Sequence record: PV577657
Reading direction: 5' to 3' (one strand)
From: Escherichia phage vB_EcoS_MM-1
Length of the DNA: 64,000 bases
Shown here: positions 1-64,000 of the stretch, piece by piece
Position numbering within the stretch: position 1 is the stretch's first letter
Layout of the letters: each line of letters starts with the position of its first letter
Notes under the pieces: generated by a model
The model's input: only the letters and a program-made list of their open reading frames with translations
Database searches by the model: none
Told to the model about the DNA's origin: nothing
Program-made: the position numbers and the translations under genes

Positions 1-123
1 GTCCAGTGGGTCGGGGGAGAATACTTAGTCTGCTAACCGCCACCCCCCGTTACTATTATCATGGTAATTGTTTCACCCTGCAATTAAAATGGTTGCAGGG
101 TGAAACAATTTCAACTTTAATTA

Positions 124-858
124 TTACGCAACTTTTAATTTCTCGATATATTGTTGCGGGCTGCAACTATATTCTGCGCGTTCTTCCTCGGTCATACCTT
201 CCCAACATAATTTCAAACGATCAGCTAGGAATTGATAATCATTATCATCATCGAGGGATTCATCAATAAAGGTTTCACCTATCAATGCCACGCCGATTGA
301 TAGAATATCGTTAACGGCTTGCGCGTCCAGCGTTTTAAATCCGTATGATGCCGCCGCTGATAGTACACCCTTATGATCATCAATCATTGTAAAATCAGCG
401 TTCGGATATAACTGTTTAAATAATTCAAAATAATAAGATTTATAAACTGCGTCTTTGCTGTGGTATATCTCGCTAACTTTATCAGCCTCAAAATATTTAT
501 GCAGTGTATCGCGAGAAAACACGCGGATATTACTATCACCACGACCGCGCAAGCCTTGTTTGCGCAAATAATAATAGTCCGACTTGCTCATTAGTCGAGC
601 GGTACAAATAATGTTTAAAGTATTTGCGTCATTCATGCACTGGCGCATATATGTAACAAGGGGCAATAAAGTATCTTGCATTATTAAATCATGTTTGCAG
701 GCTTCATTTTTATACTTATTTAAATCTAAATTGCCCTCGCTATCAAAGCAAGGCGCTACACGATGGAAAGAATTAATGATAGTGCCGTCCAGATCCCAAA
801 TCATGACGCGGGAAATATGCGGGAAATTACGGGTAATATTCATTTTAACTTGATTCAT
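124..858 (-). CDS. dmp: HAD-superfamily 5'-deoxyribonucleotidase-like (dmp-like)
   Basis: HAD motif I 'MIWDLDGTI' near N-terminus; start moved to ATG after GGAGAA RBS (244 aa); position at left end matches T5 dmp. Confidence 0.6.
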   Translation of the reverse strand: MNQVKMNITRNFPHISRVMIWDLDGTIINSFHRVAPCFDSEGNLDLNKYKNEACKHDLIMQDTLLPLVTYMRQCMNDANTLNIICTARLMSKSDYYYLRKQGLRGRGDSNIRVFSRDTLHKYFEADKVSEIYHSKDAVYKSYYFELFKQLYPNADFTMIDDHKGVLSAAASYGFKTLDAQAVNDILSIGVALIGETFIDESLDDDNDYQFLADRLKLCWEGMTEEERAEYSCSPQQYIEKLKVA

Positions 859-938
859 TTTGTTACGTTCTCCATTAAAGGGATTTAGTTTATCCAGCAT
901 TACCCGCTATTTATAAGCGGGTAATAATAAATCAACTA

Positions 939-1331
939 TTAAAGACCATAAGCCAACGCATCAGCGATAAAACTAACATCCTCACCGGATACGCTAGAAC
1001 GAATCCCCGCGCAGGTGTATACCTTTGCGCTCGCTAGCTGATCATCAAGGCAAGCGGGGCAAGGCGCGACAACTGCAAAGGCTAGACCAGATTTTACCGC
1101 GTCAATAATGATTGTTTCTTGTTTCATCGTGTCAACATAAACGCCTTTTGCTTTAATATGGCTGGTTAGTTTGCCTTGCGTATAGGCAAAGGTAGTAACC
1201 TGTAAAGCGTCATTGAAATCTAATAATTCATCAATAACGTGCCCCGCCTCGACGTGGTAACGTTCACCATTAGAATAAACCAGAACAATGGAAGACTGAG
1301 CGCGATCGAATGGAATATTTTGCTTTTTCAT
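939..1331 (-). CDS. hypothetical pre-early protein with HxE and PCxxC motifs
   Basis: 130-aa ORF; 'HVEAGH' and 'PCPAC' are reminiscent of zinc deaminase ligands but spacing is atypical. Confidence 0.45.
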   Translation of the reverse strand: MKKQNIPFDRAQSSIVLVYSNGERYHVEAGHVIDELLDFNDALQVTTFAYTQGKLTSHIKAKGVYVDTMKQETIIIDAVKSGLAFAVVAPCPACLDDQLASAKVYTCAGIRSSVSGEDVSFIADALAYGL

Positions 1332-1370
1332 ACTTATAAAACTCCAATTAGTTTAATATAGGGATTTAAT

Positions 1371-1661
1371 TTATTTGATAATAATCTGCATCTGGTACGG
1401 CGTTAATTCACCGTTTACGGGTAAATTATTATCGCTTAGCCACTCATAAAAAGCGCCATCATCATCAAAAGGAACAACATCATTATCACGATAATCGATG
1501 GAAATAATGCCATCCGTATTAGTTTTGGCGGCTAGGATAGGCCCAAAGCTGTAAACTTTATCGGATTCCATTTCATCCGGTGAGATGAATGCTTTTTCGT
1601 CCAATGTTTTGGGTAATGTAACTTTCATTTTTTGACTCCTGTAATAGCGGCTATATTTCAA
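1371..1661 (-). CDS. hypothetical protein
   Basis: 96-aa ORF packed between neighbours on same strand. Confidence 0.45.
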   Translation of the reverse strand: MKYSRYYRSQKMKVTLPKTLDEKAFISPDEMESDKVYSFGPILAAKTNTDGIISIDYRDNDVVPFDDDGAFYEWLSDNNLPVNGELTPYQMQIIIK

Positions 1662-1681
1662 GCCGCTAGGGGATAATTTAA

Positions 1682-3346
1682 TTACGCGAAAAATTTACCG
1701 TTTTTAAAGTCAATCAAAGTGCGCTGACCGTTTGCATAGGTAATTAAATGCGTTTGCGTCCAGCTTGACGCGCCAACGTTGTAACCCATATCCAGACTAC
1801 CAGCTACGCCAGCGGTATAAACGCCACCGTAAATGCTAGCGGTATGGGTGTGTCCCGTGTTTAGCTTGCCCAATTTCTTAAACTGTTTAGGATTGCCACG
1901 ACTGCCGTTAATGCCGTTGTGACCGTGTACGCCGCACTCAATGCCTGCAATCTTGAAAGATTGATCAGTGGTTAGGAAAATGGCGTTAAACTCACAACCT
2001 GCAACCTTGCGCAGCGCATAATCTAGCACGTTAAAAGTATCATCATGATCACTGATCGCCGCGTAAATTGCAGCATTCAGGCGGTGATATAGTTCGGCGT
2101 TGGCTGGATCGTCTTTGATGTTAGCATTACGATCATCTAACCAGCGGGATAGCGCCAAATCGTGATTAGATTCAACAATGATTGTTTGAGAGAAATCACG
2201 TTCCATTGATTCCAGCACGCGCCCCGTATCGATAAGATCATCCAGAACTTTATCACGTCCAGCGGCATACTGTTTTGCTAGGAATACACCGGATGCACGG
2301 TTATGATGATTGCGCGATGTAAAATCATGCACGTCATGGATAAACTGATATTTTGGTTTAAGAATATCAAGCAAGCTATTTTCGCCAGCCCATGACGCAA
2401 CGGCACAATCATCATCTAATTTTTCCGCATGAATATCGCCATACTGCAAGCCTAAAACATGCCCCGATGTTTCATAGCATCCGGCAGGAGTAGCGCAAAC
2501 ATTCAGATCATAAAACACCCCGCTTTCGTCCATTGTTTCAAGCTGGCGAACAAAAAATTCCCCGTCCTCGTCGAACTCAACAATCAGCGCGCCGAAGTTA
2601 TGCAGAGCTTCCGCTTTTTGTCCTGCTTTCTGCTGAATATAGTTTTTAAGCGTTGCCGTTCCGGTTGAATACATACGGCGCACTACTTCACCTTTTAAAG
2701 CTGGCACGCTTTCAGCGGTGATTTTAGCGTGACCAATTGCCAGCCCCTCAATATTGAGCGCCGTTGCAGTTTCTGCAAATCCTGAAAGCGGGTAATCTGC
2801 GGTTGGCAAAACATTAATTTCAGCCATGAAAGCAAAACGGCGGTTATTTAAAAACACGTTTTTGCTGCAAATATATTTATCAAATGCGGGATCGTATTTG
2901 ATACCGTCTGCACCTTCTTCATTCTGGAAGCCATTTTTATTATAAATATACTTAGAAACAAGCAAATCAGCACCGATATATTCAGCGAATTTTTCCAGAC
3001 TTGCTAAAAAGTTTTTATGCGGGAAAGTATTATTTTGAATCGACGTAATAATAAAGCGTTTACCCTGTTTTACTTCCCATTGCTCAACCGTACTAGAAAC
3101 AATTCCCGCCGCTTCTGGGCGCTCATCGTTTTTAATGGCTTTTGCTACTTTTGCCGCTTTCGGTTTAGCTGGTTTATTTGCTTCCAGCCAGTCGCAGATA
3201 GCGGTTGAATGCTTCGTTGTATCGTAGACCGCTTTTGATATATCGTCGCAGACTTCCAGTTTAGTAGCGCGCAGACGTTTACCATAGAAATTAAAGTCAG
3301 CGGCCATTTTCAGGATAACGGTTTGTTTTTCTGCGGAAATAATCAT
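1682..3346 (-). CDS. A1: A1-like pre-early protein, calcineurin-like metallophosphoesterase/nuclease fold
   Basis: 554 aa; motifs GDIH, SNHD, GHTH in phosphoesterase order; size and position match T5 A1. Confidence 0.6.
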   Translation of the reverse strand: MIISAEKQTVILKMAADFNFYGKRLRATKLEVCDDISKAVYDTTKHSTAICDWLEANKPAKPKAAKVAKAIKNDERPEAAGIVSSTVEQWEVKQGKRFIITSIQNNTFPHKNFLASLEKFAEYIGADLLVSKYIYNKNGFQNEEGADGIKYDPAFDKYICSKNVFLNNRRFAFMAEINVLPTADYPLSGFAETATALNIEGLAIGHAKITAESVPALKGEVVRRMYSTGTATLKNYIQQKAGQKAEALHNFGALIVEFDEDGEFFVRQLETMDESGVFYDLNVCATPAGCYETSGHVLGLQYGDIHAEKLDDDCAVASWAGENSLLDILKPKYQFIHDVHDFTSRNHHNRASGVFLAKQYAAGRDKVLDDLIDTGRVLESMERDFSQTIIVESNHDLALSRWLDDRNANIKDDPANAELYHRLNAAIYAAISDHDDTFNVLDYALRKVAGCEFNAIFLTTDQSFKIAGIECGVHGHNGINGSRGNPKQFKKLGKLNTGHTHTASIYGGVYTAGVAGSLDMGYNVGASSWTQTHLITYANGQRTLIDFKNGKFFA

Positions 3347-3436
3347 AGTAATAAAACTCCATTAAAGGGATTAGATTAATAACGGCAATATTGCCAAATA
3401 TAACGCCTCAAATAATAGGCGTTATAATTTGCAACA

Positions 3437-3634
3437 TTAATTTAAAGGCACTAGGCTAGAACTAACACCACAAGCAACGGCAGCGATAAAACAAAGCAAG
3501 CCCAAACGTTTTGCTAATTTAGATTTACGTTTAAAATAATATGAATCTAAATCATTTTGAAAATAAGCGAACAATAACGAGGGCGCCATAATAAACAAGC
3601 CTAGAATTAATGATTCAGTAGGATAAAAGATCAT
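3437..3634 (-). CDS. small membrane protein
   Basis: 65 aa with two hydrophobic segments. Confidence 0.4.
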   Translation of the reverse strand: MIFYPTESLILGLFIMAPSLLFAYFQNDLDSYYFKRKSKLAKRLGLLCFIAAVACGVSSSLVPLN

Positions 3635-3728
3635 TTTAAAAACTCCTGATTTAAGGGAAGAAAATAACTATCGCTAAACAGTTATATTATTGCCCCCTCA
3701 CTAAAAAAAGGGGGGCAAGGTATAACTA

Positions 3729-4136
3729 TTATTCGCCTGCGGCTTGTTTTACTTCCTCGGCAACGCCTAACAATTGCGCTACTGCGTCCAGCGTTTCAAG
3801 TTTTGCACTTTCAAGGCTTGCCAGATCATCGGCATCTTTGATAATGCCGGAATCGATAGCGTGTTTTGCAATAACGCGTACATAATGAGCTTTGCGGATT
3901 GAACTACCGCCGCCAACTTTGCGGGGCTTACCGCTTTTTTGATATGCTTTTGCGCTGGTCAATTTTGACCGAACGGATACGGGAGAAGCCGCGCCTACTG
4001 CTTTTGCAATCTCTTTCAGGCCGTCGCTATTTGCGAAATCTAAACCGTTTTCATTAATTAACTGTTGATACATGGAAACAGCTTTCTGAGTGTTTTCTTC
4101 ATTCCATGCGAATTTTGCGGTTTTAGCGTTAGTCAT
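3729..4136 (-). CDS. A2: A2-like pre-early protein
   Basis: 135 aa, immediately downstream of A1-like gene; assignment by size and synteny only. Confidence 0.4.
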   Translation of the reverse strand: MTNAKTAKFAWNEENTQKAVSMYQQLINENGLDFANSDGLKEIAKAVGAASPVSVRSKLTSAKAYQKSGKPRKVGGGSSIRKAHYVRVIAKHAIDSGIIKDADDLASLESAKLETLDAVAQLLGVAEEVKQAAGE

Positions 4137-4232
4137 GATGTAACTCCTATTAGTTTAATTTAAGGGATTAGATTAACTTAATGTTAATCGTTATATCCCC
4201 CTGAAATAAGGGGATATAAAGTTAACACTAAT

Positions 4233-4484
4233 TTACAATACAGCTTCCCATTTTTCGTTGCGTTGAACAACCTTTACAACATCGCCGGATTTAACGCGAA
4301 CGCTAAAAACGGGCTTGCCGTTGTTACTACGTTCATTTTCAGCGTATACCGCGTCGATTGTATCGAACGGCATAAGCGCCGCACCTTTAATACGTTCGGC
4401 CTTTCCGGTTAATTCATCCGTTTTAGTAACGAAAGGAATGAAGACGAATTGACCAACTTTCGGCGCGGTAATAACGTTTTGCAT
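4233..4484 (-). CDS. hypothetical protein
   Basis: 83-aa ORF. Confidence 0.45.
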   Translation of the reverse strand: MQNVITAPKVGQFVFIPFVTKTDELTGKAERIKGAALMPFDTIDAVYAENERSNNGKPVFSVRVKSGDVVKVVQRNEKWEAVL

Positions 4485-4519
4485 AATATAAACTCCTAGT
4501 TATTTGGGGATTGTTCCGC

Positions 4520-4549
4520 ATTACCTGCTAGAAAGTAACAGCAGGTAAT
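4520..4549. other. 10-bp stem hairpin (attacctgct / agcaggtaat)
   Basis: perfect inverted repeat with 10-nt loop; no flanking U-run on either strand. Confidence 0.5.
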
Positions 4550-4714
4550 AAGTAACAATCCGCTCGCCAATATAATCAATTTTAAAGAACTCCACGTAGG
4601 CCGCTATATCCCGTTAGGGGGCGGGATGCATTATGGTAAGCACCGACCGTCAAATTTTATCAAGTTATCGCTCTTATCGAACTGGGTACATCTTAAAACC
4701 TATCGGCTAGGTTG

Positions 4715-4918
4715 TCAAACAATTTTTTGCAATTTTTTATGATTTTCTTTTAGGTCAATCATAATATTTCGCCAGATCATTTCCAGACCTTGCTGGCGAC
4801 CTTTCTTGTACTGCGTGAATCTATATCTTACTGATCTTTGAGCTACTGTCAACAAATTTTTTGTTTTGCTATCTAGTGCCTTAATAGGCTTGCCAGTGAT
4901 CAAAAGCGTTTGTTTCAT
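4715..4918 (-). CDS. small basic protein
   Basis: 67 aa, Lys/Arg-rich; AAGGAA RBS upstream of ATG. Confidence 0.4.
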   Translation of the reverse strand: MKQTLLITGKPIKALDSKTKNLLTVAQRSVRYRFTQYKKGRQQGLEMIWRNIMIDLKENHKKLQKIV

Positions 4919-5365
4919 ATCGTCGATTCCTTATAATGAATAAGTTTACCGCCGATAGGCTTTAAGATGTACCCAATTTTTAAAGAGCGTGGCGGTAAAC
5001 TTCCCGCCGTGTAGTTCGTCATTGCCGCCCTACGAGATAAATAATAGGGGATTCCCGAAAATGGCGCAACCTTATTTTTGTAAAGAAATGTAAAGGTAAA
5101 ACTCACCGGACACCGTGCGGCGACGGCCTAAAATTAAAAGAAACGGGCGCGCGAATACCACAAAATAAAGCAAATAGGCAAGTAATTTTTTCATTTATAT
5201 TTGCTTTGCCCTACTTGACAAAATCTAAAAAGCTCGTGGTAACGATAAACGGCTTATCCCCTTATGATGGGATGGCTAAAAACTTTATTGCGTTCTGGAG
5301 CGTTTTAGGCGCATTCTAGCCTTGTTGATAACTTATCCCCAAAAGCAAAAATGAAATTTTCCTAG

Positions 5366-5398
5366 TTATCCACTTGACTTTTATTTTCCAGTGGATAA
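5366..5398. promoter_or_regulatory. inverted pair of DnaA-box-like 9-mers
   Basis: TTATCCACT and its reverse complement AGTGGATAA separated by 15 bp (consensus TTATCCACA). Confidence 0.5.
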
Positions 5399-5662
5399 CT
5401 ACTTATTTTATGAAATAAATTAATTGACTTTTATTTGTTAGTATGCATCGGAAAGATAGCAGACTAATAATTGCTAGAATGATAATCATGCTGGTGGATT
5501 GTAACGACCTGAATTATTAGCAGACTATTAATCACGGAAAAATCTCATTAGCCAACTAACTATTTCATGATATATAATATACATATAAATTAATGAGAAA
5601 TAATAACTATAAGAAATCATCTAGCTAAGTGAGAACCACTATCATTTAAGTTATACACAAAG

Positions 5663-5671
5663 TTATCCACA
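5663..5671. promoter_or_regulatory. DnaA box, perfect consensus
   Basis: TTATCCACA. Confidence 0.5.
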
Positions 5672-6025
5672 GCACTTTTTGACTTGACACGATAGGCGGC
5701 GATATAAGGACTTTTACACAGACTTATCTACAGGTTATTCCACTGTATAAATATACAGGGTAAAAAGGTAGTGTTAACAACTGCAATCAATTTTAAGCGG
5801 CTTAAATCGCATTCTAACGAGCTAAACGCTGCGGGGTAATATTAAAGTAAAGCCTTAATGCGTCGCCCTGGTGGCTTCGCCGTGGTTTGCTCTTTATTGC
5901 ACCGCTGCGCGGTTAGCATAAAAATAGGCGCTAGGCAAGGAAAATAAAAAGGTAAAATAATATTTGCCTATGCTAGAAATTTACCTTTATCATTCACTCA
6001 CCGATTAACGAGGGAGGCCGAACAA

Positions 6026-6805
6026 ATGAGGCTTTATAAACCTGATAATGCCACCGTTTTAAAAGGTGCATTGCGCAACCTGCTGGATGGTAGCAAGTCA
6101 ACCAGCATTAAACATTTTATTAACAAGATTGAAACTATTCATCAAAACTTTTTTGATGATTATGACGCTTATGATATGGATAGTTTTCTACCCTTATATA
6201 GACAAGGGGCAACGCTAGTTTTATATAATCGGGATTGCCATATCTTTACAGGCAGGGGAGCGGGGCCGGATACCGATTTTATTGTTGCGCAGGGTAATAA
6301 TATTGTTGCGTATCATAGCAATTCAGGCCGTCAATCATTTAATATAAATAGTTTTGAGCTTATTGGACTTGATCTGATAAATGGACTTTCTAGCATTGAG
6401 GGATTTTTAGATGTTATCTGGAAGTATTTACCCGCTGGATGGCATAAGCCGGATAACGACGGATCTCAATATACCGGTATAATGGCTTTTGATGGCGACG
6501 GTAATTTTTTGTTACCACGGGAGCTATACCCATATATTTATGATGGGGATATAGAAAGCGCTGGTTTTTCTTTCTGGAAAGATGAAGATCAGATTATTGA
6601 CAGCGTAGAAAACCATGCTGTAAATTCTAACACTCAAAGCGTTAACACTCAAACTACTGAAAACAAAGGAAAAAACACTATGACCAAGATTGCTAACATC
6701 GTTGCCGCTAATAAATCCGCCGTTGTAAATGCTGCAAAACTGGAAGCGGGTAAAATTGCACTGACTCAAATCACGAAAGTAGCGGCTAAAAAGCACCGTT
6801 CATGA
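6026..6805 (+). CDS. hypothetical protein
   Basis: 259 aa; GAGGGAGG RBS 8 nt upstream. Confidence 0.6.
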   Translation: MRLYKPDNATVLKGALRNLLDGSKSTSIKHFINKIETIHQNFFDDYDAYDMDSFLPLYRQGATLVLYNRDCHIFTGRGAGPDTDFIVAQGNNIVAYHSNSGRQSFNINSFELIGLDLINGLSSIEGFLDVIWKYLPAGWHKPDNDGSQYTGIMAFDGDGNFLLPRELYPYIYDGDIESAGFSFWKDEDQIIDSVENHAVNSNTQSVNTQTTENKGKNTMTKIANIVAANKSAVVNAAKLEAGKIALTQITKVAAKKHRS

Positions 6806-7035
6806 TTAAAGGCTATATTGATACGCCGATTGGTCGAGTAGTGATTGCTAACCTGCTAAGTGTAGCGGTTGACCAGTACGCACCGACTAACCAGAAAGCG
6901 AAAGCGGTAGCAGGGGCGGCTATGGAAGCGGCAATGCTGGAAATGGTGCAAAGTTTTAACATCGCTGAAATGATTGATGAAATGGTGAAAGGTATTGATA
7001 TTTCTACTTTTACCACTAGCACCGAAATCGAGTAA
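6802..7035 (+). CDS. hypothetical protein
   Basis: 77 aa; ATGA start/stop overlap with upstream gene. Confidence 0.45.
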   Translation: MIKGYIDTPIGRVVIANLLSVAVDQYAPTNQKAKAVAGAAMEAAMLEMVQSFNIAEMIDEMVKGIDISTFTTSTEIE

Positions 7036-7100
7036 TAATATTTAGTGGGGATTATTTCCCCACTTTACTACTCCCTTGTTAATTAATAGGAGGCTAACTA

Positions 7101-7595
7101 ATGGCTGAGGAAAAATACGGCTTCTCGCTAGGAGAAGTGAGCACGGCTAAACATGATATGATCATTTTAGTCGATTGTCATACTGGCTATTGCGGAGAAG
7201 GGAACACCGAAGAATACTTTGTTCCTGCTGGTACGGATCTGGACGCTTTCGCTCATGAAATGGCTATTGATAATGCTTCTCGTTTTGGTAGCGATGGCTA
7301 TGAAGACGAAGAAACTGGCGAATGGTATGAAAATGAAAACGTATATGCAAGCCTTTATCATTATCAGCTAAGTAAATCCGGCACATATGTAAACGGCGGC
7401 GATCCTATTAATTCCGTCATGAAATTAATTATTAAATATGGTGGCGTCGAGATAATTGATAACAAAGCGGTAATATACGCAAACCGATTAAAACAGCTTG
7501 TTTATATTCCTGATAGTACCCGATGGGATGAATACGCTGTTTTGCATGACGAATTGAAACGATGTTTCAATATTGAATCCCTGCAAGTAGTCTAA
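7101..7595 (+). CDS. hypothetical acidic protein
   Basis: 164 aa; AGGAGG RBS. Confidence 0.6.
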   Translation: MAEEKYGFSLGEVSTAKHDMIILVDCHTGYCGEGNTEEYFVPAGTDLDAFAHEMAIDNASRFGSDGYEDEETGEWYENENVYASLYHYQLSKSGTYVNGGDPINSVMKLIIKYGGVEIIDNKAVIYANRLKQLVYIPDSTRWDEYAVLHDELKRCFNIESLQVV

Positions 7596-7608
7596 TGTAA
7601 AGTTTTGT

Positions 7609-7638
7609 AAAGGTCGCCTTTTATGGTGGCCTTTTTTG
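7609..7638 (+). terminator. rho-independent terminator
   Basis: 9-bp stem (two G-U pairs) followed by TTTTTTGTT. Confidence 0.55.
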
Positions 7639-7700
7639 TTATAATGCTTTTACACCAAAACGGTGGATTGAAAATTTTCCCAAAAATTTGGAGGCTTAAA

Positions 7701-7931
7701 ATGGTTGCTTATTCTTCTGCTAGTCATCTGTTTACCGCGCAAGGCTGGGTATCTAATCGTGCTGTCATCTATGAAATGGTGCAGGAGTTCGGCATTGCTA
7801 AAACTTATAATACCATTCAGGAACTATATAACGCCGATAAAATCGATCAGCAAACGGCTGGCTTTTTACTGGATACCCTGAAAGCTGAACATTGCACTAA
7901 AAAACAAGCCGCTAAAATTGTTTTAATGTAA
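7701..7931 (+). CDS. hypothetical protein
   Basis: start moved from track 7623 to ATG after GGAGG RBS, because the 7623 extension runs through the upstream terminator. Confidence 0.5.
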   Translation: MVAYSSASHLFTAQGWVSNRAVIYEMVQEFGIAKTYNTIQELYNADKIDQQTAGFLLDTLKAEHCTKKQAAKIVLM

Positions 7932-7980
7932 TTAATAACGGGGCGTTACTTTCGCCCCGATAACTAGGAGGCTATCACAA

Positions 7981-8130
7981 ATGGTTATTTTTCGATCTAT
8001 TTTAGCGGGTATCTTGGGCGCTATTTTATCGTTATTTGCGATAGCTTTCGGCGTTCACGCTGTTATTATTGGCGCTGGCATTGCTGCGTTTTCTTATCTG
8101 CTGGGCTGCATGACTAGTAAAGGAGAATAA
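7981..8130 (+). CDS. small hydrophobic membrane protein
   Basis: 49 aa, below ORF-track cutoff; AGGAGG RBS; Gly/Ala-rich TM segment. Confidence 0.4.
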   Translation: MVIFRSILAGILGAILSLFAIAFGVHAVIIGAGIAAFSYLLGCMTSKGE

Positions 8131-8132
8131 AA

Positions 8133-8345
8133 ATGATCCGCAACGTTTCCCTTGCACGTTCGAAAGGCTTTAAGCTGGTGGATGTTAACACGTTCGAGTG
8201 GGAAGATTGTAAAATCGAATATGTAGCACGTAACAAAAATGCCTTTCGTGTTACCGAGAAAAAATTTGATAAGCGCGGCAACGTGATAGCTGAAACAGTT
8301 AAACATTTTGCCACCTTTTACGCTGCTTTCCGTGGGGTATTATGA
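8133..8345 (+). CDS. hypothetical protein
   Basis: 70 aa; AAGGAGAA RBS. Confidence 0.5.
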   Translation: MIRNVSLARSKGFKLVDVNTFEWEDCKIEYVARNKNAFRVTEKKFDKRGNVIAETVKHFATFYAAFRGVL

Positions 8346-8460
8346 TTCAGCAAATTAAAACGGCTTTTCGTTTTTGGGGCGTCCTGCCTTCAATTGGTTT
8401 TATTCTGATAATTATTAGTCAGCTAATGATCATCGGCGGAACTATTTGGGAGCTATGCAA

Positions 8461-8805
8461 ATGATAATTTATGAAGGCAATCGCTTTGTTGCTAATTGCC
8501 GTCCGGCATTATTAGCAAACTATTTAAACCAGCTTTCCCCAGCTTATAAGGGCGTTATTAATATTTATGAGGGAAAGGCGCATTATAAAATTAATGCGGT
8601 CGTTGCCCGTGAACTAGCATTTCAATTTTTGACCTTTGCATCTTGTGACGTTCAGGTTATGGGTGAGGCATTAATCGCGGAAAATGAAGAGGATTTTATT
8701 AATATTTTCCGTAAGGTATGCACTGAGCGCTTGATAATGAAAGGCGCGTATATTCAATCAACTGCGGAAAGTATTGAAACAGCATTTCGAAAGGTGGCGC
8801 AATGA
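8461..8805 (+). CDS. hypothetical protein
   Basis: ORF track 8446..8805; ATG at 8461 gives ATGA coupling with upstream small ORF. Confidence 0.5.
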   Translation: MIIYEGNRFVANCRPALLANYLNQLSPAYKGVINIYEGKAHYKINAVVARELAFQFLTFASCDVQVMGEALIAENEEDFINIFRKVCTERLIMKGAYIQSTAESIETAFRKVAQ

Positions 8806-9028
8806 GATTATATATTTTCGTTGGTAATGTTAAGGCAGCTAATGATTCCGCTGGTGGCGACAACGTTCGCCACCATTGGCAAAAATATATTTACTAGGAG
8901 TTATTATGTCTGGTTTAATGTTTACCTTATTAGTAGTTTATAGCATAATTACGGCAGGAATAGTAACTTATGTTACTAGTAAAATTTGGCCGGGAATATA
9001 TGGTAATTTTTAATAACGGAGCGTTATT

Positions 9029-9232
9029 ATGAGCAATAAAATTATTGTAACCAAAATCAGTACAATGGTTGATGTTTTTTACGTGCCAGATACGCCGGAG
9101 AATCGGCAAGCGGTCGAGCGGGGCGAATATGATAAAGTGATTTATGATCACGATGGTTATTATCAGTATTTGGTGGATTCCTACGGGGAGGAGGAGAAGA
9201 TCACGCATCGACTACCGGAGGAGGGTTTATGA
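9029..9232 (+). CDS. hypothetical acidic protein
   Basis: 67 aa; GGAG RBS. Confidence 0.5.
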   Translation: MSNKIIVTKISTMVDVFYVPDTPENRQAVERGEYDKVIYDHDGYYQYLVDSYGEEEKITHRLPEEGL

Positions 9233-9381
9233 AACGATGGTTTAATCACTGGTACAAGCGGTTTTTAGTACGCCGTCGCAAGTCTAGGCATCAAGATGAG
9301 TGGCGGGAGTGGGCAAAGCGTAACGGTTGCCCGCTACTATAATAATCACGGGGCGCAACTATCGGGAAGTGCCCCCAATTC

Positions 9382-9406
9382 TCAAATGAGAATCATTCTC
9401 ATTTGA
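9382..9406. repeat. 25-bp perfect palindrome
   Basis: tcaaatgagaat-c-attctcatttga, 12-1-12. Confidence 0.9.
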
Positions 9407-9626
9407 CCGCGCCCGCGATGGTTAGCCTGCTAATGATTAGGGTGTTACGTGTCGCCTTGTGTGATCGTTAGCGAGCTAACTAATTTTCAAGCCTCCTCCA
9501 ATTTTGCCCTTGTTTTAGTATCTCCACCAAAATTAAACGCGTTAGAATGCGATCTAGGACGTTTTAACGCTATATTAGAATTATTCACTGCGTAGGAATA
9601 CTGTATATTTATACAGTAGGATAAGC

Positions 9627-9708
9627 TGTGGATAAGTCTGTTAATAACACCCCAAAATGGCTAGGATTCTGTCAAGTCAAATCGTGCTGTTAATAAGTCT
9701 GTGGATAA
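9627..9708. promoter_or_regulatory. two DnaA boxes in direct orientation
   Basis: TGTGGATAA at 9627-9635 and 9700-9708, each beside a ctgttaataa motif. Confidence 0.5.
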
Positions 9709-9719
9709 CTTAAATAATA

Positions 9720-9910
9720 GTGTTTCTCACTTCCGTTCTTAAATACGAATCACTATCATTTGCGTTCCACTTTCTAAATGAGAATCATTCTGCTTTTTAA
9801 AGGAGAATCGTTTCACTTCCTGAATAATTCTCACTTCCATTCTTAAATGCGAATTATTATCATTCTCATTCCGCTTTTTAAATGAGAATCATTCTCATTA
9901 TCATTCGCAT
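9720..9910. repeat. array of direct and inverted repeats
   Basis: repeated cttccgttcttaaatacgaat and aaatgagaatcattctcatt units; ORF-free. Confidence 0.8.
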
Positions 9911-9941
9911 TCAGGCGAGCAGGGCAATTGCCCTGCGCTTT

Positions 9942-10542
9942 TGTGCAAATCCGACATTGCTCCACGGGTGTTACGTGCGGGCGTGTATGTGCGAATCCGA
10001 CAATTTTTGGTAGTGTGCAAATCCGACCCGAAAAATTTTTATAGTGTGCAAATCCGACAATGAATTTTCCTAAAAACTCCAGCAATCACGAACTGCGTTC
10101 GAATCCTGTGGGGTATGTGCAAATCCGACACGGTTTTTCTAGGATTAAGATGTGCGAATCCGACAAGATTTTTGTGACTTCGATTGGAGGGTGTGTGATT
10201 GTGTGAGTTTGGGGAGAAGTTGAGAGAGCGAGAAAAATTTGAGGGAACTGCGGGAGGGGCGCATGTTTGGTGCGGAGCACCTGATTTGCGGGGATTTTGG
10301 GGAAGAGTTGAGAAGATTTGGGTTAATTTGAGATTAGTGCAGAAAAAGTAAAATTTTATTAGCTAAATGGAGCAAAATAGCTTGACAAGTGAAAATTCTT
10401 GTGGCTCTAAAAACTCAGGCAATCATGGGCCTTCGGCCCGAAATAATGCTGCCATTTTCAGGAGATTATGTGTCCATGAAAACTTAGGCAATTGTGCAAA
10501 TCCGACCAGTTTTTAAACTTATGTCAGTGTGCAAATCCGACA
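9942..10542 (+). repeat. eight direct copies of 15-mer TGTGC(A/G)AATCCGAC(A/C)
   Basis: copies at 9942, 9988, 10014, 10045, 10116, 10151, 10493, 10528; same orientation, irregular spacing, each followed by a T-run. Confidence 0.9.
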
Positions 10543-10564
10543 GTAATTTCTGGAAATGTGTTTT

Positions 10565-10640
10565 GGAAAAATGCCCTCTAGAAATAACCGCCCTCCCAAT
10601 AACCGCCCTGTATTAAACCGCCTAGTATATGTTCCTAGAA
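10565..10640. repeat. AACCGCCCT and CTAGAAA short direct repeats
   Basis: four AACCGCC(C)T copies within 75 bp. Confidence 0.7.
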
Positions 10641-10986
10641 ACTTAAGAGAACCGCCCTAGAAAGAGGGAGTATTTCGTGAGAACTCTGGAGTTTCTAGGA
10701 AAGTGTTGTGCCATCCTAGCAGAAGAGCGGCAACCGGTGTATCATCTTGAACACAAATATTGCCTTTAAATATTTTTAGTTATTTAAAAGTAAATATACC
10801 CCCATTTCATGTGAGATTCCTCGTGGGGCGCGTGAGTATTACGGAAGAACTCTAATATTGGCCCGCGCTAAGACTAGCCGCTATAGCACAGACGCAAATA
10901 GAGTTGTAATAATCATCGCCCCTAGAGTTCACAATAAGAGTTATTGTTAATCTATGAGATTATTATAACATACATTTTTAATAACG

Positions 10987-11742
10987 TCAAGAAGATTTTA
11001 CTAATGTTTTTGGATTCTTCTTGGCTTTGAGATATATCCCTTTAGATGCTAGATAGATATATGTTGCTAGAAATGAAGATTCTGATCCCGATTCCTCATA
11101 GGTTAACGTACCTCTAGGGTATTTATTTGTTTTAGGAGCATAGTTAAGCACAGCCGCAGTTAATGACCCTAATCCTAGAACATCTGCAAGACGTCTAAAG
11201 GTATTCTCTTCATCATGGATAGCATAAAGAATGTTATCTTCAATATCCGTTAATGGAATTTTACGGGTATGAGATACTGCAATCCGTGCTATCATAGCTC
11301 CAATTGTTTTATTAATATCCTCGAAAGAAACACTCTCCATATATTTTAGAGGGGGAAGATGGTCATATTTACATTTCTTAGGTGGAATAAGAAGTTGTTC
11401 AGGATAAGCCTCTAGTGCCTGACGAACGTTTGCTTCTGGATATGTTGGTAAAGGTTCATCTATAATAACATGTAAGAAATTAGCTCTGTGCCCCTTAGCA
11501 GTTGGATCTAAAGACTTCAATATTTTGTTCATATCCACGTATGAATACGCTAGATCTGCTTGAGGAGCATTAATATCAAACTTAATCTTCTTACCTTCCC
11601 ATTTAGCAGGGAACATCTCACAAACAAACATTACTGCATGTTTAACATCTGGCTCTAGCTCTGATAGACATTTGTGATCTGCTGTTACTGCTAAAGCGAG
11701 TATATTCTTAAATTTATTAGCTTCTTCAATCATATATCCCAT
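10987..11742 (-). CDS. hypothetical protein, AT-rich island
   Basis: 251-aa ORF. Confidence 0.55.
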   Translation of the reverse strand: MGYMIEEANKFKNILALAVTADHKCLSELEPDVKHAVMFVCEMFPAKWEGKKIKFDINAPQADLAYSYVDMNKILKSLDPTAKGHRANFLHVIIDEPLPTYPEANVRQALEAYPEQLLIPPKKCKYDHLPPLKYMESVSFEDINKTIGAMIARIAVSHTRKIPLTDIEDNILYAIHDEENTFRRLADVLGLGSLTAAVLNYAPKTNKYPRGTLTYEESGSESSFLATYIYLASKGIYLKAKKNPKTLVKSS

Positions 11743-12071
11743 GCCTGCTGACTATTATCACTAACTTGTGTCTTTTTCTTTCTTTGTGGTTTAAAAGCTC
11801 CTTTAGTATTGCTTCTATTAGGCTCTAATTTATACCACAGCATTCCTAGCTGGTTAACCATATGAGCAACATTTCTAGGAGTCAATGGTGGTAGAAATTC
11901 GCAGTTTGATATTTCCACTAATATATTAAGTAACTCTGTCTCTTTAGCTTTACTGTTTACTACCACCACGTATTCTAATGTTTCTACCTCGGAATCCTCG
12001 TCTTTATAGTAGAGGCTAAGAGTAATTAAATTGTCACCAGCAGGAGTTATTTTTGTTTTACCAAATATCAT
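11730..12071 (-). CDS. hypothetical protein
   Basis: 113 aa. Confidence 0.5.
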   Translation of the reverse strand: MIFGKTKITPAGDNLITLSLYYKDEDSEVETLEYVVVVNSKAKETELLNILVEISNCEFLPPLTPRNVAHMVNQLGMLWYKLEPNRSNTKGAFKPQRKKKTQVSDNSQQAWDI

Positions 12072-12670
12072 TAATTACCTCTCTTATCTTCATTAATAGC
12101 AGCTCCCAACGCCTCCATAATAGCATCCTCTAAACTTCCATGTTTACCAGGATTATTAAAATGAATAGTACAAACAGAACTCCTAGAAACTCCAGCATCC
12201 GCAGGTGCTACGCTTCGCATATCAGATTCAAAAGCTTCTTGAGTATGTTTCAACTGCACAGAAGGGCCGTAATCTTCACCAACTCGATAAGATTGATTAG
12301 ACGACAGCGTACCACCGCATGGAACATTGTGCAAATCCGATGATTTATTTAACAGTGCAATACCGCCTTTTGACCACGGGTCACTAACAGTGGTACTGGG
12401 ACGATTTACCTCAGTCTTCACAAGTTTGTACTCTGCATCGATTAATGCGTTAATTAGATTATCAGCTGGGATGCGAGCCTTACCAAAAATCTTACGAGCG
12501 TCTTCAAGCTTACCTTCAAAATCTTTACACGCTCTAAGGTCGGTGTGTGCAAATGTTAGTTTCATAGACTTGAACTGTACAGTAGCAGTTAAATCTTTAA
12601 AGCTATAATCCCACGTATTCAATTCATGGTCTGGTACTACTTGAATAGATTGTTGCGCATTAAAAGTCAT
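12071..12670 (-). CDS. hypothetical protein
   Basis: 199 aa; contains a 13-nt partial copy of the 15-mer repeat at 12329-12341. Confidence 0.55.
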   Translation of the reverse strand: MTFNAQQSIQVVPDHELNTWDYSFKDLTATVQFKSMKLTFAHTDLRACKDFEGKLEDARKIFGKARIPADNLINALIDAEYKLVKTEVNRPSTTVSDPWSKGGIALLNKSSDLHNVPCGGTLSSNQSYRVGEDYGPSVQLKHTQEAFESDMRSVAPADAGVSRSSVCTIHFNNPGKHGSLEDAIMEALGAAINEDKRGN

Positions 12671-12855
12671 TATTTATTCTCCAGTTTGTCTAACAGTTTA
12701 TGGGCTGCGATGTTATATTGTTTAATTTCACGGTTAAGGATTTGGTTCTCACACTTTAGCTCTAGATTCTTATTATTAAGAATATTGCAGATTAGTAGGA
12801 GTGCTAGTATTAGTAACAGAGAACCTACGAGCATTAAAAGAAAAAGAGTTTCCAT
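12670..12855 (-). CDS. small membrane protein
   Basis: 61 aa, one TM. Confidence 0.4.
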   Translation of the reverse strand: METLFLLMLVGSLLLILALLLICNILNNKNLELKCENQILNREIKQYNIAAHKLLDKLENK

Positions 12856-13088
12856 TATTTTATCTCCATGTAACGTTTGAGATATATGATGAAGTCCTCT
12901 GCTGTATGCTCTACGCTACCTTGAGCTACGAATAGCTTGAGAGCTTCACGTTGTAGTTTGAGAGCAGCCAACTCACCACGCAATTTTATTAGATCTTCTG
13001 CTAGTTCTCTAGCTCTATGCATAATAGCAAAAGATACAAGTACTACGATGAATAACATAACTACTAAGATACTTGCTATGATTTCCAT
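12855..13088 (-). CDS. small membrane protein
   Basis: 77 aa, N-terminal TM and coiled coil. Confidence 0.4.
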   Translation of the reverse strand: MEIIASILVVMLFIVVLVSFAIMHRARELAEDLIKLRGELAALKLQREALKLFVAQGSVEHTAEDFIIYLKRYMEIK

Positions 13089-13366
13089 ATTAACATCCAG
13101 CTTTTATCACACATTTGGGCATGATATATCAGTTCATTCATTGATGTGTTGTTATCATAAATGCACTCTAGTATATACTTTCTGTCAAATTCGTCAACCA
13201 AATATTCTACATTATTTATTACTACTTTATACAGATCTGGGACTAGAGAGCATGTATTTGGTACGGGGCGACTGCTTAAGTCTATTTCATTATAGCCCCA
13301 TGTTGTTTTAAATAGTTTGTTACTAAGTGCTGCTAATGGATTTGACCATATAATATAGCTACTCAC
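13076..13366 (-). CDS. hypothetical protein
   Basis: 96 aa. Confidence 0.45.
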   Translation of the reverse strand: MSSYIIWSNPLAALSNKLFKTTWGYNEIDLSSRPVPNTCSLVPDLYKVVINNVEYLVDEFDRKYILECIYDNNTSMNELIYHAQMCDKSWMLIWKS

Positions 13367-13907
13367 TATTTATCTCCATTCTTAACTTTGAAAACTTATT
13401 ATACCAAACTATATGATTATCGTCAATTACAAATTTATGATAACATGCTGGTACGGTATAAGTTCCATAATCCGTGACACGCTGCACAACCTTGTGTGCA
13501 CACAGTCGACAACCGTGCCCTTCTAAATGAGATCTAGCCGTTTGCCAGTAATAACCATCATGATCCGGACAATAGATCTCGACTTGCTGTTGCATTGTTT
13601 TATAATTTACACGCTCATACCCAAAGAAAGCTCCATGAGCTGCAACAGCTTTCTTGATAAATATAAGGTTTAGTGCTTCTTGCTGAAAGTCGGGATGTAG
13701 CTGCTTAATCTTATTTCTATTAATAGATCCATCAGATTTGATAAACCTATTTATTGGGAAGTTGTTAGCTTCCTCGATTAATAATTCATTTACTTTTTCT
13801 CTCATATTAGATATTCTCACAGCTAAGGTAGAAGCATTCGTAAGCATCACCAGTAAACTCTTTATCTTGTAGTATACACTTAGCCTGGTCTTGTGGTACT
13901 CCGGCAT
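13359..13907 (-). CDS. hypothetical Cys/His-rich protein
   Basis: 182 aa; 'CPDHDGYYW...HLEGHGCRLCAH' looks like a metal-binding cluster. Confidence 0.5.
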   Translation of the reverse strand: MPEYHKTRLSVYYKIKSLLVMLTNASTLAVRISNMREKVNELLIEEANNFPINRFIKSDGSINRNKIKQLHPDFQQEALNLIFIKKAVAAHGAFFGYERVNYKTMQQQVEIYCPDHDGYYWQTARSHLEGHGCRLCAHKVVQRVTDYGTYTVPACYHKFVIDDNHIVWYNKFSKLRMEINSE

Positions 13908-14031
13908 CTAATAATTGTTGTTTACTTGGCTTTTCAGCGAATACTTTTACAAAATATTCGCCATCCTGATTATACTCATTTATATCTCTAGTAAGGACAT
14001 ATACTTGCATTTGAAGTTCCTTGAAACACAA
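13807..14031 (-). CDS. hypothetical protein
   Basis: 74 aa; overlaps upstream ORF, start uncertain. Confidence 0.35.
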   Translation of the reverse strand: MCFKELQMQVYVLTRDINEYNQDGEYFVKVFAEKPSKQQLLDAGVPQDQAKCILQDKEFTGDAYECFYLSCENI

Positions 14032-14048
14032 AAGGCCAGAACAATTAA
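14015..14048 (-). terminator. rho-independent terminator
   Basis: aggccag / ctggcct stem followed by U-run on minus strand. Confidence 0.5.
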
Positions 14049-14064
14049 GTCCTGGCCTCTAGAA

Positions 14065-14502
14065 TTAATGAAGTTGTTTACCACTTCTTAAAATAGTGGC
14101 CGTTTCCATAAGATTTAACGTTGTATCACGCTTTTTGATTTGTTTGTCCAGTTCATCGGTACGTTTGCCAATGTAAGCGTTAATAGCCATATTCATAGCT
14201 GAGGCAAGATCTTCTTTGGTTATCTCTTCATTATCTAAAGCTAATTTAGCTAAAGAATCGAAAGTACTAGAAAGGCCTATAAGATCTGAGGTTTCACTGG
14301 CCAAAATAGGGTTAATATTATCTATTGTTACTTCTAACATAGAGTTAACAATATCTTCTCCGTCTACTAGACCAGATTCAATATTACTCTCCCATTCCTT
14401 CATCTGCTCCAGCAAGGGATTTTTCTTTTCTGTCATGGTAGAGATTTCCTGTGTCAGTTGGTAAGAAGGATGATTGCGTTTTAGGTGGATGTTGTTTAGC
14501 AA
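14065..14502 (-). CDS. hypothetical acidic protein
   Basis: 145 aa; start may be internal. Confidence 0.45.
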   Translation of the reverse strand: MLNNIHLKRNHPSYQLTQEISTMTEKKNPLLEQMKEWESNIESGLVDGEDIVNSMLEVTIDNINPILASETSDLIGLSSTFDSLAKLALDNEEITKEDLASAMNMAINAYIGKRTDELDKQIKKRDTTLNLMETATILRSGKQLH

Positions 14503-14845
14503 TCCAGTTAAGAATCAGCACACGACTAGGAACAATATCAGTGTTGTACCAGAAATCGTGAACCCATTGACGAGCATCCTCAAACTTACCAAATTTATAC
14601 GCTTTCTTAAACAATTCAAACCCAAAACAATCTGGTGTAAAGTCTACTTCACGATACTGAATTACTTTAGAACCAGTTAGGTCTTGGATCGCTGCATTAA
14701 TTTCTGTATGCGAGAATTTTGTTTCGTGAAACTTGTTAAAGAATCGGTAGTTGAAGCGTCCGTTCGTTTCGACAAACAACTGGATGAAGAGATCGTTAAA
14801 TTGGTTATCAAACCAGTAATTCTGTAGTTGTTGTAGTGCTGTCAT
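14384..14845 (-). CDS. hypothetical protein
   Basis: 153 aa, aromatic-rich. Confidence 0.45.
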   Translation of the reverse strand: MTALQQLQNYWFDNQFNDLFIQLFVETNGRFNYRFFNKFHETKFSHTEINAAIQDLTGSKVIQYREVDFTPDCFGFELFKKAYKFGKFEDARQWVHDFWYNTDIVPSRVLILNWIAKQHPPKTQSSFLPTDTGNLYHDRKEKSLAGADEGMGE

Positions 14846-15141
14846 TTACGAACTCCGTTAATCGCCACGATGATGCCTTCGTACATAAAAGGAAGTAGTT
14901 CAGAAGTGTAGAAGATATTTTCCGTTATTCCTAGATGTAGAAAAAGTATATTAAATAATGCTGTTAGAAATACAATCTGAGGCAGTAATACAAAATACTC
15001 AGTTACAATCTTTGGTGCCTGATAAACAAGACGTTTTATCATTGTTTTTAAGTCTCCTTATTACTTTGGCCTGCTCCACAATAATAAAAACTGCGAGCAC
15101 TAATAGTGCTATTAGCCCAGCAGTAATTGGTACTAAATCAA

Positions 15142-15468
15142 TCATGGGAGACGCCATACGTAATTAGCTGTCTGTAGAGTCTTAGGAGTATTACCTTTAT
15201 GCATTACTACAGACTCCGGTGAATAACTATTAGCTAGTTCTTTACGAATCAGCTCACATTCTTCACCAGTATCGATATTTTTAACTATCACTTTCATATT
15301 AAGAGGTGTTAATACAGAAAGTGGCTTCCAGGAGTCCTCAATCTCAATTCCTACCTTTTTATCAATTATCATGAGAACTTCTAATGTATCATCCGGAATA
15401 CTAATATTATTATTCACAAACTGTAATATCTCATGTAAGGTATTTAATTCATTAAAATTAAGCTTCAT
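15142..15468 (-). CDS. hypothetical protein
   Basis: 108 aa. Confidence 0.45.
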   Translation of the reverse strand: MKLNFNELNTLHEILQFVNNNISIPDDTLEVLMIIDKKVGIEIEDSWKPLSVLTPLNMKVIVKNIDTGEECELIRKELANSYSPESVVMHKGNTPKTLQTANYVWRLP

Positions 15469-15703
15469 CTTTAATAATATCCTCTACCATATCACAAGAC
15501 TGTTGCAATTCATCAGCAATACGTTTAACATCGGTTTTTGTTACTTTACCAATTAGCATTACCAGTAACATAGAGAAGATAATAAAAGGTACTGGAATAA
15601 CAAATAAAGCTACCTTAGCTACATTCTTTGGTGTCCATGTGTGGTATTTAGTAACTAGTACACCAACCACAACTAAATAAAATGCGAGAATAAACATCAT
15701 CAT
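15458..15703 (-). CDS. membrane protein
   Basis: 81 aa, two TM. Confidence 0.45.
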   Translation of the reverse strand: MMMFILAFYLVVVGVLVTKYHTWTPKNVAKVALFVIPVPFIIFSMLLVMLIGKVTKTDVKRIADELQQSCDMVEDIIKDEA

Positions 15704-15981
15704 TTTTTAATCTCCGTAATTATCTGCGCACGCATTACTTTAGCAGGTAATTTATTATTTCCAACTATTACTTCAATATTATTTAACTTTTCTTTAAGAA
15801 TATCTGAGCGTCTTTGGGCCAGTTCAATATCTTGTTCTTGCTCTAGTAAACGGTGGTGCAACCCGCTGTTAGTAATGCGCATACCTTCCATATTTTTTCG
15901 TATGCTTACAATACCAATAATTCCACCAATCGCTGCTAGTGTCATAAGCACTAGCAGTCCAATAAGAATTTCTATAATCAT
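15700..15981 (-). CDS. membrane protein
   Basis: 93 aa, N-terminal TM then coiled coil. Confidence 0.45.
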   Translation of the reverse strand: MIIEILIGLLVLMTLAAIGGIIGIVSIRKNMEGMRITNSGLHHRLLEQEQDIELAQRRSDILKEKLNNIEVIVGNNKLPAKVMRAQIITEIKK

Positions 15982-16403
15982 TTGTCCGTTACTCCATTAC
16001 TACACTTAATGTAGGGGCTTACAGTTTCGTAGAATTTAATCTTGACTAAAGATCCGTTAACTGCTCTACAAAATCTCTTACCCTCTTCAATTTGAAGTTT
16101 GGCCTCAATTGAATCTTCCATTTTGTAGGCATCTACTACTTCAACCCCAGAATCTTTAGATAAGGCTTCATCTAGTTTTATTTGCTTGAGCACAAGGTCT
16201 GCTTCTGCAAGCATTATTTTATGTTTTGATAGTAACTTATTGCTTTCTGCCCTAGCTTTAATTTCTGGACTGATATGTTCCTCTATTACAACTTCCTTCA
16301 CTTCGTCACGTTGATTAAGTATATAGTCGGTAACACCAATCGATATTGCTAAAGAAAGCAGCGAGTTAACTGATATAGTATAGAAAAATTGGCCATTAGT
16401 CAT
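15978..16403 (-). CDS. membrane protein
   Basis: 141 aa, N-terminal TM. Confidence 0.45.
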   Translation of the reverse strand: MTNGQFFYTISVNSLLSLAISIGVTDYILNQRDEVKEVVIEEHISPEIKARAESNKLLSKHKIMLAEADLVLKQIKLDEALSKDSGVEVVDAYKMEDSIEAKLQIEEGKRFCRAVNGSLVKIKFYETVSPYIKCSNGVTDK

Positions 16404-16654
16404 TATTTCTTACCTTTCAGTTGCTTAACTTCACGTTCAAAAGATGCTGCACGACGTTCGGCAGTTGCCTGATGCTCTTTAGCAAAACGTGCTTCTTGTT
16501 TTGCAAGGTTGAATGCCATAGCATTCTTGTTAAGAGAATCGTACATCTTTTTCATTGCCGGAATAGACATCTTCATGAGCTGGCCCTCAAAACCCTGCAT
16601 ATCGAGGAGAATTGCCAGAACGTTAGCCATTTCATTTTTAGTCATGTTTTCCAT
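16403..16654 (-). CDS. hypothetical protein
   Basis: track start 16672 lies inside the conserved leader; moved to the ATG after the GAGGA RBS. Confidence 0.45.
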   Translation of the reverse strand: MENMTKNEMANVLAILLDMQGFEGQLMKMSIPAMKKMYDSLNKNAMAFNLAKQEARFAKEHQATAERRAASFEREVKQLKGKK

Positions 16655-16656
16655 TA

Positions 16657-16726
16657 GAATTTCCTCTCTCATTAATTTATGAACTTATTATACAGAATTT
16701 TAAGGCTTAAAGCAACTGAATTTTTT
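16657..16726 (-). promoter_or_regulatory. conserved early promoter plus leader
   Basis: TTGCTT-like -35, TATAAT -10, leader aaattaatgagagagg. Confidence 0.6.
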
Positions 16727-16732
16727 AATTAC

Positions 16733-17164
16733 TTACCAATCGTTAACAACGCCGGAGAACTCAGAAGCAAAAACTTTTTCAAATTTTTCTGCAATTTCAG
16801 GATGATCTTTACAGATTAACTCAATACATGCTTCTGGAGCCATTCCTTCGTCTTCAGGATCACCATAATACTTGTCCCAAAGATCATCTGGGATGATGTG
16901 TTCTGCTAAATCTTGAAAAGAGATTAACTGATAACGTTCTGCTTCCTCGGGGATAAGGATTTCACAAAGATCTTTATCTATATCACTACGATAATCAGCA
17001 ATTAGCAGGGCATTACAAGCATGACACTCCCAGACCATCAAGCGTTCAGAAATAGGATTAGACTTATCCTGAATGTAGGACTGAAACAGGGTTCGGAAAG
17101 TAGCTTTAACTTGTTCAAACTTATCTGCTGCTGCGAAAACTAGAGCTTTATCAACTTTGTTCAT
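16733..17164 (-). CDS. hypothetical acidic protein
   Basis: 143 aa. Confidence 0.5.
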   Translation of the reverse strand: MNKVDKALVFAAADKFEQVKATFRTLFQSYIQDKSNPISERLMVWECHACNALLIADYRSDIDKDLCEILIPEEAERYQLISFQDLAEHIIPDDLWDKYYGDPEDEGMAPEACIELICKDHPEIAEKFEKVFASEFSGVVNDW

Positions 17165-17331
17165 TTTGTCTCCTTCTCATCAATTTATAAAGTAATTATA
17201 CAGAAACTTAGGCATTTTAGCAAATAAAACTTTTAATTAAAATGCCTAGTCCTGTACCAACAGCAATACAAATGATTATAAGTATTGCTACTGTTTGTAT
17301 GATTCGTTTAATAATAGCCTCAGCTATATAC

Positions 17332-17955
17332 TTAGACATTTATATCACCACGCAATACGGCAGCTACATCTTCCCCTATTTGTAATACTTCACCAGTAGT
17401 GCAGTTGACCACTCTATCATAGCTAGTAAACTTACCTGATACAATATCTTCTAGAGGAATAGGAGTTTTGCTCATCTCAAATGAGACATTGATGTAACGA
17501 GGGTCACGTAGAGAAGTAGTATGTACGTGTCCGTGAATATTTAACTTGCCCCGAAGTTCATTGGGGTGCAAAGGACAATGAGATAGCCAAAACTTTTTGC
17601 CACCACCAGTCTGTTTACCTAGAGCCTGAATATCATCGTAAACTTCTACTAAATCTTTAATACAGAGTCCTTGACGTTCCGCATCGTGGTTGCCCATAAT
17701 AAGTTGATTAGGAACATTGTGGATAACCGACTTTAGCTTGGCCAAGCCTTCACGACCTACTGCAATGTCTCCTAACAAGATGAGTTTAGTACGCTTGCCA
17801 ATGTGCTTGGAGAGAGTATCCAGAATGTACTCGTCATGTTCTTTCATATTCTTAAACCACGGACGGAAACGTAATGCCCCAGGATGATCTAAGTGCAAAT
17901 CCGACCAAAATTTAACTTTCATTATTCTTTCCTTTATTCCGAATAATATTATCAA
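17332..17955 (-). CDS. calcineurin-like metallophosphoesterase
   Basis: motifs SDLHLD, GDIAVGR, GNHD, GHVH; likely true start at internal MKVKF; contains a 14-nt partial copy of the 15-mer repeat. Confidence 0.6.
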   Translation of the reverse strand: MIILFGIKERIMKVKFWSDLHLDHPGALRFRPWFKNMKEHDEYILDTLSKHIGKRTKLILLGDIAVGREGLAKLKSVIHNVPNQLIMGNHDAERQGLCIKDLVEVYDDIQALGKQTGGGKKFWLSHCPLHPNELRGKLNIHGHVHTTSLRDPRYINVSFEMSKTPIPLEDIVSGKFTSYDRVVNCTTGEVLQIGEDVAAVLRGDINV

Positions 17956-18202
17956 CCCAAGTAGTTAATACTCTAGCTTTAAACTCTTCGGGAGTTTCTG
18001 TTTTCTTAAAGGCCTCCTCATTAAGGAGGAAAATACTAAGTCTTGTTTCTACCTCTATCTCAGTAGGGGAGTCAAAACAAAAATTGGCTGATACTCCAGA
18101 GTACCATACTCCAGTATCCCCCTTACTGAAGGCATTAACTAGTGCCCTCCAACGAAGGGCATCAAGATGTGTTGAACTTGATTGTTCTTGTTTACTATCC
18201 AT
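17912..18202 (-). CDS. hypothetical protein
   Basis: 96 aa. Confidence 0.4.
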   Translation of the reverse strand: MDSKQEQSSSTHLDALRWRALVNAFSKGDTGVWYSGVSANFCFDSPTEIEVETRLSIFLLNEEAFKKTETPEEFKARVLTTWVDNIIRNKGKNNES

Positions 18203-19077
18203 TAAAGAATCCTCTGTATGCCACAGCTATCTTCTCGAAGCGTGGTAAATGTTGCGATTTTCCCAGTTTCATCATTAACCTGCGCAATCGTCAACTGCCC
18301 ATTGAAAACACCGCCAGTATCAAGATAAACACGGTTTTTATAAAGAAGCGGGTAAGGTACTCCAGTATGTCCGTGAAACACGAAATCTACTCCTTTAACT
18401 TCTGGCACTTCTACCATGTATTTTTCTTTAAACCCAGAATAACGCTGGAAATAGGGGTGTTCCTCACCATTTTTAGACAAGTGGAAGCCTATCTCTTGGA
18501 TTACATCTCGATCCCATAAATATGGTTCAACATAGTATCCAGGATGGTCATGTGGGTCTTCCTTAGCTGCTTCTACTTGTGTAATAAGGTTATCCCATAC
18601 TGGGGTTTCCACTTCGTTACCGCATTCTTTGTACGTAAAAGGTACACCACCATGAACAACACCATATTTCTTGCCACGATGCAGCACAGTCAGAAATACT
18701 GGAAGTTTTTCAGCCATGTCTTCGGCAATATTTTTAATGGTATCTGCATCTAGTTCATTCATAGCCCACATACCACCGTTATACATCCAGTTAGCCCAAT
18801 CTCCTACAATCATAAACTGGTCATGATTTCCACGGACACTGATAAAGCGTGGGTTATACAGGAATTTAGCTAGAACTTGTAGATTCTGCGTGCCTCGGTC
18901 AATTAAATCCCCTACACATACAACGCAATCTTTCTTGCCGTTATATCCAGCTAATTTCAACGCATCTTCTAGCAAATCATTGCATCCATGAATATCACCA
19001 ACGAAAAACAAGTTGGCGTCATCCGGCACTACTAGAGTTTTATGTACATTAAATTCTTTTTTCATAATTATTCCCAA
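18202..19077 (-). CDS. serine/threonine protein phosphatase (PPP family)
   Basis: GDIHGC, GDLIDRG, GNHD motifs. Confidence 0.7.
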   Translation of the reverse strand: MGIIMKKEFNVHKTLVVPDDANLFFVGDIHGCNDLLEDALKLAGYNGKKDCVVCVGDLIDRGTQNLQVLAKFLYNPRFISVRGNHDQFMIVGDWANWMYNGGMWAMNELDADTIKNIAEDMAEKLPVFLTVLHRGKKYGVVHGGVPFTYKECGNEVETPVWDNLITQVEAAKEDPHDHPGYYVEPYLWDRDVIQEIGFHLSKNGEEHPYFQRYSGFKEKYMVEVPEVKGVDFVFHGHTGVPYPLLYKNRVYLDTGGVFNGQLTIAQVNDETGKIATFTTLREDSCGIQRIL

Positions 19078-19313
19078 ATAACAGTTAAAATAGTTGTGCC
19101 ATAATCATTAGATAGTTGGAGAGTATAACCCTCTTTATAGAGGGCTTTTATAGCTTCATAACTAATTTCATCACGATTAAACTGTACAAAAGAACCTCCA
19201 ATCTCCACAGAAGAAACTATTCTCTTTTTAACATACTTATATGGTTTCTTTCTGCTATTAAAAAGTGCAGCTCTGTTTATCCTGGCTAAACGTTTTGCTT
19301 GTTCCGCTAACAT
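19068..19313 (-). CDS. hypothetical protein
   Basis: 81 aa. Confidence 0.4.
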   Translation of the reverse strand: MLAEQAKRLARINRAALFNSRKKPYKYVKKRIVSSVEIGGSFVQFNRDEISYEAIKALYKEGYTLQLSNDYGTTILTVIWE

Positions 19314-19370
19314 TTAATCCTCCAATCAATTTATATAAGTATTATACCAAAATTTTTAGCAAAAAGCAAG

Positions 19371-19402
19371 TAAAATAAAAGCCTGATCAGCTAAGATCAG
19401 GC
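19371..19402 (-). terminator. rho-independent terminator
   Basis: gcctgatc / gatcaggc stem, U-run on minus strand. Confidence 0.55.
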
Positions 19403-19410
19403 TTTGTTTA

Positions 19411-19701
19411 TTAGTCCTCTGGATTATCATCCAGGAAATTTTTAATAGCTTCGTGCATAGTTTCTTTACGAAGCTGACGTCCAATCAAAATATGGTTAGC
19501 TTCTACTCGACCATTAGGTAAGCGATCCGCTAGAACTACTACAGGAACTTGGCGTACACCAAATTTCTGCATTAATTCTGTATTATCAGTCTCTTTATGG
19601 ACTTCCAAATTATAGTCATTGACTACTTTATCAAATACTGGCTCAAACATTTTGCAAGGATTGCAAGTAGAACCTTTCAATAGATATACTAATTTACTCA
19701 T
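19411..19701 (-). CDS. thioredoxin/glutaredoxin-like protein
   Basis: 96 aa with CNPC (CxxC) near N-terminus. Confidence 0.5.
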   Translation of the reverse strand: MSKLVYLLKGSTCNPCKMFEPVFDKVVNDYNLEVHKETDNTELMQKFGVRQVPVVVLADRLPNGRVEANHILIGRQLRKETMHEAIKNFLDDNPED

Positions 19702-20125
19702 AGTTATTAATGGCCTCTAAGAAGTTTTTCATAGTTTTTACGGTTGCGGTGCTCAGATCAAGATTTACACCCAAACACTCGGTTAATGCTTCCTGATAAG
19801 GAGCCTTTAATCTGCCTTCTGGGACTTCAACCTTCTTATATTCTTTATTTTTGACCTTTTTAATCATAGTCTCTAGTACAAGAAGTGGTAATTTAGCACC
19901 TTCAATATCAGTACCCAAAAGTTCAGTTAAAATTTTATTAAGATCAAGACGAGTTAACTTTTTGCCTTTAGACATAGGAGCACCTACCTTTGTATCAATA
20001 GATTTTTCCGCTTTCTTTTCGAGCTTTTTGTACTCAGGAGAGTCATGATCACGGAGTGCAATGTTTAGCTCGTAATGTGGTATACGAAAATGTTCCGCCA
20101 TTTGAGTGTAGAAACGATCAGACAT
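19694..20125 (-). CDS. hypothetical protein
   Basis: 143 aa. Confidence 0.5.
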   Translation of the reverse strand: MSDRFYTQMAEHFRIPHYELNIALRDHDSPEYKKLEKKAEKSIDTKVGAPMSKGKKLTRLDLNKILTELLGTDIEGAKLPLLVLETMIKKVKNKEYKKVEVPEGRLKAPYQEALTECLGVNLDLSTATVKTMKNFLEAINNYE

Positions 20126-20200
20126 AATATATACCTCTCTTAACTAATTTATGTATATATTATATAATAACTAGGGCTAAAAGTCAACTACTTTTTTATC

Positions 20201-20617
20201 TTAATCTACTGCATGTATAAATCTTTTCCTAACTAGATACATAGTTATTGGGTAAATTGAGTACATAAGTATCGGGGAGAAAAGGGTGAAATACGCTGTA
20301 ACTCCCCCAGCTAACATCAAAGGTATTAATGCTAGAGTAAGGGCCATAAGAATCATACCGAATGAAACAGCCAAAGCTATGGATATGGGATTCTCTAGTT
20401 CCATCCATAACCAACAATATTTCGTATTTCTATGGCAATTGCATTTACAAACGCCGAATGAACCCATAATTATATACTCTAGTCCGTGAATAACCTTTAT
20501 TAATAAGCTATTTCGGGTAGTTAATGCAATGATAGTAAAGACTATCATTAAAACGAATACTACTAGACTTATTTTCCAGATACCTAGCAGCATCATAGTG
20601 AATAGTTCTGCAAACAT
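20201..20617 (-). CDS. multi-pass membrane protein
   Basis: 138 aa, about four hydrophobic segments. Confidence 0.45.
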   Translation of the reverse strand: MFAELFTMMLLGIWKISLVVFVLMIVFTIIALTTRNSLLIKVIHGLEYIIMGSFGVCKCNCHRNTKYCWLWMELENPISIALAVSFGMILMALTLALIPLMLAGGVTAYFTLFSPILMYSIYPITMYLVRKRFIHAVD

Positions 20618-20694
20618 GGCTTTCTCCTATCTTCAAAAATTATTAAAGCCCCCTTTGCCTAAAAAGGCGGGAATATTCCCGCCTAAGTTATTAA

Positions 20695-21108
20695 TTAAAC
20701 TAGTTCTACATGACCGCCATCATAGGTACCACGTTTTATTTCATCGTGATAGTCTCCCGAAGCATTCCAATCAGCACCAAAACGAAGTTTAATGCCTAGT
20801 TCTTTACCAGCTTGTTCAAAAGCCTTTTTAACTGCCCAAAATGCTTCTAAGTCATTCCAATCAATTTTGCCATTAATATATGGAGCAAAATCAATAGCAT
20901 CCCCAGTAATATGTTTGCTTTTACTAGGATCTTTTAGAAATGAAGTACCATTAGCAATGTTCTGGGCACTTTGTGCTACTGTACGAATACCTTGCACGAT
21001 TGTGAAATCATACGGAGATAATTCTAAAGCCCTACGAGCTACTTTTTGTAGTTCGGGCTTAACGGTTGCTAATTGTTTTTCGCTATTTTTACCAAATTTA
21101 AAACTCAT
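20695..21108 (-). CDS. lys: endolysin, L-alanyl-D-glutamate peptidase (M15 family)
   Basis: 137 aa; zinc-ligand pattern H...D...H ('DGGHVEL'); same length as T5 endolysin. Confidence 0.7.
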   Translation of the reverse strand: MSFKFGKNSEKQLATVKPELQKVARRALELSPYDFTIVQGIRTVAQSAQNIANGTSFLKDPSKSKHITGDAIDFAPYINGKIDWNDLEAFWAVKKAFEQAGKELGIKLRFGADWNASGDYHDEIKRGTYDGGHVELV

Positions 21109-21815
21109 ATTGACCTACCTAAAGATCTCTGTTGTGGAGAACAGAGCTTTGCTAAATATTCCTTGAACTGTTCAGAATCAGCTGTATCTACCGGATTATC
21201 TTTCCAAGCAATACCAATGTACCCAGCATAGATATTTTTTAGATTGAAGTATGGACAAGTGTATATGTAATTAAAAGTAACGTTTTTAAACGCAGGTATA
21301 TTTAACCCCATATATTTATTTACTTTTACACTTAAATCCGATGCGTAGTTAAAGCCCTCTAAATGACGTCTGTATAATTCAGACGTTTTATTTACCGCTT
21401 TATCGGCCAAGTCAGCCCTATCTAATTGCGCATTACTTTCCCATGCAATAATATTGGAATAATCATTGATAGCATCTGGTTTATACTTGACTACAAAAAC
21501 AGCATCTGCACCCGTCTGAGAGAAGAGAACCATGCTCTTTTCCCTCGCCACATTAGGGAAGTTATCTATCCTCTGGGTTTGTAAATCCTGTAAAACTGCA
21601 GACGTGGAAAAAGTCTTTAAGAATGACATCACTTCACTAGTATTACTAACAAATAAGAAAATAATGACAGCAACTAAGATAGTTAGCAGACGTTTAAGAA
21701 GCGATGCTGGGTCTTTCGCTTCTTGGAGCAGTACTGTTAATAATTGTAAGAACTTTTCCAATTTGTAACCTCCTCTAACCAGTACCATTATACTAATTTT
21801 GGAGGAAAATTTCAA
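21105..21815 (-). CDS. membrane protein, putative holin
   Basis: TM segment; sits immediately upstream of endolysin; start uncertain. Confidence 0.4.
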   Translation of the reverse strand: MKFSSKISIMVLVRGGYKLEKFLQLLTVLLQEAKDPASLLKRLLTILVAVIIFLFVSNTSEVMSFLKTFSTSAVLQDLQTQRIDNFPNVAREKSMVLFSQTGADAVFVVKYKPDAINDYSNIIAWESNAQLDRADLADKAVNKTSELYRRHLEGFNYASDLSVKVNKYMGLNIPAFKNVTFNYIYTCPYFNLKNIYAGYIGIAWKDNPVDTADSEQFKEYLAKLCSPQQRSLGRSI

Positions 21816-21917
21816 TGGGTTTTTAAATGTTACACTTGGAGCACAAAATTATGTCGTTGTCAAGAAGAATTTTAGATAAAAGAAAAGCCAGGGTACTTAA
21901 CCCTGGCTTAAAATTAC

Positions 21918-22517
21918 TTACTCTTCGTTGTGCTCCTCGGATTGAGGTAACTGGGCTTTACTATATTGCTCAGATCGATATTTTGCCAAGATTTCAATAC
22001 GCTTATGGATTTCCTTGCTATCTAGATAGATATTTTTGTTGTCTTTTACCATCTCGTCGATTTCATCTATTGAGAAGAACGGATAGTAGACATCTAGCAT
22101 CATATCTTCTACGAACTTGTTGTAAGATTCATAGGCTTTCTTGATTTCTTGACCTTTCTCACAGAACCCACCAGAGAACGTGTGTCCCATTAGCGTAGCA
22201 TGTGGATGTACTACCCATCCATGACAAGATAGGAAAATCGTGCAATAAGCAGAAGCACTAGGACCAATCAGGTGTCCTATAACTGTTCCACGGCAATTAG
22301 CAATTAAGTTAGATAACTGTGCAGCGGTATCAACATAGCCACCAGGGCCATTAATCATCAGATTAATTTCGTCGTCCTCATTTGCCTGCATAAGTACCAT
22401 TGATAAATCACGGTATTCATCCGGCGGACCAAGTTCTTCATCAAAGAAAAAGGTATACTCGTTAGATTGGCGAATGGAGTGGAACAGGTTAGTCTTTTCT
22501 TCTTTTTTATTAGTCAT
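21918..22517 (-). CDS. ClpP-like serine protease
   Basis: 199 aa; 'NGPGGYVDTA' resembles the ClpP active-site region. Confidence 0.55.
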   Translation of the reverse strand: MTNKKEEKTNLFHSIRQSNEYTFFFDEELGPPDEYRDLSMVLMQANEDDEINLMINGPGGYVDTAAQLSNLIANCRGTVIGHLIGPSASAYCTIFLSCHGWVVHPHATLMGHTFSGGFCEKGQEIKKAYESYNKFVEDMMLDVYYPFFSIDEIDEMVKDNKNIYLDSKEIHKRIEILAKYRSEQYSKAQLPQSEEHNEE

Positions 22518-22529
22518 AGCGATCCTTGA

Positions 22530-23282
22530 TTATCCAACTAGTGGTTCTAGCTCTAAGTCACAGAAGTTATACACTTCTAGTTTAAGGTTATTGATACCCT
22601 CGAATTTATTAACTAATTCGTGAGTGATATATTTTGCAGGAATACCACTTTCAGATGGATGATCTGATTTAATAGTGAACTTCTGCTCAGCGGGTACTAC
22701 ATTTACTATCAAAGAATCCATATCTAAATGATTTGTTTCTCTGAGTAACTCTCCTTCATTGGGGAATCTAACATCTGTTATTACGGCGACATCTGGGTCG
22801 TCTTTAGCGATGGATTGCTCCAGAATTATGAGCCAAATGCGTTCATGCACCAGCTGCCTTCCTAGCTCTGTCCCTACGAGCTGTAACATTTTTCTCGGAG
22901 AAATAAATAAACTATAAAGTCCGTCTTCTTTATTCTCTGAGATAAGTTGTTGAGGATTAAGATATTTTTCCTCAAAAATAGGCCAAACGTACGAGAAGTC
23001 TTCAAACTTATCGATACCATACTTAAACCACACATCTCTGGCTCGCTCCAATTGAGATTGTGTGACCGTAAACCATTGGTCAACCTCTTTTCCCTTGCGC
23101 TCTCCTAGAAACTCTGGAGTTACACCGAGGATTACGGATGCAAGTTCATAAACGGGCTTAGCAAAACTGTAACGACGGGGTAAACACGTTGGATACGTGT
23201 CATTACACCAATCGATAATTAGTTTTGCAACAGTGTCTTTTCCAGAACCAGCCTCACCATGCAGACCTACTAATACTGACAT
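22530..23282 (-). CDS. dnk: deoxynucleoside monophosphate kinase
   Basis: 250 aa; P-loop GEAGSGKDT at N-terminus. Confidence 0.65.
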   Translation of the reverse strand: MSVLVGLHGEAGSGKDTVAKLIIDWCNDTYPTCLPRRYSFAKPVYELASVILGVTPEFLGERKGKEVDQWFTVTQSQLERARDVWFKYGIDKFEDFSYVWPIFEEKYLNPQQLISENKEDGLYSLFISPRKMLQLVGTELGRQLVHERIWLIILEQSIAKDDPDVAVITDVRFPNEGELLRETNHLDMDSLIVNVVPAEQKFTIKSDHPSESGIPAKYITHELVNKFEGINNLKLEVYNFCDLELEPLVG

Positions 23283-23635
23283 TAATCTTTCCTATTGTTA
23301 ATGGGTGGATAGTAAACTAAGCAACGTTTTTCTTGTAAATCTTGGCGATAGAAGCAAACCATACTAGTCAATCGTGAGATATATGAATATTCTGCCTCCC
23401 GGCATTTTGCCAACATATTCCAATCTTTATATGGTACAACAACTACTACGCCATCTTCGCCATTTGTAGCTAATTTCTTTTCGAATTTGAAATCAAAGCT
23501 ACAAGGCTGAAGTCCTTTAGGCCAATCCACATGGGCTGTTGGTAGCTCATGTGTAGGTTCTGGCTTTATTTCTTGTGCACAGCCTGTGATTGTGATTGTG
23601 GCTGCGAGCAGTATTCCAAGTTTCCAGTTAAACAT
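23282..23635 (-). CDS. lipoprotein, possible o-spanin
   Basis: signal peptide with lipobox ITGC; 5' end overlaps the upstream TM/coiled-coil ORF by 70 nt. Confidence 0.45.
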   Translation of the reverse strand: MFNWKLGILLAATITITGCAQEIKPEPTHELPTAHVDWPKGLQPCSFDFKFEKKLATNGEDGVVVVVPYKDWNMLAKCREAEYSYISRLTSMVCFYRQDLQEKRCLVYYPPINNRKD

Positions 23636-24009
23636 GCTAATCTTTCCTCGAACTCCTTACTCTGCTTTTTAGCAATTAATGTAACCAATCCAGGCTTTGC
23701 AGCTATAATATCTTGACGACTAAGTGCTTTATCAAGCTGGGAGATCTTCTTATCAAGATCTTGTTGAGAAATATTATTCATTGTGAAATACTGATTCATT
23801 CTAGTCTCACGAAGTTCACTTTCAGCTTTCACCTTATTAAGGGAAGTCTCTAGAGAAGAAATCTTTTTAGTAGCTACCGCAAGATCTCCCGCTAAAGTCT
23901 CCACTTTATCTACTAAGTGATAAGCACCGAATCCGATGCCTATCGCTAGACCTGCTCCCAGGATATACATCTTGTTATTCCAAACAAAGTCTACAAACCA
24001 TTTTCGCAT
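23566..24009 (-). CDS. TM plus coiled-coil protein, possible i-spanin
   Basis: N-terminal TM then long coiled coil; overlapped-pair architecture with the lipoprotein. Confidence 0.45.
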   Translation of the reverse strand: MRKWFVDFVWNNKMYILGAGLAIGIGFGAYHLVDKVETLAGDLAVATKKISSLETSLNKVKAESELRETRMNQYFTMNNISQQDLDKKISQLDKALSRQDIIAAKPGLVTLIAKKQSKEFEERLACLTGNLEYCSQPQSQSQAVHKK

Positions 24010-24506
24010 TAGCCTGTACTCGCAAACTCACCGTGGAGTTCTTTGAGTTTGGTATCCCGCCATTTTATAGCCTCTTCCAAACTCTTAAGTGTTTTCGAAA
24101 CTTGCTTACCATGTTTGGTAATTCTTACTTGGTAAGTCCCATTTGTTTTTCTATGGATATTTTTAACGCCTAAATGGTTATCACTTCTTACTTTTTGGTT
24201 ACAAGCATTATCAGATCTTGTAGCAGGCCTTAGATTCTCAAATCTATCATTAGTTGAGTCTTTGTCCTTGTGATCAACTATTTCAGGCCATTCTCCAGTA
24301 TGCCATGCATAGATTAATCTATGTGCCCCTATAGCTATGGAACCATTATATAGTTCAACTACTCTATGCCCTGTACTTTGTCTAGATCCTGCTACTGTTC
24401 CGGCGAATATCTTATTAAAATGTTCGTCCCCTTCCCTGGGTTTCCAGATAAGATTACCATCTTCTTGGTAATCGAACATTCTTCTTAGCTCTTCCTTACT
24501 GATCAT
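24009..24506 (-). CDS. HNH homing endonuclease
   Basis: 'HKDKDSTNDRFENL' His-Asn-His motif. Confidence 0.6.
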   Translation of the reverse strand: MISKEELRRMFDYQEDGNLIWKPREGDEHFNKIFAGTVAGSRQSTGHRVVELYNGSIAIGAHRLIYAWHTGEWPEIVDHKDKDSTNDRFENLRPATRSDNACNQKVRSDNHLGVKNIHRKTNGTYQVRITKHGKQVSKTLKSLEEAIKWRDTKLKELHGEFASTG

Positions 24507-25201
24507 CTTTTCATATTCCTAAAAGAAGTAACAGTATCAAATCCATGTGCAGCTAAGCGATCCTTATCGGAAATCGTAATAGTATTTGGTTCACCGGTTC
24601 CTAACACGCCCCAGATATATTGCTCGATCATCTGGTGTAAACGGTATAAGTTACTTTCAATTTCCTGCCACGGAATACCTGACTGATGGAAACGAATGTT
24701 AGTCTGAATCACGAAGTTACGAACATCATCGTTATCGTTCTTTTTAATACCTTTCACATATGCAATCGGTACACGCAGTTCGGATAAGATACGTTCTGCT
24801 TTAGGTTTTGCTTCAGCGAGCAAATCACGCATTGTTTCACGAACATCTCCGCGACTCTTATCCATTAAATAAGAGCGGGCATGCAATCCCATCTCTTCCA
24901 TTTTATCGAACATAGTGTCGAGGTTGAACGTTTTGAAGCTAAATGCCGGATGCCAGCAGTACAGCTCGTGCAACCAGTAAACTTCACCTGCAACAAATAG
25001 TGGATTTACAAAATATTCGAAATCACCACGAAAAGATAGCGAGCCATCACGAAATACCTGGCGAGTATGCACAATGTTCTTTTCTGCATCATCGGTTACT
25101 TTAACCAGCAACTCTTCAGTTTTACGCTCCCAAACACGATCTGGGTCGAACAGACTGTTTTGCAAATCATACACATCGGCGAACTTAGAAATAATCCTCA
25201 T
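24503..25201 (-). CDS. hypothetical protein
   Basis: 232 aa. Confidence 0.5.
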   Translation of the reverse strand: MRIISKFADVYDLQNSLFDPDRVWERKTEELLVKVTDDAEKNIVHTRQVFRDGSLSFRGDFEYFVNPLFVAGEVYWLHELYCWHPAFSFKTFNLDTMFDKMEEMGLHARSYLMDKSRGDVRETMRDLLAEAKPKAERILSELRVPIAYVKGIKKNDNDDVRNFVIQTNIRFHQSGIPWQEIESNLYRLHQMIEQYIWGVLGTGEPNTITISDKDRLAAHGFDTVTSFRNMKR

Positions 25202-25267
25202 ATTTAATCCTCTTGCCTCAATCTATAAACATATTATACAAAAGTTTGGGCATCTAAGCAACTAAAA

Positions 25268-25311
25268 TTTTATTATAAAAATAGCCCAGTCGCAAAAGTG
25301 CAGGCTGGGCT
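25268..25311 (-). terminator. rho-independent terminator
   Basis: agcccag / ctgggct stem, U-run on minus strand. Confidence 0.5.
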
Positions 25312-25355
25312 TTGTCATTATTTGCTTTTGCTAGTAAGTTGATTTAGTATCAATC

Positions 25356-25736
25356 TTATGTAATATTAGTTTCTCTAGCTTTGCGTAGTACCCCTGCATT
25401 TCTCCACAATTTGATGTCAGCAACTGTTTCTTTATATGGAGCAATGGTAGAACCAATTGGGCCAGCAACTAATAGTCCAAAGAACCCTACAATACGCATG
25501 TAGAACAAGCATTCTTTGGCTGTCATATTATTTACTGCTTTTTTCTGCTTTTCATCTTTAAACTTCTGTTCTTGATCATCAATACGTAGATACTTAACAA
25601 ACCATTCAGCAGAATGTTCATCCAAATGTCTAATAATAGCTATCGCATATACAGCACCGATTAAAAACCAAGTTGTAACAAGAATTAGTAATATAGTCAT
25701 ATTATCTCCAGTTAGGGCTGGCAGCCACCTCACCAC
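25356..25736 (-). CDS. membrane protein
   Basis: 126 aa, two TM. Confidence 0.45.
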   Translation of the reverse strand: MVRWLPALTGDNMTILLILVTTWFLIGAVYAIAIIRHLDEHSAEWFVKYLRIDDQEQKFKDEKQKKAVNNMTAKECLFYMRIVGFFGLLVAGPIGSTIAPYKETVADIKLWRNAGVLRKARETNIT

Positions 25737-25810
25737 TTACCGCACTAAGGGGCACGACTCCCTTATCCGTAACAGTTGCAGGTGACGCAACTCGGTCCTA
25801 CGCGAGTTCT

Positions 25811-26095
25811 TTAGGTATTCTGCATTTCAGCTTTAAATTTTTTCATATTACGAGTCTTTCTATAAAAGAAAAACACAGATGTTGGGCCTAGAAGAATATC
25901 CACAATAAATATCATAGATCTAGCACATCTGAGTAATGTTTTATCATCAAGAGGGGGCAGATCTAACGGTCGAGTTTTATGTATAACGTATAATATTACA
26001 TCTTTATTCTTAGAAATATACAGATCATCAACCAAGCTGTAAATAGCTACTATAGATCCAATGACGAACCAAAGAGCAAATGGAGAGATAATCAT
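25811..26095 (-). CDS. membrane protein
   Basis: 94 aa, two TM. Confidence 0.4.
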   Translation of the reverse strand: MIISPFALWFVIGSIVAIYSLVDDLYISKNKDVILYVIHKTRPLDLPPLDDKTLLRCARSMIFIVDILLGPTSVFFFYRKTRNMKKFKAEMQNT

Positions 26096-26388
26096 TTCAG
26101 ATCCTTTTCATTAATTAGAATATTAGTAAACAGTGGAGTAACTCCTAGACTCATAGTAGGTCCAAACGTATTCATGGCTACCCACAATTGCATAGTGATC
26201 ATCCCATCTTTAATCTCTGGATCTTTATATTCTTCGATACGTTTTTTGGCAAAGGCAACTACATCTGGAATACTACCGTTCTTTACAACATGATCATGCC
26301 AAAACTGAGCGTTTTCACTTCGTAGGAATGTTAAAACATCCTTAGTTGCTGGAATCTGCACTGTGCTATTGATGTTTAGTTTTTTCAC
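26092..26388 (-). CDS. hypothetical protein
   Basis: 98 aa. Confidence 0.45.
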   Translation of the reverse strand: MKKLNINSTVQIPATKDVLTFLRSENAQFWHDHVVKNGSIPDVVAFAKKRIEEYKDPEIKDGMITMQLWVAMNTFGPTMSLGVTPLFTNILINEKDLK

Positions 26389-26773
26389 GTTCTTCTCTCC
26401 GACGTTTAGATTCTTTCATCATATGAGCTGCTACAACTTCGTGGTAGTAGTCATTAATGTTATCTTCTGGCAAGAAATGCTTAATAGTCTCTAGCTGACA
26501 AATAACTCGATGAAGATGGTTATTTGGTAGACACAATTTTATACCTGCAACAAATCCAGAGAAGCCTGGAACACTGAACATGGGTTGGGCTTCTACTCTG
26601 CCTTCAGAGTTGATATTAAGCTCAATTGAGATACCCATTTTCATACTATAAAGCTGGCAATATTCTCCATTACCAGACCTTGACCAAACAGTGAAGTCCT
26701 CATCAATTTGATCTTGGATTTCTGTAATTGCAAATTTAATTCTAGGGTCTAAATTATTCATCTTCACCTTCAA
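26366..26773 (-). CDS. hypothetical protein
   Basis: 135 aa. Confidence 0.45.
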   Translation of the reverse strand: MKVKMNNLDPRIKFAITEIQDQIDEDFTVWSRSGNGEYCQLYSMKMGISIELNINSEGRVEAQPMFSVPGFSGFVAGIKLCLPNNHLHRVICQLETIKHFLPEDNINDYYHEVVAAHMMKESKRRREEREKTKHQ

Positions 26774-27086
26774 AGTCGCAATTATAACGACAAGTAAAAG
26801 AACCGGAGCTATTAGTACGTTGAGTGGTTATTTCACCGTGTTTGCTAATAGTAACGGCTGGAGTAGAGAAGTTTTTATTAGTATAGATTTCTACCTTACC
26901 ATTACGTTCTTTAACATCACGAACTTTACCATACTCGGTAATAATGCCGTTCTGTTGGACTTTAACATTACCATTTTTCATAGAAACTTTGGTAGACGCC
27001 AGAGAACCGAAACTAACTGCGGAGATCATCAGTGCAATAATAAACTTATTCATCTTCATCCTCCCCACTACACCACTGATTACCAT
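26754..27086 (-). CDS. secreted protein with signal peptide
   Basis: 110 aa, N-terminal hydrophobic signal. Confidence 0.45.
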   Translation of the reverse strand: MVISGVVGRMKMNKFIIALMISAVSFGSLASTKVSMKNGNVKVQQNGIITEYGKVRDVKERNGKVEIYTNKNFSTPAVTISKHGEITTQRTNSSGSFTCRYNCDFEGEDE

Positions 27087-27146
27087 CCCATGCGGTAATG
27101 ATCATAACACCATTACTCATGATCTTTTCTGTAAAAGTAATCCTCA

Positions 27147-27440
27147 TTATAGCAACTCGTCTAAGCAAGAGGTATATTTAAGTTTACCATCTTTATCTAC
27201 TTTGATTTCGACTTCCGCTCGTGGTACTTGACGAACTACACCATGAATCATCTTATAGCGAATGCCTTTAGCTGGTTCATGCTCTTTTGGAAATACTTGC
27301 TTAACCGTTACTACCTTAAAACCCTCACGCGGTGTTAACACTACTACTTGATCACCTTCTTTGATCTTCCAAGAGCCAGGAAATTCATAGGTATAGCGTT
27401 GACCACCAGTTTGGAACACAACAGAAAGATAACGTTTCAT
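27147..27440 (-). CDS. hypothetical protein
   Basis: 97 aa; conserved promoter/leader directly upstream. Confidence 0.5.
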   Translation of the reverse strand: MKRYLSVVFQTGGQRYTYEFPGSWKIKEGDQVVVLTPREGFKVVTVKQVFPKEHEPAKGIRYKMIHGVVRQVPRAEVEIKVDKDGKLKYTSCLDELL

Positions 27441-27689
27441 TTGGCTTCCCTCTCATTAATTTATATAAATATTATAACAATAAATAAGAGAGAAAGCAAA
27501 TGAATTTTTAATAAAGTTTAGTCACTTCATAAACTATACTACGAGATTCTTTATTACGTTCTATTAAATTAGAATATGCTTTTTCAGCTTCATTTTTAGT
27601 ATTAAAGTCTATAACGTGGGAGGTATTCGCTCTATTTGATTGACTATACCAGATAACTACTAATAATTTAAACATAATAGTCCTTAAGT

Positions 27690-27776
27690 TGGTGCTGGGC
27701 ACAGGATTCGAACCTGTAACGGGATTACTCCTCCTGATTACAAATCAGGTGCATTCAACCATTCTGCCAACCCAGC
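27690..27776 (-). tRNA. tRNA, type II (long variable arm), anticodon loop UUUGUAA (anticodon UGU)
   Basis: 7-bp acceptor GCTGGGT/GCCCAGC, Ser-like D-loop GGTTGAA, T-loop TTCGAAT, encoded CCA; anticodon and body type do not match a standard isotype. Confidence 0.5.
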
Positions 27777-27784
27777 AGAACCCG

Positions 27785-27949
27785 TTATTTCAACGGGATT
27801 TCTTTTTCAATAACAGGAGACTTATCAGTCATAACCGCCATTGCCATTTGTTGTAGAAATTCAAAGGTGAAGGCTACACGTTCTTCACCAATCTCTACTT
27901 CTACACGTTTCTTTTGTTTATCGATCTTGACTTTTAGGTTATCAGCCAT
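27785..27949 (-). CDS. small hypothetical protein
   Basis: 54-aa ORF below track cutoff. Confidence 0.3.
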   Translation of the reverse strand: MADNLKVKIDKQKKRVEVEIGEERVAFTFEFLQQMAMAVMTDKSPVIEKEIPLK

Positions 27950-28193
27950 TAGAGAGTACAGTACTGGTAGTTGGCAATACTACAGATGAAGCAACAGTGT
28001 TTAAATGCTTTCCCCAGTCTAGGTTAAATTGTTTTCGAAACTCTTCATAAGGTTCTTCTGGATAAAAGCTAAAACCTCCTTTCTCATCATTCAGGATAAC
28101 AGAGCCGTCAGTTTGTTCGTATGCTCGGTATGTTTCTCCAATAACAATAACTCGTTTTTCGGTACTTTTATTACGAAACTCAAAAACGTGCAT
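27942..28193 (-). CDS. hypothetical protein
   Basis: 83 aa. Confidence 0.4.
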   Translation of the reverse strand: MHVFEFRNKSTEKRVIVIGETYRAYEQTDGSVILNDEKGGFSFYPEEPYEEFRKQFNLDWGKHLNTVASSVVLPTTSTVLSNG

Positions 28194-28209
28194 AATGTTT
28201 CCTTAAAGT

Positions 28210-28285
28210 TGGAGCGGCTAGAGGGAATCGAACCCTACTCAGCGAGGCTTGGAAGGCCTGCGGCACAACCCGTGTGCTTAACCGC
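28210..28285 (-). tRNA. tRNA-Gly (UCC)
   Basis: acceptor GCGGTTA/TAGCCGC, anticodon loop CUUCCAA, T-loop TTCGATT, discriminator U, CCA encoded. Confidence 0.65.
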
Positions 28286-28293
28286 TTATTGTT

Positions 28294-28369
28294 TGGCTGG
28301 AGAAGGAGGAATCGAACCTACCATTAACGGAGTCAAAGGCCGTTGTGCTAACCGTTACACTACTCTCCA
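28294..28369 (-). tRNA. tRNA-Gln (UUG)
   Basis: U1-A72 acceptor, anticodon loop CUUUGAC, discriminator G. Confidence 0.65.
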
Positions 28370-28375
28370 ATTATT

Positions 28376-28451
28376 TGGCTGGGATGCCACGGATCGAACG
28401 TGGAACCTTCGGAGTCAGAGGCCGACGATCTGCCAATTGATCTACATCCCA
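28376..28451 (-). tRNA. tRNA-Gln (CUG)
   Basis: U1-A72, anticodon loop CUCUGAC, same architecture as the neighbouring Gln. Confidence 0.65.
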
Positions 28452-28463
28452 ATAATTTTTATT

Positions 28464-28658
28464 CTACGGAAAAATTGTTGTTGGCTCAGATTCTTCCAAA
28501 CGTTTGCCTTCATGATCAACACGAATAACGCCGCATCCTTCGCAAATCACAACTGCACCATAACCTTCTTTGACCTCAGCTTCTGTAATCAAACCAGAAA
28601 GATCACCAGTATCTTTACCCCACATATCAATGGAGCATTGTTTGCAGAAATCAGCCAT
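28464..28658 (-). CDS. small Cys-containing protein
   Basis: 64 aa with CxxC pairs. Confidence 0.35.
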   Translation of the reverse strand: MADFCKQCSIDMWGKDTGDLSGLITEAEVKEGYGAVVICEGCGVIRVDHEGKRLEESEPTTIFP

Positions 28659-28683
28659 ATTTTATTTCCTATTTAAGTTAATT

Positions 28684-28760
28684 TGGGGTGGCTAGTGAAA
28701 TTCGAATCCACATAGGCCTGATTCACAATCAGGATCATTAACCAATTATGATATAGCCAC
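28684..28760 (-). tRNA. tRNA-His (GUG)
   Basis: 5' GTGGCTA, anticodon loop UUGUGAA, 3' end AGCCACCCCA. Confidence 0.7.
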
Positions 28761-29126
28761 AATTGAAAACTCGCAGGGTTAGCGAAACCTTCCTCAATTA
28801 GCATGTTCTAGAATACTAATCAAGTTATCTCCTATTGCACGCAGCTCAAGACGAGTACGAATTTTCAATTGTGGCGGCTCTCAGAAACTCTTCTACTCTA
28901 GTCTTAGCAGCTTACTCCCGAACGCATGTCGGGGAAGTCTTACTAAGCGCATCAAATAGCACCGTTACACTTTGAGCCATTGGTGTATCAAGAAGCAGAA
29001 GGACTTGAACCTTCACGAGATAGACCATTTATCTCAGCCGCTTTATGAGGTATGTTGCAGGGAGTGGATGTTCCCTATAAACCTTTTAGGCAGCCCCGTC
29101 TACCGATTCCGGCATACTTCAGGATT

Positions 29127-29221
29127 TGGAGGTAGGTAAGGGGATCGAACCCTTACACCGTATCACTACGATCAACCGATTTCAAGTCGGAGTCCAGCGC
29201 CAGCCATTGGATTGACCTACC
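29127..29221 (-). tRNA. tRNA-Ser (UGA)
   Basis: 95 nt, long variable arm with 6-bp stem, anticodon loop CUUGAAA. Confidence 0.55.
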
Positions 29222-29233
29222 ATATAAATTGTT

Positions 29234-29324
29234 TGGCGGAAGAGGAGAGATTTGAACTCTCAAGCCGTTTTACCAGTCAGCCACTTTCCAAGCGGTTTTC
29301 GTCACCAATTCGATTTGCTCTTCC
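29234..29324 (-). tRNA. tRNA-Ser (GGA)
   Basis: 91 nt type II, anticodon loop UUGGAAA, discriminator G. Confidence 0.6.
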
Positions 29325-29436
29325 AATAACAAGATGATGCCTCTATCACACCAGGCAGTTACGCCTCGCTGGGATTCGAACCCATTAAAACAGCTCAACC
29401 GAGATAGTAGGTTTAATTTACTCTGACCATCAAATT

Positions 29437-29513
29437 TGGTGCGTGACAAGGGATTCGAACCCTCAAAACCCGACTTCTAAGGACGGTATGTATGCCAATT
29501 CCATCAATCACGC
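29437..29513 (-). tRNA. tRNA, anticodon loop CUUAGAA (UAG, Leu-type) with short variable arm
   Basis: good acceptor and T-arm; anticodon stem has one U-U mismatch; type I body is unusual for Leu. Confidence 0.45.
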
Positions 29514-29518
29514 GTATT

Positions 29519-29597
29519 TGGTGGAGAATAACGGAATCGAACCGTTCTGATGTCCTCGGTGCAAGCGAGGTGTCCACTCCATGCAGACCCATTCCCC
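29519..29597 (-). tRNA. tRNA-Ala (UGC)
   Basis: G3-U70 pair in acceptor, anticodon loop CUUGCAC, discriminator A. Confidence 0.65.
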
Positions 29598-29810
29598 AAA
29601 TTATTTAGTTTACTAAGGCTATTAGCTCGGCGTAACTACAGCACCTTCGCTTCGAGCGGAAGGAACCGCGTCATCTCGCAAACCCGATACACTATTCAGT
29701 TGCCACTGAATCTAGTGGACTAATCTAGAACTTCTCCCGAATCGTAGGGATCGTGCTTTTTGGCAGCCAGTCCTAGGTCGAACTAATACCTTAGTGAACT
29801 ATGATGAGGA

Positions 29811-29880
29811 TTTCTCCTCATCAATTTATATAAATATTATAACAAGAAATTAAGCATTAAGCAACTGCGTTTTTCTTGAA
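29811..29880 (-). promoter_or_regulatory. conserved early promoter reading into tRNA genes
   Basis: TTGCTT -35, TATAAT -10, conserved leader; no ORF follows. Confidence 0.55.
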
Positions 29881-29882
29881 AT

Positions 29883-29961
29883 TGGTAGATCGCCTGGGAC
29901 TCGAACCCAGAACCTTCCGATTAAAAGTCGGATGCTACTAAACCTATTGAGCTAGCGATCT
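29883..29961 (-). tRNA. tRNA-Lys (UUU)
   Basis: anticodon loop CUUUUAA, T-loop TTCGAGT. Confidence 0.65.
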
Positions 29962-29962
29962 A

Positions 29963-30130
29963 TTAGTAACCATTATACACTTCTTTAATAGAGTGGACTT
30001 TTAAGTAAGGGTGATTAGTACTAAACTCTACCATTACTTCATCCCAATTTTTACCATAATGAGCGAGTAAGGATTTTGATGTATTCTTACCTAACCGTTT
30101 GTCACTTACTACTAATCGAAATACTTTCAT
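29963..30130 (-). CDS. small hypothetical protein
   Basis: 55-aa ORF with GAGGA RBS, between tRNA genes. Confidence 0.3.
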   Translation of the reverse strand: MKVFRLVVSDKRLGKNTSKSLLAHYGKNWDEVMVEFSTNHPYLKVHSIKEVYNGY

Positions 30131-30150
30131 TTCGAAATCCTCTATTAAAA

Positions 30151-30228
30151 TGGAAGCGGGTGCAGGAATCGAACCTACCTCTTTCTAGCTTATGAGACTA
30201 GCGATCTCTACCAGAGATCTAACCCGCA
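30151..30228 (-). tRNA. tRNA-Met/Ile2-type (CAU)
   Basis: anticodon loop CUCAUAA; position 1-72 reads as U-U mismatch. Confidence 0.5.
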
Positions 30229-30234
30229 ATTGTT

Positions 30235-30310
30235 TGGTCAGTGCGGCAGGACTCGAACCTGCGACCCGAAGCATCCAAGGCTCCCACGCTACCAACTGCG
30301 CTACGCACTG
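30235..30310 (-). tRNA. tRNA-Pro (UGG)
   Basis: C1-G72, anticodon loop CUUGGAU, discriminator A. Confidence 0.65.
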
Positions 30311-30319
30311 TTAATTCTT

Positions 30320-30517
30320 TTATTGTGGAGGAATATTAATAATTCGTCCGTCTACACAATAAACGGTACTAGGAATTGTACTATATATGTAGAAATTCTT
30401 TATATTACTCTCTCCGCCACAGAAATTTTTAGCAAATTCATACTCTTTATTAATGGTTGAGTCAAGTTTAAAACAACCAGTAAGTAGGAATACAGACAGC
30501 AGTAAAACTTTTTTCAT
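30320..30517 (-). CDS. small lipoprotein
   Basis: 65 aa; signal peptide with lipobox LLTGC. Confidence 0.45.
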   Translation of the reverse strand: MKKVLLLSVFLLTGCFKLDSTINKEYEFAKNFCGGESNIKNFYIYSTIPSTVYCVDGRIINIPPQ

Positions 30518-30727
30518 TTTGCTTTCCTTCTCAACACTTTATAAGGTATATTATACAGAGAATTAAGCATAATAGCAAATGAATTTTTAATAAATTTACT
30601 TATTGTGTAGGCCACCTGGAGGCTACCAACCCCACGGCTGACAAAGAAGTTTGCGAGACCTCTCTTAAGTGCCAGAATAGACCCGCCGATCTATCGGAAC
30701 CTACATAATAAGTAAACTTTATAGTGT

Positions 30728-30848
30728 CATTCTAGACAGGACTCGAACCTGTTATCACTTGTGCGGACTTACGAGAACCATTCTTTCACTCGAATCGAAC
30801 GAGCTTCTGCCCTCGCCAAGCTGGTTTCCCCATCAACCACGCTAGAAT
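30728..30848 (-). ncRNA. 121-nt tRNA-like element
   Basis: perfect 7-bp terminal helix (attctag / ctagaat), canonical T-arm and a D-arm-like stem, about 45 nt of extra internal sequence. Confidence 0.3.
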
Positions 30849-30970
30849 GTTTGATTGTTTTCAGTGCAAGAGTCCGAGTCTTGGACACGACCGCTTCGCA
30901 AGTACATAGGCAGCTTATCATGAGTCAGCACTTCCGAATTGCTAGCTCCGTGTTCTGCACTGAAATTTTA

Positions 30971-31318
30971 TTAGTTTAACCGTAAAGTATTATCTACTTC
31001 ACCATTAATTGTTCGGCATTCTTCTGGGATTGCTGGTGTAGCCTTATATTCCCACCATTCAGAACCGTCGTATTCACCACGTTCTAACCAAGTTCCATCA
31101 GTAAACCACACGTTACCATAAAGCAATTGCCCACCGAAACCAGAATCATATTTAAAGTCTAGATTATTTAGAAAATCTTCAATATCTTTTTCTGTATAAC
31201 CTACGGGTAACACCCAAACTTCTTTGTCCCCATAATAACCGAATTCTATCTTAATACACTTAACTTCAGAATTAATATTCTTTAAGGCAAGTAACAATTC
31301 TTCTTTAGCATTAATCAT
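30971..31318 (-). CDS. hypothetical protein
   Basis: 115 aa. Confidence 0.5.
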   Translation of the reverse strand: MINAKEELLLALKNINSEVKCIKIEFGYYGDKEVWVLPVGYTEKDIEDFLNNLDFKYDSGFGGQLLYGNVWFTDGTWLERGEYDGSEWWEYKATPAIPEECRTINGEVDNTLRLN

Positions 31319-31344
31319 AGCATATTTCTCGTACTAGTTTAATT

Positions 31345-31421
31345 TGGCGCGACCGATGGGATTTGAACCCACATTCCCTCCCGTGACAGAGGAGTACCAT
31401 TACCAAGCCAGCCCCGGTCGC
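31345..31421 (-). tRNA. tRNA-Asp (GUC)
   Basis: anticodon loop CUGUCAC, discriminator G. Confidence 0.65.
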
Positions 31422-31430
31422 ATAATTCAT

Positions 31431-31616
31431 TTACTCAGCTTTGAGTTTTTCAATAGCTGCATTAAGTTCTTTAAGAAACTTTTTTCGTACATTAAGACGG
31501 TTGAGACTTACTAGTATATCATGTTTAAGTTCTTCGATGTATTTCTTCTCAACTTCAATATTGTTGATAGTGCTATCACGATGAACTTCTAGCTGTGCAA
31601 TTACATTCTTGGACAT
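31431..31616 (-). CDS. small coiled-coil protein
   Basis: 61 aa. Confidence 0.35.
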   Translation of the reverse strand: MSKNVIAQLEVHRDSTINNIEVEKKYIEELKHDILVSLNRLNVRKKFLKELNAAIEKLKAE

Positions 31617-31718
31617 GCTTGTTTCCTCAGTTATTAATGAAAATGGTATCTGTGACTGAATTCGATGTCAGCAATGATAGCTGGTTGGCTACCGGTTTAC
31701 TTAACTCTACACAGAATT

Positions 31719-31800
31719 TGGCGGGCCGTGTAGGATTCGAACCTACGTTGTCTTTCGACATGGATTAACAGTCCACCGCCAAACCGCTTGGCTAACGACC
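31719..31800 (-). tRNA. tRNA-Asn (GUU)
   Basis: anticodon loop CUGUUAA; variable region about 13 nt. Confidence 0.55.
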
Positions 31801-31953
31801 CTAAATTTATATTGCTGACTAGGATTTTCACCTAGACGGAGTTAGCACCGTAGCGTGTAGCGGCATACCTCTCCAAACCGTGCCTCATCTTTCAATTACG
31901 GAGACAGTGTTCCTACGCGTGCCTGAATTGATTTAACAACTCTTTCAGCAAAT

Positions 31954-32029
31954 TGGACGACCGCATGAGATTTGAACTCACATAAAAAGGATTTGCAATC
32001 CTTCGCCTAAGCCATTCAGCCAACGGTCG
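31954..32029 (-). tRNA. tRNA-Cys (GCA)
   Basis: anticodon loop UUGCAAA, discriminator U. Confidence 0.65.
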
Positions 32030-32098
32030 ATTTATCTTGTTCTGTCATGTTGCTTCTCCAGTTCAATTTATGTAATTATTATACAGAACTTTTGGAAA

Positions 32099-32386
32099 CT
32101 AAGCAACTACATTTTTTAAAAATTTGATGCCTTTCTTTTTCTTCTTATATTTCCACGTTAAGGGATTCTGTCGATTATGAACGCTTGAGATCTTTGTCTC
32201 GTCAAAGTTCTTCAATATCATGTAATCACAGGATAATTGTTCTAATGGAATGTGATCACCGTCAAAAGCGTATACATAAGGCTGTTGACTAGCACGATAA
32301 TGATAGACTTTGTTAATTCTACGTTTCAGCAACTTATCCGCGCAGTAAATAAAGAAGTTTTCAGGATGCATCAGCAGCTCCCTCAA
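32099..32386 (-). CDS. hypothetical protein
   Basis: 95 aa; conserved promoter/leader upstream. Confidence 0.45.
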   Translation of the reverse strand: MRELLMHPENFFIYCADKLLKRRINKVYHYRASQQPYVYAFDGDHIPLEQLSCDYMILKNFDETKISSVHNRQNPLTWKYKKKKKGIKFLKNVVA

Positions 32387-32469
32387 TTTGGTGCACCCTG
32401 TTCGTATCGAACGAACCTCTCAAGCTCTTCAGGCAAGCGCTAATCCATCTCAGCTAAAGGTGCAAATTT

Positions 32470-32546
32470 TGGCAAACCTACTAGGACTTGAACCTAGACC
32501 GTACGGTTTTGGAGACCGACATGCTGTCCAGTAACACTCTAGGAAT
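32470..32546 (-). ncRNA. tRNA-like, Trp-type anticodon arm (CCA); possible pseudo-tRNA
   Basis: T-arm and anticodon loop CUCCAAA present but acceptor stem has two adjacent U-U mismatches. Confidence 0.35.
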
Positions 32547-32553
32547 GCAGGAT

Positions 32554-32630
32554 TGGCGTCCTGTGCGGGGATCGAACCCACAAATCCTACCTTGAAAGGG
32601 TAGTGACTTTACCAGTTTGTCTAACAGGAC
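32554..32630 (-). tRNA. tRNA-Glu (UUC)
   Basis: 5' GTCCTGT, anticodon loop CUUUCAA, 3' ACAGGACGCCA. Confidence 0.65.
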
Positions 32631-32637
32631 TTAAATT

Positions 32638-32728
32638 TGGTGTTGGATGATGGAGTCGAACCACCCGAGACCCTTCCGAGTCGGCAGATTTACAGTCTGC
32701 TTCGCTACCTCTACGATACTAATCCAAC
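32638..32728 (-). tRNA. tRNA-Tyr (GUA)
   Basis: 91 nt type II, anticodon loop CUGUAAA, discriminator A. Confidence 0.65.
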
Positions 32729-32856
32729 ATATTTAAAAGTATTCAAATACTAGTTTAAACACTTTTAGATATGTTTCCAAATTAGATAACTATTATATCA
32801 AGTTTTATGGCACTGAGCAAGTCAAATTTTAAAGAACTTGCTCAGTGCTGTATTAG

Positions 32857-33132
32857 TTAGTCGAACTTAGGAGCGACAGTTAAGGAGAATGGAAGTTCGA
32901 AAACTTCTTCGCCCTCATCACTAACAGTAATTACACGACCTTTAAGTTCAGACATTGAAATATCAATATCAGCTTTTGCATCTGGAGCCATGCCAGCTTC
33001 AATACATTTAGCTTTAACTTCCGGCAGAAGTTCTACATCGTAGAAATAAAGCCATTCAATCTCACCTTCCCAGCCTTCCCAGGATTTACAGATTGCACTT
33101 TCAATACCAGTTGCTATAACACGATTTTGCAT
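32857..33132 (-). CDS. hypothetical acidic protein
   Basis: 91 aa. Confidence 0.5.
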   Translation of the reverse strand: MQNRVIATGIESAICKSWEGWEGEIEWLYFYDVELLPEVKAKCIEAGMAPDAKADIDISMSELKGRVITVSDEGEEVFELPFSLTVAPKFD

Positions 33133-33222
33133 TCGTTAACTCCTTCATCAATTTATATAACTATTATACCAGAAATTTAAAGCAAAAGGCAAGTACATTT
33201 TTAAAAATTCTGTTTGGAGGAG

Positions 33223-33429
33223 CTAAACTCCAGATTCTTCAGCTAAGTCTAGGCTAATAAGAGATATAGCCATAATTGCTGCTCCGTGTTCTCTTTCTCC
33301 TGTCTCTTTAGCTAGGGTTATAATATCAAGAAATTGCTTATGAAAGTCTGCAACCTCTTGAGTCATACCTGCCTCAGCAATCATGCCTTTAAGCATGAAA
33401 CGTTGTGCGGTAATTTCGGGATTAGCCAT
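33223..33429 (-). CDS. hypothetical protein
   Basis: 68 aa. Confidence 0.45.
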   Translation of the reverse strand: MANPEITAQRFMLKGMIAEAGMTQEVADFHKQFLDIITLAKETGEREHGAAIMAISLISLDLAEESGV

Positions 33430-33587
33430 GTTGTTTCTCCAGTTTCATGTTTAATAGTCTACAAATAAAATCAATGTCTTCATCTGTGCCTAGATCTCTA
33501 TCTTCAAGAGTTGCCTTGAAGTTTTTCGTCAATTCCATGAGGATAACTTCTCTAGAACGACGTGTTGGCGGAGGTGGATGTCTATAC
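33423..33587 (-). CDS. small hypothetical protein
   Basis: 54 aa, AAGGA RBS; stop overlaps next start. Confidence 0.3.
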
Positions 33588-33604
33588 ATCTTATTTCCTT
33601 AAGT

Positions 33605-33681
33605 TGGTAGGGGTGGTGGGATTCGAACCCACAAAACCTGAATTTTAAGTCCAGTACCTATGCCAATTCGATTACACCCCC
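33605..33681 (-). tRNA. tRNA, anticodon loop CUUAAAA (UAA, Leu-type) with short variable arm
   Basis: G1-U72 acceptor, T-loop TTCGAAT; type I body is unusual for Leu. Confidence 0.45.
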
Positions 33682-33782
33682 ATGTAATCAGTTTATTAGT
33701 TGATACATATTATAGCCTAGTGAAAATCCTACTACTAGTCCCACAAACCAACCAATATAATAATCTTTTAGTTTCACAGGTA

Positions 33783-33968
33783 TTATCCTCGTTCAATATC
33801 TAGGGAAACACCGCAGTTAGGATTAATACCTGTACCGTTGCAATTTGAACAAATCCAGATATTGCAAAAAGTATCTCCTGCTTCTGCATCAGAACTTTCA
33901 CCAATTCCCCTACACTCAGGGCAGGCACATTCTTCTAGCTCTTGCTTGAGTTCTTGAAACTTGGACAT
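33783..33968 (-). CDS. small Cys-rich zinc-ribbon-like protein
   Basis: 61 aa with CxCPEC and CSNCNGTG clusters. Confidence 0.45.
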   Translation of the reverse strand: MSKFQELKQELEECACPECRGIGESSDAEAGDTFCNIWICSNCNGTGINPNCGVSLDIERG

Positions 33969-33977
33969 ATAGTCTCC

Positions 33978-34166
33978 TTAGTCAATTACTTTTGAGGCTT
34001 CAAGGGAGTCGATATAGTATACGTTTTCTACCATAATCATATAATCTGCCACTTTATCCATAGCTTGGGCCTCAGAGGTAGCTCTGGCTAACCTATATCC
34101 TTTTTTATATTCATCCGGGTATTCTCTATCTTGAATAAATACAACATAAACTATGTATAATTCCAC
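33978..34166 (-). CDS. small hypothetical protein
   Basis: track ORF 33978..34313 overlaps two tRNAs; trimmed to GTG start after AGGGGA RBS. Confidence 0.3.
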   Translation of the reverse strand: MELYIVYVVFIQDREYPDEYKKGYRLARATSEAQAMDKVADYMIMVENVYYIDSLEASKVID

Positions 34167-34186
34167 TTGTAATCCCCTAATTAAGT

Positions 34187-34264
34187 TGGTGGCTCCCCGA
34201 GGATTCGAACCTACGTACCTTCCGGTTATGAGCCGGGTGCTCATACCATATGAGCTTGAGAACC
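34187..34264 (-). tRNA. tRNA-Met (CAU)
   Basis: anticodon loop CUCAUAA with G-C-rich anticodon stem, D-stem GCTC/GAGC, discriminator A. Confidence 0.55.
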
Positions 34265-34270
34265 AGAATT

Positions 34271-34359
34271 TGGCGGAAGAAGTGGGAATCGAACCCACAA
34301 GGCTATATTTCAAACCGACAGATTAGCAATCTGCTGCAATACCGTTATGCTATTCTTCC
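34271..34359 (-). tRNA. tRNA-Ser (GCU)
   Basis: 89 nt type II, anticodon loop UUGCUAA, discriminator G. Confidence 0.6.
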
Positions 34360-34380
34360 GAATTTATAAGATATATTATA

Positions 34381-34899
34381 TTAGAAATTTAGCTTCATAG
34401 CAAGAAAATTTTTCAAGTTTTCGGTAGACATCTCATCCACATCTACGGGAGAAACAAAGCCGTTTAATTTTCTAGCAAATTTTTCACCCGCAGGATCGTT
34501 GTCTCCGACAGCTACCAATTTAAAAGGTAATAATTTCAGTTGCTTTAATAACGCTTTTCCTGGAGAAGAACCTAACATTGCCAGGGCTGGATAACCAGCG
34601 TTATGTAGCGCAACTGCCTTAAATACAGATTCAGCGATCAATACTACTTTTTCATCTCCATTGAGAGTTTCTAGTCCCCATACACACTGGGTAGTAGAAT
34701 AAGTAAAATATTTAGCTTCAAAGGGACACTTACCATGACCTTTTGGAGCAGAAGGATTATACGTCTGATAGCCTCGCAACATCCCGGAGAAGTCATACAA
34801 CGGGACTGTTAGCCATCCTTCCGGACTTAACCAGCAATGATATTTATCTGTATCAAATCCTCTGGATAAGAGGTGCTGTGTTAGCTCATCAACATTCAT
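34381..34899 (-). CDS. Toprim-domain protein
   Basis: 'LIAES' and 'VAVGDNDPAGEKFA' (E and DxD Toprim motifs); start moved to the ATG after the conserved leader. Confidence 0.45.
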   Translation of the reverse strand: MNVDELTQHLLSRGFDTDKYHCWLSPEGWLTVPLYDFSGMLRGYQTYNPSAPKGHGKCPFEAKYFTYSTTQCVWGLETLNGDEKVVLIAESVFKAVALHNAGYPALAMLGSSPGKALLKQLKLLPFKLVAVGDNDPAGEKFARKLNGFVSPVDVDEMSTENLKNFLAMKLNF

Positions 34900-35074
34900 A
34901 TTTGGTTCCTCTCTCAAATTTATAGATATATTATACAGAGAATTTAGCATTCAAGCAATCAAATTTTTTAACTTTTTAGAGGAAAATCATAGGGCACTTA
35001 AGGGTAGCAGATAAGTGGGGAGGACCAAAATTTGTGACCCCACTAAAAATCCGGGGGCAATTTTTAAAGACCCC

Positions 35075-35103
35075 TTGACATTTTCGCTGGGGTAGTGTAA
35101 AGT
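35075..35103 (+). promoter_or_regulatory. sigma70-type promoter
   Basis: TTGACA, 17-bp spacer, TAAAGT; differs from the conserved early promoter motif. Confidence 0.5.
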
Positions 35104-35165
35104 ATATGTTATGGATGAGTGATCAAAGAGACACACATTTTCTATATACTAGGAGGTGTCAAAAT

Positions 35166-36155
35166 ATGACAGAAGAAGTAGCTAAGAGTCCTGAGACCGT
35201 CGCTAGCGTTGCAGCAGAACTGCACCGTCACGAGGAATCAGATAAGAAAAAGTGGGAGAAGGTCAGAGCCTACGAAGAAAAACATCGTGAACACGATGAT
35301 GAAGAAGAAGATGACGATGATGAACATTGTCATAAATATGGAAAACATAAAATGCAAGAACCAGTAAACGTATTCACTAGTGGCTTCCCTGGCCTACTGG
35401 GTGGTTACCCAGCAAACGCAGGTGCTTTCGGTGGTGAAGGTATGGGACTATTCGGAGCTATCCTAATCGGTGCTCTATTAACCGGCGGATTCGGTGGTTT
35501 CGGTGGATTCGGTGGACGTGGTGTAGTTGGTGAAGGTACCGCAGTTGATGCAGTACTTCAGAACCAAGATACCGCTAGTATTCTAGCAGCTATCAACACT
35601 ACTCGTACAGAGGCTAACCAGGGTACTGGAGCTGTTTTAAGCGCAGTTAACAATGGTTTTAGCCAGACAACCCAAAACCAGAGCCGTGATACTCAGTCTG
35701 TACTAACTACGATCTACGGTACAGATGCTAATCTGTCTAATCAGATCTGCCAGGAAACTCGCAACGTTATTCAGGGTCAGTTCGATCTTTCTCGCCAGAT
35801 TGATCAATCTTTCGCAGCTAACCAGATAGCTCGTGCACAAGATAAGTTTGATTCTGCACAGATCGCTTTCCAGCAGACTTTACAAACTAATAACCAGTTT
35901 GCCGCTGTTCAGGCTCAGATGTGTGCTAACCAGAACTCTCTGGAACGTCAGATCGCTGAATGTTGCTGTGAACTTCAGACTGCGATCGCTGGTGTAACTA
36001 CTGCGCGTATCCAGGATGAGTTAGACGCATGTCGCCTACGTGAAGCAATCGCTGCGGGTAGCGGTGCTAACGGTCAGGTAATTAATCAAATCGCTTTAAG
36101 TCTTGGTGCTATCACTCAGACTCTGGCTGGTCTGCAGGCTAAACTGCCGGCTTAA
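35166..36155 (+). CDS. glycine-zipper membrane protein with acidic/His-rich N-terminus and Gln/Asn-rich C-terminus
   Basis: AGGAGG RBS; 'GLFGAILIGALLTGGFGGFGGFGGRG'; low-complexity Q/N/T C-terminal half with Cys. Confidence 0.55.
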   Translation: MTEEVAKSPETVASVAAELHRHEESDKKKWEKVRAYEEKHREHDDEEEDDDDEHCHKYGKHKMQEPVNVFTSGFPGLLGGYPANAGAFGGEGMGLFGAILIGALLTGGFGGFGGFGGRGVVGEGTAVDAVLQNQDTASILAAINTTRTEANQGTGAVLSAVNNGFSQTTQNQSRDTQSVLTTIYGTDANLSNQICQETRNVIQGQFDLSRQIDQSFAANQIARAQDKFDSAQIAFQQTLQTNNQFAAVQAQMCANQNSLERQIAECCCELQTAIAGVTTARIQDELDACRLREAIAAGSGANGQVINQIALSLGAITQTLAGLQAKLPA

Positions 36156-36176
36156 TATTAAGGGGAGGAGCCCATT

Positions 36177-36593
36177 ATGAGTAAATATGGTTTTGTAAAT
36201 AACGGACTTAATCAAAGTATGGGCTCCCAGCAGCCCATTCCGGGTCTGGATAACCCCTACTTACAACAGTTGCAACAGCGTTTAGCAGAAGCGCAACAGA
36301 TGCAGCAACAACTCCAGCAAAACCCTGGAAGTGTGAGTCCTATGCAAATGATGCAGCAAATGAGCGGGCAGTCGCAAATGCCTCAACAAATGCAGCAACA
36401 GGTGCCTCAGCAGCAAGTTCAGCAACAAACCCAACAACCGCAGGTTTCTGCGGAAGGACAGGCAGTACTAGCCCTTTTCGAAGACTTCGCAAAGACAGAG
36501 GATGGGAAACAGCTTGTATCACTTATGGGTAAGTTTAATAGCTTCTGCCAAAGCCAAGTTGCAAAAGCTCAAAATGGGGGTAGTAACTCCTAA
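36177..36593 (+). CDS. glutamine-rich protein
   Basis: 138 aa, long Q runs; GGGAGGAG RBS. Confidence 0.5.
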   Translation: MSKYGFVNNGLNQSMGSQQPIPGLDNPYLQQLQQRLAEAQQMQQQLQQNPGSVSPMQMMQQMSGQSQMPQQMQQQVPQQQVQQQTQQPQVSAEGQAVLALFEDFAKTEDGKQLVSLMGKFNSFCQSQVAKAQNGGSNS

Positions 36594-36602
36594 GGAGGAA
36601 AT

Positions 36603-36797
36603 ATGTGTTGCAGAAAATCTGTTTCGTGCTGCCCAGTGCCTGTAGCACGTTGTTGCTCTCCAGCAATGTTTACGCAAATACCGGCGTTCAATCCCTTTGC
36701 CTTTAAGCCTACTCTTATCCTGCCCCCTAGAGTAGATTTTCAGTCAAGATTGGCCTCCCGTATGGGTGGTTGCTGTACACCGAGAGTATGGTTCTAA
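36603..36797 (+). CDS. small protein with four Cys-Cys doublets
   Basis: 64 aa; AAGGAGGA RBS. Confidence 0.45.
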   Translation: MCCRKSVSCCPVPVARCCSPAMFTQIPAFNPFAFKPTLILPPRVDFQSRLASRMGGCCTPRVWF

Positions 36798-36806
36798 ACC
36801 AAAAAC

Positions 36807-36840
36807 AAAAGCCCCTGCCGAAAGGTAAGGGGCTTTTTCT
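36807..36840 (+). terminator. rho-independent terminator of plus-strand cassette
   Basis: gcccct / aggggc stem then TTTTTCTTTT. Confidence 0.7.
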
Positions 36841-36846
36841 TTTGCC

Positions 36847-36887
36847 TTAAATACAGAAAAGCCCGCGCTCTCGTAGGAAACGCGGGC
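36847..36887 (-). terminator. rho-independent terminator of SPFH gene
   Basis: gcccgcg / cgcgggc stem, U-run on minus strand. Confidence 0.6.
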
Positions 36888-36912
36888 TTGGTTCGAAGAT
36901 TACGTGTAACTA

Positions 36913-37860
36913 TTACTTGTTACGCATATCCATGATCATTTGACCATCGTAGCCAGTACCTACCACAGTCTGAGGTACACCACCTTGATACTTCTGAGCA
37001 CGGATCATTTCAACTTCCAGTTGTTTCCAACGAATCATTTCAGGAGTAATGGTACGTTGCAATGCGGCGTTAGCTTCAGCTTCTTTCTTAGCTGCGTACA
37101 GTTTAGCATCTGCGTCACGTTCATTAGCAATAGCTTGGTTGTTACGAGCTTCACGATCTGCTTCTGCTTGTTTAACTTTTTGCTGTGCTTCCTGTTCAAC
37201 GCGAGCAAGTTCAGCTTTCGCAGCATTAACTTGCTCTTCACGAACTTTGGTATTCTGTACCTGTTCCATGATTACTGGCGGCAAGGTAATATCCTGAAGG
37301 AATACCTGCTTAACTGTGTAACCATATGGGCGCGCATACTCTTCAACTTCCTGTTGAATTGCAGTTTGCAATTGAGCCTGAATTTTAGCATCAAATAAAT
37401 CTTGTGCTTTAGGTACAGACTTACCAAACTCACGAATAGTAGACAGTAATTTTTCAGTTACATACTTGTCTAGTGCCTGATCCTGAGTACCTGCGTTAAT
37501 ACGGTTAATCGGTGCTTTAGAACCATCAAACTGCAACATAACAGTCAGGTCAACAGTGGATTTAAACTTATCCTGGCTAGGAACCTGAAGTTTATCTAAT
37601 TTTACAGCAATATCTTTTGTACTAAAAGTATCGAAAGATGCAAACGGGTTTACAAGATGGAAGCCCGGCAATACTGGATTAGGGTCTACTTTACCCAGGA
37701 ATGTTTGGGTTTTAACCGTACCATCAGAAACAATAGTATATGAATTAAAAGCTAGGATTAAACCTGCTAAACCAACTACAGCACCAATACCCCAACGTTT
37801 AATAGTACGAATTACTTTCTGCTCAGAAGTCAGTTCTTTCATATTTTTAGTAGCAAACAT
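36913..37860 (-). CDS. SPFH/Band-7 (stomatin/prohibitin-like) membrane protein
   Basis: N-terminal TM, SPFH-like core, C-terminal Ala/Glu/Gln-rich coiled coil. Confidence 0.6.
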   Translation of the reverse strand: MFATKNMKELTSEQKVIRTIKRWGIGAVVGLAGLILAFNSYTIVSDGTVKTQTFLGKVDPNPVLPGFHLVNPFASFDTFSTKDIAVKLDKLQVPSQDKFKSTVDLTVMLQFDGSKAPINRINAGTQDQALDKYVTEKLLSTIREFGKSVPKAQDLFDAKIQAQLQTAIQQEVEEYARPYGYTVKQVFLQDITLPPVIMEQVQNTKVREEQVNAAKAELARVEQEAQQKVKQAEADREARNNQAIANERDADAKLYAAKKEAEANAALQRTITPEMIRWKQLEVEMIRAQKYQGGVPQTVVGTGYDGQMIMDMRNK

Positions 37861-37894
37861 ATATTTCCTTTGTTTTAGTTACAGTTAATAAAAT

Positions 37895-37969
37895 TGGCCG
37901 AGGTGACAGGATTCGAACCTGCATAAAGGAATTTAGAAGACTCCTGCCTCTCCCTTAGACTACACCCCG
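37895..37969 (-). tRNA. tRNA-Arg (UCU)
   Basis: anticodon loop CUUCUAA, T-loop TTCGAAT. Confidence 0.6.
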
Positions 37970-38803
37970 TTTAAGTATTTTTAAGAACTCTCGTAAAAAC
38001 TCTTAAAAATACAGACGATACCGGGAGAGTCATAAGTCTCACTCATTAAGTATTTCAAGACAAAATACAGTAACGTCTATTATTTTCCAGTTTAAGTCAG
38101 GGTGACTTAGTGGTTATGTCCTGCGGTATATTGAGGACTCGGTTAGGCTTGGGGTCATGACTTCCCACCTTTTGCTGCTACTCAACAGGAGTTATCGCGA
38201 ATTACCTGTGCTATTGTGCACCATTAGTGACATCTCTCATGTCAGCATTTCCCACTTTGTGGATAGCTTGAAAAACTACTCCGATATGGAGAAAGAACTT
38301 CACTATCCTAGAATACCTTCTAAAGTTCTTCTTTAGCCTGGACATAGTTAAATCGTAATAAAACTATTCAGCAGACTGGTTGGTTAGTCTGGAACCAACT
38401 ACCGCGTGGTTTAGGCAGTGCGCAACTAACCTCGGAAGCTTTTATGTTAAAAGCATCAGTTATCCAGTTCTTACCGACCGTAGGATTCGAACCTACATCT
38501 TCCACCAGTTACGGCTTGATAATACCAATTATACTAGGACGGCAGTGTTACTACATAAGTGATTTCCACACCCCACTATTTATAAATCAGAGAAGAGTTT
38601 AGGGGAGAGGTTTCAGACGCCTCATTTTACACGTTCTAGCCACTAACCGGGATTGCCGCCCCCTGTGTACTAGTTTTACAACTAACCCACCGACTCTATT
38701 CAATGCGCTCCGGTTGGGATTCTGCACTCAGCGTAATCGGCTCGCTGTTCCCTAATTTATGAATATATTATACAGAATTTATAAGCATTTAGCAAATGAA
38801 TTT

Positions 38804-39238
38804 TTAGAAAAATTCACTAGCAATCAAAGCAGTTGTTTTACCGTCATAACGTCCGGGAAATTCTGCCTTAATAGTTTTCATTAATAGAGCTTTGGTAATA
38901 CCTGGGTTTAATTTAACCAGTTCTGCAAAATACTCACGAATCTGAACCTCAGTCAGTTGACTTGGCTGATACTCTTGCAGCATGGAATAAAGCAGTTGCT
39001 CATAGTCTACATCAGTAGGAACTTCCATACCAACTTTAATAGCGCGTTGTTTTGCATTTTCTAGAGCCTTAATCTGAGCTTTCAGATAGGCTACGAACTC
39101 GGTTCGAGTAACAATGTCTTTATCAATACGTTGCAGATCACCAATCATGGTCTGAAGATTAAGTGCCCGTTCCTTATCACCGTGAGTACGTGCTAGACTA
39201 AGTAGTGCACGAAGGGTCATTAGAATATTTTCACCCAT
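38804..39238 (-). CDS. hypothetical protein
   Basis: 144 aa. Confidence 0.45.
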   Translation of the reverse strand: MGENILMTLRALLSLARTHGDKERALNLQTMIGDLQRIDKDIVTRTEFVAYLKAQIKALENAKQRAIKVGMEVPTDVDYEQLLYSMLQEYQPSQLTEVQIREYFAELVKLNPGITKALLMKTIKAEFPGRYDGKTTALIASEFF

Positions 39239-39408
39239 TATTTCATCCCCAATGCTTGGTTAAAAGATTGTTCTGTCATAACTGCTGAGACTTTGGCGAA
39301 ATCAAACTTTTTAGGGTTCGTAGTTATTTCAGCAACGTTAGAAGTTTTAACAGTTTTCGTAGTACGAATACCGCGAGTGTTAACACCAATAATTACAACT
39401 GATTTCAT
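39238..39408 (-). CDS. small basic protein
   Basis: 56-aa ORF after conserved leader; TAATG overlap with downstream gene. Confidence 0.4.
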   Translation of the reverse strand: MKSVVIIGVNTRGIRTTKTVKTSNVAEITTNPKKFDFAKVSAVMTEQSFNQALGMK

Positions 39409-39476
39409 ATTTCGCTTCCTCTCATTAATTTATGAAAGTATTATACAGAAATTTAAGTAGCTAAGCAAGTAAATTT

Positions 39477-39944
39477 TTAAGTTTTAGTGACAACAGGTTT
39501 ATAGAATGTATGTCCCTTAATCTTAGTTGTTTTCTTAAACTTCTTTGTCCAGTAAGGTTTATCTTTACCACTATGGAAGTATAGTGCTCCATATGTAGGA
39601 TCTTGTGGTAAATCAACGTAGTATATCACTCTAGCTAAATTCTTAGCGGTTTGCCAAGCCTCATCAGTTTTATCAACTTTTGGTCTCTTAGATACCCAAG
39701 AGAACTGGTTAGACTGATATACTACTTTACAGTAGGAATCTGGGAATTTACCGGAGTTTACACGGTTTTTAGTAACATGTGCAATCGCCGTCATTCCCTT
39801 TATGCCCTCACCACGACTTTCGAAATAGATATTTTTAGCAATGCAATCTATTTCTTTTGCATCGTGCGATGCCTGACTACTAAAGCTGAAGGTAAGGGCA
39901 GCTACTAAAAGCAAAGCTGCCTTCATTCTTTTTACTCCTGCCAA
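39477..39944 (-). CDS. secreted SleB-like cell-wall hydrolase
   Basis: signal peptide; 'AIAHVTKNRVNSGKFP', 'QFSWVS', 'GALYFH', 'PYW' match SleB/Hydrolase_2 pattern. Confidence 0.55.
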   Translation of the reverse strand: MAGVKRMKAALLLVAALTFSFSSQASHDAKEIDCIAKNIYFESRGEGIKGMTAIAHVTKNRVNSGKFPDSYCKVVYQSNQFSWVSKRPKVDKTDEAWQTAKNLARVIYYVDLPQDPTYGALYFHSGKDKPYWTKKFKKTTKIKGHTFYKPVVTKT

Positions 39945-40249
39945 TCATATTCAACACGATTGGGATTTTCTTTATACCCTAAGTCAAGCAAATCATTACG
40001 CATATTTTGCTTAGCTACTGGGTTCGAGGTTACTAGTACCACTTTCTTTGGTCTCTGCCCAAATTCTAAGAGTAAACGAAGAATTTGATAACCTTCCATA
40101 CCATCTACAGCCAAGTCATTATCCATATAAACGAAATGGCCGGTGGTATCAGTTTTATTCAGAAACTCTACAGCGGCTTCTGGGGTTCGAATGATAATGT
40201 CCATTCCGTGAAGATTACGCACATCATCAATCAAAATATGAAAAGTCAT
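39932..40249 (-). CDS. hypothetical protein, receiver-like fold possible
   Basis: 105 aa. Confidence 0.4.
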   Translation of the reverse strand: MTFHILIDDVRNLHGMDIIIRTPEAAVEFLNKTDTTGHFVYMDNDLAVDGMEGYQILRLLLEFGQRPKKVVLVTSNPVAKQNMRNDLLDLGYKENPNRVEYDWQE

Positions 40250-40691
40250 AATAGCCTCGTTTCATCAATTTAAAAATATATTATACAGATAACTTAGTAA
40301 ATTAGCAAATACATTTTTAAATTGTGAAACTAGTAAACCGATAAACAGCCTAGAGGCGCCACAGGCCATATCTTATGAGCCATGTACCTTTGATCTAGGG
40401 TTTGAATCATCAACGAATACTTTGCATCTTTTAGCTTTAGAAGTTTAGAAGTTTGAGTTCTTTAAACTTTTCAGCTTTCATACTTAAATGTTGATCTTTG
40501 AAGTTGTGTCGGTAATATCAACGACGCTTTGTTCTTACGTGTCAGCTTAAAAGGCTGGTGTAATAAACATAATCTCCAATAGATTATACTTTATAGTATG
40601 GTCAGCGGTCTTATTTAACCTCGTATTTCAACCGCTGCTGCGAGGTAAGATGCTTGGGCTTTCGTCTACCGATTTACTAGCTTTTAAATTA

Positions 40692-41330
40692 TTACTCTAC
40701 TTCAATGAAGGTAGAGGCGTTAGACTCGGACAGAACAAAATCAACATTTGTTGCAAAGTCCTGGTATTCCTCGTCATGCTGCTTAATCAGCTTCTCCAGT
40801 TCCAGCGGATCAATCAAGAATGGAGTATTCTTGAGTTCCAGCAGGTTGAGCTGCATTTTAACTTCATCTTCGGAAGTTTTCTTATCGCGGGTAGCCATGC
40901 TATCCTGCAAACGCTCATATTTAGCATCAAACTGTGCTTTCTGCGTATTAAACTTAACCGTGGCGGCATGGAACTGCTTACGCATGTTAGCCAGCAGTTG
41001 GGCTTTAAGTTCCATAGAACGCTTAGCTTCAATTGCTTCCGCAACAGTCATTTTACGAGAGCCTATCTCAACGATCGTTTCTGCATTGCTCTTAATCAGA
41101 GCAGCTTTGATACGATCACGCTGGGACATCATATCCAGCAGGGACTGGAAATCTGTCTTAATACGCTCAGATAAATCATCTACTTCGATTGCAGCGCCAA
41201 CTACAACCTTATTTTTATCCTTACCTTCACCAACAGCGATCAGAAGCTGTTGTTCAGTAGCTTTACGGATTTTAGCTTCCAGAGATTTGATAGTTGCCAG
41301 AGCGCGAGTTTTAGAGATACGAGTAGTCAT
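40692..41330 (-). CDS. coiled-coil protein
   Basis: 212 aa, heptad-rich. Confidence 0.5.
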   Translation of the reverse strand: MTTRISKTRALATIKSLEAKIRKATEQQLLIAVGEGKDKNKVVVGAAIEVDDLSERIKTDFQSLLDMMSQRDRIKAALIKSNAETIVEIGSRKMTVAEAIEAKRSMELKAQLLANMRKQFHAATVKFNTQKAQFDAKYERLQDSMATRDKKTSEDEVKMQLNLLELKNTPFLIDPLELEKLIKQHDEEYQDFATNVDFVLSESNASTFIEVE

Positions 41331-41383
41331 TATTTGCTTCCTTATATGAAGTTTGAGATTTGAATTTGTTTAAAGTTGGTCTA

Positions 41384-41566
41384 TTACAGACCAATTGCCA
41401 GCAGAGTGCGCAGAACAGTATCGTTACTGTTATCAATTTTAGGATTAGCACGATTTAGCAGATCAAAGATTTTCTGGATACCTGATTGACGTTCAGCCAT
41501 ACGACGGATACCCAGATTACGAGTAGCTTTCTTACCATTTTTACGAACATTTTTAGATACTGGCAT
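41384..41566 (-). CDS. small basic protein
   Basis: 60 aa. Confidence 0.35.
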   Translation of the reverse strand: MPVSKNVRKNGKKATRNLGIRRMAERQSGIQKIFDLLNRANPKIDNSNDTVLRTLLAIGL

Positions 41567-41636
41567 ATTTGTTTTCCTTTTATTGTTTTCTCAAATTTAT
41601 GAATATATTATACAGAATTTTGGAGCCGGAAGCAAA

Positions 41637-42338
41637 TCAAATTTTCATTTTTTCGATCATAGCTGCAACACAATAGCTCTCAACTAAGGCATCAAATGCT
41701 GGGTCGTGCTTAACCGGATAGATCCCATAACGAATGGTGTCCATCTTCTCCATTTTAGCTATTGCCCAGCTAATACCTTCGGTCTCTAGAGCTTTATAAC
41801 TGTATCCAGCTTGCATCCAGAGGTTACGAAGAGATCGAACATTACCCAAATTCCAGAATTTCCACGGAACTACCTCTTCATTGGTTCCAGCATGGAACGT
41901 GTTTGCAGAGTAGATAGTCATATCAAACTCTGGACCGTTTCCATAATACAAAGCATTTTCGCCTAAAGCCAACTCCATAATATTTTTAGCCATAGAGTAG
42001 GCAGCATAGTTAGAGCCGAGTTTATTAGTGCAATGATGTTTACCATTTTGGAAGGCAATCAGTTTTGGATTACGTTCCTTCATAGCTTCCATAATGTGGA
42101 TAGCAGACGGGCTATTTTTAGCTTGATCCATCCAGAATGCTAGAGTAGATGCTGTAACTTTGGCACCAGAATTAAGTTGATCTTGTACATCCAAAGTAAC
42201 AAATATTAGATCAGGGTCTTTATCAATTCCATGCATAGCCACAAAAGCGAAAGAAGGCATTGCGATATGAGTAGTACCACAATCTCCTGGAGTTCCCAGA
42301 GATTCAATATCTAGCATACCAAATGGTTTTACTTTCAT
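41637..42338 (-). CDS. DEDDh-type 3'-5' exonuclease-like protein
   Basis: 'MLDIESLG' (Exo I D-x-E), 'HDPAFD' (H-x4-D). Confidence 0.5.
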   Translation of the reverse strand: MKVKPFGMLDIESLGTPGDCGTTHIAMPSFAFVAMHGIDKDPDLIFVTLDVQDQLNSGAKVTASTLAFWMDQAKNSPSAIHIMEAMKERNPKLIAFQNGKHHCTNKLGSNYAAYSMAKNIMELALGENALYYGNGPEFDMTIYSANTFHAGTNEEVVPWKFWNLGNVRSLRNLWMQAGYSYKALETEGISWAIAKMEKMDTIRYGIYPVKHDPAFDALVESYCVAAMIEKMKI

Positions 42339-42366
42339 AACTTATCCTTTATTGTGTAGAAAACTA

Positions 42367-42603
42367 TTAAAGAGACAGCTCTTTAATAGACTCCCACTTC
42401 TTGGGGTCTTTAAAACCAGGAAGCATATCCTCACTGACATCCCAGTTCTCTTCCATAGAGAAGTCGGGCCACTCATTCCAGCTACCTTCCAGCTCTTCAT
42501 AACAGGTATCCATTACCTCATGACTAGAAAGTCGTGTATAATCTCTAGCGGACTTATGAGTGCTAGCACGGTTAAAATCATTCTTTGCTACAAAATTACG
42601 CAT
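42367..42603 (-). CDS. hypothetical acidic protein
   Basis: 78 aa. Confidence 0.4.
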   Translation of the reverse strand: MRNFVAKNDFNRASTHKSARDYTRLSSHEVMDTCYEELEGSWNEWPDFSMEENWDVSEDMLPGFKDPKKWESIKELSL

Positions 42604-42644
42604 AGTTTCTCCAAATAAGAGGGGCTTTCGCCCCCTGATTTAAA

Positions 42645-42860
42645 TCATTTGCCCAGCAGTTTAAGGATATTTTCCATAATAGTTTGGGCAGATTTTTCAC
42701 TCTTGTTGGTTTCAGTCAACTTTAAAGCGAGTTCTTCCTGCTGTTTCTGAATATCAGCAGCGATTTTTTGATCAGCCTCAATACGAGCTTGAAGCTCATC
42801 AGTGATAGTGGTAAAGGAAGCAACGATTTCAGTAACGGAACGTGGTTTCTTAGAGAACAT
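42645..42860 (-). CDS. hypothetical protein
   Basis: 71 aa; hairpin downstream. Confidence 0.4.
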   Translation of the reverse strand: MFSKKPRSVTEIVASFTTITDELQARIEADQKIAADIQKQQEELALKLTETNKSEKSAQTIMENILKLLGK

Positions 42861-42923
42861 AAAAGTATCCTTGATTAGTTAGAGAATCAGTAGATTGTAG
42901 GGGCTTCTGCCCCTATTTATCTA

Positions 42924-43439
42924 TTACTTCGCTTTACGTTTGCGAGCTGGTTTAGCAGATTTACGAGCGGAATCACCCGTGAACTTAATGCCTACGCCGT
43001 AACACAGAGCACGAACATTATCTTTACTATACTCTACGCCAAAGATATTTGGCTTAACAGAACCAAACTGTCCACGAGTATCACGCAATACATCTGCTGT
43101 TGGTTTACGCTTCTGGTTAACTGCCTTCTCATAGTCTTTCATAGACATACCATTACGAGAGAACAATTCAGCCCCAGCGTTGAAGCTCAGGGAAACTGGG
43201 ACAGATTTGTGGCCGTAATTTTCTACATACATAACCATTTTGTAGGATTTACGGGTGGCATTTTTAGCTTTAGGCTTCTGACGAATCGGAGCCGGATTAT
43301 TCAGTGCTTGCGCAGCCTGAGCATCAGTAGGATGCTTACGCAGGTGACGTTCCAGACGAGCTTTGCGATTAGCCTCAGTCTTCGGGAAAGTTTTAACTGC
43401 CGGAGCTGCTTGAGTTTTTGCGTTTTTCTGCTTAGCCAT
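42924..43439 (-). CDS. basic protein, possibly nucleic-acid binding
   Basis: 171 aa, Lys/Arg-rich termini. Confidence 0.5.
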   Translation of the reverse strand: MAKQKNAKTQAAPAVKTFPKTEANRKARLERHLRKHPTDAQAAQALNNPAPIRQKPKAKNATRKSYKMVMYVENYGHKSVPVSLSFNAGAELFSRNGMSMKDYEKAVNQKRKPTADVLRDTRGQFGSVKPNIFGVEYSKDNVRALCYGVGIKFTGDSARKSAKPARKRKAK

Positions 43440-43514
43440 TATTTGTTTTCCTTTTTGTTTATCAATTTATGAAGTATATTATACGAGAATTTGAAGCGTT
43501 TAGCAAATGAATTT

Positions 43515-43964
43515 TTAATTTATTAACTGTAAGCTTCTTTTAATTTCAGACCTTACTTGCATCAAAAGGACTCCTAAAGTATTATCCCCGATGCCTCGGC
43601 AAACACCCCAATATGTATCTCCCCAGGTATTTCCTTCGATCAAAGTTGCATTTTCTGTTGCTAACAGTTTATCTCTTAAATCAGGAATTGCAAACTTTAA
43701 TCGTAAAAGCTCTAGCATTACATCATCTTTTACTTTATCCCAGTCAGAGCGTAGGGTTAATTTACGTCCTATACGTTTAGCAACTCCTGCATTTAGGGAG
43801 CGAAGTACATGAGCTACATCATCTTTTTGGTCGGATTTCATAGCCTGAAAAGCATGTTCTACAGTATCAGCATGCCATATCTCATTTAGATATTCGAAAG
43901 TAATTGGTGATAAATAAAAGTTAGATAAGAAACTATAAGTACCTTTAAATTCAGTAATCTTCAT
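43515..43964 (-). CDS. NADAR (YbiA-like) domain protein
   Basis: 'SFLSNFY', 'EHAFQAMK', 'LELLRLKF', 'DTYWG', 'GDNTLGVLLMQVR' align with the YbiA/NADAR pattern. Confidence 0.6.
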   Translation of the reverse strand: MKITEFKGTYSFLSNFYLSPITFEYLNEIWHADTVEHAFQAMKSDQKDDVAHVLRSLNAGVAKRIGRKLTLRSDWDKVKDDVMLELLRLKFAIPDLRDKLLATENATLIEGNTWGDTYWGVCRGIGDNTLGVLLMQVRSEIKRSLQLIN

Positions 43965-44245
43965 TTTTTACGCCCCGCATCTTTAGCCTCCTCGGCTGTA
44001 TAGATATACTGATAAGCCCCTTTGGAGTAGGCTGGAGCAGTACACATTTTCTTACGCTCAATCTCTTCTTGAGCTTTTCTTTCGCGTTCCGCTAATTCTT
44101 CGTCCAAATAAACTAAACGTTGTTCTGGAGGAGGTGGAAGACGTGTTTCTGGCTCGCCAATATTAGCCTTTCTTATTTGACGAGGTGATTGTGCACGTTT
44201 TCTCAATGGTTTAAATCCTAATGAATTTGAGTTATAGATCCGCAT
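43961..44245 (-). CDS. hypothetical protein
   Basis: 94 aa. Confidence 0.45.
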   Translation of the reverse strand: MRIYNSNSLGFKPLRKRAQSPRQIRKANIGEPETRLPPPPEQRLVYLDEELAERERKAQEEIERKKMCTAPAYSKGAYQYIYTAEEAKDAGRKK

Positions 44246-44322
44246 AAAGCCCTCCTCACTTTCAATACGAATATTATACTAAATTATAGGGCTTTAAGCA
44301 AGAGAATTTTTTAATTTATTTA

Positions 44323-44799
44323 TCACATCTCAGCCATTTCAGCTTCAGTAATAACTGTATTACATAAGGCGTCTACAGCTTCATTACCACTAATACCAGA
44401 GTGCCCTTTAACCTTAATAAAGGTAGGATTAGTATTATGAAAGTTGATATACTGTTGTGTTAATTTAAATGCTTCCTGCCAAAGTTCTAGATTAAGAGGA
44501 ACTTCACCATCTGCTTTCTTCCAGCCTTTCCTTTGCCAAGAAAACATCCAACTTTCCATGCCATTTTTGCAATAAGCAGAGTCAGTATAGATAGCAATTG
44601 GTCTATTATCTTTTTTAACAGACCAACGTAGAGCTTCTACAATAGCTGTGAGTTCCATCTCATTATTTGTAGTTTTAGGATTATAACCAGATTTAGAACC
44701 TAAACGATCGTCGTTATCATCATAGACAATAAAACCCCAAGCACCCGGACCTGGGTTAGACTTACAAGCACCATCTGTATAAATGTGGAAAACCGACAT
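44323..44799 (-). CDS. rnh: ribonuclease H
   Basis: 'IYTDGAC...GPGAWG' N-terminus; start moved to the ATG after GGGAGG RBS. Confidence 0.7.
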   Translation of the reverse strand: MSVFHIYTDGACKSNPGPGAWGFIVYDDNDDRLGSKSGYNPKTTNNEMELTAIVEALRWSVKKDNRPIAIYTDSAYCKNGMESWMFSWQRKGWKKADGEVPLNLELWQEAFKLTQQYINFHNTNPTFIKVKGHSGISGNEAVDALCNTVITEAEMAEM

Positions 44800-45080
44800 T
44801 ATACCTCCCAACTAATTTTAAGACCCATGTCTACAAAGGCGGCTTCTCGGTAGTATTGTGAGAGATGATACCCCTTATCCGATAAGGTTTTTAGTACTGA
44901 TTTAGCTGCTCCTGGCATTTCTCTAGGATTATATAGCCACCTAGCGTAAGGATTATCTCGAATAATTACTTCTGTATTTCCAGACTTAGCAGCTTCTACA
45001 ATCTTTTCTTCTATAAACTTTAGAAATGCGGGTACTTCTGTTAATCCTGCAAGTTCTTGGGCTTCTTTGGCTGAAATCAT
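44799..45080 (-). CDS. hypothetical protein
   Basis: 93 aa. Confidence 0.45.
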   Translation of the reverse strand: MISAKEAQELAGLTEVPAFLKFIEEKIVEAAKSGNTEVIIRDNPYARWLYNPREMPGAAKSVLKTLSDKGYHLSQYYREAAFVDMGLKISWEV

Positions 45081-45280
45081 GGCTTTTCACCTTCTGCTAC
45101 ACTTCTGGTTTTTGGTGGGATGGGAGGGTTAGGTTTTATAGCCGCTAATTCCCTATCTAAGAATTCCTCTATTGCTCTATCTACAAAGTAGTCATAGGGT
45201 AAATGATAATGTTCTGATAGAGTAAGAAGTTTGTGCTCTTGGCTTTCTGTTAAATAAACTTTCTTTCTAAAGAGTCCCAT
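45077..45280 (-). CDS. hypothetical protein
   Basis: 67 aa. Confidence 0.4.
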   Translation of the reverse strand: MGLFRKKVYLTESQEHKLLTLSEHYHLPYDYFVDRAIEEFLDRELAAIKPNPPIPPKTRSVAEGEKP

Positions 45281-45374
45281 ATGTGTATCTCCAATTTATA
45301 AAATATATTATATTTAAATTTCACTAAATAAGCAAATGAAATTTAAATATAATAGCCCCGAAGGGCTATTTAAA

Positions 45375-46229
45375 TTACACAGTGAATGGATATGCAATAG
45401 CAGGATGGTGTTCGTAACCACGAACAGTAAAATCATCCTTATTTACCCAGGTCAATACATCCTCCAGAGTTCGGATATTTGGATTGATTTCTAGAGTAGG
45501 AGGTGCAAAGGGTTCACGATCAAATTGCTTATGCTCCATCAAAACATTATACTGATCCTCATAGATATGAAGATTGATAATCTTCTGGCGTGCAATCCCT
45601 GGTTTAAGGCCTGTAATCTGTGCCATTAATGCTAGAAGCGTATAGCACTGAACCATGTTAAATACTTGGCCTAACAGGAAGTCATTAGATCTCTGGAAAG
45701 AGTTCAGATATAATGTATCTCCCAAAATAGAGAACTGATGAGTATGCATACATGGACGTAAGCAACCCTTTGAGAACTCCCCCGGATTCCAGAAGGTTAG
45801 AATTTCCCCACGATCATCAATGCCCTTTTTCAGATTATGATAAATCTTGGCTAGTTGGTCAAACATAAGACCATCGGAATTAGTCCACTGACGTCCTTGA
45901 ACACCATAGACTCGTCCCATATCATCCTCACCTTTACGGTATGGATTGTCTAGCCAAGCTAAGTTTTCATTTGCATTAGCATTCCATGTGTTAACACCAA
46001 TAGCGCGGAATTGTGCTGCTGAATCATACCCACGTAGATACCCAATCATTTCCATTATTGCTTGTTTTGCAAACGCCTTACGAGTAGTAATAAGTGGGAA
46101 TTCACCTGCACCTACGTTAAAAGTAAAATCTGCATCAATAATGGTGAGGCAACGAACCCCTGTTCTGGGATTCGTTACCCACTGACCTTCTGATAGAATA
46201 CGTTTTCCAACTTCTATATACTGATCCAT
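45375..46229 (-). CDS. thyA: thymidylate synthase
   Basis: 284 aa; N-terminus and C-terminal 'NLHIYEDQ' region align with ThyA. Confidence 0.8.
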
Positions 46230-46762
46230 TAATAAGTAACCAATTCCTGTACAAATCGCAGGCTGTTATCACTGTTTGCGCCAGTTGCGTAAACTAAACG
46301 AGTAGATTCATAGTTGTAATCTAGAATCGTATTATCCAGATATACATCTGCCTCTAGTTTTTGATTACTAAAGATTGTGGATACAAAAGCACTTTCAATA
46401 TGACCATATTGATACATTTCTAGAAGAAGGTTAGCACCACCTAGAACTACTGTCTGCTGATCTTTCAGAAATGTAGGTAAAGCATCCCCAATCTTAGAAA
46501 TTGGGGTGTAAATATCATGTGTAATATCATCTGGCAGTGGACGATCAGCACGAATAAATAGGTCAGAAGCTCCAATCATACGTTCTCTAACGGCGTATGG
46601 AAGAGCTAAATAAGTACCCGCACCAATGATGATGTTATCTGGATTCAACACGTCCAGTTGAGAATAGAAAGCATCTAGTTCTTCTTTGAAGGAACCCCAT
46701 GGAAGTTTACCGCGGAGGCCGAACTCCCCATTCGGCCCAACTGCATACATTGCTGTAATCAT
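46229..46762 (-). CDS. frd: dihydrofolate reductase
   Basis: 177 aa; 'GLRGKLPW' motif; overlaps thyA start. Confidence 0.7.
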
Positions 46763-47904
46763 AAGAAATCTCCAAATTCATTACCCAGATCTTTCAGAGT
46801 ATCAGTAGAGGTCTCAGTTACCTGACCTACACGGTAGGCTGCACCAATCTGGATTTCTTGTGGAGCAGGCTGTAGAGAAGTAGTATCCAACCAGTTCATA
46901 ATCCACGGAATAGGGTTTTTGGTGATTACTGGTAAATGACTAGGCCATTCTACACCGATGTGCATAAATGCATTACGTCCCACAAAATACAGATATTCTT
47001 CTAGAAGTTCTGCATTCAAGCCAATCAGACTACGACCTTTGAAAATGAAATGACCCCATTCAATTTCAGTTTTCAGAGTTTTCAGGAGCTGTGCTGGTGC
47101 TTTAGCCACTGCTTCATCTACCAGATCTTTGTCAAATTGCTGAAACATAATCTGGATGATTGCTTTGGACATCTGAGTGTGCAGAGCTTCATCTTTAGCG
47201 ATTAATTGCAGATTTTTAGCAATACCTTGCAGAATATCGTTCTCTGCTAATGCAAAGGTACATGCAAAGGATGCGTAAAACTGCATTGCTTCCAGACCAT
47301 AGATCGCAAAGTAAGCGTCTAATAGTTTAGCCTGAGTTTCACGTTTAACTTCAGGGAACTCAGTTTCTGGATATGTATTGTCGCCACGATGATCGCGTAC
47401 TGCGATGAAATACTGACCTAACTGGTACAGTTCATCGAATAGTTCAACAGAATCAGCGATGCGCGCGAATGCTTCTTGGTTTTTGGTTACAGAATCAATA
47501 AATTCTGCTGGATCAGTCAGCACATTACGAATAATATTGCTATAAGCACGACTATGCAGGTCTTCAAAATAGCTCCACTGTTTGAGCATACCTTCCAATT
47601 CTGGACGACTTACAAGCGGCATAATAGCTGCTTCAGGGGCACGACTGATAAAGGAATCAGTTTGAGTTTGCCATGCTAAGTTCAGGAGTGTAATTTCCTG
47701 AATTTCTCGTGGGAGATTAGGCCATTGTTTCTTATCTGCTTCCAGACTGATTTCAGTTTCAGTCCAAAATTGAGAGCGCTGCAGAAGTGCCAGACGTTCT
47801 AGTTCTGGATGTGCTACACGTACATAATCTGCGATACCGAGAGAATCTCCCAGGAAAAGGTCGGCGTTAGTATGATCCCAATTCAGGTTTAGTAAAGTAG
47901 TCAT
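46759..47904 (-). CDS. nrdB: ribonucleotide reductase class I small subunit
   Basis: 381 aa; TTGCTA-N17-TATAAT promoter at 47905-47975. Confidence 0.8.
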   Translation of the reverse strand: MTTLLNLNWDHTNADLFLGDSLGIADYVRVAHPELERLALLQRSQFWTETEISLEADKKQWPNLPREIQEITLLNLAWQTQTDSFISRAPEAAIMPLVSRPELEGMLKQWSYFEDLHSRAYSNIIRNVLTDPAEFIDSVTKNQEAFARIADSVELFDELYQLGQYFIAVRDHRGDNTYPETEFPEVKRETQAKLLDAYFAIYGLEAMQFYASFACTFALAENDILQGIAKNLQLIAKDEALHTQMSKAIIQIMFQQFDKDLVDEAVAKAPAQLLKTLKTEIEWGHFIFKGRSLIGLNAELLEEYLYFVGRNAFMHIGVEWPSHLPVITKNPIPWIMNWLDTTSLQPAPQEIQIGAAYRVGQVTETSTDTLKDLGNEFGDFL

Positions 47905-47975
47905 TGATTTTCCTCTTTCTCACTATTTCAGGAATATTATAGCAAATCTGGTAGCGATTAGCAAGTAAAATTTCA
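47905..47975 (-). promoter_or_regulatory. early promoter of nrdB operon
   Basis: TTGCTA, 17-bp spacer, TATAAT, leader with GAGGAAAA RBS. Confidence 0.6.
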
Positions 47976-48010
47976 AAGAAAAAGGAGACCCGAAGATCTC
48001 CTTGTTTTTA

Positions 48011-50341
48011 TTAAATAGTACAACCGCCTGATGCACAACCAGCTGCTTCTTCTCCAGCACCACCACCATTTGCGGTGTTGAAGTTAGCATAATACCAAGT
48101 TTTCCACCCGTATTTAACAGCAGTCATGAAATCACGAACTACTACTGGGCCAGGAATAATTTCATTCTCAAACTTGGTGTAGTCGTAGTACATATTAGTA
48201 CTAACAGACTGGCTGAAGAATTTCTGCATAGTTGCTACCCATTTGATCCACTCGATACGATCTACATCATAAGCCAATTTATAGCTCATTAACGTTTCCC
48301 AATCGGTTGCACCTGGAGCAATTGCAATTACTTTATTTACTGCACTACCCTTGATAGATACAATCTTACGAGGTGGTTCGATAGAGTTAGTAACACCTAA
48401 CAGAACAGAAGAACTTTCTCCCGGCATCTGAGCAGTCAGAACAGAGTTACGCATACCATATTTCAGAATATCTGCACGCAGAGACTCCCAGTCCATTTCT
48501 AGACCTACGGATACCAGCTCATCAACAGTTTTCTTGTACGTGTCGATTACCAGAATTCCTTTAGATGGTTTAGTACGATCAAACCACTCACATGCACCCT
48601 GTTCCTTAGCCAGGCGTACAGAGGCTTTATGCAGGAAGTAAGACAGTTTTTCAGCCTCACGGTGGATCCAGTTACGAGCTTCAATACCTTCGTAAGCCAG
48701 ACCTTCTGCTGCCATTGCACCTGCTGCGTTCATTAGGCCAATACCGACATTACGACGTTTCTTGGCCGTATATTCCATAGTTGGGAACGGATAATCCTGA
48801 ATTTCAATAATTGTATCAACAAACTTCAGAAGGATGTAGCAAGTTTTTTCCCACTCAGCCAGAGATTCCATGCGTCCAAGTACAACACCACCTAAGTTAC
48901 ACAGAGATACTTCACCAATATCCTCCGGCTTCATTTGATCAAGCTGCTCTTTTGTCTTATACAGCTCTGTGATATGATGGAACGGGCGAGTAGGCTGAGT
49001 AATTTCAACACAAAGGTTTGTCATACGGATCGGATCAAGGAAATTACCGTGACGATTAGATTCCCCGATGTGATGAGCATACATACGTCCTGTTTCCATT
49101 CGGATACGTAGCCAAGTATCTAGAATTTCTTTTGCAGAGACTTTAGGAGCTGCTGGAACTGTTTTTCCTTCATGGTCGATCTTTGTAAGAGATGCCACAC
49201 GTTTCTCCGCTGCCACGTAGATTTCTTCAAATTTAGCCTCGTCATCACTATAAAACGCTTCATGAACTTCTGGAGCATAGAAGTATGACATTAGCGTAAT
49301 ATCTTCATTTTTCAGATAACGTTTTAACAAAAGATTGTTGAAGCTCAGAGAATAATCCATCTTATCGATTTTATTCTCATCTGTAGCACGTTGTTGCTTA
49401 ACCTGCATCAATTGAATGATTTCAGGATCGAAATACGGATAAGACACTGTAGCAGAACCACCACGAGTTTGCTGAGTATTGGCCTTTACTGAGCGGTCAA
49501 TGTGTCGATAATATGGCAGTTTTCCGGAATGCGGGAATGCCCCATTTCGCACCGGATCAGCAATTGATCGGCTTTCAAGATGATACCCGATTCCCGCTCT
49601 GGCTGCGACCATTTTGAAGACGATGTGCTCGGCGGTGTCGATTGAATCCAACGTGTCAGTGGAATCCACGAGGCAGCAACTAGCAAATCCACGGTCACTA
49701 GAGCGCAGGCCAACCAGTGGCGGCGTAGGAACGTTGATTTTGTGGAGCGACATTGCGTTGTAGAGGTCGATTGCATCTAAAATTGTCCAATTAGGTTGAG
49801 ATAACATCGCCATTGCCATACCCATGTAGGCAAACTGCGGGGTTTCATAAATTTCACCAGTGGCTATATTACGACGGGAATACTTATCAAAGAACTGCTT
49901 CAGCCCACCACTAGTAAAAAGACGGTCACGATCATGGTCGATAACCTGATTCAGAGCTTCAAATTGCTCATCGGTAATCCATGCACTCATATCTTCCCAT
50001 GCACCTACACTAACCATGTGGTCATGGAAGAAGCGTAGAGAAGGTGGTTCGAAAGAATCATAAAGACGTTTACGCATTTGCGCAAGACGTAATTCCTTTG
50101 CTGGCACATCGTATGCTGGGTTATCTTTGATAAGACTTTCAGCAGCTTTAATTAATGCGTCCATCAGAGTGTCGGAATCTACAACCCCTTTAGGTAGAGT
50201 TTTTTGAGCAGCCATAGTAATGGCTGACCAGCTTACATCAACTGTTTTGCAACCATACTCTGCCCAACCATTGAGTTTTTCAGGAGCAAAGTCTTCTACA
50301 GTACCGTCACGTTTAATTACTTTTTCAATGCGATGGCTCAT
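48011..50341 (-). CDS. nrdA: ribonucleotide reductase class I large subunit
   Basis: starts 'MSHRIEKVIKRDGT' like NrdA; track's 35-aa N-terminal extension rejected because it spans a terminator hairpin. Confidence 0.8.
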   Translation of the reverse strand: MSHRIEKVIKRDGTVEDFAPEKLNGWAEYGCKTVDVSWSAITMAAQKTLPKGVVDSDTLMDALIKAAESLIKDNPAYDVPAKELRLAQMRKRLYDSFEPPSLRFFHDHMVSVGAWEDMSAWITDEQFEALNQVIDHDRDRLFTSGGLKQFFDKYSRRNIATGEIYETPQFAYMGMAMAMLSQPNWTILDAIDLYNAMSLHKINVPTPPLVGLRSSDRGFASCCLVDSTDTLDSIDTAEHIVFKMVAARAGIGYHLESRSIADPVRNGAFPHSGKLPYYRHIDRSVKANTQQTRGGSATVSYPYFDPEIIQLMQVKQQRATDENKIDKMDYSLSFNNLLLKRYLKNEDITLMSYFYAPEVHEAFYSDDEAKFEEIYVAAEKRVASLTKIDHEGKTVPAAPKVSAKEILDTWLRIRMETGRMYAHHIGESNRHGNFLDPIRMTNLCVEITQPTRPFHHITELYKTKEQLDQMKPEDIGEVSLCNLGGVVLGRMESLAEWEKTCYILLKFVDTIIEIQDYPFPTMEYTAKKRRNVGIGLMNAAGAMAAEGLAYEGIEARNWIHREAEKLSYFLHKASVRLAKEQGACEWFDRTKPSKGILVIDTYKKTVDELVSVGLEMDWESLRADILKYGMRNSVLTAQMPGESSSVLLGVTNSIEPPRKIVSIKGSAVNKVIAIAPGATDWETLMSYKLAYDVDRIEWIKWVATMQKFFSQSVSTNMYYDYTKFENEIIPGPVVVRDFMTAVKYGWKTWYYANFNTANGGGAGEEAAGCASGGCTI

Positions 50342-50410
50342 TTGGCTTTCCTTTTTATAGTTATCAGGATTTAAGGAATATTCTACTTTATTATCGGTCA
50401 TTAGGCAAAT

Positions 50411-50456
50411 AAAATTTTCTGATAGAAAAGGCCCGAGTATTTTCATACCCAGGCCT
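50411..50456 (-). terminator. rho-independent terminator
   Basis: aggcc / ggcct stem, U-run on minus strand. Confidence 0.45.
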
Positions 50457-50482
50457 GTATATTACCAGTCTAGCTTTTTAGC

Positions 50483-50704
50483 TTATTCAATTACTTTAGC
50501 TCTAGCTACTTCTTTTAATAGAATATCTATGGAGGTGCTCAGCTCGTTATAATTGAATGGTTTATTTGGATTTGAGGTTACAATTTTCCACGCTAGGGTT
50601 GTCTTAGGACTTTCTTCCCCTTCCTTACGTGTAATCATATTAGCAGCACTCAGTGAAGTACGATGTATTTTAGTTTTACGGCTCAGATGAACGACGTTTC
50701 CCAT
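50483..50704 (-). CDS. hypothetical protein
   Basis: start trimmed to ATG 1 nt after phoH stop, GGAAGG RBS. Confidence 0.35.
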   Translation of the reverse strand: MGNVVHLSRKTKIHRTSLSAANMITRKEGEESPKTTLAWKIVTSNPNKPFNYNELSTSIDILLKEVARAKVIE

Positions 50705-50705
50705 A

Positions 50706-51467
50706 TTACACCTTCCCCATGTCTTTAAAAATATCATAGAATGCTTTAGACTCAACAGAACGAACGTTATCAATCAATTCGATCATTGAGAATGGGGCAT
50801 TTTCGTATCTCTCATAGACTTCCATAAGGAGTGCTAGACCTGAGTCACCTTTAATGTCTTTCTGAGCTATATCTCCGCAGATAATTAAACGGCAGTCTTG
50901 TCCTACACGAGTTAGGAGACAAATCATTGCCTCAACGGAAATATTCTGAGCTTCATCGACAATTACATAGGAGTTGTTGAAAGTTCTGCCACGAGCATGT
51001 TCGATAGCCAAAAATTTAATTTTCTGACGTTCGACATATCCCTTATAGGCATGTTCGCCGATGGCCCATTTCATACCATCAGCTATTGGCTCCAACCAAG
51101 GCTCTAGCTTTTCTGCTAGATCACCAGGAAGCATACCAAGAGACTTACCTAGAGGTTCATTAGGACGTACGAGAATCACTTGCTCAATATCTGAGTGAAT
51201 GTCTACGAGTTCCTGAGCTGCAAGAACGGACGGAATAAAGGTTTTACCAGTACCTGGCTCACCGATACCCACAGTCACTGTGTTGTTCTTGATCATATTG
51301 ATATATGATTTTTGCTCGCGGTTTTTACCTACTAGGGATTTAGCAACTGGGTTAGCGTAATCATTAGAAAAATCAGCCTGAATTACGTTATTCTCATATT
51401 TGTTGCCACGCTTTCTTGAACCATTGCGGTTCTCTCTTTTTTGACGTGCTTTTCCCATAAATAACAC
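50706..51467 (-). CDS. phoH: PhoH-like ATPase
   Basis: Walker A 'GEPGTGKT', 'VIVDEAQN' Walker B. Confidence 0.7.
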   Translation of the reverse strand: MLFMGKARQKRENRNGSRKRGNKYENNVIQADFSNDYANPVAKSLVGKNREQKSYINMIKNNTVTVGIGEPGTGKTFIPSVLAAQELVDIHSDIEQVILVRPNEPLGKSLGMLPGDLAEKLEPWLEPIADGMKWAIGEHAYKGYVERQKIKFLAIEHARGRTFNNSYVIVDEAQNISVEAMICLLTRVGQDCRLIICGDIAQKDIKGDSGLALLMEVYERYENAPFSMIELIDNVRSVESKAFYDIFKDMGKV

Positions 51468-51752
51468 TCCTATAGTGTACTTCGCTAACAGAGGATCAAC
51501 AAAAAGATCTTGTTTATCAACTTACAAATATATTATACCAATATATACAGTAAAAAGCAACTACAATTTTAAATAAGCCTATGATATTGCATTTAAATAA
51601 AAAATTTGCTTGCTTTTAACGTGAGATGTGTGATACTAGATAATCATTTTATATCGCGTGTACGAGTGCGTGATTATACAATTTTTAATAGAGATTGGCA
51701 AATAAAATTTTTTGACTCAGATCATGTTACAGAACTTTATAGTAAAATATTG

Positions 51753-51781
51753 TTGACATCCGCCCTCGAATGAGTTATAAT
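51753..51781 (+). promoter_or_regulatory. promoter of nrdD
   Basis: TTGACA, 17-bp spacer, TATAAT. Confidence 0.6.
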
Positions 51782-51810
51782 AGTAGTCTTAGTTAGAGAA
51801 GGAGAGTATA

Positions 51811-53685
51811 ATGAATCGCAATGAAGAACTAAAGTATAAAGAAATGCAGGCGTTAATTAGAAACTGCAAAGAGATTATCGAAGGGTCAGCAGATGAAGAG
51901 CTGCTGTTTAATAATGCCAATAAACCCTCAGAACGTTTCCCTACTCAGAGGGATATGCTTGCAGGTGAATTGAGTAAGTATCTGATTCTAGAAGAAATGC
52001 CAATTCAGATTCGAAATGCTCATATGATTGGGGATATTCATTTCCATGATGCTGATTATGCTGCATTAGGCATGACTAATTGTTGTCTGGTAGCTCTGGA
52101 AGATATGTTGAAGAATGGTATGAAGGTTGGTAATGCTGAAATTAGCCCTCCAAACTCTATCACTACTGCAGCGGCTATTACTGCTCAGATTATCACTCAA
52201 GTTAGCTCCCATCAGTATGGTGGCACTTCCGTGGATCGCCTTGATGAAGTATTAGCTCCTTATGTTCGTAAATCCTATGACAAAAATCATGCGTTTGCAA
52301 AACGTTGGACTAAGGATGAGGCCAAAGCATCAGTAATGGCTACGGAGATGACTGAAAAAGAAGTCTATGATGCTTGTCAGGGTCTAGAGTATGAAATCAA
52401 TACGATGTTCAACTCTAATGGTCAGAGTCCATTTATTACCTTTGGTTTTGGTCTAGGAACTTCTTGGGAAGCACGTCTAGTACAGAAAGCAATACTGAAA
52501 GTACGCATGGATGGTTTAGGTATCAATAAACGTACAGCTATCTTCCCGAAACTGGTATTTGTACTTCGTGATGGCGTAAATATGAAACCAGGAGATGTTA
52601 ATTATGACATCAAGAAGTTAGCTATGAAATGTACTGCTGAACGTATGTATCCAGATTATATCAGCTATGACAAGGTTGTAGAAGTTACTGGAGACTATAA
52701 AGTTTCTATGGGCTGTCGTTCATTCCTAGCTGCTACAGAAGATGGTGAAACTGCCGGTCGTAATAACTTAGGTGTTGTTTCTGTAAACTTGCCTAGAATT
52801 GCTATCGAAGCTGAAGGAAATATTGATCTATTCTTTGATTTGCTTGAGCTACGTGTGGATACAGCGTTAAAAGCATTGGAGTGGAGAGTTGATCGCTTAA
52901 AATACATCCAAGCTAAAGCTGCACCTATCCTCTATATGTCAGGAGCCTTTGGTTTACGCTTGGAGCCTGATGAATATGTATTCGATCATTTCTATAACCG
53001 TGCTTCTGTATCTCTAGGGTATATTGGTTGTCATGAAATGCTACAGTTCATGTTTGGCAAAGATGTAGACACAATGTCCGAGACCTGCATCAAGTTTGTT
53101 CAGCGTGTATTGCAGTATATGCGAGATAGAGTCGATCAAAAGAAGGAAGAGACTAAGTTAGGTTATAGCCTATATGCTACACCATCAGAATCCCTATGTG
53201 ACCGGTTTTGTCGTCTAGACCGTGAATATTTTCCAGAGCATGAAGATATTCTGTCCAAAGGATACTATACTAACTCTCACCACCTTGATGTGGAACGTAA
53301 AGTTGCTCCTAACGTGAAATTTGATTATGAATCTAACTTTACTCCGATTGCTTCTGGTGGGTGTATTTCCTATGTAGAACTACCGGATATGAAACGATTC
53401 CCAGATGCACTGGAATGGGTTATTAATTATGCTGCTAGTAAGGTTCACTACTTCGGTATTAATACTCCAGTAGATTCTTGTGGTAAATGTGGATTCTTAG
53501 GTGAAACAATAGCATCCGAAGATGGATTTAAGTGCCCTATCTGTGGCAACCATGACCCCGAAACTCTTGAAGTGACTCGTCGAGTTTGTGGGTATCTTGG
53601 AAATCCAGGTGCTCGTCCATTTAACCCAGGCAAACAGCATGAGGTTATGAGCAGGGTGAAACATCAGGATATTCGAGCTAAATAA
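51811..53685 (+). CDS. nrdD: anaerobic ribonucleoside-triphosphate reductase
   Basis: 624 aa; C-terminal glycyl-radical motif 'RVCGYLG'. Confidence 0.8.
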   Translation: MNRNEELKYKEMQALIRNCKEIIEGSADEELLFNNANKPSERFPTQRDMLAGELSKYLILEEMPIQIRNAHMIGDIHFHDADYAALGMTNCCLVALEDMLKNGMKVGNAEISPPNSITTAAAITAQIITQVSSHQYGGTSVDRLDEVLAPYVRKSYDKNHAFAKRWTKDEAKASVMATEMTEKEVYDACQGLEYEINTMFNSNGQSPFITFGFGLGTSWEARLVQKAILKVRMDGLGINKRTAIFPKLVFVLRDGVNMKPGDVNYDIKKLAMKCTAERMYPDYISYDKVVEVTGDYKVSMGCRSFLAATEDGETAGRNNLGVVSVNLPRIAIEAEGNIDLFFDLLELRVDTALKALEWRVDRLKYIQAKAAPILYMSGAFGLRLEPDEYVFDHFYNRASVSLGYIGCHEMLQFMFGKDVDTMSETCIKFVQRVLQYMRDRVDQKKEETKLGYSLYATPSESLCDRFCRLDREYFPEHEDILSKGYYTNSHHLDVERKVAPNVKFDYESNFTPIASGGCISYVELPDMKRFPDALEWVINYAASKVHYFGINTPVDSCGKCGFLGETIASEDGFKCPICGNHDPETLEVTRRVCGYLGNPGARPFNPGKQHEVMSRVKHQDIRAK

Positions 53686-53727
53686 GCTAATCAGCCGGGT
53701 TGCTAGTCGACCTGGCTTTTATTTTAT

Positions 53728-53756
53728 TTGCTTTCAGCCAAAAATTTATATATAAT
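53728..53756 (+). promoter_or_regulatory. early promoter
   Basis: TTGCTT, 17-bp spacer, TATAAT, conserved leader tttgagaggag. Confidence 0.55.
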
Positions 53757-53784
53757 AGATTTATAAATTTGAGAGGAGAAAGAT

Positions 53785-54165
53785 ATGGAATTAAAGCCCT
53801 ATATAGTTGAATCTACATGTGGTAGTTTCCATCTGGGTGTAGATGATATTGCTGAGGCTGTCTTTGCTGCCACAGGTGATTACTCGCATATAGAGGGTGT
53901 TGCATATCCTACTATTATTGGCGATTGGGTGGGAACAAATCTAGATGTATCACCTTATAATCCATATTGCTTGTTTGATGAAGACAGAGATGAAGTAAAA
54001 TGTAATCTTGAATTTGTGTATAATAGAGTGCTAAAAGTATACCAACGTAGCCCCCATGGGTACGAAGATATTACTTGGAGTATTAAACAATATCTTAAAG
54101 ATGTATACTCTAGTTTTTCTGATGAAGACCTAGAAACAGTTGCAGTGGAGTTTAATAATGACTAA
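53785..54165 (+). CDS. hypothetical acidic protein
   Basis: 126 aa. Confidence 0.5.
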   Translation: MELKPYIVESTCGSFHLGVDDIAEAVFAATGDYSHIEGVAYPTIIGDWVGTNLDVSPYNPYCLFDEDRDEVKCNLEFVYNRVLKVYQRSPHGYEDITWSIKQYLKDVYSSFSDEDLETVAVEFNND

Positions 54166-54364
54166 GAATGTGAAACACCTTAAATATCGCTTAATTTACA
54201 ACGGACGTATGGAAACGGAAGACCTGGCCAAATTAGCTATTAACTCTAATGAGGTTACAGTGCGTGCGCTGGCAATTGAAAAGTTGCGTGCCTCTTATGA
54301 AAATCGTGTTATGGAACTAGAGGAGAAACTTTATGGCATTCTCGAAGCCGATGCTACCAGATAA
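54158..54364 (+). CDS. hypothetical protein
   Basis: ATG after GGAG RBS; overlaps upstream stop. Confidence 0.4.
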   Translation: MTKNVKHLKYRLIYNGRMETEDLAKLAINSNEVTVRALAIEKLRASYENRVMELEEKLYGILEADATR

Positions 54365-54554
54365 GGGTTTAAACGCCGCTTTGGAAAACGCATTAATGCA
54401 GCACTGGGAAACTGGCTATAAGGATGGTGTTGAATCCTGCGCTACTATGCTAGAAGTTATTGCTAATACCTTAATGGAGAAAGGCAATAAAGAATTAGCT
54501 GAGCTATTAGACAGTATTGGGCAAAACTTCAGAGAACAGGTGAAAAATGCGTAG
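54333..54554 (+). CDS. hypothetical protein
   Basis: 73 aa. Confidence 0.4.
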   Translation: MAFSKPMLPDKGLNAALENALMQHWETGYKDGVESCATMLEVIANTLMEKGNKELAELLDSIGQNFREQVKNA

Positions 54555-55383
54555 ATTAATTATTATTAGCGGTGCAGGTTTGAGTGTTGAAAGTGGTGTA
54601 CGAGCTTTTCGTACTGATACTGCTAGTGGTAAAGCATTGTGGGATGACTATGATCTAGAAGAAGTATGTAATATTCATGCCTTTCGTGGTAATTTTTATC
54701 ATAAAACCCACATGTTTTACAACAAGCGTCGTGAAGAGCTAAAAACTGTTGAACCCAATCTTGCGCATTTGCGTATTGGTGAATGGTATAAACAATATCC
54801 AGGTCAAGTAGTAAACTTGACTACCAACGTTGATGACCTTATTGAGCGTGCTGGCGTCCCACATAGTGACATTCTGCACATTCACGGATATTTAAAAGAG
54901 GTTGTTGTAGCTGATAGCTACAATAGTAGCAATAAACGGATTATTGATGTAGGATACAATTCTATTGATCCAGATGATTATAAATGGGTTAAACCTAATG
55001 TAATCTTCTTTGGAGAGCATGCTCCTGCATACGCAGAAATGTATAATGTTTTTGATGGTATTACCAGTCAAGATATGATCATTGTGGTTGGTTGCTCTAA
55101 CCAAGTAATTAACTTCTACTGGGAATTATTTCCTGTTCTTAATTTGACTGCTGCGAAACTTATGGTTGTTAACTACTATGATAGTGCCCTCGCAGCGGAA
55201 CCGGTCTATCAAGGTATGACTCGTAGTGAGATGTACCAGCTGGAGGAACGCGGTATCCCTTACTGGAGTAAAGGTGCGGTAGATGCTTTCAGTGACCCTG
55301 ATTTTATTGCTCGTGTAGAAGCTCATTTAGAGGGTAGACCTTATGTGTCGAGAAGCAAGAGAAACAGGTATGTCCATAGTTAA
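54547..55383 (+). CDS. Sir2-family (sirtuin-like) protein without Zn-ribbon
   Basis: 'GAGLSVESGVRAFR', 'TTNVDDLIERAG', 'HIHG'; no CxxC...CxxC pair. Confidence 0.65.
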   Translation: MRRLIIISGAGLSVESGVRAFRTDTASGKALWDDYDLEEVCNIHAFRGNFYHKTHMFYNKRREELKTVEPNLAHLRIGEWYKQYPGQVVNLTTNVDDLIERAGVPHSDILHIHGYLKEVVVADSYNSSNKRIIDVGYNSIDPDDYKWVKPNVIFFGEHAPAYAEMYNVFDGITSQDMIIVVGCSNQVINFYWELFPVLNLTAAKLMVVNYYDSALAAEPVYQGMTRSEMYQLEERGIPYWSKGAVDAFSDPDFIARVEAHLEGRPYVSRSKRNRYVHS

Positions 55384-55552
55384 ATCTGTATATACACATC
55401 CCGACGATATATTTGTATGGGCAGATGGTAGTTGGTGCTATCGCTGTGAGCTGTGGGAGATGGACTATAAATCCGATGACTATGGTGTTATATATGTTGA
55501 TACGGTTGAGTATGATACGTTCTTAGAAAGGAACAAAAATGGAAATAAGTAA
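55343..55552 (+). CDS. hypothetical protein
   Basis: 69 aa; start uncertain. Confidence 0.35.
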   Translation: MCREARETGMSIVKSVYTHPDDIFVWADGSWCYRCELWEMDYKSDDYGVIYVDTVEYDTFLERNKNGNK

Positions 55553-56045
55553 TACTCCAATTATTTTTCTAGATATTGATGGGGTGCTCAATTCGAGCAT
55601 CTCCCACCATCATGCACCTGATGACGAAAAGATTTTCTTTGGAAGTGACTGGGTTTTCAAGCCGCTTCTCAAGGCTTTTCAGGACTTTATTCGTCCTTCT
55701 CCAATAATGATTGTTGGAGTATCATCTTGGTTCTCTGTCAGAAATGAGATGGAGAACGTTCAGATTATGACCGGATTAGGTCTTATCGATCGTTTTCTTG
55801 GTACAACGGATTTTACTGGGGGTGGGTTATCTAGGGGTAATTCTGTCCTTCGCTTCGTTGAAAAGCATAAGCTCAAACATTGGTGTGTTCTGGATGACGC
55901 TGGTGCTATGATGTATCAGTATCCAACGGTTATAGTCAACGGTAGAACTGGAATAAATCTTCAAGATTTAATGGCTGTTAGCTATATGTTAGAGTTTAGT
56001 CCAGATCTTGAAATGTGTAAATCCTTACAACAATTTAAGGTGTAA
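55539..56045 (+). CDS. HAD-superfamily hydrolase-like protein
   Basis: motif I 'FLDIDGVLN', later 'VLDDAG'. Confidence 0.5.
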   Translation: MEISNTPIIFLDIDGVLNSSISHHHAPDDEKIFFGSDWVFKPLLKAFQDFIRPSPIMIVGVSSWFSVRNEMENVQIMTGLGLIDRFLGTTDFTGGGLSRGNSVLRFVEKHKLKHWCVLDDAGAMMYQYPTVIVNGRTGINLQDLMAVSYMLEFSPDLEMCKSLQQFKV

Positions 56046-56047
56046 AT

Positions 56048-56476
56048 ATGTTCAATAATGTATTCTCTAAAGAAGCTAACCCAATTTTGGTTAACTTTTG
56101 GCGTACTCTCCCAGCTAGCCTGTATAATGAGGCTATTAACTCCTTGAAAATATGGTGTGAGAATAACGAAATCTCCTTTGCTTTTAAAGATGATATTGAT
56201 GAGGCCCCCTGTATTGGTTTAATTGTGCAGGTAGAGGATGGTCTTGAAGAGATTGTCGGCTGGAAAGAGTTAGATGAAATGGGCTTAATTTTTGCGTTAA
56301 ACTATAAGCTGTTTATGCCTGCTAAGCATCGCCTAGTTGTTAACTATAAAACTAGTGAATCTCCTGGTTTTCAGGTTAATGAACGTTATGGTTGGTCTTA
56401 CTCACCGGAAGAAGTAAATGAGGGGATTCAGAAACTTCGACGTTTCGGGTATATGATCCCAGGTTTAACTGCTTAA
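56048..56476 (+). CDS. hypothetical protein, paralog A
   Basis: 142 aa; shares 'PCIG...GWKELDEMGLIFALN...PGL' pattern with the next gene. Confidence 0.5.
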   Translation: MFNNVFSKEANPILVNFWRTLPASLYNEAINSLKIWCENNEISFAFKDDIDEAPCIGLIVQVEDGLEEIVGWKELDEMGLIFALNYKLFMPAKHRLVVNYKTSESPGFQVNERYGWSYSPEEVNEGIQKLRRFGYMIPGLTA

Positions 56477-56485
56477 GGAGGCAGA

Positions 56486-56877
56486 ATGGAACAAGTATAT
56501 TGGCGTCAGATTGACCCTAGTTTGGTGAAACGTGCGGAGAAGCTGCTACAACGTTGGTTGTGGGTAAGACAAGCCTCCTTCACTTTTCCGAGCAGCAAAC
56601 AGATGATCCCTGTATTGGTGTTTTCCTATCCGGCTACGCCGGGGAATGGGAATTGGATTGGAATGAATTGTCTGCTATGGGTTTAATTGTTGCCCTAAAT
56701 TTCTCTTTGTTCCATCCACGTGGGTTGGCCATACGTCGTGTGCCGGGTGATGGTTGTTCGCCCCATTTTTTACAGGTGGAAGATGATATTTGGGAGTACA
56801 CTCCAGATATTCTCGCAGAAGCTAAAGAACAATTAAATCGTGTTGGGATTTATGTTCCAGGCCTAAATGATGAATGA
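56486..56877 (+). pseudogene. paralog B with an internal frameshift
   Basis: N-terminal homology in the frame starting 56486, remainder in the frame starting 56554; switch near 56555-56575. Confidence 0.4.
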
Positions 56878-57016
56878 TTTTTATTAGCTGAAATTTGTAA
56901 TCCGGGCTATTAGTGCTCGGATTATTACATAATCTTTTCAGTCGATTGACAGTCAAAATAAATTGTCGTTGACAATTTGGATGGATTATGTAATAATATA
57001 TGTATTGGAGGTGAGG

Positions 57017-57469
57017 ATGTCATTCACACAGCAAGAACTTTTAGATAACTTCCGATATGAAGATGGTAAGTTATTTAGAACTACAGGAAGAAATGCAGGG
57101 AAAGAATGTTGTGTTTCTACAGGTAACGGATATTATCGTATATCTCTAGGGAATAGGACTATGCTTCGGCATAGAGCAATATTTTTAATGCATCATGGAT
57201 ACTTACCTGATTTAGTAGATCATGTGAATACTATAAAAGGTGATGATCGTATTGAAAATCTTAGAGAGCAGACAGTATCCGGTAATCTAAGAAATATCAA
57301 ATATAAGAAAGGAATGCATGTTTACCCTTCTGGTAGTAAGAACTGGCAAGTGGTATTTACTATTAACCGTAAACGTATAGTTAAAGGAACATATGACAAC
57401 TATGAGGTTGCATGTTCTATGGCCAAGATGTTTAGAGGTCAATTATACGGTAGGGAATCAATCCAGTAA
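57017..57469 (+). CDS. HNH homing endonuclease
   Basis: 'HHGYLPDLVDHVNTIKGDDRIENL'; GGAGGTGAGG RBS. Confidence 0.55.
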   Translation: MSFTQQELLDNFRYEDGKLFRTTGRNAGKECCVSTGNGYYRISLGNRTMLRHRAIFLMHHGYLPDLVDHVNTIKGDDRIENLREQTVSGNLRNIKYKKGMHVYPSGSKNWQVVFTINRKRIVKGTYDNYEVACSMAKMFRGQLYGRESIQ

Positions 57470-57479
57470 AATTTCATTT

Positions 57480-57509
57480 GCAAGGGAGTATTATTTTATA
57501 GTATAATAT
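57480..57509 (+). promoter_or_regulatory. early-type promoter
   Basis: TTGCAA, 18-bp spacer, TATAAT, then conserved leader without an ORF. Confidence 0.45.
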
Positions 57510-58004
57510 TCCCATAAATGAGAGACATTAGTAAAAATTGATTTTGCTAATTTTTCTTGTTTACAATCCGCGATACGGAACAGTTAGGCTGCCCCATTAA
57601 GGGTTGTTTTAACTGTTACGTGTTAGTTTTTAAACAAATAGTTAATAGAATACTTAGCGATCTACATCCCGTAGGAACCCTGGTAAGGCCTCGAAGCAAC
57701 CTAGTGTGAGGTGGTTGTGAAGTGAGACGGGAAGAGTGAAAAACTCTGAGAAGTGATGACGTAAGGTATACTGCATCTAGTATGAGCTAGTACATGAAGC
57801 ATTAGGTGAGCAAATCTGGCTTAGCGGCCATCCTCAAGGATTTGTGCGGTATAGTGAAGCGGCAGTGTAGCGTGAAAGGGGAAGTTGCCACCCCCCTTCA
57901 GTATTTGCGATTAATTTGTTGAGAAATTGACAGTAACAGTTGTTCTATTCTTTCTGAATAGTCCTAAAGAAAACTTATTTCATTTCCAACACAGGAGTAT
58001 TGTT

Positions 58005-60791
58005 GTGTTCTCAATCCTACAAGGTCATGCAGGATTTCATCGCGATTTAGCCACAGGCATTTGGCGAGAAGTTAAAGCAGAAGACTATCTTTTTGCTAAA
58101 AGATTTTCCTCAAAGCATCCTGAAGGTAAACCAGCTTCAATGCCCTTCAAGTTTGATGTAATTGATGAAGTTGATCCTCAAACCCTAGTAGAAATGCTCC
58201 CTCTTATGAGACGTTTAACGTCTGACCCTCATATCGTTGCGGTACGAGGTCGATGTCTTGCACCCAAAAATAATGTGCGGCGTAAGAAGGGCAACTTTAA
58301 TGTATCTAACCCAAGTCATATAATTGCAATGGACGTGGATGGTATTGTAGATACAGGTGGTTGTAACAAGTTTGATCTTGTTGGCATGGCTCGACATATT
58401 ATTAGAATGTTAAATAGTATTAGTGAGGATATGTTTCCTCTTGATGCAGGGTTTATTGCTCATGCATCGTCTTCGGCTGGGCTAAAACCAGGTATCCGAA
58501 TGCACTTAATACTAGAATCTAATGTTAAAGTAACTCAGGGTCAAATCAAATTCTTATTTACATCTATCAATGAAAGTAGTAGACAAAAGTATGGCTTTGA
58601 TATTGCCGACTTAGCTTATTACTCTTCCGTACAGCTCCATTATTTTGCAGATCCGTTATTTACCGATGGTATAGTAGATCCGTTTAAGGCGGAGGGTGCT
58701 TCACGTCTGGTATTTGTTAAGGGTTCTAAAGTAAACTTACCTAATAATCTGGTTGACTATGAAACAACTAGAGGTGAGTTTAAGGAGGAGTTTTACTCTT
58801 TACTCGATCAAATTAAAGGTAAAAAAGCTGCCTCCGATAAAGTAGAGGAAACTATCAGCGAACTAGAAGAAGCTGAGGATGGAGTGTATCTACGTATCAT
58901 ACCTAAACTCTATCACAGAGCTTTAGAGGATGGTGTTGATTTTGCATGGCTAGAAAAAGAAATCCGTCCAGCCTTATCAGAATATATTGCAACCAAAGAT
59001 AATAGTCGTAATATTCAAGATTACTTTAATAACGGTCGTAAACAGGCTCTGAAAGCATTTGTTAATAATTCTAAACGCGATATACCTGATGTTTTAAAAG
59101 GTATTCCACTTAAAAAGCTAGAAACTAACTCTCTAGAAACTGATAACTTCTTGAAATTAAATACTGTACCACCAGAAGGTTATATGACTTTTGTAAAAGC
59201 AAGTCTAGGTACAGGTAAAACTACGGCGGTTGTGCGTTGGTTAGATTCAGGAGTTATTAAAGGTAATTTCTTAGCAATTACCAATACTCGAGCACTGGTA
59301 TCTTCAAATGCTAAGAAATTTAGTGCAGGACAATATGATAAGTCTGTAGATATGCTTAATTTTAAGCGTGGTGCTATTGACCGTATGTCCACAACTATTC
59401 ACTCTTTGCATAAGTTCAAGAGTTTTATTGGTCAAATCGATGCAATCTTTATAGATGAATGTGATGCTGTAATGAATGACCTATTATTCGCCCCGGTTGT
59501 TAAACAACGTCGTGAATGTATTCAGGTTCTTCGGGATATTCTTGCAACTGCAAAAATCATTATATTATCTGATGGGGATATTAGTGCAGAAACAATTGAA
59601 GCATATGGTTCTTTAATTGAGTTTGATAAACCGGTTGCATTTTATAATCATCACCGAAAAATGCTATCAAAAGCTCATGCCTACGAGTTCCCTGATGAAT
59701 CCAGTATTTGGGTTGCACTTCAGACTTCTCTAGAGATGGGTGAGAAATCTATCCTAGTATCTGACTGTGGGCCGGATGAACTGAATGAGAAGGGCATGGC
59801 GTTGCGTCGTAATACGGGTGCGTTAGTTAAGGAAATCCACTCAAACTCTACGTCTGATGTAGATATTCGACGTATTCTGGATTACACAACTAATGAGTTA
59901 ATTGACCAACAAATTGATTGCTTATTATGTAGTCCATCCGTAACGAGTGGTGTTGACTTCAACTATTTTGATAACGTATTCGTTATTACTAGAACCAGTA
60001 ACCAAGCGCCAAACATGCGTTTTCAAGCAATCAGGCGCGACCGTGGTGCTCAGAACATTTATTATTTTATTGATAAATCTACGAGTGGATTCTCCGCAGG
60101 CTCTGAACAATATAATATTGATGAAGGTTGGCTGGAGTTAGCACAGCAATTATACGCACGTCGTAGGGAGCTGGAGTCTAGGAACTATACTAGTACTTTA
60201 CGTTATTACTTGCTTGATCAGGGTGCAACTATTGATATTTTCAGTGAAAGCTGGGGAACTATCGAAGGTGCAGGTAAAGAGTATACAGAAGAGCGAATCA
60301 AAGCCATTTTGTATTCAACTCCTGATTATTGTGCTCCACGCCATGCAGATGCATATGAAGCTAAACTACTTCTTGTTCGCTATTATCATCTTGAGTCTAT
60401 TAAAGATGTAACAGTTGAGCATGTTGAGCAATACATTAAGGATAAACCGAATGATCGAGCGGCATTCTTCCATAAAATGCACGAGATGTTCTGGGAAGAT
60501 ATTAAGAAGTGTTCAAATGTCACTATCAAACCATTCATAGAAGCTCTGAAAGGCAAGAAGAAAGATTTCTTCCTTAAAACAGGTCAGAGTGCTAACCCAA
60601 AATATGCCAGAATGTATCTTGGTATGATGGGTATTGGCAAGGATATGAACACGGAGAATATTGTAGACTGGTACAGAACTTATTGTAAAATCGAGTGTAT
60701 GCCAATTCCTTTCAAATTCATGACAGAGGAAGAGAAGGCTATGGCAGAAGAAGTACTGTCCGAACTTGGAGCAACTAATGAAGACGCATAA
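58005..60791 (+). CDS. P-loop NTPase, helicase-like replication protein
   Basis: Walker A 'GTGKTT' (59208-59225), Walker B 'IDECD' (59454-59465); GTG start after AGGAG RBS preferred over track start 57927. Confidence 0.55.
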   Translation: MFSILQGHAGFHRDLATGIWREVKAEDYLFAKRFSSKHPEGKPASMPFKFDVIDEVDPQTLVEMLPLMRRLTSDPHIVAVRGRCLAPKNNVRRKKGNFNVSNPSHIIAMDVDGIVDTGGCNKFDLVGMARHIIRMLNSISEDMFPLDAGFIAHASSSAGLKPGIRMHLILESNVKVTQGQIKFLFTSINESSRQKYGFDIADLAYYSSVQLHYFADPLFTDGIVDPFKAEGASRLVFVKGSKVNLPNNLVDYETTRGEFKEEFYSLLDQIKGKKAASDKVEETISELEEAEDGVYLRIIPKLYHRALEDGVDFAWLEKEIRPALSEYIATKDNSRNIQDYFNNGRKQALKAFVNNSKRDIPDVLKGIPLKKLETNSLETDNFLKLNTVPPEGYMTFVKASLGTGKTTAVVRWLDSGVIKGNFLAITNTRALVSSNAKKFSAGQYDKSVDMLNFKRGAIDRMSTTIHSLHKFKSFIGQIDAIFIDECDAVMNDLLFAPVVKQRRECIQVLRDILATAKIIILSDGDISAETIEAYGSLIEFDKPVAFYNHHRKMLSKAHAYEFPDESSIWVALQTSLEMGEKSILVSDCGPDELNEKGMALRRNTGALVKEIHSNSTSDVDIRRILDYTTNELIDQQIDCLLCSPSVTSGVDFNYFDNVFVITRTSNQAPNMRFQAIRRDRGAQNIYYFIDKSTSGFSAGSEQYNIDEGWLELAQQLYARRRELESRNYTSTLRYYLLDQGATIDIFSESWGTIEGAGKEYTEERIKAILYSTPDYCAPRHADAYEAKLLLVRYYHLESIKDVTVEHVEQYIKDKPNDRAAFFHKMHEMFWEDIKKCSNVTIKPFIEALKGKKKDFFLKTGQSANPKYARMYLGMMGIGKDMNTENIVDWYRTYCKIECMPIPFKFMTEEEKAMAEEVLSELGATNEDA

Positions 60792-61296
60792 ACCAATGCC
60801 TCCTATGGCATTTATCCTAGAAAAGCTTAGGTATGACGAAAGTACTGGGGACTTAATTTGGTTATCTGGCCCAAGGAAGGGAAAGGTAGCGGGCTCCAAA
60901 ATGAAAACTGGGAGACAGCTAGAGTTTATGATAAATGGGGGGCGGACAGCTTACTTAGCCCATAGAATAATCTGGTTTATAAAGACAGGTGAAGATCCTG
61001 GAGATAAAACTATTGACCATAAAGACGGTGATAGTTTAAACAACTTGTGGGATAATTTACGTAAGGCTACCTATTCCGAAAATGGAAAGAATAAGAAGTG
61101 TTCTACTAATTCTACCGGATTCACTGGAGTTGTAAAACGAGGTAATAGGTATATGGCCTACGCTTACTGCGATGGAAAGCAACATATTTTTGGTAGACGA
61201 GATACCCCGGAAGAAGCCCATCAGCTATACCTTAGGGGAGTTAAAGAGCTGTTTGGTGAATTTAATCCCTCGGAGAGATATGACAGTGAAGAATAA
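60778..61296 (+). CDS. HNH homing endonuclease
   Basis: 'IDHKDGDSLNNLWDNL'; ATG after GGAG RBS. Confidence 0.55.
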   Translation: MKTHKPMPPMAFILEKLRYDESTGDLIWLSGPRKGKVAGSKMKTGRQLEFMINGGRTAYLAHRIIWFIKTGEDPGDKTIDHKDGDSLNNLWDNLRKATYSENGKNKKCSTNSTGFTGVVKRGNRYMAYAYCDGKQHIFGRRDTPEEAHQLYLRGVKELFGEFNPSERYDSEE

Positions 61297-61513
61297 AAAA
61301 TGGGAAACAAGGAAGTTTCCAGTAAAAGAACGTAAAGTTCCTGTTTATGATACTTCGGAGAAGCTATGTAGGGTGGTACCGCACAGATTAGCTGGCATCC
61401 CTAACATATCCGAGTGGTTACTTAAACAACGGAGGACTAGCGTATCCCTTCGCATAGGGTTTGAGTTAGATAAAGTATATGCTGAACTTTCTTCTTTGCT
61501 CAAGGAATCGTAA
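61280..61513 (+). CDS. hypothetical protein
   Basis: 77-aa internal-start version of track ORF 61172..61513. Confidence 0.35.
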   Translation: MTVKNKKWETRKFPVKERKVPVYDTSEKLCRVVPHRLAGIPNISEWLLKQRRTSVSLRIGFELDKVYAELSSLLKES

Positions 61514-61581
61514 AAATTTATTTGCATAGTGCAAAAAATTTCTGTATAATAGATTCATAAATTTGAGAGAGGAGTTTAAAT

Positions 61582-62286
61582 ATGGCTGGTTCTCGTAGAA
61601 AGAAACATATCCATGAAATCCCGGATGAAGTCTTTAAAAAGGTTATAGAGCATCTGGAGAACGGTGGTACTAAGAAAGCAGCATGTGAAATGCTCGGCGT
61701 ATCATCCAATCCAACTATGGAAAGGATGATTGAAGAATGGCAAGACCGCCAGATTCAAGTTGCCGAAATGAAGAAAAAGAAACGTGGCACACTCATTGAA
61801 GGCATTGAGTTAGCTAACGTTATTGAGCAGTATTTATCTGGTGATTCTTTTGAAGAAATTGCCGATCGTAATTACCGCTCTGTAGCAATGGTTAAATCTG
61901 TTCTGGAACGATATGGTGCTCTACTTCGTTTGAACGATATTGTAGATCCATTGAATCCTCCAATTATTCCTGATGATGCTGTAGCAGAAGAATTTGCAGT
62001 TGGTGAGCTTGTTTGGGTTCCTGGATACCAGTGTATCGGTGAAATCAAAAAAGCAATGGATAATCCTGTTGGTTGCTACCGTGTATGGCTTCTATCCGAA
62101 GGCAAACAACAGAACGTTCATTATATGAATTACGAGCTGGCTTCTGTTAAACATCTGGAAAAGTTAGGGGTAGACGTAAAATCTCTAGGGTATAAGTGGA
62201 CTCGTGAAGAAATTATTACGTTGATTAACGAAGCTGTTAAGGCTGCTCTGAAACTTGATAAAGAAAAAGGAAAACGCCGTGAGTAA
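61582..62286 (+). CDS. hypothetical protein
   Basis: 234 aa; conserved promoter/leader upstream. Confidence 0.55.
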   Translation: MAGSRRKKHIHEIPDEVFKKVIEHLENGGTKKAACEMLGVSSNPTMERMIEEWQDRQIQVAEMKKKKRGTLIEGIELANVIEQYLSGDSFEEIADRNYRSVAMVKSVLERYGALLRLNDIVDPLNPPIIPDDAVAEEFAVGELVWVPGYQCIGEIKKAMDNPVGCYRVWLLSEGKQQNVHYMNYELASVKHLEKLGVDVKSLGYKWTREEIITLINEAVKAALKLDKEKGKRRE

Positions 62287-62530
62287 GCTAACAGATTTGC
62301 TTAAGGATGGTGAAACAAAAACCGTGTATCGTAGAAGCTGGGATAATGACAATAATGGCTTAGTGTTACTAACTTTAGACGCTGACTCAGATGTAGCTAC
62401 CCAACATACCTGGGTAGCTGGTAATTATCCCTATAGTGAGGTTGTTACGTTAACAGTATGCGAAGCTATTGCCGACGATTGGGAGATTGCCAGCATTGAT
62501 GATATGCTTGCTGTTGGCCTGGTGGAGTAA
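62278..62530 (+). CDS. hypothetical protein
   Basis: GTG start after AAGGAAAA RBS; track start 62255 also possible. Confidence 0.4.
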
Positions 62531-62633
62531 CTACTGAAAAATTTCAGTTGCTTAATCCTATAATTCTTGATATAATATTCTCATAGTTTGAAAGAACTAT
62601 TCTGTTTAATTCTTAATTAAGGAAATATAAAAT

Positions 62634-63044
62634 ATGACTACTCCAACTCAGTGGACTGATGAACTGTTCGAAAAAATGTCTTCCGAATACGTTGCTCGTA
62701 TGGAGCAATTCCCAGAGGATGAACGTCCGGGTGTTAGCATGGAAATTGTTAGCGAAATTGCCCAGGAAAATGGTGTAACTCCGAACGGTTTTCGTATGAA
62801 GCTGACTAAAGCAGGTTTGTATATCAAGAAAGCTGCTGGCTCTGCTTCTAAATCTAGCGCATCTACTGGAGAAAAGGCTTCTGGTGGTTCTCGTACCTCC
62901 AAAGCTCAAGCTCATGCCGATCTTCGTTCAGCATTCTCTGATGCTGGCTTAGCACCGGATTTTCTGGATGATGCAATTATCGATAAACTGACCGGTAAAG
63001 CGGCTGCTCATCTGGCAGAAGCAATCCGAGCTATCACTAAGTAA
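62634..63044 (+). CDS. hypothetical protein
   Basis: 136 aa. Confidence 0.55.
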   Translation: MTTPTQWTDELFEKMSSEYVARMEQFPEDERPGVSMEIVSEIAQENGVTPNGFRMKLTKAGLYIKKAAGSASKSSASTGEKASGGSRTSKAQAHADLRSAFSDAGLAPDFLDDAIIDKLTGKAAAHLAEAIRAITK

Positions 63045-63080
63045 TTTTTAGATAAATCCACCAACAAAAGGAACACAGTT

Positions 63081-63377
63081 ATGACCAAAGCTGAAATTAT
63101 CGCACAATGTGAAAAATTTGGTGAGTTTTATCTTCATTACGAGAAACTTCGTCAGAAAGGAACCACGTATCTTCAGGGTACGATGGAATTTGATCCAGCC
63201 CAAGATAAATATCTAGCTGAGCGTATTAAACGTGAACGTATTCGTAAAGCGAAAGATGATGAGATCCTTGTCTTCTCTCGTACTAATGATAGCTTCCGTT
63301 TTATTCCTGTCGAAAAAGTCCGTCGTGTGACTAGCCTCCAATCAGAGTTAGATCGTGCTTCTCCAGTAGGCCGATAA
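63081..63377 (+). CDS. hypothetical protein
   Basis: 98 aa; AAAGGAA RBS. Confidence 0.55.
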   Translation: MTKAEIIAQCEKFGEFYLHYEKLRQKGTTYLQGTMEFDPAQDKYLAERIKRERIRKAKDDEILVFSRTNDSFRFIPVEKVRRVTSLQSELDRASPVGR

Positions 63378-63427
63378 GAAACCAATTAGCCCCTATATGG
63401 GGCTTTTTGTGTATTTGGGATATGTAA

Positions 63428-63736
63428 ATGAGCGAACAGGTAAATCAAAACTATGAAGGACACGTTGATGACCAGTCCATCATACTTTGGGAGAAGGAGG
63501 GAGAACAAGTAAGATTAACAGTATCTGAATTTCGTGGGAATCTATACATGGGTATTCGTTACTGGCTTCTTGATATTAATGATGAGTGGTTTCCAACGAA
63601 ATCTGGCTTCTCTTTTCCTTACACCCTAGAAACAACATCACAGCTTTTCTATGCGTTTACACAGATTCTTAGCGAATCTGAGGTTTTACATGAAGTACAG
63701 AAACGAGCTGAAGAACTCAAAGCCAAGAATGCCTAG
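63428..63736 (+). CDS. hypothetical protein
   Basis: 102 aa. Confidence 0.55.
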   Translation: MSEQVNQNYEGHVDDQSIILWEKEGEQVRLTVSEFRGNLYMGIRYWLLDINDEWFPTKSGFSFPYTLETTSQLFYAFTQILSESEVLHEVQKRAEELKAKNA

Positions 63737-63822
63737 TTCTTGGCTTTTTCTTTATAAATGTACTTGCTTTCAACTCAGTTTTGTTATATAATATTTATAT
63801 AAATTAATGAGAGGGTTGCAAA

Positions 63823-64000
63823 GTGAAAAAGATAAGTATAAGTACACTTAAACCTTTCCCGTACATCGGACAGCCTCTTATACTTATGTGGGAGGAGAAG
63901 ATTAATGGGGAAAAGTATACTAAAACTAGAAGTGGGTATAAGCTGACTTCACTTCATTACGAAAAAGAAGTATTAGTAGCTGAAATATACTCTCCGTTGT
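63823..64000 (+). CDS. hypothetical protein, 5' partial at window edge
   Basis: GTG after GAGAGGG RBS; frame stays open to the end of the window. Confidence 0.3.
   Translation, partial: MKKISISTLKPFPYIGQPLILMWEEKINGEKYTKTRSGYKLTSLHYEKEVLVAEIYSPL

What the first reader, a model, noticed from the sequence alone, without database searches (positions are those of the whole stretch)
39477..39944. Secreted SleB-like cell-wall hydrolase encoded apart from the lysis cassette
This signal-peptide-bearing peptidoglycan hydrolase-like protein is encoded about 19 kb from the endolysin/holin genes, under its own early promoter. It could act in superinfection exclusion, wall remodelling or as an auxiliary lysin.
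Basis: partly seen in the sequence, partly recalled or inferred. Interest (0 to 1): 0.35.

Follow-up and report, generated by a model that had tools for sequence, protein, structure and literature searches.

The report
T5 exported SleB-like wall hydrolase (T5.083)
This is the already-annotated T5-phage gene T5.083, a small exported enzyme of the SleB/CwlJ cell-wall-cutting family that sits far from the phage's lysis genes; it is real, conserved and probably an accessory wall-degrading enzyme, but it is ordinary and already noted in the literature.

Summary
The window is a T5-like phage (Tequintavirus). It has a canonical Sec-type signal peptide (residues 1-19, SQA|SH) and a full-length Hydrolase_2 (PF07486) domain. 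The predicted fold matches Bacillus SleB, and the catalytic Glu (E36) is retained. The endolysin and holin lie at 20695-21815, 18.4 kb away.

"Its own early promoter" is only partly right. The gene starts 5 nt after the stop of a cREC_REC gene (T5.084 ortholog), and the only good sigma-70 promoter (40308-40280) lies upstream of that gene.

The protein is not a true SleB. It lacks the peptidoglycan-binding domain and scores far below the SleB equivalog cut-off.

It is as widespread among T5-like phages as the endolysin and is under purifying selection (dN/dS about 0.1). A published CRISPRi-ART screen of T5 scored it "Not Fit". An invariant cysteine pair suggests a periplasmic disulfide.

Several papers already note this second, holin-distant "cell wall hydrolase". 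I found no biochemical study. The most likely role is an accessory periplasmic lytic transglycosylase. Already known; low interest.

The parts
39477..39926 (-). CDS for a 149-aa exported SleB/CwlJ-like hydrolase, ortholog of T5.083 (ATG 39926, stop 39477-39479)
   Evidence: ORF. Pfam PF07486 E=3.4e-25. Same boundaries in PV577658, LR597659 and NC_005859 T5.083. dN/dS 0.10-0.14 between diverged orthologs.
39870..39926 (-). Signal peptide, residues 1-19 (MKAALLLVAALTFSFSSQA | SH)
   Evidence: Manual n/h/c analysis: best 10-residue Kyte-Doolittle mean 2.69, no Gly, small residues at -3 and -1. The pattern is kept across 32 homologues although the sequence varies. No lipobox is present.
39501..39812 (-). 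Hydrolase_2 (PF07486) match, residues 39-142; the structural domain spans about residues 22-144
   Evidence: Foldseek to SleB 4fet_B: TMt 0.79, rmsd 2.4 A.
39819..39821 (-). Codon GAA for Glu36 in the YFESRGE motif, the predicted catalytic acid/base
   Evidence: It aligns to the first Glu of SleB YGESRGE, at chain position 26 of 4f55 and 120 of 4fet. By my recollection these are Glu157 and Glu151. It is invariant in 32 and in 8 homologues.
39843..39845 (-). Codon for Cys28, first half of the inferred disulfide pair
   Evidence: Invariant in 32 clade members. Replaced together with Cys66 in rV5, CR8, PAK_P2 and Bacillus SleB.
39729..39731 (-). Codon for Cys66, second half of the inferred disulfide pair
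   Evidence: Same evidence as for Cys28.
39935..39939 (-). Shine-Dalgarno AGGAG, 8 nt upstream of the ATG; it lies inside the end of the upstream gene and abuts its TAA stop codon (39934-39932)
   Evidence: Read directly from the sequence.
39932..40249 (-). Upstream co-oriented gene (105 aa, cREC_REC PF20274; T5.084 ortholog), probably co-transcribed with the hydrolase gene
   Evidence: Pfam E=3.8e-15. Its stop is 5 nt before the hydrolase ATG. The neighbour is not fixed: an HNH endonuclease in Kenya-K38 and a metallopeptidase in Sugarland.
40280..40308 (-). Sigma-70 promoter-like site TTGCTA-17-TATAAT with an AT-rich upstream stretch; likely promoter of the two-gene unit
   Evidence: 10/12 match. 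It is nearly invariant in four phages. It corresponds to the promoter annotated at 43067-43141 in NC_005859. Function is not shown here.
20695..21108 (-). Canonical T5 endolysin (137 aa, M15-type peptidase), given for reference
   Evidence: Pfam Peptidase_M15_4/VanY. 100% identical to T5 lys in AY509815.
21105..21815 (-). T-type holin (Phage_holin_T), given for reference; the true start is probably downstream of the listed TTG
   Evidence: Pfam E=7.7e-113, residues 21-235.

Best explanation
The gene is the T5.083 ortholog of a T5-like phage. Its product is made with a cleavable Sec signal peptide and exported to the periplasm. There it folds as a 130-residue, basic (pI about 9.7), single-domain enzyme of the SleB/CwlJ (Hydrolase_2) fold, probably stapled by a Cys28-Cys66 disulfide. 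By homology it would use Glu36 as the single catalytic acid/base of a lytic transglycosylase and cut the glycan strands of host peptidoglycan. It is transcribed with the upstream cREC_REC gene from a host-type sigma-70 promoter in the T5 early region. Its most likely role is an accessory muralytic enzyme. It would weaken or help dismantle the sacculus, complementing the holin-dependent endolysin, which cuts peptide stems (L-alanoyl-D-glutamate peptidase). It is not required for plaque formation on laboratory E. coli. Shown here: gene, domain, fold, catalytic residue, signal-peptide pattern, operon layout, conservation and purifying selection. Inferred: export, disulfide, bond specificity, timing and biological role.
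For: Domain and fold. The catalytic Glu is retained and invariant. The signal-peptide architecture is conserved in 32 homologues down to 32% identity although its sequence varies. The Cys28/Cys66 pair is invariant in the clade, and both are absent together in outgroups that carry other even-numbered Cys sets. dN/dS is 0.10-0.14. The gene occurs in about as many T5-like genomes as the endolysin: 435 versus 412 records at >=80% identity. Operon layout and promoter. T5.083 knock-down was 'Not Fit' in CRISPRi-ART. A signal-peptide-bearing homologue in Certrevirus phage CB7 was reported toxic when expressed in E. coli. Hydrolase_2 is a common catalytic domain of lysins from phages of Gram-negative hosts.
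Against: No enzymatic activity has been shown for this protein or any close relative; I found no such study. Bacillus SleB needs muramic-delta-lactam, which E. coli peptidoglycan lacks. Residues Gln74 and Trp77 are invariant here but differ in SleB, so specificity may differ. An active wall hydrolase exported from an early transcript should risk premature lysis, and nothing seen here explains how that is avoided. 'Not Fit' in one screen with admitted low recall for T5 does not prove dispensability. The strong conservation argues for a real selective benefit that 'redundant lysin' does not explain. Export was judged by hand, not with SignalP or by experiment.
Confidence: 0.55

Rival explanations
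1. It is a second, holin-independent endolysin in the strict sense. It is exported early through Sec, held inactive in the energised envelope, and activated when the holin collapses the membrane potential. This is how Sec-exported Lys44 of Oenococcus phage fOg44 and the SAR endolysins work.
For: It has an N-terminal export signal. Databases and several genome papers call it an endolysin. In Certrevirus phages a homologue overlaps a candidate class II holin and was linked to lysis.
Against: The N-terminus looks like a cleavable signal peptide, not a SAR anchor. The hydrophobic core is 13 residues with no Gly, followed by an A-x-A site. No holin or pinholin gene lies beside it here or beside distant homologues. 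Knock-down gave no fitness defect. T5 already has a complete endolysin/holin pair.
Confidence: 0.2
2. It has a non-lytic early role in the periplasm. It could locally remodel peptidoglycan, for instance to make room for a phage-induced envelope structure, alter the entry of superinfecting phages, or generate anhydromuropeptides. Lysis would not be its purpose.
For: It lies in the early region, among nucleotide-metabolism and replication genes rather than with lysis genes. This holds here and in distant homologues on unrelated phage contigs. Strong conservation and purifying selection persist despite apparent dispensability in the laboratory.
Against: No partner gene is conserved next to it: the neighbours are cREC_REC, HNH endonuclease or metallopeptidase. 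No phenotype is known. T5's own lysis cassette is also in the early region (record AY509815 'early C-region'), so position alone does not separate lytic from non-lytic roles.
Confidence: 0.15
3. It is catalytically inactive on host peptidoglycan and serves as a peptidoglycan-binding protein or an evolutionary leftover.
For: There are no activity data. SleB substrate specificity depends on muramic-delta-lactam (established knowledge of the family). Truncated copies exist in a few relatives: 72 aa in EPS7, and 96-102 aa proteins P0029 and P0032.
Against: The catalytic Glu and the core motif Y-x-E-x-R-G-E are invariant. dN/dS is about 0.1. The gene is present in essentially all T5-like genomes. 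A homologue is toxic in E. coli.
Confidence: 0.1

Closest known systems
T5.083 of Escherichia phage T5 (NC_005859 42290-42739) and its orthologs across Demerecviridae, annotated 'cell wall hydrolase SleB', 'spore cortex-lytic enzyme precursor' or 'endolysin'
   Same: It is the same gene. The window protein is 100% identical to those of several published phages and about 97% identical to T5's (5 of 149 residues differ). Length, position and neighbours (T5.084 upstream, T5.082/T5.081 downstream) are the same.
   Different: Nothing of substance differs. There are five substitutions relative to T5 itself.
Bacillus SleB (PDB 4F55, 4FET) and CwlJ, germination-specific cortex-lytic enzymes (lytic transglycosylase)
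   Same: The catalytic domain fold matches (TM 0.71-0.79, 28-31% identity). The catalytic Glu and the YxESRGE motif are conserved. SleB also has a signal peptide, and CwlJ is likewise a single domain.
   Different: The phage protein has no N-terminal PG_binding domain. It scores 50 bits against the 236.5-bit cut-off of the SleB equivalog model, matching only the catalytic half. Its Cys28/Cys66 pair and the invariant Gln74 and Trp77 are absent from SleB. The host has no spore cortex or muramic-delta-lactam.
Signal-peptide-bearing SleB-like proteins of Vequintavirinae (rV5 gp002, CR8_090, CB7_83, CR3_087)
   Same: They are 33-46% identical and have an N-terminal signal peptide plus a single Hydrolase_2 domain. 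They occur in phages that also carry another endolysin candidate, and they sit outside a classic lysis cassette.
   Different: Their cysteine pair is placed differently: both Cys lie N-terminal to the catalytic helix, and both Cys28 and Cys66 are replaced. They have a longer linker after the signal peptide. In Certrevirus a candidate holin gene overlaps the hydrolase gene.
Sec-exported and SAR endolysins (Lys44 of phage fOg44; P1 Lyz, phage 21 R)
   Same: These are muralytic enzymes that reach the wall through the host Sec system rather than through holin holes (established knowledge; for the frequency of signal peptides in lysins of Gram-negative phages).
   Different: They belong to different catalytic families. 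SAR domains are uncleaved, Gly/Ala-rich and about 20 residues long. Here the core is short, Leu/Phe-rich and followed by an A-x-A site. Those enzymes are the phage's main endolysin and sit next to a holin or pinholin, which this one does not.

Membership tests
Pfam Hydrolase_2 (PF07486) / SleB-CwlJ catalytic domain superfamily | Profile match above the gathering score over the whole domain | tested here: met
   89 bits against a cut-off of 27, E=3.4e-25, profile positions 1-100 of 100.
Pfam Hydrolase_2 (PF07486) / SleB-CwlJ catalytic domain superfamily | SleB catalytic-domain fold | tested here: met
   AF2 model with pLDDT 89.9. Foldseek matches to 4fet_B, 4fet_A and 4f55 have probability 1.00, TMt 0.71-0.79 and rmsd 2.4-2.9 A. 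The next PDB hit has E=2.
Pfam Hydrolase_2 (PF07486) / SleB-CwlJ catalytic domain superfamily | Catalytic glutamate in the Y-x-E-S/A-R-G-E motif | tested here: met
   Glu36 aligns with the first Glu of SleB YGESRGE and is invariant in homologues. Its identity as Glu157/Glu151 rests on my recollection of Li 2012 and Jing 2012, which could not be opened. That a catalytic Glu is essential is stated in PMC12331253.
Pfam Hydrolase_2 (PF07486) / SleB-CwlJ catalytic domain superfamily | Peptidoglycan-cleaving (lytic transglycosylase) activity | not testable with these tools
   This needs a zymogram or muropeptide analysis. No published assay was found for this clade.
SleB proper (NCBIfam TIGR02869 spore_SleB, equivalog) | Score above the curated equivalog cut-off | tested here: not met
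   50.4 bits against a cut-off of 236.5.
SleB proper (NCBIfam TIGR02869 spore_SleB, equivalog) | N-terminal peptidoglycan-binding domain preceding the catalytic domain | tested here: not met
   Only profile positions 79-201 are matched. The mature protein is 130 aa, a single domain, with no other Pfam hit.
SleB proper (NCBIfam TIGR02869 spore_SleB, equivalog) | Acts on muramic-delta-lactam-containing spore cortex | not testable with these tools
   The hosts (E. coli, Salmonella) make no spores, so this role is excluded on biological grounds.
Sec-dependent secreted protein with a cleavable (SPase I) signal peptide | Positively charged n-region, 7-15-residue hydrophobic h-region, and c-region with small residues at -3 and -1 | tested here: met
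   Lys2; A3-F15; S17-Q18-A19|S20. The pattern recurs in most of 32 homologues. This is a manual rule-based analysis; SignalP was not available.
SAR (signal-arrest-release) endolysin | Uncleaved, weakly hydrophobic, Gly/Ala/Ser-rich N-terminal domain of about 16-20 residues and a partner pinholin | tested here: not met
   There is no Gly in the hydrophobic run, which is a Leu/Val/Phe-rich core followed by a good A-x-A site. No holin-like neighbour is present.
Canonical phage endolysin of a lysis cassette | Encoded next to the holin or spanin genes and dependent on the holin for access to the wall | tested here: not met
   The holin and endolysin are at 20695-21815, 18.4 kb away. The neighbours here are cREC_REC, DUF7616 and YqeY-like genes.
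Lipoprotein (for example o-spanin or Llp-like) | Lipobox L-x-x-C at the end of the signal peptide | tested here: not met
   The first Cys is at residue 28 in the context EIDC, after charged residues.

The most novel reading that the evidence does not exclude
The T5.083 clade may be a phage-specific lineage of Sec-exported, disulfide-stapled SleB-fold lytic transglycosylases whose purpose is not host lysis. It recurs among early and nucleotide-metabolism genes of unrelated large virulent phages and is never linked to a holin. It would act early in the periplasm, for example to remodel the sacculus, to interfere with competing phages, or to prime very rapid wall collapse. That would explain why it is kept under strong purifying selection although it is dispensable in laboratory screens.
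Probability: 0.15. Interest if true: 0.5.

Novelty: already known. Interest (0 to 1): 0.2.

Why it matters
It matters little for discovery. The gene is annotated in T5 and in hundreds of relatives, and several papers have remarked on its distance from the holin. The open point is functional. Nobody appears to have shown what an exported, early-region SleB-fold enzyme does in a phage that already has a complete endolysin/holin pair, or how premature lysis is avoided. The protein is small, basic and naturally targeted at Gram-negative peptidoglycan, so it could interest enzybiotic work. The invariant Cys pair and the phage-specific residues (Gln74, Trp77) are simple handles for asking how the SleB fold was adapted from spore cortex to ordinary peptidoglycan.

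Tried and rejected
- **TTG 39944 as start:** rejected. It has no Shine-Dalgarno sequence and overlaps the upstream gene. ATG 39926 has AGGAG at an 8-nt spacing and matches all annotations.
- **Own promoter between the cREC_REC gene and the hydrolase gene:** rejected. The gap is 5 nt. Weak 9/12 matches inside the upstream CDS are no more frequent than in shuffles.
- **SAR endolysin and lipoprotein readings:** rejected on N-terminal composition.
- **Virion-associated lysin:** rejected by inference. A Sec-exported protein would not be packaged in the cytoplasm, and there is no structural-gene context.
- **True SleB ortholog:** rejected.
- **Bacterial origin of close homologues:** the 'Salmonella enterica' entries sit on 113-114 kb contigs, which look like T5-size phage genomes. 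All four distant homologues examined lie in phage-like gene neighbourhoods.
- **Functional link to cREC_REC:** not supported, because the neighbour varies.
- **Literature:** ten full-text searches found annotation-level mentions only. There was no hit for 'T5.083' in main texts.
- **SleB structure papers:** the two papers could not be opened.
- **Cys28-Cys66 proximity:** I could not measure the distance because model coordinates are not returned.
- **Rfam scan of 38200-41000:** it gave only a tRNA-like hit and sub-threshold noise.

Full report
**What the window is.** The 4 kb around the finding is 100% identical to Escherichia phage vB_EcoS_MM-2. It is 98-99% identical to many other Tequintavirus genomes of the T5 family (Demerecviridae). 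The annotations of three such records were read. In the T5 reference NC_005859 the gene is T5.083 (42290-42739, minus strand). There it is called 'endolysin'; other records call it 'SleB putative cell wall hydrolase', 'spore cortex-lytic enzyme precursor' or 'cell wall hydrolase'.

**The observation.** The listed ORF 39477..39944(-) begins at a TTG that overlaps the end of the upstream gene.
- Reading the minus strand shows AGGAG at 39939-39935. The TAA stop of the upstream gene follows at 39934-39932, and an ATG sits at 39926.
- The real gene is therefore 39477-39926: 149 codons plus stop, as in every annotated ortholog.
- The product matches Pfam Hydrolase_2 (PF07486) over the whole profile at E=3.4e-25 and PHROG 938 'endolysin' at 1.2e-29.
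- By sequence it finds only the two SleB catalytic-domain crystal structures in the PDB, 4F55 and 4FET, at E about 1e-8.
- An AlphaFold2 model built on 32 homologues has mean pLDDT 89.9. Foldseek retrieves the same SleB structures with TM 0.71-0.79 and rmsd 2.4-2.9 A, and nothing else is significant.
- Among predicted viral structures it matches dozens of phage 'SleB cell wall hydrolases'.
- The first Glu of SleB's YGESRGE aligns with Glu36 of YFESRGE. The chain offsets fit the catalytic Glu157 (B. cereus) and Glu151 (B. anthracis) as I recall them. A 2025 paper confirms that a catalytic glutamate is essential for SleB's lytic transglycosylase activity.

**Signal peptide.** No predictor was available, so I applied the classical rules in a script.
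- The N-terminus has Lys2, then an uncharged hydrophobic core A3-F15 (best 10-residue Kyte-Doolittle mean 2.69, no Gly), then S17-Q18-A19|S20.
- The same n/h/c architecture recurs in most of 32 homologues that fall to 32% identity. An A-x-A-like site lies 8-9 residues before an invariant cysteine, although the h-region sequence itself is not conserved.
- This is what a functional, cleavable Sec signal looks like. It is not what a SAR domain or a lipoprotein signal looks like.

**Cysteine pair.**
- Cys28 and Cys66 are invariant in all 32 clade members.
- Both are replaced together in Bacillus SleB (Leu and Ser) and in rV5 gp002, CR8_090 and PAK_P2 gp155.
- Those three also have N-terminal hydrophobic leaders, and each carries a different even-numbered set of cysteines.
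- I infer a periplasmic disulfide. I could not measure the distance in the model.

**Distance from the lysis genes.** The T5 endolysin lies at 20695-21108(-): 137 aa, M15-type, 100% identical to T5 lys. The T-type holin lies at 21105-21815(-). The gap to the hydrolase gene is 18.4 kb, so 'about 19 kb' is right.

**Promoter claim.**
- The hydrolase ATG follows the stop of a 105-aa gene by 5 nt. That gene encodes a cREC_REC domain protein (PF20274, E=3.8e-15; T5.084 ortholog).
- The only strong sigma-70 match is TTGCTA-17-TATAAT at 40308-40280, upstream of that gene.
- NC_005859 annotates a promoter at the same place, and another one (P-D/E 33) just downstream of T5.083 for the next genes.
- The promoter hexamers are almost invariant in four phages.
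- The hydrolase gene is therefore the distal gene of a two-gene unit, not a gene with its own promoter.
- Promoter-like hits overall are not enriched over shuffles, so this assignment rests on position, conservation and the reference annotation.
- The neighbour is not obligatory. It is an HNH endonuclease in Kenya-K38 and a metallopeptidase in Klebsiella phage Sugarland.

**Is it maintained?**
- tblastn finds the protein at >=80% identity in 435 phage records, against 412 for the T5 endolysin. It is effectively a core gene of T5-like phages.
- Pairwise dN/dS between diverged orthologs is 0.10-0.14.
- More distant homologues (35-48% identity) lie on phage-like metagenomic contigs among RNase H, UvdE, Thy1, Metallophos, dGTP diphosphohydrolase and ribonucleotide reductase genes. 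None lies next to a recognisable holin.

**Membership.**
- It is a member of the Hydrolase_2 domain family: score, fold and catalytic residue are all met.
- It is not SleB itself. The NCBIfam equivalog model TIGR02869 gives 50 bits against a cut-off of 236.5 and matches only the catalytic half. There is no peptidoglycan-binding domain.
- In architecture it resembles CwlJ (a single domain) with a signal peptide added.

**What is known already.**
- Niu et al. 2012 list 'cell wall hydrolase SleB (ORF81)' beside lysozyme and holin in the early region of T5-like phage AKFV33.
- Guzel et al. 2024 explicitly describe Tequintavirus 'endolysins far from holin' with a SleB domain and ask which one the phage uses.
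- A 2025 paper counts it as one of three endolysins.
- The Certrevirus CB7 paper reports a signal peptide on the homologue CB7_83 and toxicity on expression in E. coli, with data not shown.
- Vazquez et al. 2021 list Hydrolase_2 among the catalytic domains typical of lysins from phages of Gram-negative hosts, and find signal peptides in 28% of such lysins.
- In the CRISPRi-ART transcriptome-wide screen of T5, T5.083 was 'Not Fit'. The authors warn of limited recall for T5.
- I found no enzymology, localisation or knockout study of this protein.

**Mechanism.** I judge the best-supported reading to be an exported, periplasmic, single-domain lytic transglycosylase that acts as an accessory muralytic enzyme. 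Cutting glycan strands would complement the peptide-stem-cutting main endolysin.
- Shown here: the gene, its fold, its catalytic residue, the signal-peptide pattern, the operon layout and its conservation.
- Inferred: export, the disulfide, bond specificity, timing and role.
- The main unresolved difficulty is how an exported hydrolase made from an early-region promoter avoids premature lysis. A second is why a gene that seems dispensable is so well conserved. This leaves room for a non-lytic periplasmic role (about 15%).

**Verdict.** The feature is already known at the annotation level and is of low interest.

Noticed in passing
window 40370-40691 (minus-strand sense), between the T5.085-like CDS and the promoter of the cREC_REC/hydrolase unit: This roughly 320-bp stretch has no annotated function in T5, yet it is more conserved than the genes around it. 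It is 93.5-94.7% identical between this Tequintavirus and two Epseptimavirus phages, against 85-89% for the flanking CDSs. Folded as RNA it gives z = -2.9 against shuffles. It has no Rfam match. It could be a structured RNA or a regulatory or replication element.
   Followed up: partly
window 39932-40249 (-): The upstream gene encodes a stand-alone cREC_REC domain (cyclic-phosphate-processing receiver, PF20274; T5.084 ortholog). The supplementary text of the CRISPRi-ART paper lists T5.084 among five 'Fit' genes of unknown function, while a supplementary table scores it 'Not Fit'.
   Followed up: partly
L011 (Salmonella phage Kenya-K38) 367-1650, compared with window 39477-40249: In Kenya-K38 an HNH endonuclease gene replaces the cREC_REC gene upstream of the hydrolase. 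The hydrolase itself carries a short mosaic patch (residues 56-64, LKDKKFPST) that resembles a more distant homologue, P0025. This looks like homing-endonuclease-associated recombination.
   Followed up: no
window 38472-38543 (-), within about 37970-38690: Rfam gives a tRNA-like match (35.5 bits) that ARAGORN does not call; one record annotates it as 'tRNA-OTHER'. It lies in the stretch that corresponds to T5 'RNAX', annotated in NC_005859 as a stable RNA of unknown function.
   Followed up: partly
window 40692-41330 (-) and 40650-41174 (+): The 212-aa T5.085 ortholog is annotated 'tail fiber protein' in several records, although it sits in the early region and has no Pfam hit. PV577658 instead annotates an antisense 174-aa ORF and a 34-aa ORF across the promoter. 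All three annotations look doubtful.
   Followed up: no
window 39414-39488 (-): The 3' end of the hydrolase gene overlaps the position of T5 promoter P-D/E 33, which drives the next genes (DUF7616 and a YqeY-like 'tRNA amidotransferase'). No terminator-like hairpin follows the hydrolase gene, so read-through transcription is likely.
   Followed up: no

Follow-up and report, generated by a model that had tools for sequence, protein, structure and literature searches.

DarT1 modifies guanine with ADP-ribose at N2, and proteins of the NADAR superfamily hydrolyse that bond (PMC11543638). Three types have been distinguished by a residue on the last beta-strand, with Glu marking the YbiA family (sensu de Souza & Aravind), Asp the DarT-linked BC4488 family, and His the T4-type phage NADARs (PMC11543638). 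In Phytophthora nicotianae NADAR (PnNADAR), ADP-ribose is contacted by E43, K50, K75, R79, W89, R93, E125, D130, and W133 (Schuller et al., PMC11543638), and the equivalents of E43, K50, and E125 are required for guanine de-ADP-ribosylation and antitoxin function (PMC11543638). Escherichia coli YbiA gave no protection against DarT1 in vivo (PMC11125620). Among phage proteins, the closest described system is AdfN^Bas32 from IrisVonRoten, which is phage Bas32 of the BASEL collection (PMC8594841). Johannesman et al. (Nat Commun 2025, PMC11825919) report that AdfN^Bas32 protects uninfected E. coli from the toxicity of DarT1. With AdfN^Bas32, RB69, T5, and Bas25 again formed plaques at full titre on DarTG1 hosts, while T5 was not rescued from the thymidine-modifying DarTG2; all of these phenotypes were obtained in vivo by ectopic expression (PMC11825919). 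T5 itself is reported to be strongly restricted by DarTG1.

The DNA analysed here, referred to as the window, is a stretch of 64,000 nucleotides from Escherichia phage vB_EcoS_MM-1 (PV577657), and it carries a gene of this superfamily (Table 1). Its product is very probably an "orphan antitoxin" of the AdfN type, a lone glycohydrolase with the NADAR fold that counters the guanine ADP-ribosylation of DNA by DarT1. Family, fold, conserved active-site residues, near-identity and synteny with a tested protein, and the absence of an adjacent toxin are the observations on which this reading is based. We infer that the protein, which differs from the tested one at two positions (I65 and T9), behaves like AdfN^Bas32, shows early expression, and is required by this phage on DarTG1 hosts.

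Table 1. Features at the NADAR locus (positions in the window).
Feature	Position	Strand	Details
adfN-type NADAR gene	43515..43964	minus	149-aa ORF, ATG start, TAA stop
94-aa gene, homolog of T5.090	43961..44245	minus	phrog_4593; function unassigned; from ORF list and PHROG
Probable early promoter of the two-gene unit	44273..44301	minus	-35 TTGCTT (44301-44296), 17-nt spacer, -10 TATAAT (44278-44273)
Promoter-like site of the DUF7022 gene (42924-43439)	43478..43506	minus	TTGCTA-17-TATAAT, 10/12 matches
Segment without T5 counterpart	43517..44006		490 bp; NADAR gene and 3' end of the upstream gene; 46 unrelated bp in T5

An earlier note, made from the sequence alone, had described the ORF as NADAR/YbiA-like, and both its exact coordinates and its family were confirmed. 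The NADAR/DUF1768 profile search that the note had proposed gave a near full-length match to Pfam PF08719 (80.8 bits, E=1.8e-22; gathering cutoff 35.1 bits), which spans residues 9-142 of the ORF and positions 9-163 of the 163 in the profile. The ORF also matches phrog_1017 (8.8e-45), and the top matches in a sequence search of the PDB were E. coli YbiA (2b3w, 2.4e-15) and PnNADAR (8bau, 2e-07), the latter crystallised with ADP-ribose. The alignment with the family sets in at residue 3, which confirms the start codon. Two short plus-strand ORFs (73 and 55 aa) lie inside the gene and are antisense within this strongly supported reading frame. The base composition of the gene gives no sign of recent foreign origin, as its GC of 0.351 and GC3 of 0.24 resemble those of its neighbours (0.372 and 0.258 for rnh), with the GC slightly lower than the average of 0.392 for the window.

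An AlphaFold2 model of the protein, built from an alignment of the protein and its relatives (113 sequences), reached a mean pLDDT of 97.4 and a pTM of 0.91. Compared with the PDB, the model matched E. coli YbiA 2b3w best (TM 0.81, E 3.2e-10), followed by PnNADAR with ADP-ribose, 8bau (TM 0.75, E 9.1e-07), and these two were the only significant fold matches. The NADAR of G. lovleyi DarG1, 8bat, ranked third (TM 0.53, E 0.36), and beyond these three NADAR structures every match in the fold search had E>0.9 and was regarded as noise. The three best matches are thus the three solved NADARs, and the YbiA-like alpha+beta fold is present in the model. As modelled, the protein opens directly in the core fold, without the basic N-terminal extension of DarT1-linked NADARs.

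The protein is identical to bas32_0066 of IrisVonRoten (YP_013435443.1) at 147 of 149 residues (99%), and the two are equal in length. A scan of the complete Bas32 genome, covering all stop-to-stop frames of at least 50 codons with a clade HMM, YbiA, and T4 gp30.3 as queries, found one NADAR ORF only (E=9e-65), the next match having an E of about 1. Because Bas32 has this single NADAR ORF, bas32_0066 must be the AdfN^Bas32 of Johannesman et al. (Nat Commun 2025, PMC11825919). The ortholog bas33_0070 of HildyBeyeler (Bas33) is likewise identical at 147 of 149 residues, and the gene order rnh, T5.090-like gene, NADAR, DUF7022 is common to the window, Bas32, and Bas33. AdfN^Bas32 therefore shares with the protein in the window its position between the T5.090-like and DUF7022 genes, its length, its phage genus, and all but two of its residues. 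The RefSeq proteins of Bas32 and Bas33 differ from each other at two residues (A9/T9 and E104/K104), although PMC11825919 calls them identical.

The two differences from AdfN^Bas32 are T9 and I65 in place of A9 and R65. Position 9 is a hypervariable column of the family alignment. I65 lies in the AKRxGR phosphate-binding helix, between K63 and R67, where both Bas32 and Bas33 have R65. Across the family this column holds L in 46 sequences, A in 14, R in 13, I in 12, K in 10, and M in 8, with M in YbiA and L in PnNADAR; among T5-like orthologs, R65 is the commoner form. Both the place of I65 in the helix and the prevalence of R65 weigh against equivalence of the two alleles. The exact sequence of the protein in the window recurs on nine contigs under the name "NADAR family protein." Judged from this variation, the I65/T9 allele is expected to keep the function of AdfN^Bas32. 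The earlier note had further proposed that the NADAR acts as a phage counter-defence against DarT-type guanine ADP-ribosylation, and this is supported by the 147/149 identity to a protein that neutralised DarT1 and rescued three phages (PMC11825919). The only correction that the proposal needs concerns novelty, as the anti-DarT1 function is already published for the 99%-identical ortholog, and at least one GenBank record already labels an ortholog as an "antitoxin-like enzyme."

The conserved NADAR/YbiA residue blocks that the note had pointed out are borne out by the alignment of 113 sequences, in which 12 positions are invariant, far beyond chance: S14, N15, E36, Q40, K43, K90, E110, D116, W119, G120, N128, and R138. 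K63 and W75 are almost invariant. The nine ADP-ribose-contacting residues of PnNADAR map to E36, K43, K63, R67, W75, K79, E110, D116, and W119, so that all nine positions are filled, with K79 being a Lys where PnNADAR has an Arg (R93). The mapping was taken from the printed HMMER alignments; once the numbering of the 8bau chain is offset by two, all nine residues that Schuller et al. name are recovered. For E36 and K43, where the HMMER alignment to 8bau is locally shifted, the assignment relies on the YbiA alignment and on the SEH/QxFxxxK motif that the protein has in common with YbiA. One T5-like NADAR allele, found on a 109-kb contig, is 117 aa long and has lost 32 residues in frame between two "KDDV" repeats (the counterpart of residues 50-81); with K63, R67, and W75 deleted, its product is probably inactive.

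The residue aligned with E125 of YbiA and E125 of PnNADAR is E110, which makes the protein a Glu-type NADAR. It shares 40% identity with E. coli YbiA over 136 aa, and by diagnostic residue and pairwise similarity taken together it is classed as Glu-type and YbiA-like. This call differs slightly from the published tree, as described, in which AdfN^Bas32 falls outside the YbiA-like group and has two archaeal NADARs as its closest neighbours (PMC11825919); as the classification here uses residue and pairwise criteria, the difference is a nuance only. YbiA resembles the phage protein as its best structural match, in the Glu at the diagnostic position, and in having a bare core without extensions. 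It differs in being encoded by a chromosomal LexA-operon gene rather than a phage accessory gene, and in giving no protection against DarT1 in vivo (PMC11125620), whereas AdfN^Bas32 protects (PMC11825919). Since YbiA does not protect, subfamily alone would not predict anti-DarT1 activity.

Some GenBank labels ("GTP cyclohydrolase II," "N-glycosidase," "swarming motility protein") imply instead that the protein is a housekeeping YbiA-like N-glycosidase that clears reactive intermediates of the riboflavin pathway. The identity to YbiA and a score of 69.6 bits with TIGR02464, the family of riboflavin-intermediate N-glycosidases, speak for such a role, yet this score lies just below the curated cutoff of 73.7 and far from the 169.5 bits of E. 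coli YbiA itself, and no riboflavin (rib) genes are found nearby. An accessory cassette in a lytic phage also fits conflict rather than metabolism, and the phenotype demonstrated for AdfN^Bas32 is related to defence (PMC11825919). A riboflavin role is thus very improbable, and the TIGR02464 assignment was rejected on its score and on the lack of a riboflavin or housekeeping context. The NCBIfam model DS32_2 ("NADAR family anti-phage protein") gave 45 bits against a cutoff of 240, and the protein is not a member of that family.

DarG1 proteins of the BC4488 family (G. lovleyi 8bat, E. coli C7) share the core fold with the phage NADAR. They also share the reaction and target reported for AdfN^Bas32, guanine-N2 ADP-ribose on DNA, and neutralise the same toxin. 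In contrast to the phage NADAR, the DarG1 gene adjoins darT1, the diagnostic residue is Asp rather than Glu110, and DarG1 carries a basic N-terminal beta1-beta2-alpha1 extension that the phage NADAR is missing; the structural match is weak (8bat, above). Membership of the DarG1 group was rejected on these grounds. AdfN^T4 (gp30.3) of T-even phages belongs to the NADAR superfamily and has an anti-DarTG1 role as well, though it is His-type (PMC11543638), whereas the phage NADAR studied here has Glu110. AdfN^T4 does not neutralise DarT1 outside T-even infection, whereas AdfN^Bas32 does (PMC11825919). No pairwise similarity to T4 gp30.3 was detectable with BLASTP (E=1.3), and together with the Glu in place of His this led to rejection of T4 gp30.3-type membership. 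T4-type and Bas32-type AdfN were acquired independently.

The neighbouring genes all lie on the minus strand and are ordered, in the direction of transcription, as ribonucleotide reductase, dihydrofolate reductase, thymidylate synthase, two small ORFs, RNase H, the 94-aa gene, NADAR, DUF7022, and an exonuclease. The ATG of the NADAR gene overlaps the TGA of the upstream 94-aa gene in an ATGA at 43964-43961. This overlap suggests co-transcription and translational coupling, so the two genes are probably expressed as one unit. A predicted early promoter for this unit, preceded by an A-rich stretch, sits within the 77-bp spacer that separates the RNase H gene from the unit, and it is followed by a Shine-Dalgarno sequence GAGGAGG (44257-44251) and the ATG of the 94-aa gene at 44245. 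In T5, a promoter is annotated at the homologous place (T5 46337-46411, corresponding to 44247-44321 of the window). A simple promoter scan missed this site because TTGCTT matches the consensus of the -35 at only three of six positions. Classical T5 early promoters such as PN25 have TTGCTT as their -35 hexamer. Immediately downstream of the NADAR stop codon comes the promoter-like site of the DUF7022 gene, which is conserved with T5 promoter P-H 207, its equivalent, and forms the 3' border of the cassette. The same simple scan found no terminator-like site between the genes, and an Rfam search of both strands of 41000-46000 found no RNA family. The earlier note had called the NADAR an early gene; to this can be added the rnh-thy-frd-nrd block in which the gene lies and the T5-type sigma-70 promoter at the annotated T5 position. 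Position and promoter sequence make early expression from a sigma-70 T5-type promoter a reasonable expectation, although the timing itself is deduced.

Among the NADAR gene and its two immediate neighbours, neither Pfam nor PADLOC gave a hit to DarT or another toxin, and the NADAR is therefore an orphan. PADLOC returned only a weak match, to the candidate family PDC-M42C (1.3e-07), and no DarG model. With RNase H, the T5.090-like gene, DUF7022, and the exonuclease as its neighbours, the NADAR gene has no adjacent ADP-ribosyltransferase. A NAD-consuming enzyme of the phage could in principle supply a substrate from further away, with the NADAR partnering a phage Sir2-family protein and clearing its ADP-ribosyl products. 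A Sir2-family gene (54547-55383, plus; PF02146, 8.1e-25) and an RNA-repair HAD gene do lie about 10.6 kb away, but on the opposite strand and in different transcription units, and T5 has Sir2 without a NADAR, so the two are not an obligate pair. Such a partnership is the least probable of the readings considered. The HAD gene (55539-56045, plus) carries a HAD_SAK_2 "Swiss Army Knife RNA repair" domain (4e-20), and T5 has this gene along with Sir2; the two add further functions related to NAD/ADP-ribose or to RNA repair.

The best relatives in cellular genomes share 44-54% identity with the protein, and 79 of the 80 best loci are bacterial, the remaining one being from an Asgard archaeon. Gene neighbourhoods were surveyed with Pfam for 60 immediate same-strand neighbours around these 80 loci, considering the 25 commonest of 46 families. 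LPD11 (8 loci), NAD-dependent DNA ligase, NAD synthase, RNA ligase, ADP-ribosylglycohydrolase, and NUDIX/NrtR were the most frequent, and nicotinamidase-like genes also occur. No ADP-ribosyltransferase was found among these 25 commonest of the 46 families. It has been proposed for phage NADARs generally, on contextual grounds, that they degrade small soluble immune signals or toxins derived from ADP-ribose, such as cADPR-type messengers, rather than act on macromolecular adducts (Iyer, Burroughs and Aravind, PMC9503650). The proximity of bacterial relatives to genes of NAD and ADP-ribose metabolism (NAD synthase, NAD-dependent ligase, NUDIX/NrtR, ADP-ribosylglycohydrolase, nicotinamidase-like) agrees with this proposal. 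However, the near-identical AdfN^Bas32 directly neutralises a DNA-modifying toxin in uninfected cells (PMC11825919), and a role in small-signal degradation is unlikely here.

The NADAR gene is an accessory cassette of T5-like phages. The 1.5 kb around it match Escherichia phage vB_EcoS_MM-2 (PV577658.1), a T5-like Tequintavirus of the Markadamsvirinae (Demerecviridae), with 100% identity, and Bas32 belongs to the same genus. Megablast detected the gene in 95 phage records, with identities of 94-100%. A 1.5-kb query that includes the flanks matches 434 records, only 94 of which cover at least 80% of the query, and the upstream 94-aa gene, found in 540 records, is a core gene of T5-like phages. 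When positions 42900-44350 of the window were compared with T5 by blastn, homology extended over 42900-43516 (89%) and 44007-44350 (92%) with nothing between. T5 is thus without the NADAR gene, which agrees with its reported restriction by DarTG1. The T5.090-like gene encodes 94 aa in phages that have the NADAR gene and 92 aa in those that lack it, its last ~15 codons lying within the indel. One record labels a neighbouring gene as "DksA C4-type domain-containing protein."

Only two phage records fall in the band of 60-80% identity to the NADAR of the window. Salmonella phage vB_SenS_UTK0009, an Epseptimavirus (OQ359889.1), encodes a 149-aa NADAR (49333-49782, minus) that is 60% identical to it. 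The UTK0009 gene lies between rnh and the T5.090-like gene, that is, on the opposite side of the T5.090-like gene from the NADAR of the window, and this position suggests that it was inserted independently and that the locus is a hot spot.

In the proposed mechanism, infection of a DarTG1 host would lead DarT1 to place ADP-ribose on the guanine N2 amino group of the phage DNA, which would block replication. The phage NADAR would be made early from the sigma-70 promoter, as the second cistron of the two-gene unit, and would bind the ADP-ribose. In this bound state, K43, K63, R67, W75, K79, D116, and W119 are predicted to contact the pyrophosphate, with E36 and E110 flanking the distal ribose. 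Hydrolysis of the bond between ribose C1'' and guanine N2 would then release ADP-ribose and return the DNA to its unmodified state, allowing replication to proceed. Thymidine-ADP-ribose would not be removed, and DarTG2 would not be countered.

The substrate range of the enzyme may be broader than this, with the product of DarT1 as one target of several alongside cytidine-ADP-ribose, RNA-linked ADP-ribose, and the products of other ADP-ribosylating defences or toxins. Such a range would add to the anti-DarT1 function rather than replace it. The protein is Glu-type (E110) with the bare core of YbiA, and YbiA-type and general NADARs removed cytidine-ADP-ribose from DNA and RNA, while DarG1s and the T4 NADAR did not (PMC12945103). 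Because YbiA-type NADARs act on cytidine-ADP-ribose (PMC12945103) and YbiA fails against DarT1 in vivo (PMC11125620), the range of the T5-like enzyme could exceed the products of DarT1. AdfN^Bas32 moreover acts without any phage-specific factor, on the DNA of E. coli and of unrelated phages alike (PMC11825919). Against this, none of the NADAR papers cited here names a cytidine-ADP-ribosylating defence of E. coli, and on balance of these points the broader range is a tentative proposal. An extension of it is speculative to a similar degree: T5-like AdfN, which unlike YbiA is anti-DarT1 in vivo, might share the wider base specificity (cytidine-ADP-ribose and RNA) and thus be a broad-spectrum eraser of nucleic-acid ADP-ribosylation, and the rnh-to-T5.089 interval of Markadamsvirinae might be an insertion hot spot for such erasers. 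The hot spot is suggested because, in an Epseptimavirus, the 60%-identical NADAR flanks the T5.090-like gene on its opposite side.

For the anti-DarT1 function, the presence or absence of the 450-bp cassette should predict the growth of T5-like phages on DarTG1 strains, including therapeutic candidates against E. coli or Salmonella. The locus raises no new question beyond those of the NADAR literature of 2023-2026. Its value lies mainly in annotation, as the many records named "swarming motility protein," "GTP cyclohydrolase II," or "hypothetical protein" should be renamed as AdfN-type anti-DarTG1 ADP-ribosylglycohydrolases. The GenBank labels of the orthologs are inconsistent, namely "swarming motility protein (YbiA)," "GTP cyclohydrolase II," "N-glycosidase," "DUF1768 domain-containing protein," "NADAR family protein," "antitoxin-like enzyme," and "hypothetical protein." One protein cluster at 90% identity mixes 149-aa NADARs with the sequence-unrelated 92/94-aa T5.090-like proteins; this looks like a clustering artefact, perhaps from gene calls fused across the ATGA overlap. 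A few NADAR-carrying fragments (2-3.5 kb) are filed as "Listeria phage" and are probably contaminant or mis-assigned contigs. Further along the window, a minus-strand ORF (40692-41330) matches phrog_1491 and T5.085 ("tail fiber protein") and is overlapped by plus-strand ORFs at 40650-41174 and 40705-41349. The MM-2 record annotates a plus-strand ORF there (record 40542-41066) as the CDS, which looks like a strand mis-call.

What the first reader, a model, noticed from the sequence alone, without database searches (positions are those of the whole stretch)
54547..56877. Sir2-like protein lacking the zinc ribbon, followed by a HAD-like hydrolase and a tandem paralog pair
The Sir2-family ORF has the NAD-binding and catalytic signatures but none of the CxxC pairs of classical deacetylases. 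In bacterial immunity such Sir2 domains act as NADases, so a phage-encoded copy is unexpected. It is co-oriented with a HAD-like hydrolase and two duplicated genes. Together with the NADAR gene at 43.5 kb this gives the phage at least two NAD/ADP-ribose-linked enzymes.
Basis: partly seen in the sequence, partly recalled or inferred. Interest (0 to 1): 0.6.

Follow-up and report, generated by a model that had tools for sequence, protein, structure and literature searches.

The report
Zinc-less sirtuin cassette of T5-like phages
This is the long-annotated Sir2-like gene of T5-like phages, a CobB/SIRT5-type sirtuin that has lost its zinc-binding cysteines and sits beside an RNA-repair-type HAD phosphatase; the pairing was described by comparative genomics in 2022, so it is a real but already known feature whose biochemical function has not been tested.

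Summary
The window is a T5-like phage, 100% identical here to Escherichia phage vB_EcoS_MM-2. On the + strand it encodes a 278-aa Sir2-family protein (54547-55383) with no CxxC pairs. Downstream lie a 60-aa ORF, a catalytically intact HAD_SAK_2 phosphatase (55539-56045) and two DUF7415 paralogs. The second paralog is frameshifted in this genome only. A NADAR gene lies at 43515-43964 (-).

Iyer et al. 2022 (PMC9503650) already described the sirtuin plus "Swiss-army-knife" HAD neighbourhood, using the 94%-identical phage SP15 as prototype. They predicted a KptA-like RNA-repair role. I reproduced the RNA-repair contexts in other phage lineages. I found no experimental test in the searched library.

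Most likely function, at about 0.4: NAD+-dependent healing of cleaved RNA ends. Main rival, at about 0.3: a protein desuccinylase/deacetylase. Verdict: already known, modest interest.

The parts
53693..53717 (+). Terminator-like hairpin after nrdD. It marks the upstream boundary of the cassette. A TATAAT -10 box at 53753-53758 and a GAGAGGAG ribosome-binding site follow it.
   Evidence: One search reports a 10-bp stem with 6 GC pairs followed by a T-run. BB1 annotates a terminator at the same place. The -10 box and the ribosome-binding site were read by eye; the promoter scan did not list this site.
53785..54165 (+). First ORF of the cassette, 126 aa, phrog_11748, function unknown. Its presence varies among T5-like phages.
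54158..54364 (+). Small ORF, about 68 aa, phrog_5236, function unknown.
54333..54554 (+). Small ORF, 73 aa, phrog_5827, function unknown. It overlaps the Sir2 start by 8 nt.
54547..55383 (+). Zinc-less sirtuin, 278 aa. It carries GAGxSxxSG-FR, Y58-x-x-R61, T93-N94-V95-D96 and H113-G114. There are no cysteines in the small domain (residues 114-150), which is still predicted to form a three-stranded sheet and carries a clade-specific (D/N)(I/V)GY motif.
55370..55552 (+). 60-aa ORF, phrog_5116, with the motif W-x-D-G-S-W-C-Y. It overlaps the Sir2 stop and the HAD start by 14 nt each.
   Evidence: The same ORF follows Sir2 in the non-T5 contigs L040 and L041.
55539..56045 (+). HAD-superfamily phosphatase of the 'Swiss Army Knife RNA repair' type, 168 aa. 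Motif I is FLDIDGV and motif IV is VLDDAG.
   Evidence: PF18143 at 4e-20, 73 bits against a cutoff of 27.5. phrog_1818. The motifs were read from the translation.
56048..56476 (+). DUF7415 paralog A, 142 aa, a two-repeat alpha/beta protein of unknown function.
56486..56877 (+). DUF7415 paralog B, disrupted in this genome by a 1-nt deletion between 56589 and 56590. The two pieces are 56486-56686 and 56554-56877.
43515..43964 (-). NADAR-domain protein, 149 aa. It is NAD/ADP-ribose-linked, but it sits in a separate transcription unit on the other strand.
   Evidence: PF08719 at 1.8e-22, 80.8 bits against a cutoff of 35.1.

Best explanation
What it is (shown). The region is a vertically inherited gene cassette of T5-like phages (Demerecviridae). 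It lies between the nrdD terminator and the D5-type replication gene. It encodes a stand-alone sirtuin derived from the CobB/SIRT5-like class III lineage. That sirtuin has replaced the four zinc-binding cysteines of its small domain with a cysteine-free beta-sheet. Next come a tiny ORF, an active-looking SAK-type HAD phosphatase and two DUF7415 paralogs.

How it most likely works (inferred, following Iyer et al. 2022).
1. The sirtuin uses NAD+ as a co-substrate and releases nicotinamide.
2. It transfers ADP-ribose onto an anionic oxygen of a damaged RNA end, namely a 2'-phosphate left after a metal-independent anticodon nuclease has cut a tRNA.
3. The catalytic His113 then activates the ribose 2''-OH to attack the phosphate and release it as ADP-ribose 1'',2''-cyclic phosphate. 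This step is formally the same as the second step of both the Tpt1/KptA reaction and the sirtuin deacylation reaction.
4. The invariant Y58/R61/R62, which bind the acyl carboxylate in SIRT5 and CobB, would hold the phosphate.
5. The HAD phosphatase would trim the remaining 2'/3' or 5' terminal phosphates so that a ligase can reseal the RNA. In T5 that ligase would have to be a host enzyme.

The role of DUF7415 is unknown.
For: Identity and fold.

The cassette is tightly packed and co-oriented, with a terminator immediately upstream.

The HAD belongs to PF18143, 'HAD domain in Swiss Army Knife RNA repair proteins'.

The same Sir2 clade sits in RNA-end-processing neighbourhoods in other phage lineages:
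- In rV5/Mydovirus-like loci, a T4 Rnl1-type RNA ligase (PF09511), a cREC cyclic-phosphate-processing domain (PF20274), an AAA_33 kinase, a calcineurin-like phosphoesterase and a MazG-like protein lie within 6 kb in 10-16 loci.
- In a 608-kb megaphage contig (L067), an RNA_lig_T4_1 gene (3e-28) lies 1.2 kb upstream.
- In a 279-kb contig (L066), a Thg1-like tRNA repair enzyme lies 3 kb away.
- In an 86-kb contig with only 46% Sir2 identity (L064), a HAD_SAK_2 gene (4e-21) lies 2.4 kb downstream.

The published prediction names the 94%-identical phage SP15 as the prototype.

The phage carries 23 tRNA genes, which are potential substrates.

NAMPT lies within 6 kb of Sir2 in six loci. This fits an enzyme that releases nicotinamide stoichiometrically.
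Against: - There are no biochemical data. I found no experimental paper on any phage sirtuin of this clade in the library.
- The T5-like genome has no detectable RNA ligase, cREC or polynucleotide kinase (annotation; tblastn; Pfam). The 'repair pathway' is therefore incomplete in the very phage under study.
- The Sir2-HAD-DUF7415 linkage is confined to one phage family plus L064, so it is mostly one evolutionary event. HAD is missing in some Demerecviridae that keep Sir2 (L059-L061).
- The acyl-pocket residues look like CobB: A76/Y92/R95/I131 correspond to C41/Y58/R61/V95 (mapped by hand from the alignment). This is equally what a lysine desuccinylase would show.
- Distant HAD homologues in Aeromonas T4-like phages sit next to thymidylate synthase. 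The T5 cassette also adjoins nucleotide-metabolism genes. The HAD could therefore be a nucleotidase.
Confidence: 0.4

Rival explanations
1. The sirtuin is a conventional NAD+-dependent protein lysine deacylase of the class III kind (desuccinylase, demalonylase or deacetylase). It is made early to remodel the acylation state of host or phage proteins. Zinc loss is a neutral or stabilising structural change. HAD and DUF7415 are unrelated neighbours.
For: - The closest relatives by sequence and by fold are E. coli CobB, Af-Sir2 and SIRT5.
- All NAD-binding and catalytic residues are kept, and the class-III YxxR pair is invariant in 42 family members.
- The acyl-pocket positions resemble CobB (hand mapping).
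- Zinc is structural, not catalytic, in sirtuins (PMC8556138).
- The predicted small domain keeps its beta-sheet without zinc.
Against: - The protein scores far below the NCBIfam CobB equivalog cutoffs, 90-100 bits against 243-320.
- The class-III 'GTSxxVYPAA' segment, recalled from memory as lining the peptide-binding cleft, is replaced by GCSNQVINFYWE.
- The conserved Gln of TQNxD is Thr.
- The recurrent RNA-ligase, cREC, HAD_SAK and Thg1 contexts are not what a protein deacylase would predict.
- E. coli already supplies CobB.
Confidence: 0.3
2. The protein is an NAD+ glycohydrolase, or an NAD-derived signal processor, used in the immunity arms race. It might pre-empt or interfere with NAD-dependent host defence or signalling, perhaps together with NADAR.
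For: - Sir2 domains can act as NADases, as in the defence systems listed in PMC9503650.
- The Sir2 gene is the most divergent gene of the cassette, 52% identity where the flanking HAD is 89% and NrdD is 97%. That pattern is often seen in conflict genes.
- NAMPT, PnuC and NMNAT-type NAD salvage genes lie near Sir2 in rV5/Mydovirus-like phages.
Against: - There is no similarity to any PADLOC defence SIR2 model.
- Structurally it is closer to deacylases than to defence SIR2 proteins.
- It has no sensor or oligomerisation partner domain.
- The phage itself depends on NAD+ for its NAD-dependent DNA ligase, so an unregulated NADase would harm it.
- NADAR is in a different transcription unit.
Confidence: 0.1
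3. The sirtuin is a macromolecular ADP-ribosyltransferase of the SirTM or SIRT6 kind. It modifies a host or phage protein, or DNA, rather than removing a group.
Against: No macrodomain partner is detectable in this genome; the tblastn search gave nothing below E=0.2. SirTM is a more distant structural neighbour than the deacylases. A Macro gene lies near Sir2 in only one of 63 loci (L041).
Confidence: 0.1
4. The block is not a functional unit at all. Sir2, the HAD and the DUF7415 pair are independent accessory early genes that are adjacent only because the whole region is inherited vertically in Demerecviridae. This reading is compatible with any of the enzymatic readings above.
For: - HAD and DUF7415 lie within 10 kb of Sir2 only in T5-like loci, with L064 as an exception for the HAD.
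- Some family members lack HAD (L059-L061) or one DUF7415 copy (L039, L059).
- The second paralog is frameshifted in a viable isolate.
- Sir2 alleles are exchanged independently of their neighbours.
Against: The genes overlap or abut as if translationally coupled. HAD_SAK_2 recurs 2.4 kb from a 46%-identical Sir2 in L064. Functionally analogous phosphoesterases accompany Sir2 in other lineages.
Confidence: 0.35

Closest known systems
Viral 'RNA-repair' sirtuin clade, neighbourhood type 3 (sirtuin plus Swiss-army-knife-like HAD phosphatase, prototype Escherichia phage SP15), from Iyer, Burroughs, Anantharaman & Aravind 2022, Viruses 14:1977 (PMC9503650)
   Same: It is the same gene family and the same gene order. 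SP15 matches this window at 94% DNA identity across 53700-57500. The T5 orthologue is YP_006930, 'putative Sir2-like protein'.
   Different: Nothing substantive differs. The paper's text contains no occurrence of 'Zn-ribbon' among the terms I searched. The missing zinc cysteines, the DUF7415 pair and the 60-aa ORF may therefore be small additions. The proposed KptA-like activity remains a prediction.
E. coli CobB / human SIRT5 (class III sirtuin deacylases)
   Same: - It is the best sequence match in the PDB (1S5P, E=2e-17; SIRT5, 3e-12) and the best Foldseek match.
- The GAGxSxxSG-FR motif, the N-x-D motif and the H-G motif are shared.
- The YxxR acidic-acyl recognition pair is shared.
   Different: - There is no zinc site.
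- The Gln of TQNxD is Thr.
- The GTSxxVYPAA segment is replaced.
- The small domain carries a clade-specific (I/V)GY motif.
- The protein scores about one third of the NCBIfam CobB cutoffs.
- It is phage-encoded and sits in nucleic-acid-processing contexts.
Tpt1/KptA RNA 2'-phosphotransferase (ART superfamily)
   Same: This is the proposed functional analogue. It uses NAD+ as co-substrate and releases nicotinamide. It acts in RNA-end repair next to ligases and phosphoesterases (PMC9503650).
   Different: The fold is unrelated (ART fold against the Rossmann-type sirtuin fold). No activity has been shown for the phage sirtuin. E. coli encodes its own KptA (my own knowledge, not checked here).
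Defence-associated SIR2 NADases (ThsA, DSR1/2, SIR2-HerA, SPARSA, KomC, Avs5)
   Same: The same superfamily fold, with the catalytic Asn and His.

Membership tests
Sirtuin / Sir2 family (Pfam PF02146) | Profile match above the curated threshold | tested here: met
   88.2 bits against a cutoff of 24, E=8e-25, covering model positions 1-178 of 180.
Sirtuin / Sir2 family (Pfam PF02146) | NAD-binding GAGxSxxSGIPxFR loop, the (Q)NxD motif and the catalytic His-Gly | tested here: met
   GAGLSVESGVRAFR, T93-N94-V95-D96 and H113-G114 are invariant or nearly invariant in 42 homologues. The only departure is Gln to Thr at position 93.
Sirtuin / Sir2 family (Pfam PF02146) | Two-domain fold: a Rossmann domain plus a small domain | tested here: met
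Sirtuin / Sir2 family (Pfam PF02146) | Structural zinc site made of two CxxC pairs in the small domain | tested here: not met
   There are no cysteines between residues 114 and 150. The site is absent in all 42 close homologues and in 57 of the 151 sequences compared (the query plus its 150 nearest cluster representatives).
Sirtuin / Sir2 family (Pfam PF02146) | NAD+-dependent deacylase activity | not testable with these tools
   This needs an enzyme assay.
Class III sirtuins (CobB/SIRT5) | Tyr-x-x-Arg pair that recognises acidic acyl groups | tested here: met
   Y58 and R61 are invariant in alignment A1. They align with the FYNARR segment of CobB.
Class III sirtuins (CobB/SIRT5) | Orthology to CobB (NCBIfam equivalog cutoffs) | tested here: not met
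   NF040867 scores 90.3 bits against a cutoff of 320, and NF001753 scores 100.2 against 243.
Defence-type SIR2 NADases (Thoeris ThsA, DSR, SIR2-HerA, SPARSA, Avs5) | Match to defence-system SIR2 profiles | tested here: not met
   No PADLOC family matches at E<=0.1.
Defence-type SIR2 NADases (Thoeris ThsA, DSR, SIR2-HerA, SPARSA, Avs5) | Fusion or operon with a sensor or partner module (SLOG, HerA, pAgo/APAZ, STAND, long C-terminal domain) | tested here: not met
   It is a stand-alone 278-aa protein. Its neighbours are small ORFs, a HAD and DUF7415 proteins.
Defence-type SIR2 NADases (Thoeris ThsA, DSR, SIR2-HerA, SPARSA, Avs5) | Closest structural neighbours are defence SIR2 proteins | tested here: not met
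SirTM (macrodomain-linked ADP-ribosylating sirtuins) | Adjacent macrodomain gene | tested here: not met
   There is no Macro gene in the cassette. tblastn with a phage Macro protein finds nothing below E=0.2 in the genome.
Viral RNA-repair sirtuin clade, type 3 neighbourhood (Iyer et al. 2022) | Sirtuin gene joined to a SAK-type HAD phosphatase in a conserved neighbourhood, in T5-like phages such as SP15 | tested here: met
   HAD_SAK_2 lies 156 nt downstream of the Sir2 stop. The SP15 locus is 94% identical. The arrangement is conserved in 28 of 31 T5-like loci.
Viral RNA-repair sirtuin clade, type 3 neighbourhood (Iyer et al. 2022) | An RNA ligase available in the same genome to complete the repair | tested here: not met
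   No RNA ligase is annotated. tblastn with two phage Rnl1-type ligases finds nothing at E<=1.
Viral RNA-repair sirtuin clade, type 3 neighbourhood (Iyer et al. 2022) | KptA-like removal of RNA 2'-phosphate using NAD+ | not testable with these tools
   This is a prediction only. No experimental report was found.
HAD superfamily phosphatase, HAD_SAK_2 (PF18143) | Profile match plus catalytic motifs I (DxD) and IV (DD) | tested here: met
   73 bits against a cutoff of 27.5. FLDIDGV and VLDDAG were read from the translation.
NADAR (PF08719) | Profile match above the curated threshold | tested here: met
   80.8 bits against a cutoff of 35.1, for the ORF at 43515-43964 (-).

The most novel reading that the evidence does not exclude
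The zinc-less phage sirtuin clade (T5-, rV5-, phi92- and Vibrio-phage types) is the first sirtuin whose physiological substrate is nucleic acid. It would use NAD+ to remove or ADP-ribosylate a terminal or 2'-phosphate on nuclease-cut tRNA. It would work with the SAK-type HAD phosphatase, and perhaps with the DUF7415 proteins and the 60-aa ORF as substrate adaptors, to undo anticodon-nuclease immunity.
Probability: 0.3. Interest if true: 0.7.

Novelty: already known. Interest (0 to 1): 0.3.

Why it matters
If the published prediction is right, these phage proteins would extend sirtuin chemistry from acyl-lysine to RNA phosphate ends. They would also define a second, convergent NAD+-dependent route, beside Tpt1/KptA, for repairing tRNAs cut by bacterial immune nucleases. 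That would make the cassette a counter-defence module in a widely used group of therapeutic and model phages.

If the enzyme is instead a plain deacylase, it is a host-takeover accessory gene of modest interest.

For this scan the practical message has three parts:
- The gene family and its neighbourhood are already in the literature and the databases.
- The 'defence-type NADase' framing is not supported.
- What is missing is biochemistry, not annotation.

Tried and rejected
- Domain fusions as functional clues. Ten longer relatives (297-528 aa) carried only a second Sir2 stretch, WG or RHS repeats, or nothing. Uninformative.
- Missing RNA-repair partners in the T5-like genome. Annotation, tblastn with RNA ligase, cREC, kinase, MazG, NAMPT, Macro and Thg1 queries, and Pfam on ten unannotated ORFs found none.
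- Experimental literature on phage sirtuins, T5 Sir2, or gene essentiality in rV5-like Bas54. Nothing specific was found.
- A cited precedent for a zinc-less sirtuin. The search did not return one. My recollection that Lactobacillus Sir2La lacks the zinc site is unverified.
- Promoter scan. The number of sigma-70-like hits in the region is no greater than in shuffled sequence (16 against 14.7), so promoter calls are weak.
- A programmed frameshift in paralog B. Rejected, because every relative has the extra G and an intact ORF.
Full report
**Source and anatomy**

The stretch 53700-57500 is 100% identical to Escherichia phage vB_EcoS_MM-2 (PV577658; Demerecviridae, Tequintavirus). It is 90-98% identical to many T5-like phages, including SP15, BB1, AKFV33 and EC148. 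In all, 447 phage records match at the DNA level.

The annotated record and my ORF list agree on the gene order:
- nrdD (51811-53685)
- a strong terminator-like hairpin (53693-53717)
- a -10 TATAAT and a good ribosome-binding site, read by eye
- nine co-oriented, abutting or overlapping ORFs up to 56877
- a variably present HNH gene
- the D5-type replication protein

The nine ORFs are:
- three small unknowns (phrog_11748, phrog_5236, phrog_5827)
- Sir2 (54547-55383)
- a 60-aa ORF (55370-55552, phrog_5116)
- a HAD (55539-56045)
- DUF7415 copy A (56048-56476)
- DUF7415 copy B (56486-56877), split here into two ORFs by a frameshift

**Checking the observation**

The Sir2 ORF matches Pfam SIR2 at E=8e-25 and phrog_2162 at 1e-121. 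It has the GAGLSVESGVRAFR loop, TNVD and H113-G114. It has only two cysteines (C41, C183), and neither lies in the segment that forms the zinc ribbon in other sirtuins.

The HAD matches PF18143 (HAD_SAK_2) at 4e-20. It has the DxD and DD catalytic motifs (read from the translation).

Both downstream ORFs are DUF7415 proteins (3e-35 and 4e-16). They are 33% identical (E=4e-20) when copy A is compared with an intact copy B. The NADAR gene at 43515-43964 (-) is confirmed.

- Copy B carries a 1-nt deletion between 56589 and 56590 relative to BB1, EC148 and 8sent1748. The 29 other T5-like loci with the pair all have an intact 129-136-aa ORF. This isolate therefore has a pseudogene or a sequencing error.
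- A conserved 60-aa ORF lies between Sir2 and HAD.

**What kind of sirtuin**

By sequence, the best solved relatives are:
- E. coli CobB (1S5P, 2e-17)
- Archaeoglobus Sir2-Af1/Af2 (about 1e-15 to 1e-14)
- SIRT5 (3e-12)
- Sir2Tm, SIRT3 and SIRT2, further off

NCBIfam places it near CobB-type deacylases but at one third of the equivalog cutoffs.

An AlphaFold2 model built on 42 homologues is confident (pLDDT 88.6, pTM 0.87). It keeps a three-stranded sheet where the zinc ribbon would be. Foldseek ranks CobB, Af-Sir2 and SIRT5 first.

- PfSir2A: 19.4
- SIRT2, SIRT1, SIRT4, Hst2 and ySir2: 17.3-18.3
- ADP-ribosylating SirTM: 14.8
- SIRT6: 14.6
- Defence proteins: PsSIR2 13.7, HerA-Sir2 12.5, ThsA 12.4, KomC 12.3 and Avs5 9.9

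No PADLOC defence profile matches.

The class-III Tyr-x-x-Arg pair (Y58, R61) is invariant. I mapped the CobB acyl-pocket residues named in PDB titles (A76, Y92, I131) and R95 by hand through the alignment. They correspond to C41, Y58, V95 and R61.

Departures from CobB are:
- Thr for the Gln of TQNxD
- GCSNQVINFYWE in place of GTSxxVYPAA
- a clade-specific (I/V)GY motif in the small domain

The protein is therefore a deacylase-type sirtuin derivative, not a defence-type Sir2.

**How unusual is the zinc loss**

I compared the query with its 150 nearest representatives from 1.84 billion clustered proteins. Of these 151 sequences, 57 lack the cysteines and 94 keep four.

In a neighbour-joining tree the query sits inside a clade of 36 representatives that are all zinc-less. 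Six state changes explain the whole tree. The rV5, phi92, Mydovirus and Vibrio-phage versions are zinc-less. The jumbo and megaphage versions (L066, L067) keep the CxxC pairs and the same IGY motif.

Zinc loss is therefore an old, shared trait of a large phage-borne subclade. Zinc is structural rather than catalytic in sirtuins (PMC8556138).

**How common in phages**

tblastn finds relatives in 1,007 of 50,697 phage records, and 839 of them cover at least 80% of the protein. They occur in T5-like, rV5-like, phi92-like, Mydovirus, jumbo (PBECO4, fHe-Yen9-04) and Vibrio phages, among others. The gene is routinely annotated 'Sir2-like'. The rV5 record already cites the T5 protein YP_006930. A phage-encoded copy is therefore not unexpected.

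**Prior art**

Iyer, Burroughs, Anantharaman and Aravind (Viruses 2022; PMC9503650) state that most viral sirtuins form a distinct clade. [quoted passage not shown] They list three neighbourhood types:
- jumbo phages, with 2H, Nudix, cREC and PIN
- V5/Mydo phages, with a T4-like RNA ligase, cREC, a kinase, MazG and a calcineurin-like phosphoesterase

SP15 is 94% identical to this window. The finding is therefore already described at the comparative-genomics level.

I found no experimental characterisation. A 2025 transposon essentiality study of the rV5-like phage Bas54 does not mention the gene.

**Independent re-test of the context**

I fetched 59 loci from IMG/VR with 10-kb flanks and added four from GenBank.

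HAD and DUF7415 accompany Sir2 only in the 31 T5-like loci:
- HAD is present in 28 of the 31 and is absent in L059-L061.
- DUF7415 is present in all 31, as a single copy in L039 and L059.

This linkage is therefore largely one evolutionary event. The exception is L064, an 86-kb contig whose Sir2 is only 46% identical. It has a HAD_SAK_2 gene (4e-21) 2.4 kb downstream.

Other lineages show these contexts:
- In the 17 rV5/Mydovirus-like loci, clustering of neighbours and Pfam scans recover an Rnl1-type RNA ligase, a cREC, an AAA_33 kinase, a calcineurin-like phosphoesterase, a MazG-like protein, an ATP-dependent DNA ligase and a PRPP synthetase within 6 kb.
- A 608-kb megaphage contig has an Rnl1-type ligase (3e-28) 1.2 kb upstream.
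- A 279-kb contig has a nucleoside 2-deoxyribosyltransferase-like gene adjacent and a Thg1-like gene 3 kb away.
- Six loci have NAMPT nearby.
- One locus has a Macro gene.

The RNA-end-processing association is therefore reproducible across lineages.

**Weak points for T5 itself**

The MM-2 genome has 23 tRNA genes, a split NAD-dependent DNA ligase and a NADAR. It has no detectable RNA ligase, cREC or polynucleotide kinase. Any repair pathway would therefore need a host ligase.

Distant HAD homologues in Aeromonas T4-like phages sit beside thymidylate synthase. The T5 cassette adjoins nrdD, nrdAB, DHFR and thyA. A nucleotidase role for the HAD cannot be excluded.

**Mechanism**

I consider it established by homology that the enzyme binds NAD+ and cleaves the nicotinamide-ribosyl bond with His113 as general base.

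The acceptor is inferred. I favour the RNA 2'-phosphate/terminal-phosphate model at about 0.4, for two reasons:
- The context recurs across lineages.
- The chemistry is formally parallel. In both Tpt1 and sirtuins, an oxyanion attacks C1'' and the ribose 2''-OH then attacks the transferred centre. This rests on established mechanisms and my own inference.

Y58, R61 and R62 are suited to hold an anion.

The plain class-III deacylase reading is nearly as good, at about 0.3, because the acyl pocket looks CobB-like. NADase or anti-defence and ADP-ribosyltransferase readings get about 0.1 each. The question whether the cassette is a functional unit at all is separate. I give 'mere synteny' about 0.35.

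**Verdict**

The novelty class is 'already known'. Interest is 0.3. The residual value lies in an untested published hypothesis that, if true, would make this the first sirtuin acting on RNA.

Noticed in passing
window 56486-56877 (deletion between 56589 and 56590): DUF7415 paralog B is frameshifted by a single missing G relative to BB1, EC148 and 8sent1748. The GenBank record PV577658 annotates it as two short CDS. All 29 other T5-like loci with the pair have an intact 129-136-aa ORF. This is either a recent pseudogene or a sequencing error.
   Followed up: yes
window 55539-56045; PV577658 CDS0139 and many other phage records: The HAD phosphatase gene is annotated 'Sir2 NAD-dependent deacetylase' in Pharokka/PHROG-based records, because phrog_18062 (which covers its C-terminal 92 residues) carries that label. 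This mis-annotation is propagated, and it makes the phage appear to have two Sir2 genes.
   Followed up: partly
L047-L050 compared with window 54547-55383: Sir2 is the most divergent gene of the cassette. In Epseptimavirus-like loci it is 51-52% identical, while the flanking HAD is 89-90% and NrdD is up to 97%. These variant alleles carry a 25-30-aa insertion after residue ~50. The pattern suggests allelic replacement or rapid diversification of Sir2 alone.
   Followed up: partly
window 55370-55552; L040 816-1001; L041 10719-10949: A 60-aa ORF with the motif W-x-D-G-S/T-W-C-Y overlaps the Sir2 stop codon. It follows Sir2 in most T5-like loci and also in two non-T5 contigs (Sir2 59% identical). 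It is missing from several T5-like loci. It may be a Sir2 partner; its function is unknown.
   Followed up: partly
window 56963-57469: An HNH homing-endonuclease gene (PF13392, phrog_99) has its own strong sigma-70-like promoter at 56969-56997. It occupies this position in only a minority of T5-like loci, so it is a mobile insertion between the cassette and the D5-type gene.
   Followed up: partly
window ~10028-10096: The window carries about 70-108 extra bases relative to PV577658 near the inner end of the 10.3-kb terminal repeat. Elsewhere it is 99.9-100% identical. The window is therefore not exactly the deposited record.
   Followed up: no
T5-like loci L011, L014-L016, L025, L028, L047 (nrdD, about 2.6 kb upstream of Sir2): NrdD occurs as two allelic types among otherwise near-identical T5-like phages, about 60% and 90-99% identical to the window protein. 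This is another sign of mosaicism in the region.
   Followed up: no
Small domain of the sirtuin, window residues 133-137 (DVGYN): A (D/N)(I/V)GY motif in the former zinc-ribbon module is conserved in both the zinc-less and the zinc-containing members of the phage clade, including jumbo-phage versions. It is absent from CobB. It is a candidate substrate-recognition element.
   Followed up: partly
L006, L042, L044, L046, L051-L055, L058 (phi92-like loci): In phi92-like phages Sir2 has a different set of conserved neighbours with no Pfam match. One is a 196-aa protein whose GVGSR...SGNANGSD pattern looks DprA/SLOG-like by eye. The phi92 record annotates the gene at this position, gp047, as having a 'DNA processing protein like fold'.
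   Followed up: no
window 43515-43964 (-) and PV577658 63988-65941: Besides Sir2, the phage has a NADAR gene and a split NAD+-dependent DNA ligase; the ligase starts just beyond the window end. The literature shows that phage NADARs reverse DarT1 guanine ADP-ribosylation. The T5 NADAR is therefore more likely an anti-DarTG1 factor than a partner of Sir2.
   Followed up: partly

What the first reader, a model, noticed from the sequence alone, without database searches (positions are those of the whole stretch)
56486..56877. Frameshift inside the second copy of a tandem duplicated gene
Paralog B matches paralog A (56048-56476) at its N-terminus in one frame and over the remainder in another frame, with the switch near 56555-56575. 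This is either a recent pseudogenisation, a sequencing or assembly error, or a recoding event.
Basis: seen in the sequence. Interest (0 to 1): 0.45.

Follow-up and report, generated by a model that had tools for sequence, protein, structure and literature searches.

The report
One-base deletion breaks a phage gene
In this T5-like phage genome, the second of two neighbouring sister genes of unknown function has lost a single G, which splits it into two reading frames; every other sequenced relative has the gene intact, so this is an ordinary isolate-specific mutation or sequencing slip, not a programmed recoding signal.

Summary
The window is Escherichia phage vB_EcoS_MM-2 (Tequintavirus, T5-like). 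Gene A (56048-56476) and gene B (56486-56877) are the tandem paralogs T5.106 and T5.107. Each carries two DUF7415 stretches, and they are about 33% identical.

Gene B is frameshifted because one G is missing. Relatives read TTTTCCGGAGCAG; the window reads TTTTCCGAGCAG. G56590 therefore serves as both the last base of codon 35 (CCG) and the first base of codon 36 (GAG).

The deletion allele occurs only in MM-2:
- 1 of 154 phage records matching the 70 nt around the site.
- 0 IMG/VR contigs, against 21 with the intact allele.
- Orthologous proteins are 128-136 aa in one frame.

Nothing supports recoding. There is no slippery heptamer, no long homopolymer, no Rfam match, no unusual downstream RNA fold, and no conservation of the two-frame layout.

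Reads are needed to tell a real loss-of-function mutation from an assembly error. The rest of the genome is clean, which favours a real mutation. Against that, a second singleton deletion sits at 6792, and the GenBank version differs from the window by one G at 9630. Interest is low.

The parts
56048..56476 (+). Gene A, intact 142-aa ortholog of T5.106. It carries two DUF7415 stretches and belongs to phrog_2502.
   Evidence: ORF list. Pfam DUF7415 E = 2.9e-35 with 2 stretches. PHROG 2502. Synteny with AKFV33 orf109, whose note cites T5.106. 98% identical cluster P0022 with 346 members.
56475..56481 (+). Shine-Dalgarno sequence AAGGAGG of gene B, overlapping the stop codon of gene A.
   Evidence: Read directly from the sequence.
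56486..56686 (+). Truncated reading frame of gene B (T5.107 ortholog). It has 35 native codons followed by 31 out-of-frame codons and the stop TAA at 56684-56686. GenBank annotates it as CDS0141.
   Evidence: ORF list. GenBank annotation. Pfam DUF7415 matches residues 3-35 only, profile positions 1-34 of 53.
56590..56590 (+). Site of the one-base deletion. Relatives have GG (CCG GAG); the window has a single G that is both the third base of CCG (Pro35) and the first base of GAG (Glu36).
   Evidence: DNA alignment with T5_ev212 and AKFV33 and with Kenya-K45. Whole-window blastn gap list. Restoring the G gives a 130-aa protein in one frame.
56590..56877 (+). Remainder of gene B in the -1 frame. 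It encodes native residues 36-130 plus the stop, including the second DUF7415 stretch.
   Evidence: tblastn of the intact ortholog, residues 28-130 at 56566-56874, 86% identity. Protein alignment with 18 intact orthologs.
56677..56877 (+). Internal ATG ORF of 66 aa, annotated in GenBank as CDS0142. Its ATG lies 7 nt before the stop of the truncated frame (ATGGGTTTAA). It has no Shine-Dalgarno sequence.
   Evidence: GenBank table. Upstream sequence. Pfam DUF7415 profile positions 10-52.
56561..56561 (+). Isolate-specific G->T substitution inside a G5 run. It changes Gly26 to Trp, a residue that is Gly in all 18 aligned B orthologs.
   Evidence: Alignments. The T allele is absent from IMG/VR. 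The best non-self hits differ by one gap plus one mismatch.

Best explanation
Gene B is the MM-2 ortholog of T5.107. T5.107 is a conserved early-region gene of T5-like phages that encodes a 130-aa protein with two DUF7415 stretches and no known function.

In this isolate one G of a GG dinucleotide has been lost at 56590. A ribosome starting at ATG 56486 reads 35 native codons, then 31 wrong-frame codons, and stops at 56684-56686. The remaining 95 native codons lie in the -1 frame with no ribosome-binding site of their own. The gene is therefore inactivated, or at best expressed as fragments.

This is an unprogrammed, isolate-specific frameshift. My preferred reading is a genuine loss-of-function mutation in a dispensable accessory gene, present in the phage stock grown on E. 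coli K-12 W3110.

Shown: the deletion, its uniqueness to MM-2, the intactness of the gene everywhere else, and the absence of recoding signals.

Inferred: that the deletion exists in the phage DNA rather than only in the assembly, and that the gene is dispensable.
For: The deletion is located exactly.

It is unique to MM-2:
- Only MM-2 is at or above 99% identity among 154 records matching the 70 nt around the site. All 59 other listed rows carry one more base than the matched part of the query.
- IMG/VR holds 0 contigs with the deleted allele and 21 with the intact allele.

The gene is strongly conserved and intact elsewhere:
- 520 of 544 phage records have a tblastn place covering at least 80% of the protein, and 59 of 60 sampled rows are one piece.
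- 21 protein clusters are 128-136 aa; one of them has 503 members.

The assembly is otherwise clean:
- In a 29.8-kb block 99% identical to T5_ev212 there are only 4 indels, and this is the only one inside a CDS.
- The remaining 43.8 kb of replication and virion genes has no uncompensated coding indel, including a 20.5-kb block with no gaps at all.
- Random consensus indel errors therefore look rare, and the two frame-breaking singletons both fall in small genes of unknown function, as expected if selection has filtered real mutations.

The same gene carries a second unique change, G26W at an otherwise invariant Gly.

The window is a second version of the sequence. It differs from GenBank PV577658.1 near 9.6-10.1 kb and still carries the deletion.
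Against: No reads are available, so an assembly or consensus error cannot be excluded.

- The same genome has a second singleton one-base deletion, A6->A5 at 6792, which splits a DUF7566 gene. A homopolymer deletion is the classic form of a sequencing error.
- GenBank version 1 lacks a G at window 9630, again GG->G. The window and its relatives have GG there. This data set has therefore produced at least one discrepancy of exactly this class.
- The argument from relaxed selection fails. Other genomes show similar numbers of lineage-specific non-synonymous changes in gene B.
- With only two events, their location in non-essential genes is weak evidence.
Confidence: 0.52

Rival explanations
1. 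Sequencing or assembly artefact. The phage really carries CCGGAG and an intact 130-aa gene B, and one G was dropped in the consensus.
For: - The allele is a singleton among 154 relatives.
- It is a one-base deletion in a mononucleotide repeat.
- A second singleton deletion, A6->A5 at 6792, breaks another conserved gene in the same genome.
- The GenBank record and the window disagree by one G at 9630, GG against G, and relatives agree with the window. This shows that G-count uncertainty exists in this data set.
- Another record with a break in this gene, Kenya-K45, is flagged UNVERIFIED. Its break is an extra G in a G-run.
Against: - The rest of the genome shows no uncompensated coding indels against T5_ev212 over about 74 kb of alignable sequence. 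The consensus is therefore generally accurate.
- A GG dinucleotide is a short run for a systematic homopolymer error.
- The deletion persists in the window version, in which the 9630 G and a 107-nt repeat stretch are present, unlike the GenBank record.
- A neighbouring unique substitution, G26W, is not the typical form of an indel-type error.
Confidence: 0.42
2. Programmed recoding. A -1 ribosomal frameshift or transcriptional slippage near 56585-56590 re-reads one base and produces the full-length 130-aa protein from the split gene.
For: - A -1 shift immediately after CCG (56588-56590) would reconstitute the native protein exactly.
- A T4 run (CTTTTC, 56584-56587) lies just upstream, where tRNA-Phe could in principle re-pair one base back.
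Against: - No X_XXY_YYZ heptamer lies in the zero frame anywhere in the gene, and the longest run at the site is 4 nt, far too short for transcriptional slippage.
- There is no Rfam family match.
- The 100 nt downstream fold no better than shuffled sequence, z = -0.35.
- Most important, the split is not conserved. All sampled relatives encode the protein in a single frame, the opposite of what is seen for genuine programmed frameshifts.
Confidence: 0.02
3. Functional split gene. The deletion is real, and the C-terminal 66-aa ORF (56677-56877) is translated by termination-reinitiation at ATGGGTTTAA. It would then act as a stand-alone single-domain DUF7415 protein, like the half-size homologs found in other phages.
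For: - The ATG at 56677 lies 7 nt before the stop of the truncated frame.
- Half-size DUF7415 proteins exist naturally. Examples are phrog_3954 (88 aa), the 77-93-aa proteins of Proteus and other phages, and tblastn hits that cover only residues 56-124 in Pectobacterium and Aeromonas phages.
Against: - The fragment starts at profile position 10 of the domain and so lacks the conserved DWNEL segment.
- There is no Shine-Dalgarno sequence.
- The arrangement is a singleton with no sign of selection for it.
Confidence: 0.04

Closest known systems
T5.106 / T5.107 of bacteriophage T5 (Pfam DUF7415, PF24187; PHROG 2502)
   Same: Position and order match: after the Sir2-like and HAD_SAK_2 genes, and before the replication-origin-binding protein gene. 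Identity is 92-98% to orthologs. Both genes carry two DUF7415 stretches.
   Different: In MM-2 the T5.107 ortholog lacks one G and is split across two frames. It also carries a unique G26W change. All other sampled genomes except Kenya-K45 have it in one piece.
Programmed -1 frameshift genes of phages and bacteria (tail chaperone G/GT, dnaX)
   Same: One protein-coding message is spread over the zero and -1 frames, with an overlap zone.
   Different: The slippery heptamer, the stimulatory structure and the conservation of the two-frame layout are all absent here.
Sporadic frameshift breaks in deposited T5-like genomes (for example Kenya-K45, an UNVERIFIED record, and the 74-aa DUF7415 fragment of Salmonella phage SE11)
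   Same: These are isolated, record-specific disruptions of the same gene at mononucleotide runs.
   Different: The site and direction differ. Kenya-K45 has an extra G in the G5 run at codon 26, whereas MM-2 has lost a G at codon 35/36.

Membership tests
Programmed -1 ribosomal frameshift site | Slippery heptamer X_XXY_YYZ in the zero frame at the shift site | tested here: not met
   A scan of all zero-frame codons from 56486 to 56684 found none.
Programmed -1 ribosomal frameshift site | The two-frame architecture is conserved among orthologs | tested here: not met
   Only MM-2 has it among 154 DNA matches. 59 of 60 sampled tblastn rows are a single piece. All 21 ortholog clusters are 128-136 aa in one frame.
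Programmed -1 ribosomal frameshift site | A stimulatory RNA structure or a known recoding element downstream | tested here: not met
   MFE -25.7 kcal/mol against a shuffle mean of -24.6, z = -0.35. No Rfam match at E <= 1 other than a chance snoRNA hit elsewhere.
Programmed -1 ribosomal frameshift site | A trans-frame protein product is made | not testable with these tools
   Needs proteomics or a reporter assay.
Transcriptional slippage site | A long A or T homopolymer (about 8 or more; threshold from general knowledge) at the shift site | tested here: not met
   The longest run near the site is T4 at 56584-56587. The longest in the gene is T6 at 56766, far downstream.
Frameshift pseudogene | An indel whose length is not a multiple of three, relative to intact orthologs, followed by a premature stop | tested here: met
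   One-base gap at 56590. Stop at 56684-56686 after 31 out-of-frame codons.
Frameshift pseudogene | The lesion is present in the organism's DNA, not only in the assembly | not testable with these tools
   No reads are available. Neither the exact truncated product nor gene A's product is in the public assembly collection.
DUF7415 (PF24187) | Score above the Pfam gathering threshold (27 bits) | tested here: met
   Gene A scores 120.7 bits and restored gene B 101.3 bits. The N-terminal fragment scores 33.4 bits and the C-terminal fragment 31.4 bits.
'Exonuclease' and 'tail tube protein' (labels given to these genes in some GenBank records) | Sequence or fold similarity to a nuclease or a tail tube protein | tested here: not met

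The most novel reading that the evidence does not exclude
Probability: 0.5. Interest if true: 0.2.

Novelty: already known. Interest (0 to 1): 0.08.

Why it matters
It matters little. The practical value is for annotation. GenBank CDS0141 and CDS0142 of PV577658 are two pieces of a single T5.107 ortholog. They should be marked as a frameshifted gene or pseudogene, or the base call should be checked.

If the deletion is real, MM-2 is a ready-made natural mutant for asking what the conserved DUF7415 gene pair of T5-like phages does. The result also removes a candidate from any list of phage recoding sites.

Tried and rejected
1. Recoding was rejected. No slippery heptamer or long run, no Rfam element, an ordinary downstream fold, and no conservation.

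2. Relaxed selection as proof of a real, older pseudogene. Window-specific changes in gene B are 4 non-synonymous to 1 synonymous, against mostly synonymous changes in the flanking genes. Other genomes show the same pattern in gene B, for example T5 itself with 4 non-synonymous and 0 synonymous. Residues 80-95 are also a variable stretch in which no record matches the window better than 96.7%. The argument was dropped.

3. An independent assembly of the same phage. The exact truncated product and the exact gene A product are not in the public gene-position collection.

4. The terminal repeats as an internal control for the 6792 deletion. The left and right terminal repeats are byte-identical in the record, presumably copied, so this is uninformative.

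5. Literature. No paper in the library mentions vB_EcoS_MM-2, DUF7415, T5.106 or T5.107.

7. An error-prone assembly. No other uncompensated coding indel was found outside the two singletons. The difference at 19197 is T5_ev212's own oddity, because 26 records share the window allele.

Full report
**Source of the window.** Megablast places the window in Escherichia phage vB_EcoS_MM-2 (PV577658.1). This is a Tequintavirus, i.e. T5-like, isolated from sewage in Germany on E. coli K-12 W3110. Window 20109-64000 is identical to record 20001-63892 with no mismatch. The window is still not byte-identical to the record. It has an extra G at 9630 and 107 extra bases at about 9998-10104. It is therefore a second version of the same genome or a sibling isolate.

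**Check of the observation.** ORF A (56048-56476, 142 aa) is followed 9 nt later by ATG 56486, which sits behind a strong Shine-Dalgarno sequence. The frame of 56486 stops after 66 codons at 56684-56686. The -1 frame is open from about 56521 to 56877.

- Gene A aligns with the first frame over its residues 16-56 and with the second frame over residues 45-140.
- tblastn of the intact T5_ev212 ortholog hits the window in two frames.
- Intact B against A gives 32.8% identity over 125 aa, E = 1.7e-17.
- Both proteins match Pfam DUF7415 with two stretches each, and both match PHROG 2502.

The genes are the orthologs of T5.106 and T5.107 (annotation notes in AKFV33). The tandem paralogs and the frame switch are therefore real.

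**Exact lesion.** Aligning the window with T5_ev212 and AKFV33 shows a single gap. Relatives read TTTTCCGGAGCAG and the window reads TTTTCCGAGCAG. In relatives the codons are CCG GAG, Pro35 and Glu36. In the window G56590 has to serve as both the last base of CCG and the first base of GAG. Re-inserting one G yields a 130-aa protein in one frame. The Pfam match of the truncated product ends exactly at residue 35.

**How common the allele is.**
- Of 154 phage records matching the 70 nt around the site, only MM-2 itself is at or above 99% identity. All 59 other listed rows carry one more base than the matched part of the query.
- In IMG/VR the deleted allele is found 0 times and the intact allele 21 times.
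- By tblastn, 520 of 544 records hold a place covering at least 80% of the restored protein. 59 of 60 rows sampled across the ranking are a single piece.
- The 21 ortholog clusters are 128-136 aa, and one of them has 503 members.
- The one other two-piece case sampled, Kenya-K45, is an UNVERIFIED record. Its break is at a different place, an extra G in the G5 run at codon 26.

The two-frame layout is therefore a singleton, not a conserved feature.

**Recoding.**
- No X_XXY_YYZ heptamer lies in the zero frame anywhere in the gene.
- The only run at the site is T4.
- No Rfam family matches.
- The 100 nt downstream fold no better than shuffles, z = -0.35.

Together with the lack of conservation, this leaves programmed frameshifting or transcriptional slippage at about 2%.

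**Real mutation or assembly error?** This cannot be settled without reads.

For a real mutation:
- Against T5_ev212, a 29.8-kb block at 99% identity has only four indels, and this is the only one inside a CDS.
- The other 43.8 kb of the genome (replication and virion genes) has no uncompensated coding indel, including a 20.5-kb block with no gaps.
- The consensus is therefore generally accurate, and the two frame-breaking singletons both lie in small genes of unknown function.
- Gene B also carries a unique G26W substitution at a Gly that is invariant in 18 orthologs.
- The deletion is present in both versions of the sequence.

For an error:
- A second singleton deletion, A6->A5 at 6792, splits a DUF7566 gene. 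All other listed relatives except phiAPCEc03 carry one more base there.
- The GenBank record lacks one G at window 9630, GG against G, where the window and relatives such as ECOP18 and NG_A1 have GG. This data set has therefore produced a discrepancy of exactly this class.

An attempt to show lineage-specific relaxed selection failed. Other genomes have similar numbers of singleton non-synonymous changes in this fast-evolving gene. I put a genuine mutation at about 0.5-0.55 and an artefact at about 0.4.

**Consequences if real.** The product would be 35 native residues plus 31 out-of-frame residues. The remaining 95 codons have no ribosome-binding site. The internal ATG at 56677 is annotated as a separate CDS in GenBank. 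It overlaps the upstream stop (ATGGGTTTAA) and could in principle be reached by reinitiation. However, it starts at position 10 of the second DUF7415 stretch. Half-size DUF7415 proteins do exist in other phages. A functional fragment is therefore conceivable but unsupported.

**Function of the family.** It is unknown.
- The AlphaFold model of an intact ortholog is confident: pLDDT 91.7, a small alpha/beta protein.
- BFVD returns only DUF7415 relatives.
- The PDB sequence search returns nothing meaningful.
- The library has no paper on these genes.
- The labels 'exonuclease' and 'tail tube protein' in several GenBank records have no support.

**Verdict.** This is an ordinary isolate-specific one-base deletion, or a base-calling slip, in a conserved accessory gene. 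Interest is low.

Noticed in passing
window 6792 (ORFs 6026-6805 and 6802-7035): A second singleton frameshift in the same genome. An A6 run is A5 here. This splits a 336-aa DUF7566 gene of the left terminal repeat into 259-aa and 77-aa pieces, at Pfam profile positions 256/260. Only MM-2 has the allele among 114 matching records. All listed relatives except phiAPCEc03 carry one more base there.
   Followed up: yes
window 9630 and 9998-10104: The window is not identical to GenBank PV577658.1. It has an extra G at 9630, giving TGTGGATAA, a DnaA-box-like word (my own knowledge), and relatives agree with the window there. It also has 107 extra bases in a repeat region (TGTGCAAATCCGAC motifs) that looks collapsed in the record. 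Everything from 20109 onward is identical.
   Followed up: partly
window 56561: A unique G->T substitution inside a G5 run of gene B changes Gly26 to Trp. This residue is Gly in all 18 aligned orthologs. The change lies 29 nt upstream of the deletion. Kenya-K45 has an extra G in the same run.
   Followed up: partly
window 55539-56045: GenBank labels this CDS 'Sir2 NAD-dependent deacetylase'. Pfam instead gives HAD_SAK_2, the HAD domain of Swiss-Army-Knife RNA repair proteins (E = 4e-20). The true Sir2-like gene is the upstream one, 54547-55383.
   Followed up: partly
window 56893-57501: About 610 nt carrying an HNH_3 endonuclease gene (57017-57469) lie directly downstream of gene B. T5_ev212 has about 100 nt there instead, while AKFV33 has the same endonuclease gene ('putative homing endonuclease') with gene B intact. 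This looks like a mobile homing-endonuclease insertion. No link to the frameshift was found.
   Followed up: partly
window 56587-56591 (relatives: TCCGGA): The lost G destroys a palindromic TCCGGA/CCGG word that is present in relatives. Whether this has any bearing, for example on restriction-site loss or a base-calling context, was not examined.
   Followed up: no
L004 (T5_ev212) 19366-19530 / window ~19197: T5_ev212 itself lacks one base here relative to the window. 26 other records are 100% identical to the window, so the odd one out at this site is T5_ev212, not MM-2.
   Followed up: yes
gene B homologs in other phages (rows H164-H175): Klebsiella T5-like phages have only one DUF7415 gene rather than the pair. 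Pectobacterium My1, Aeromonas, Proteus and Morganella phages carry half-size (about 65-93 aa) single-domain versions that match only the C-terminal half.
   Followed up: no
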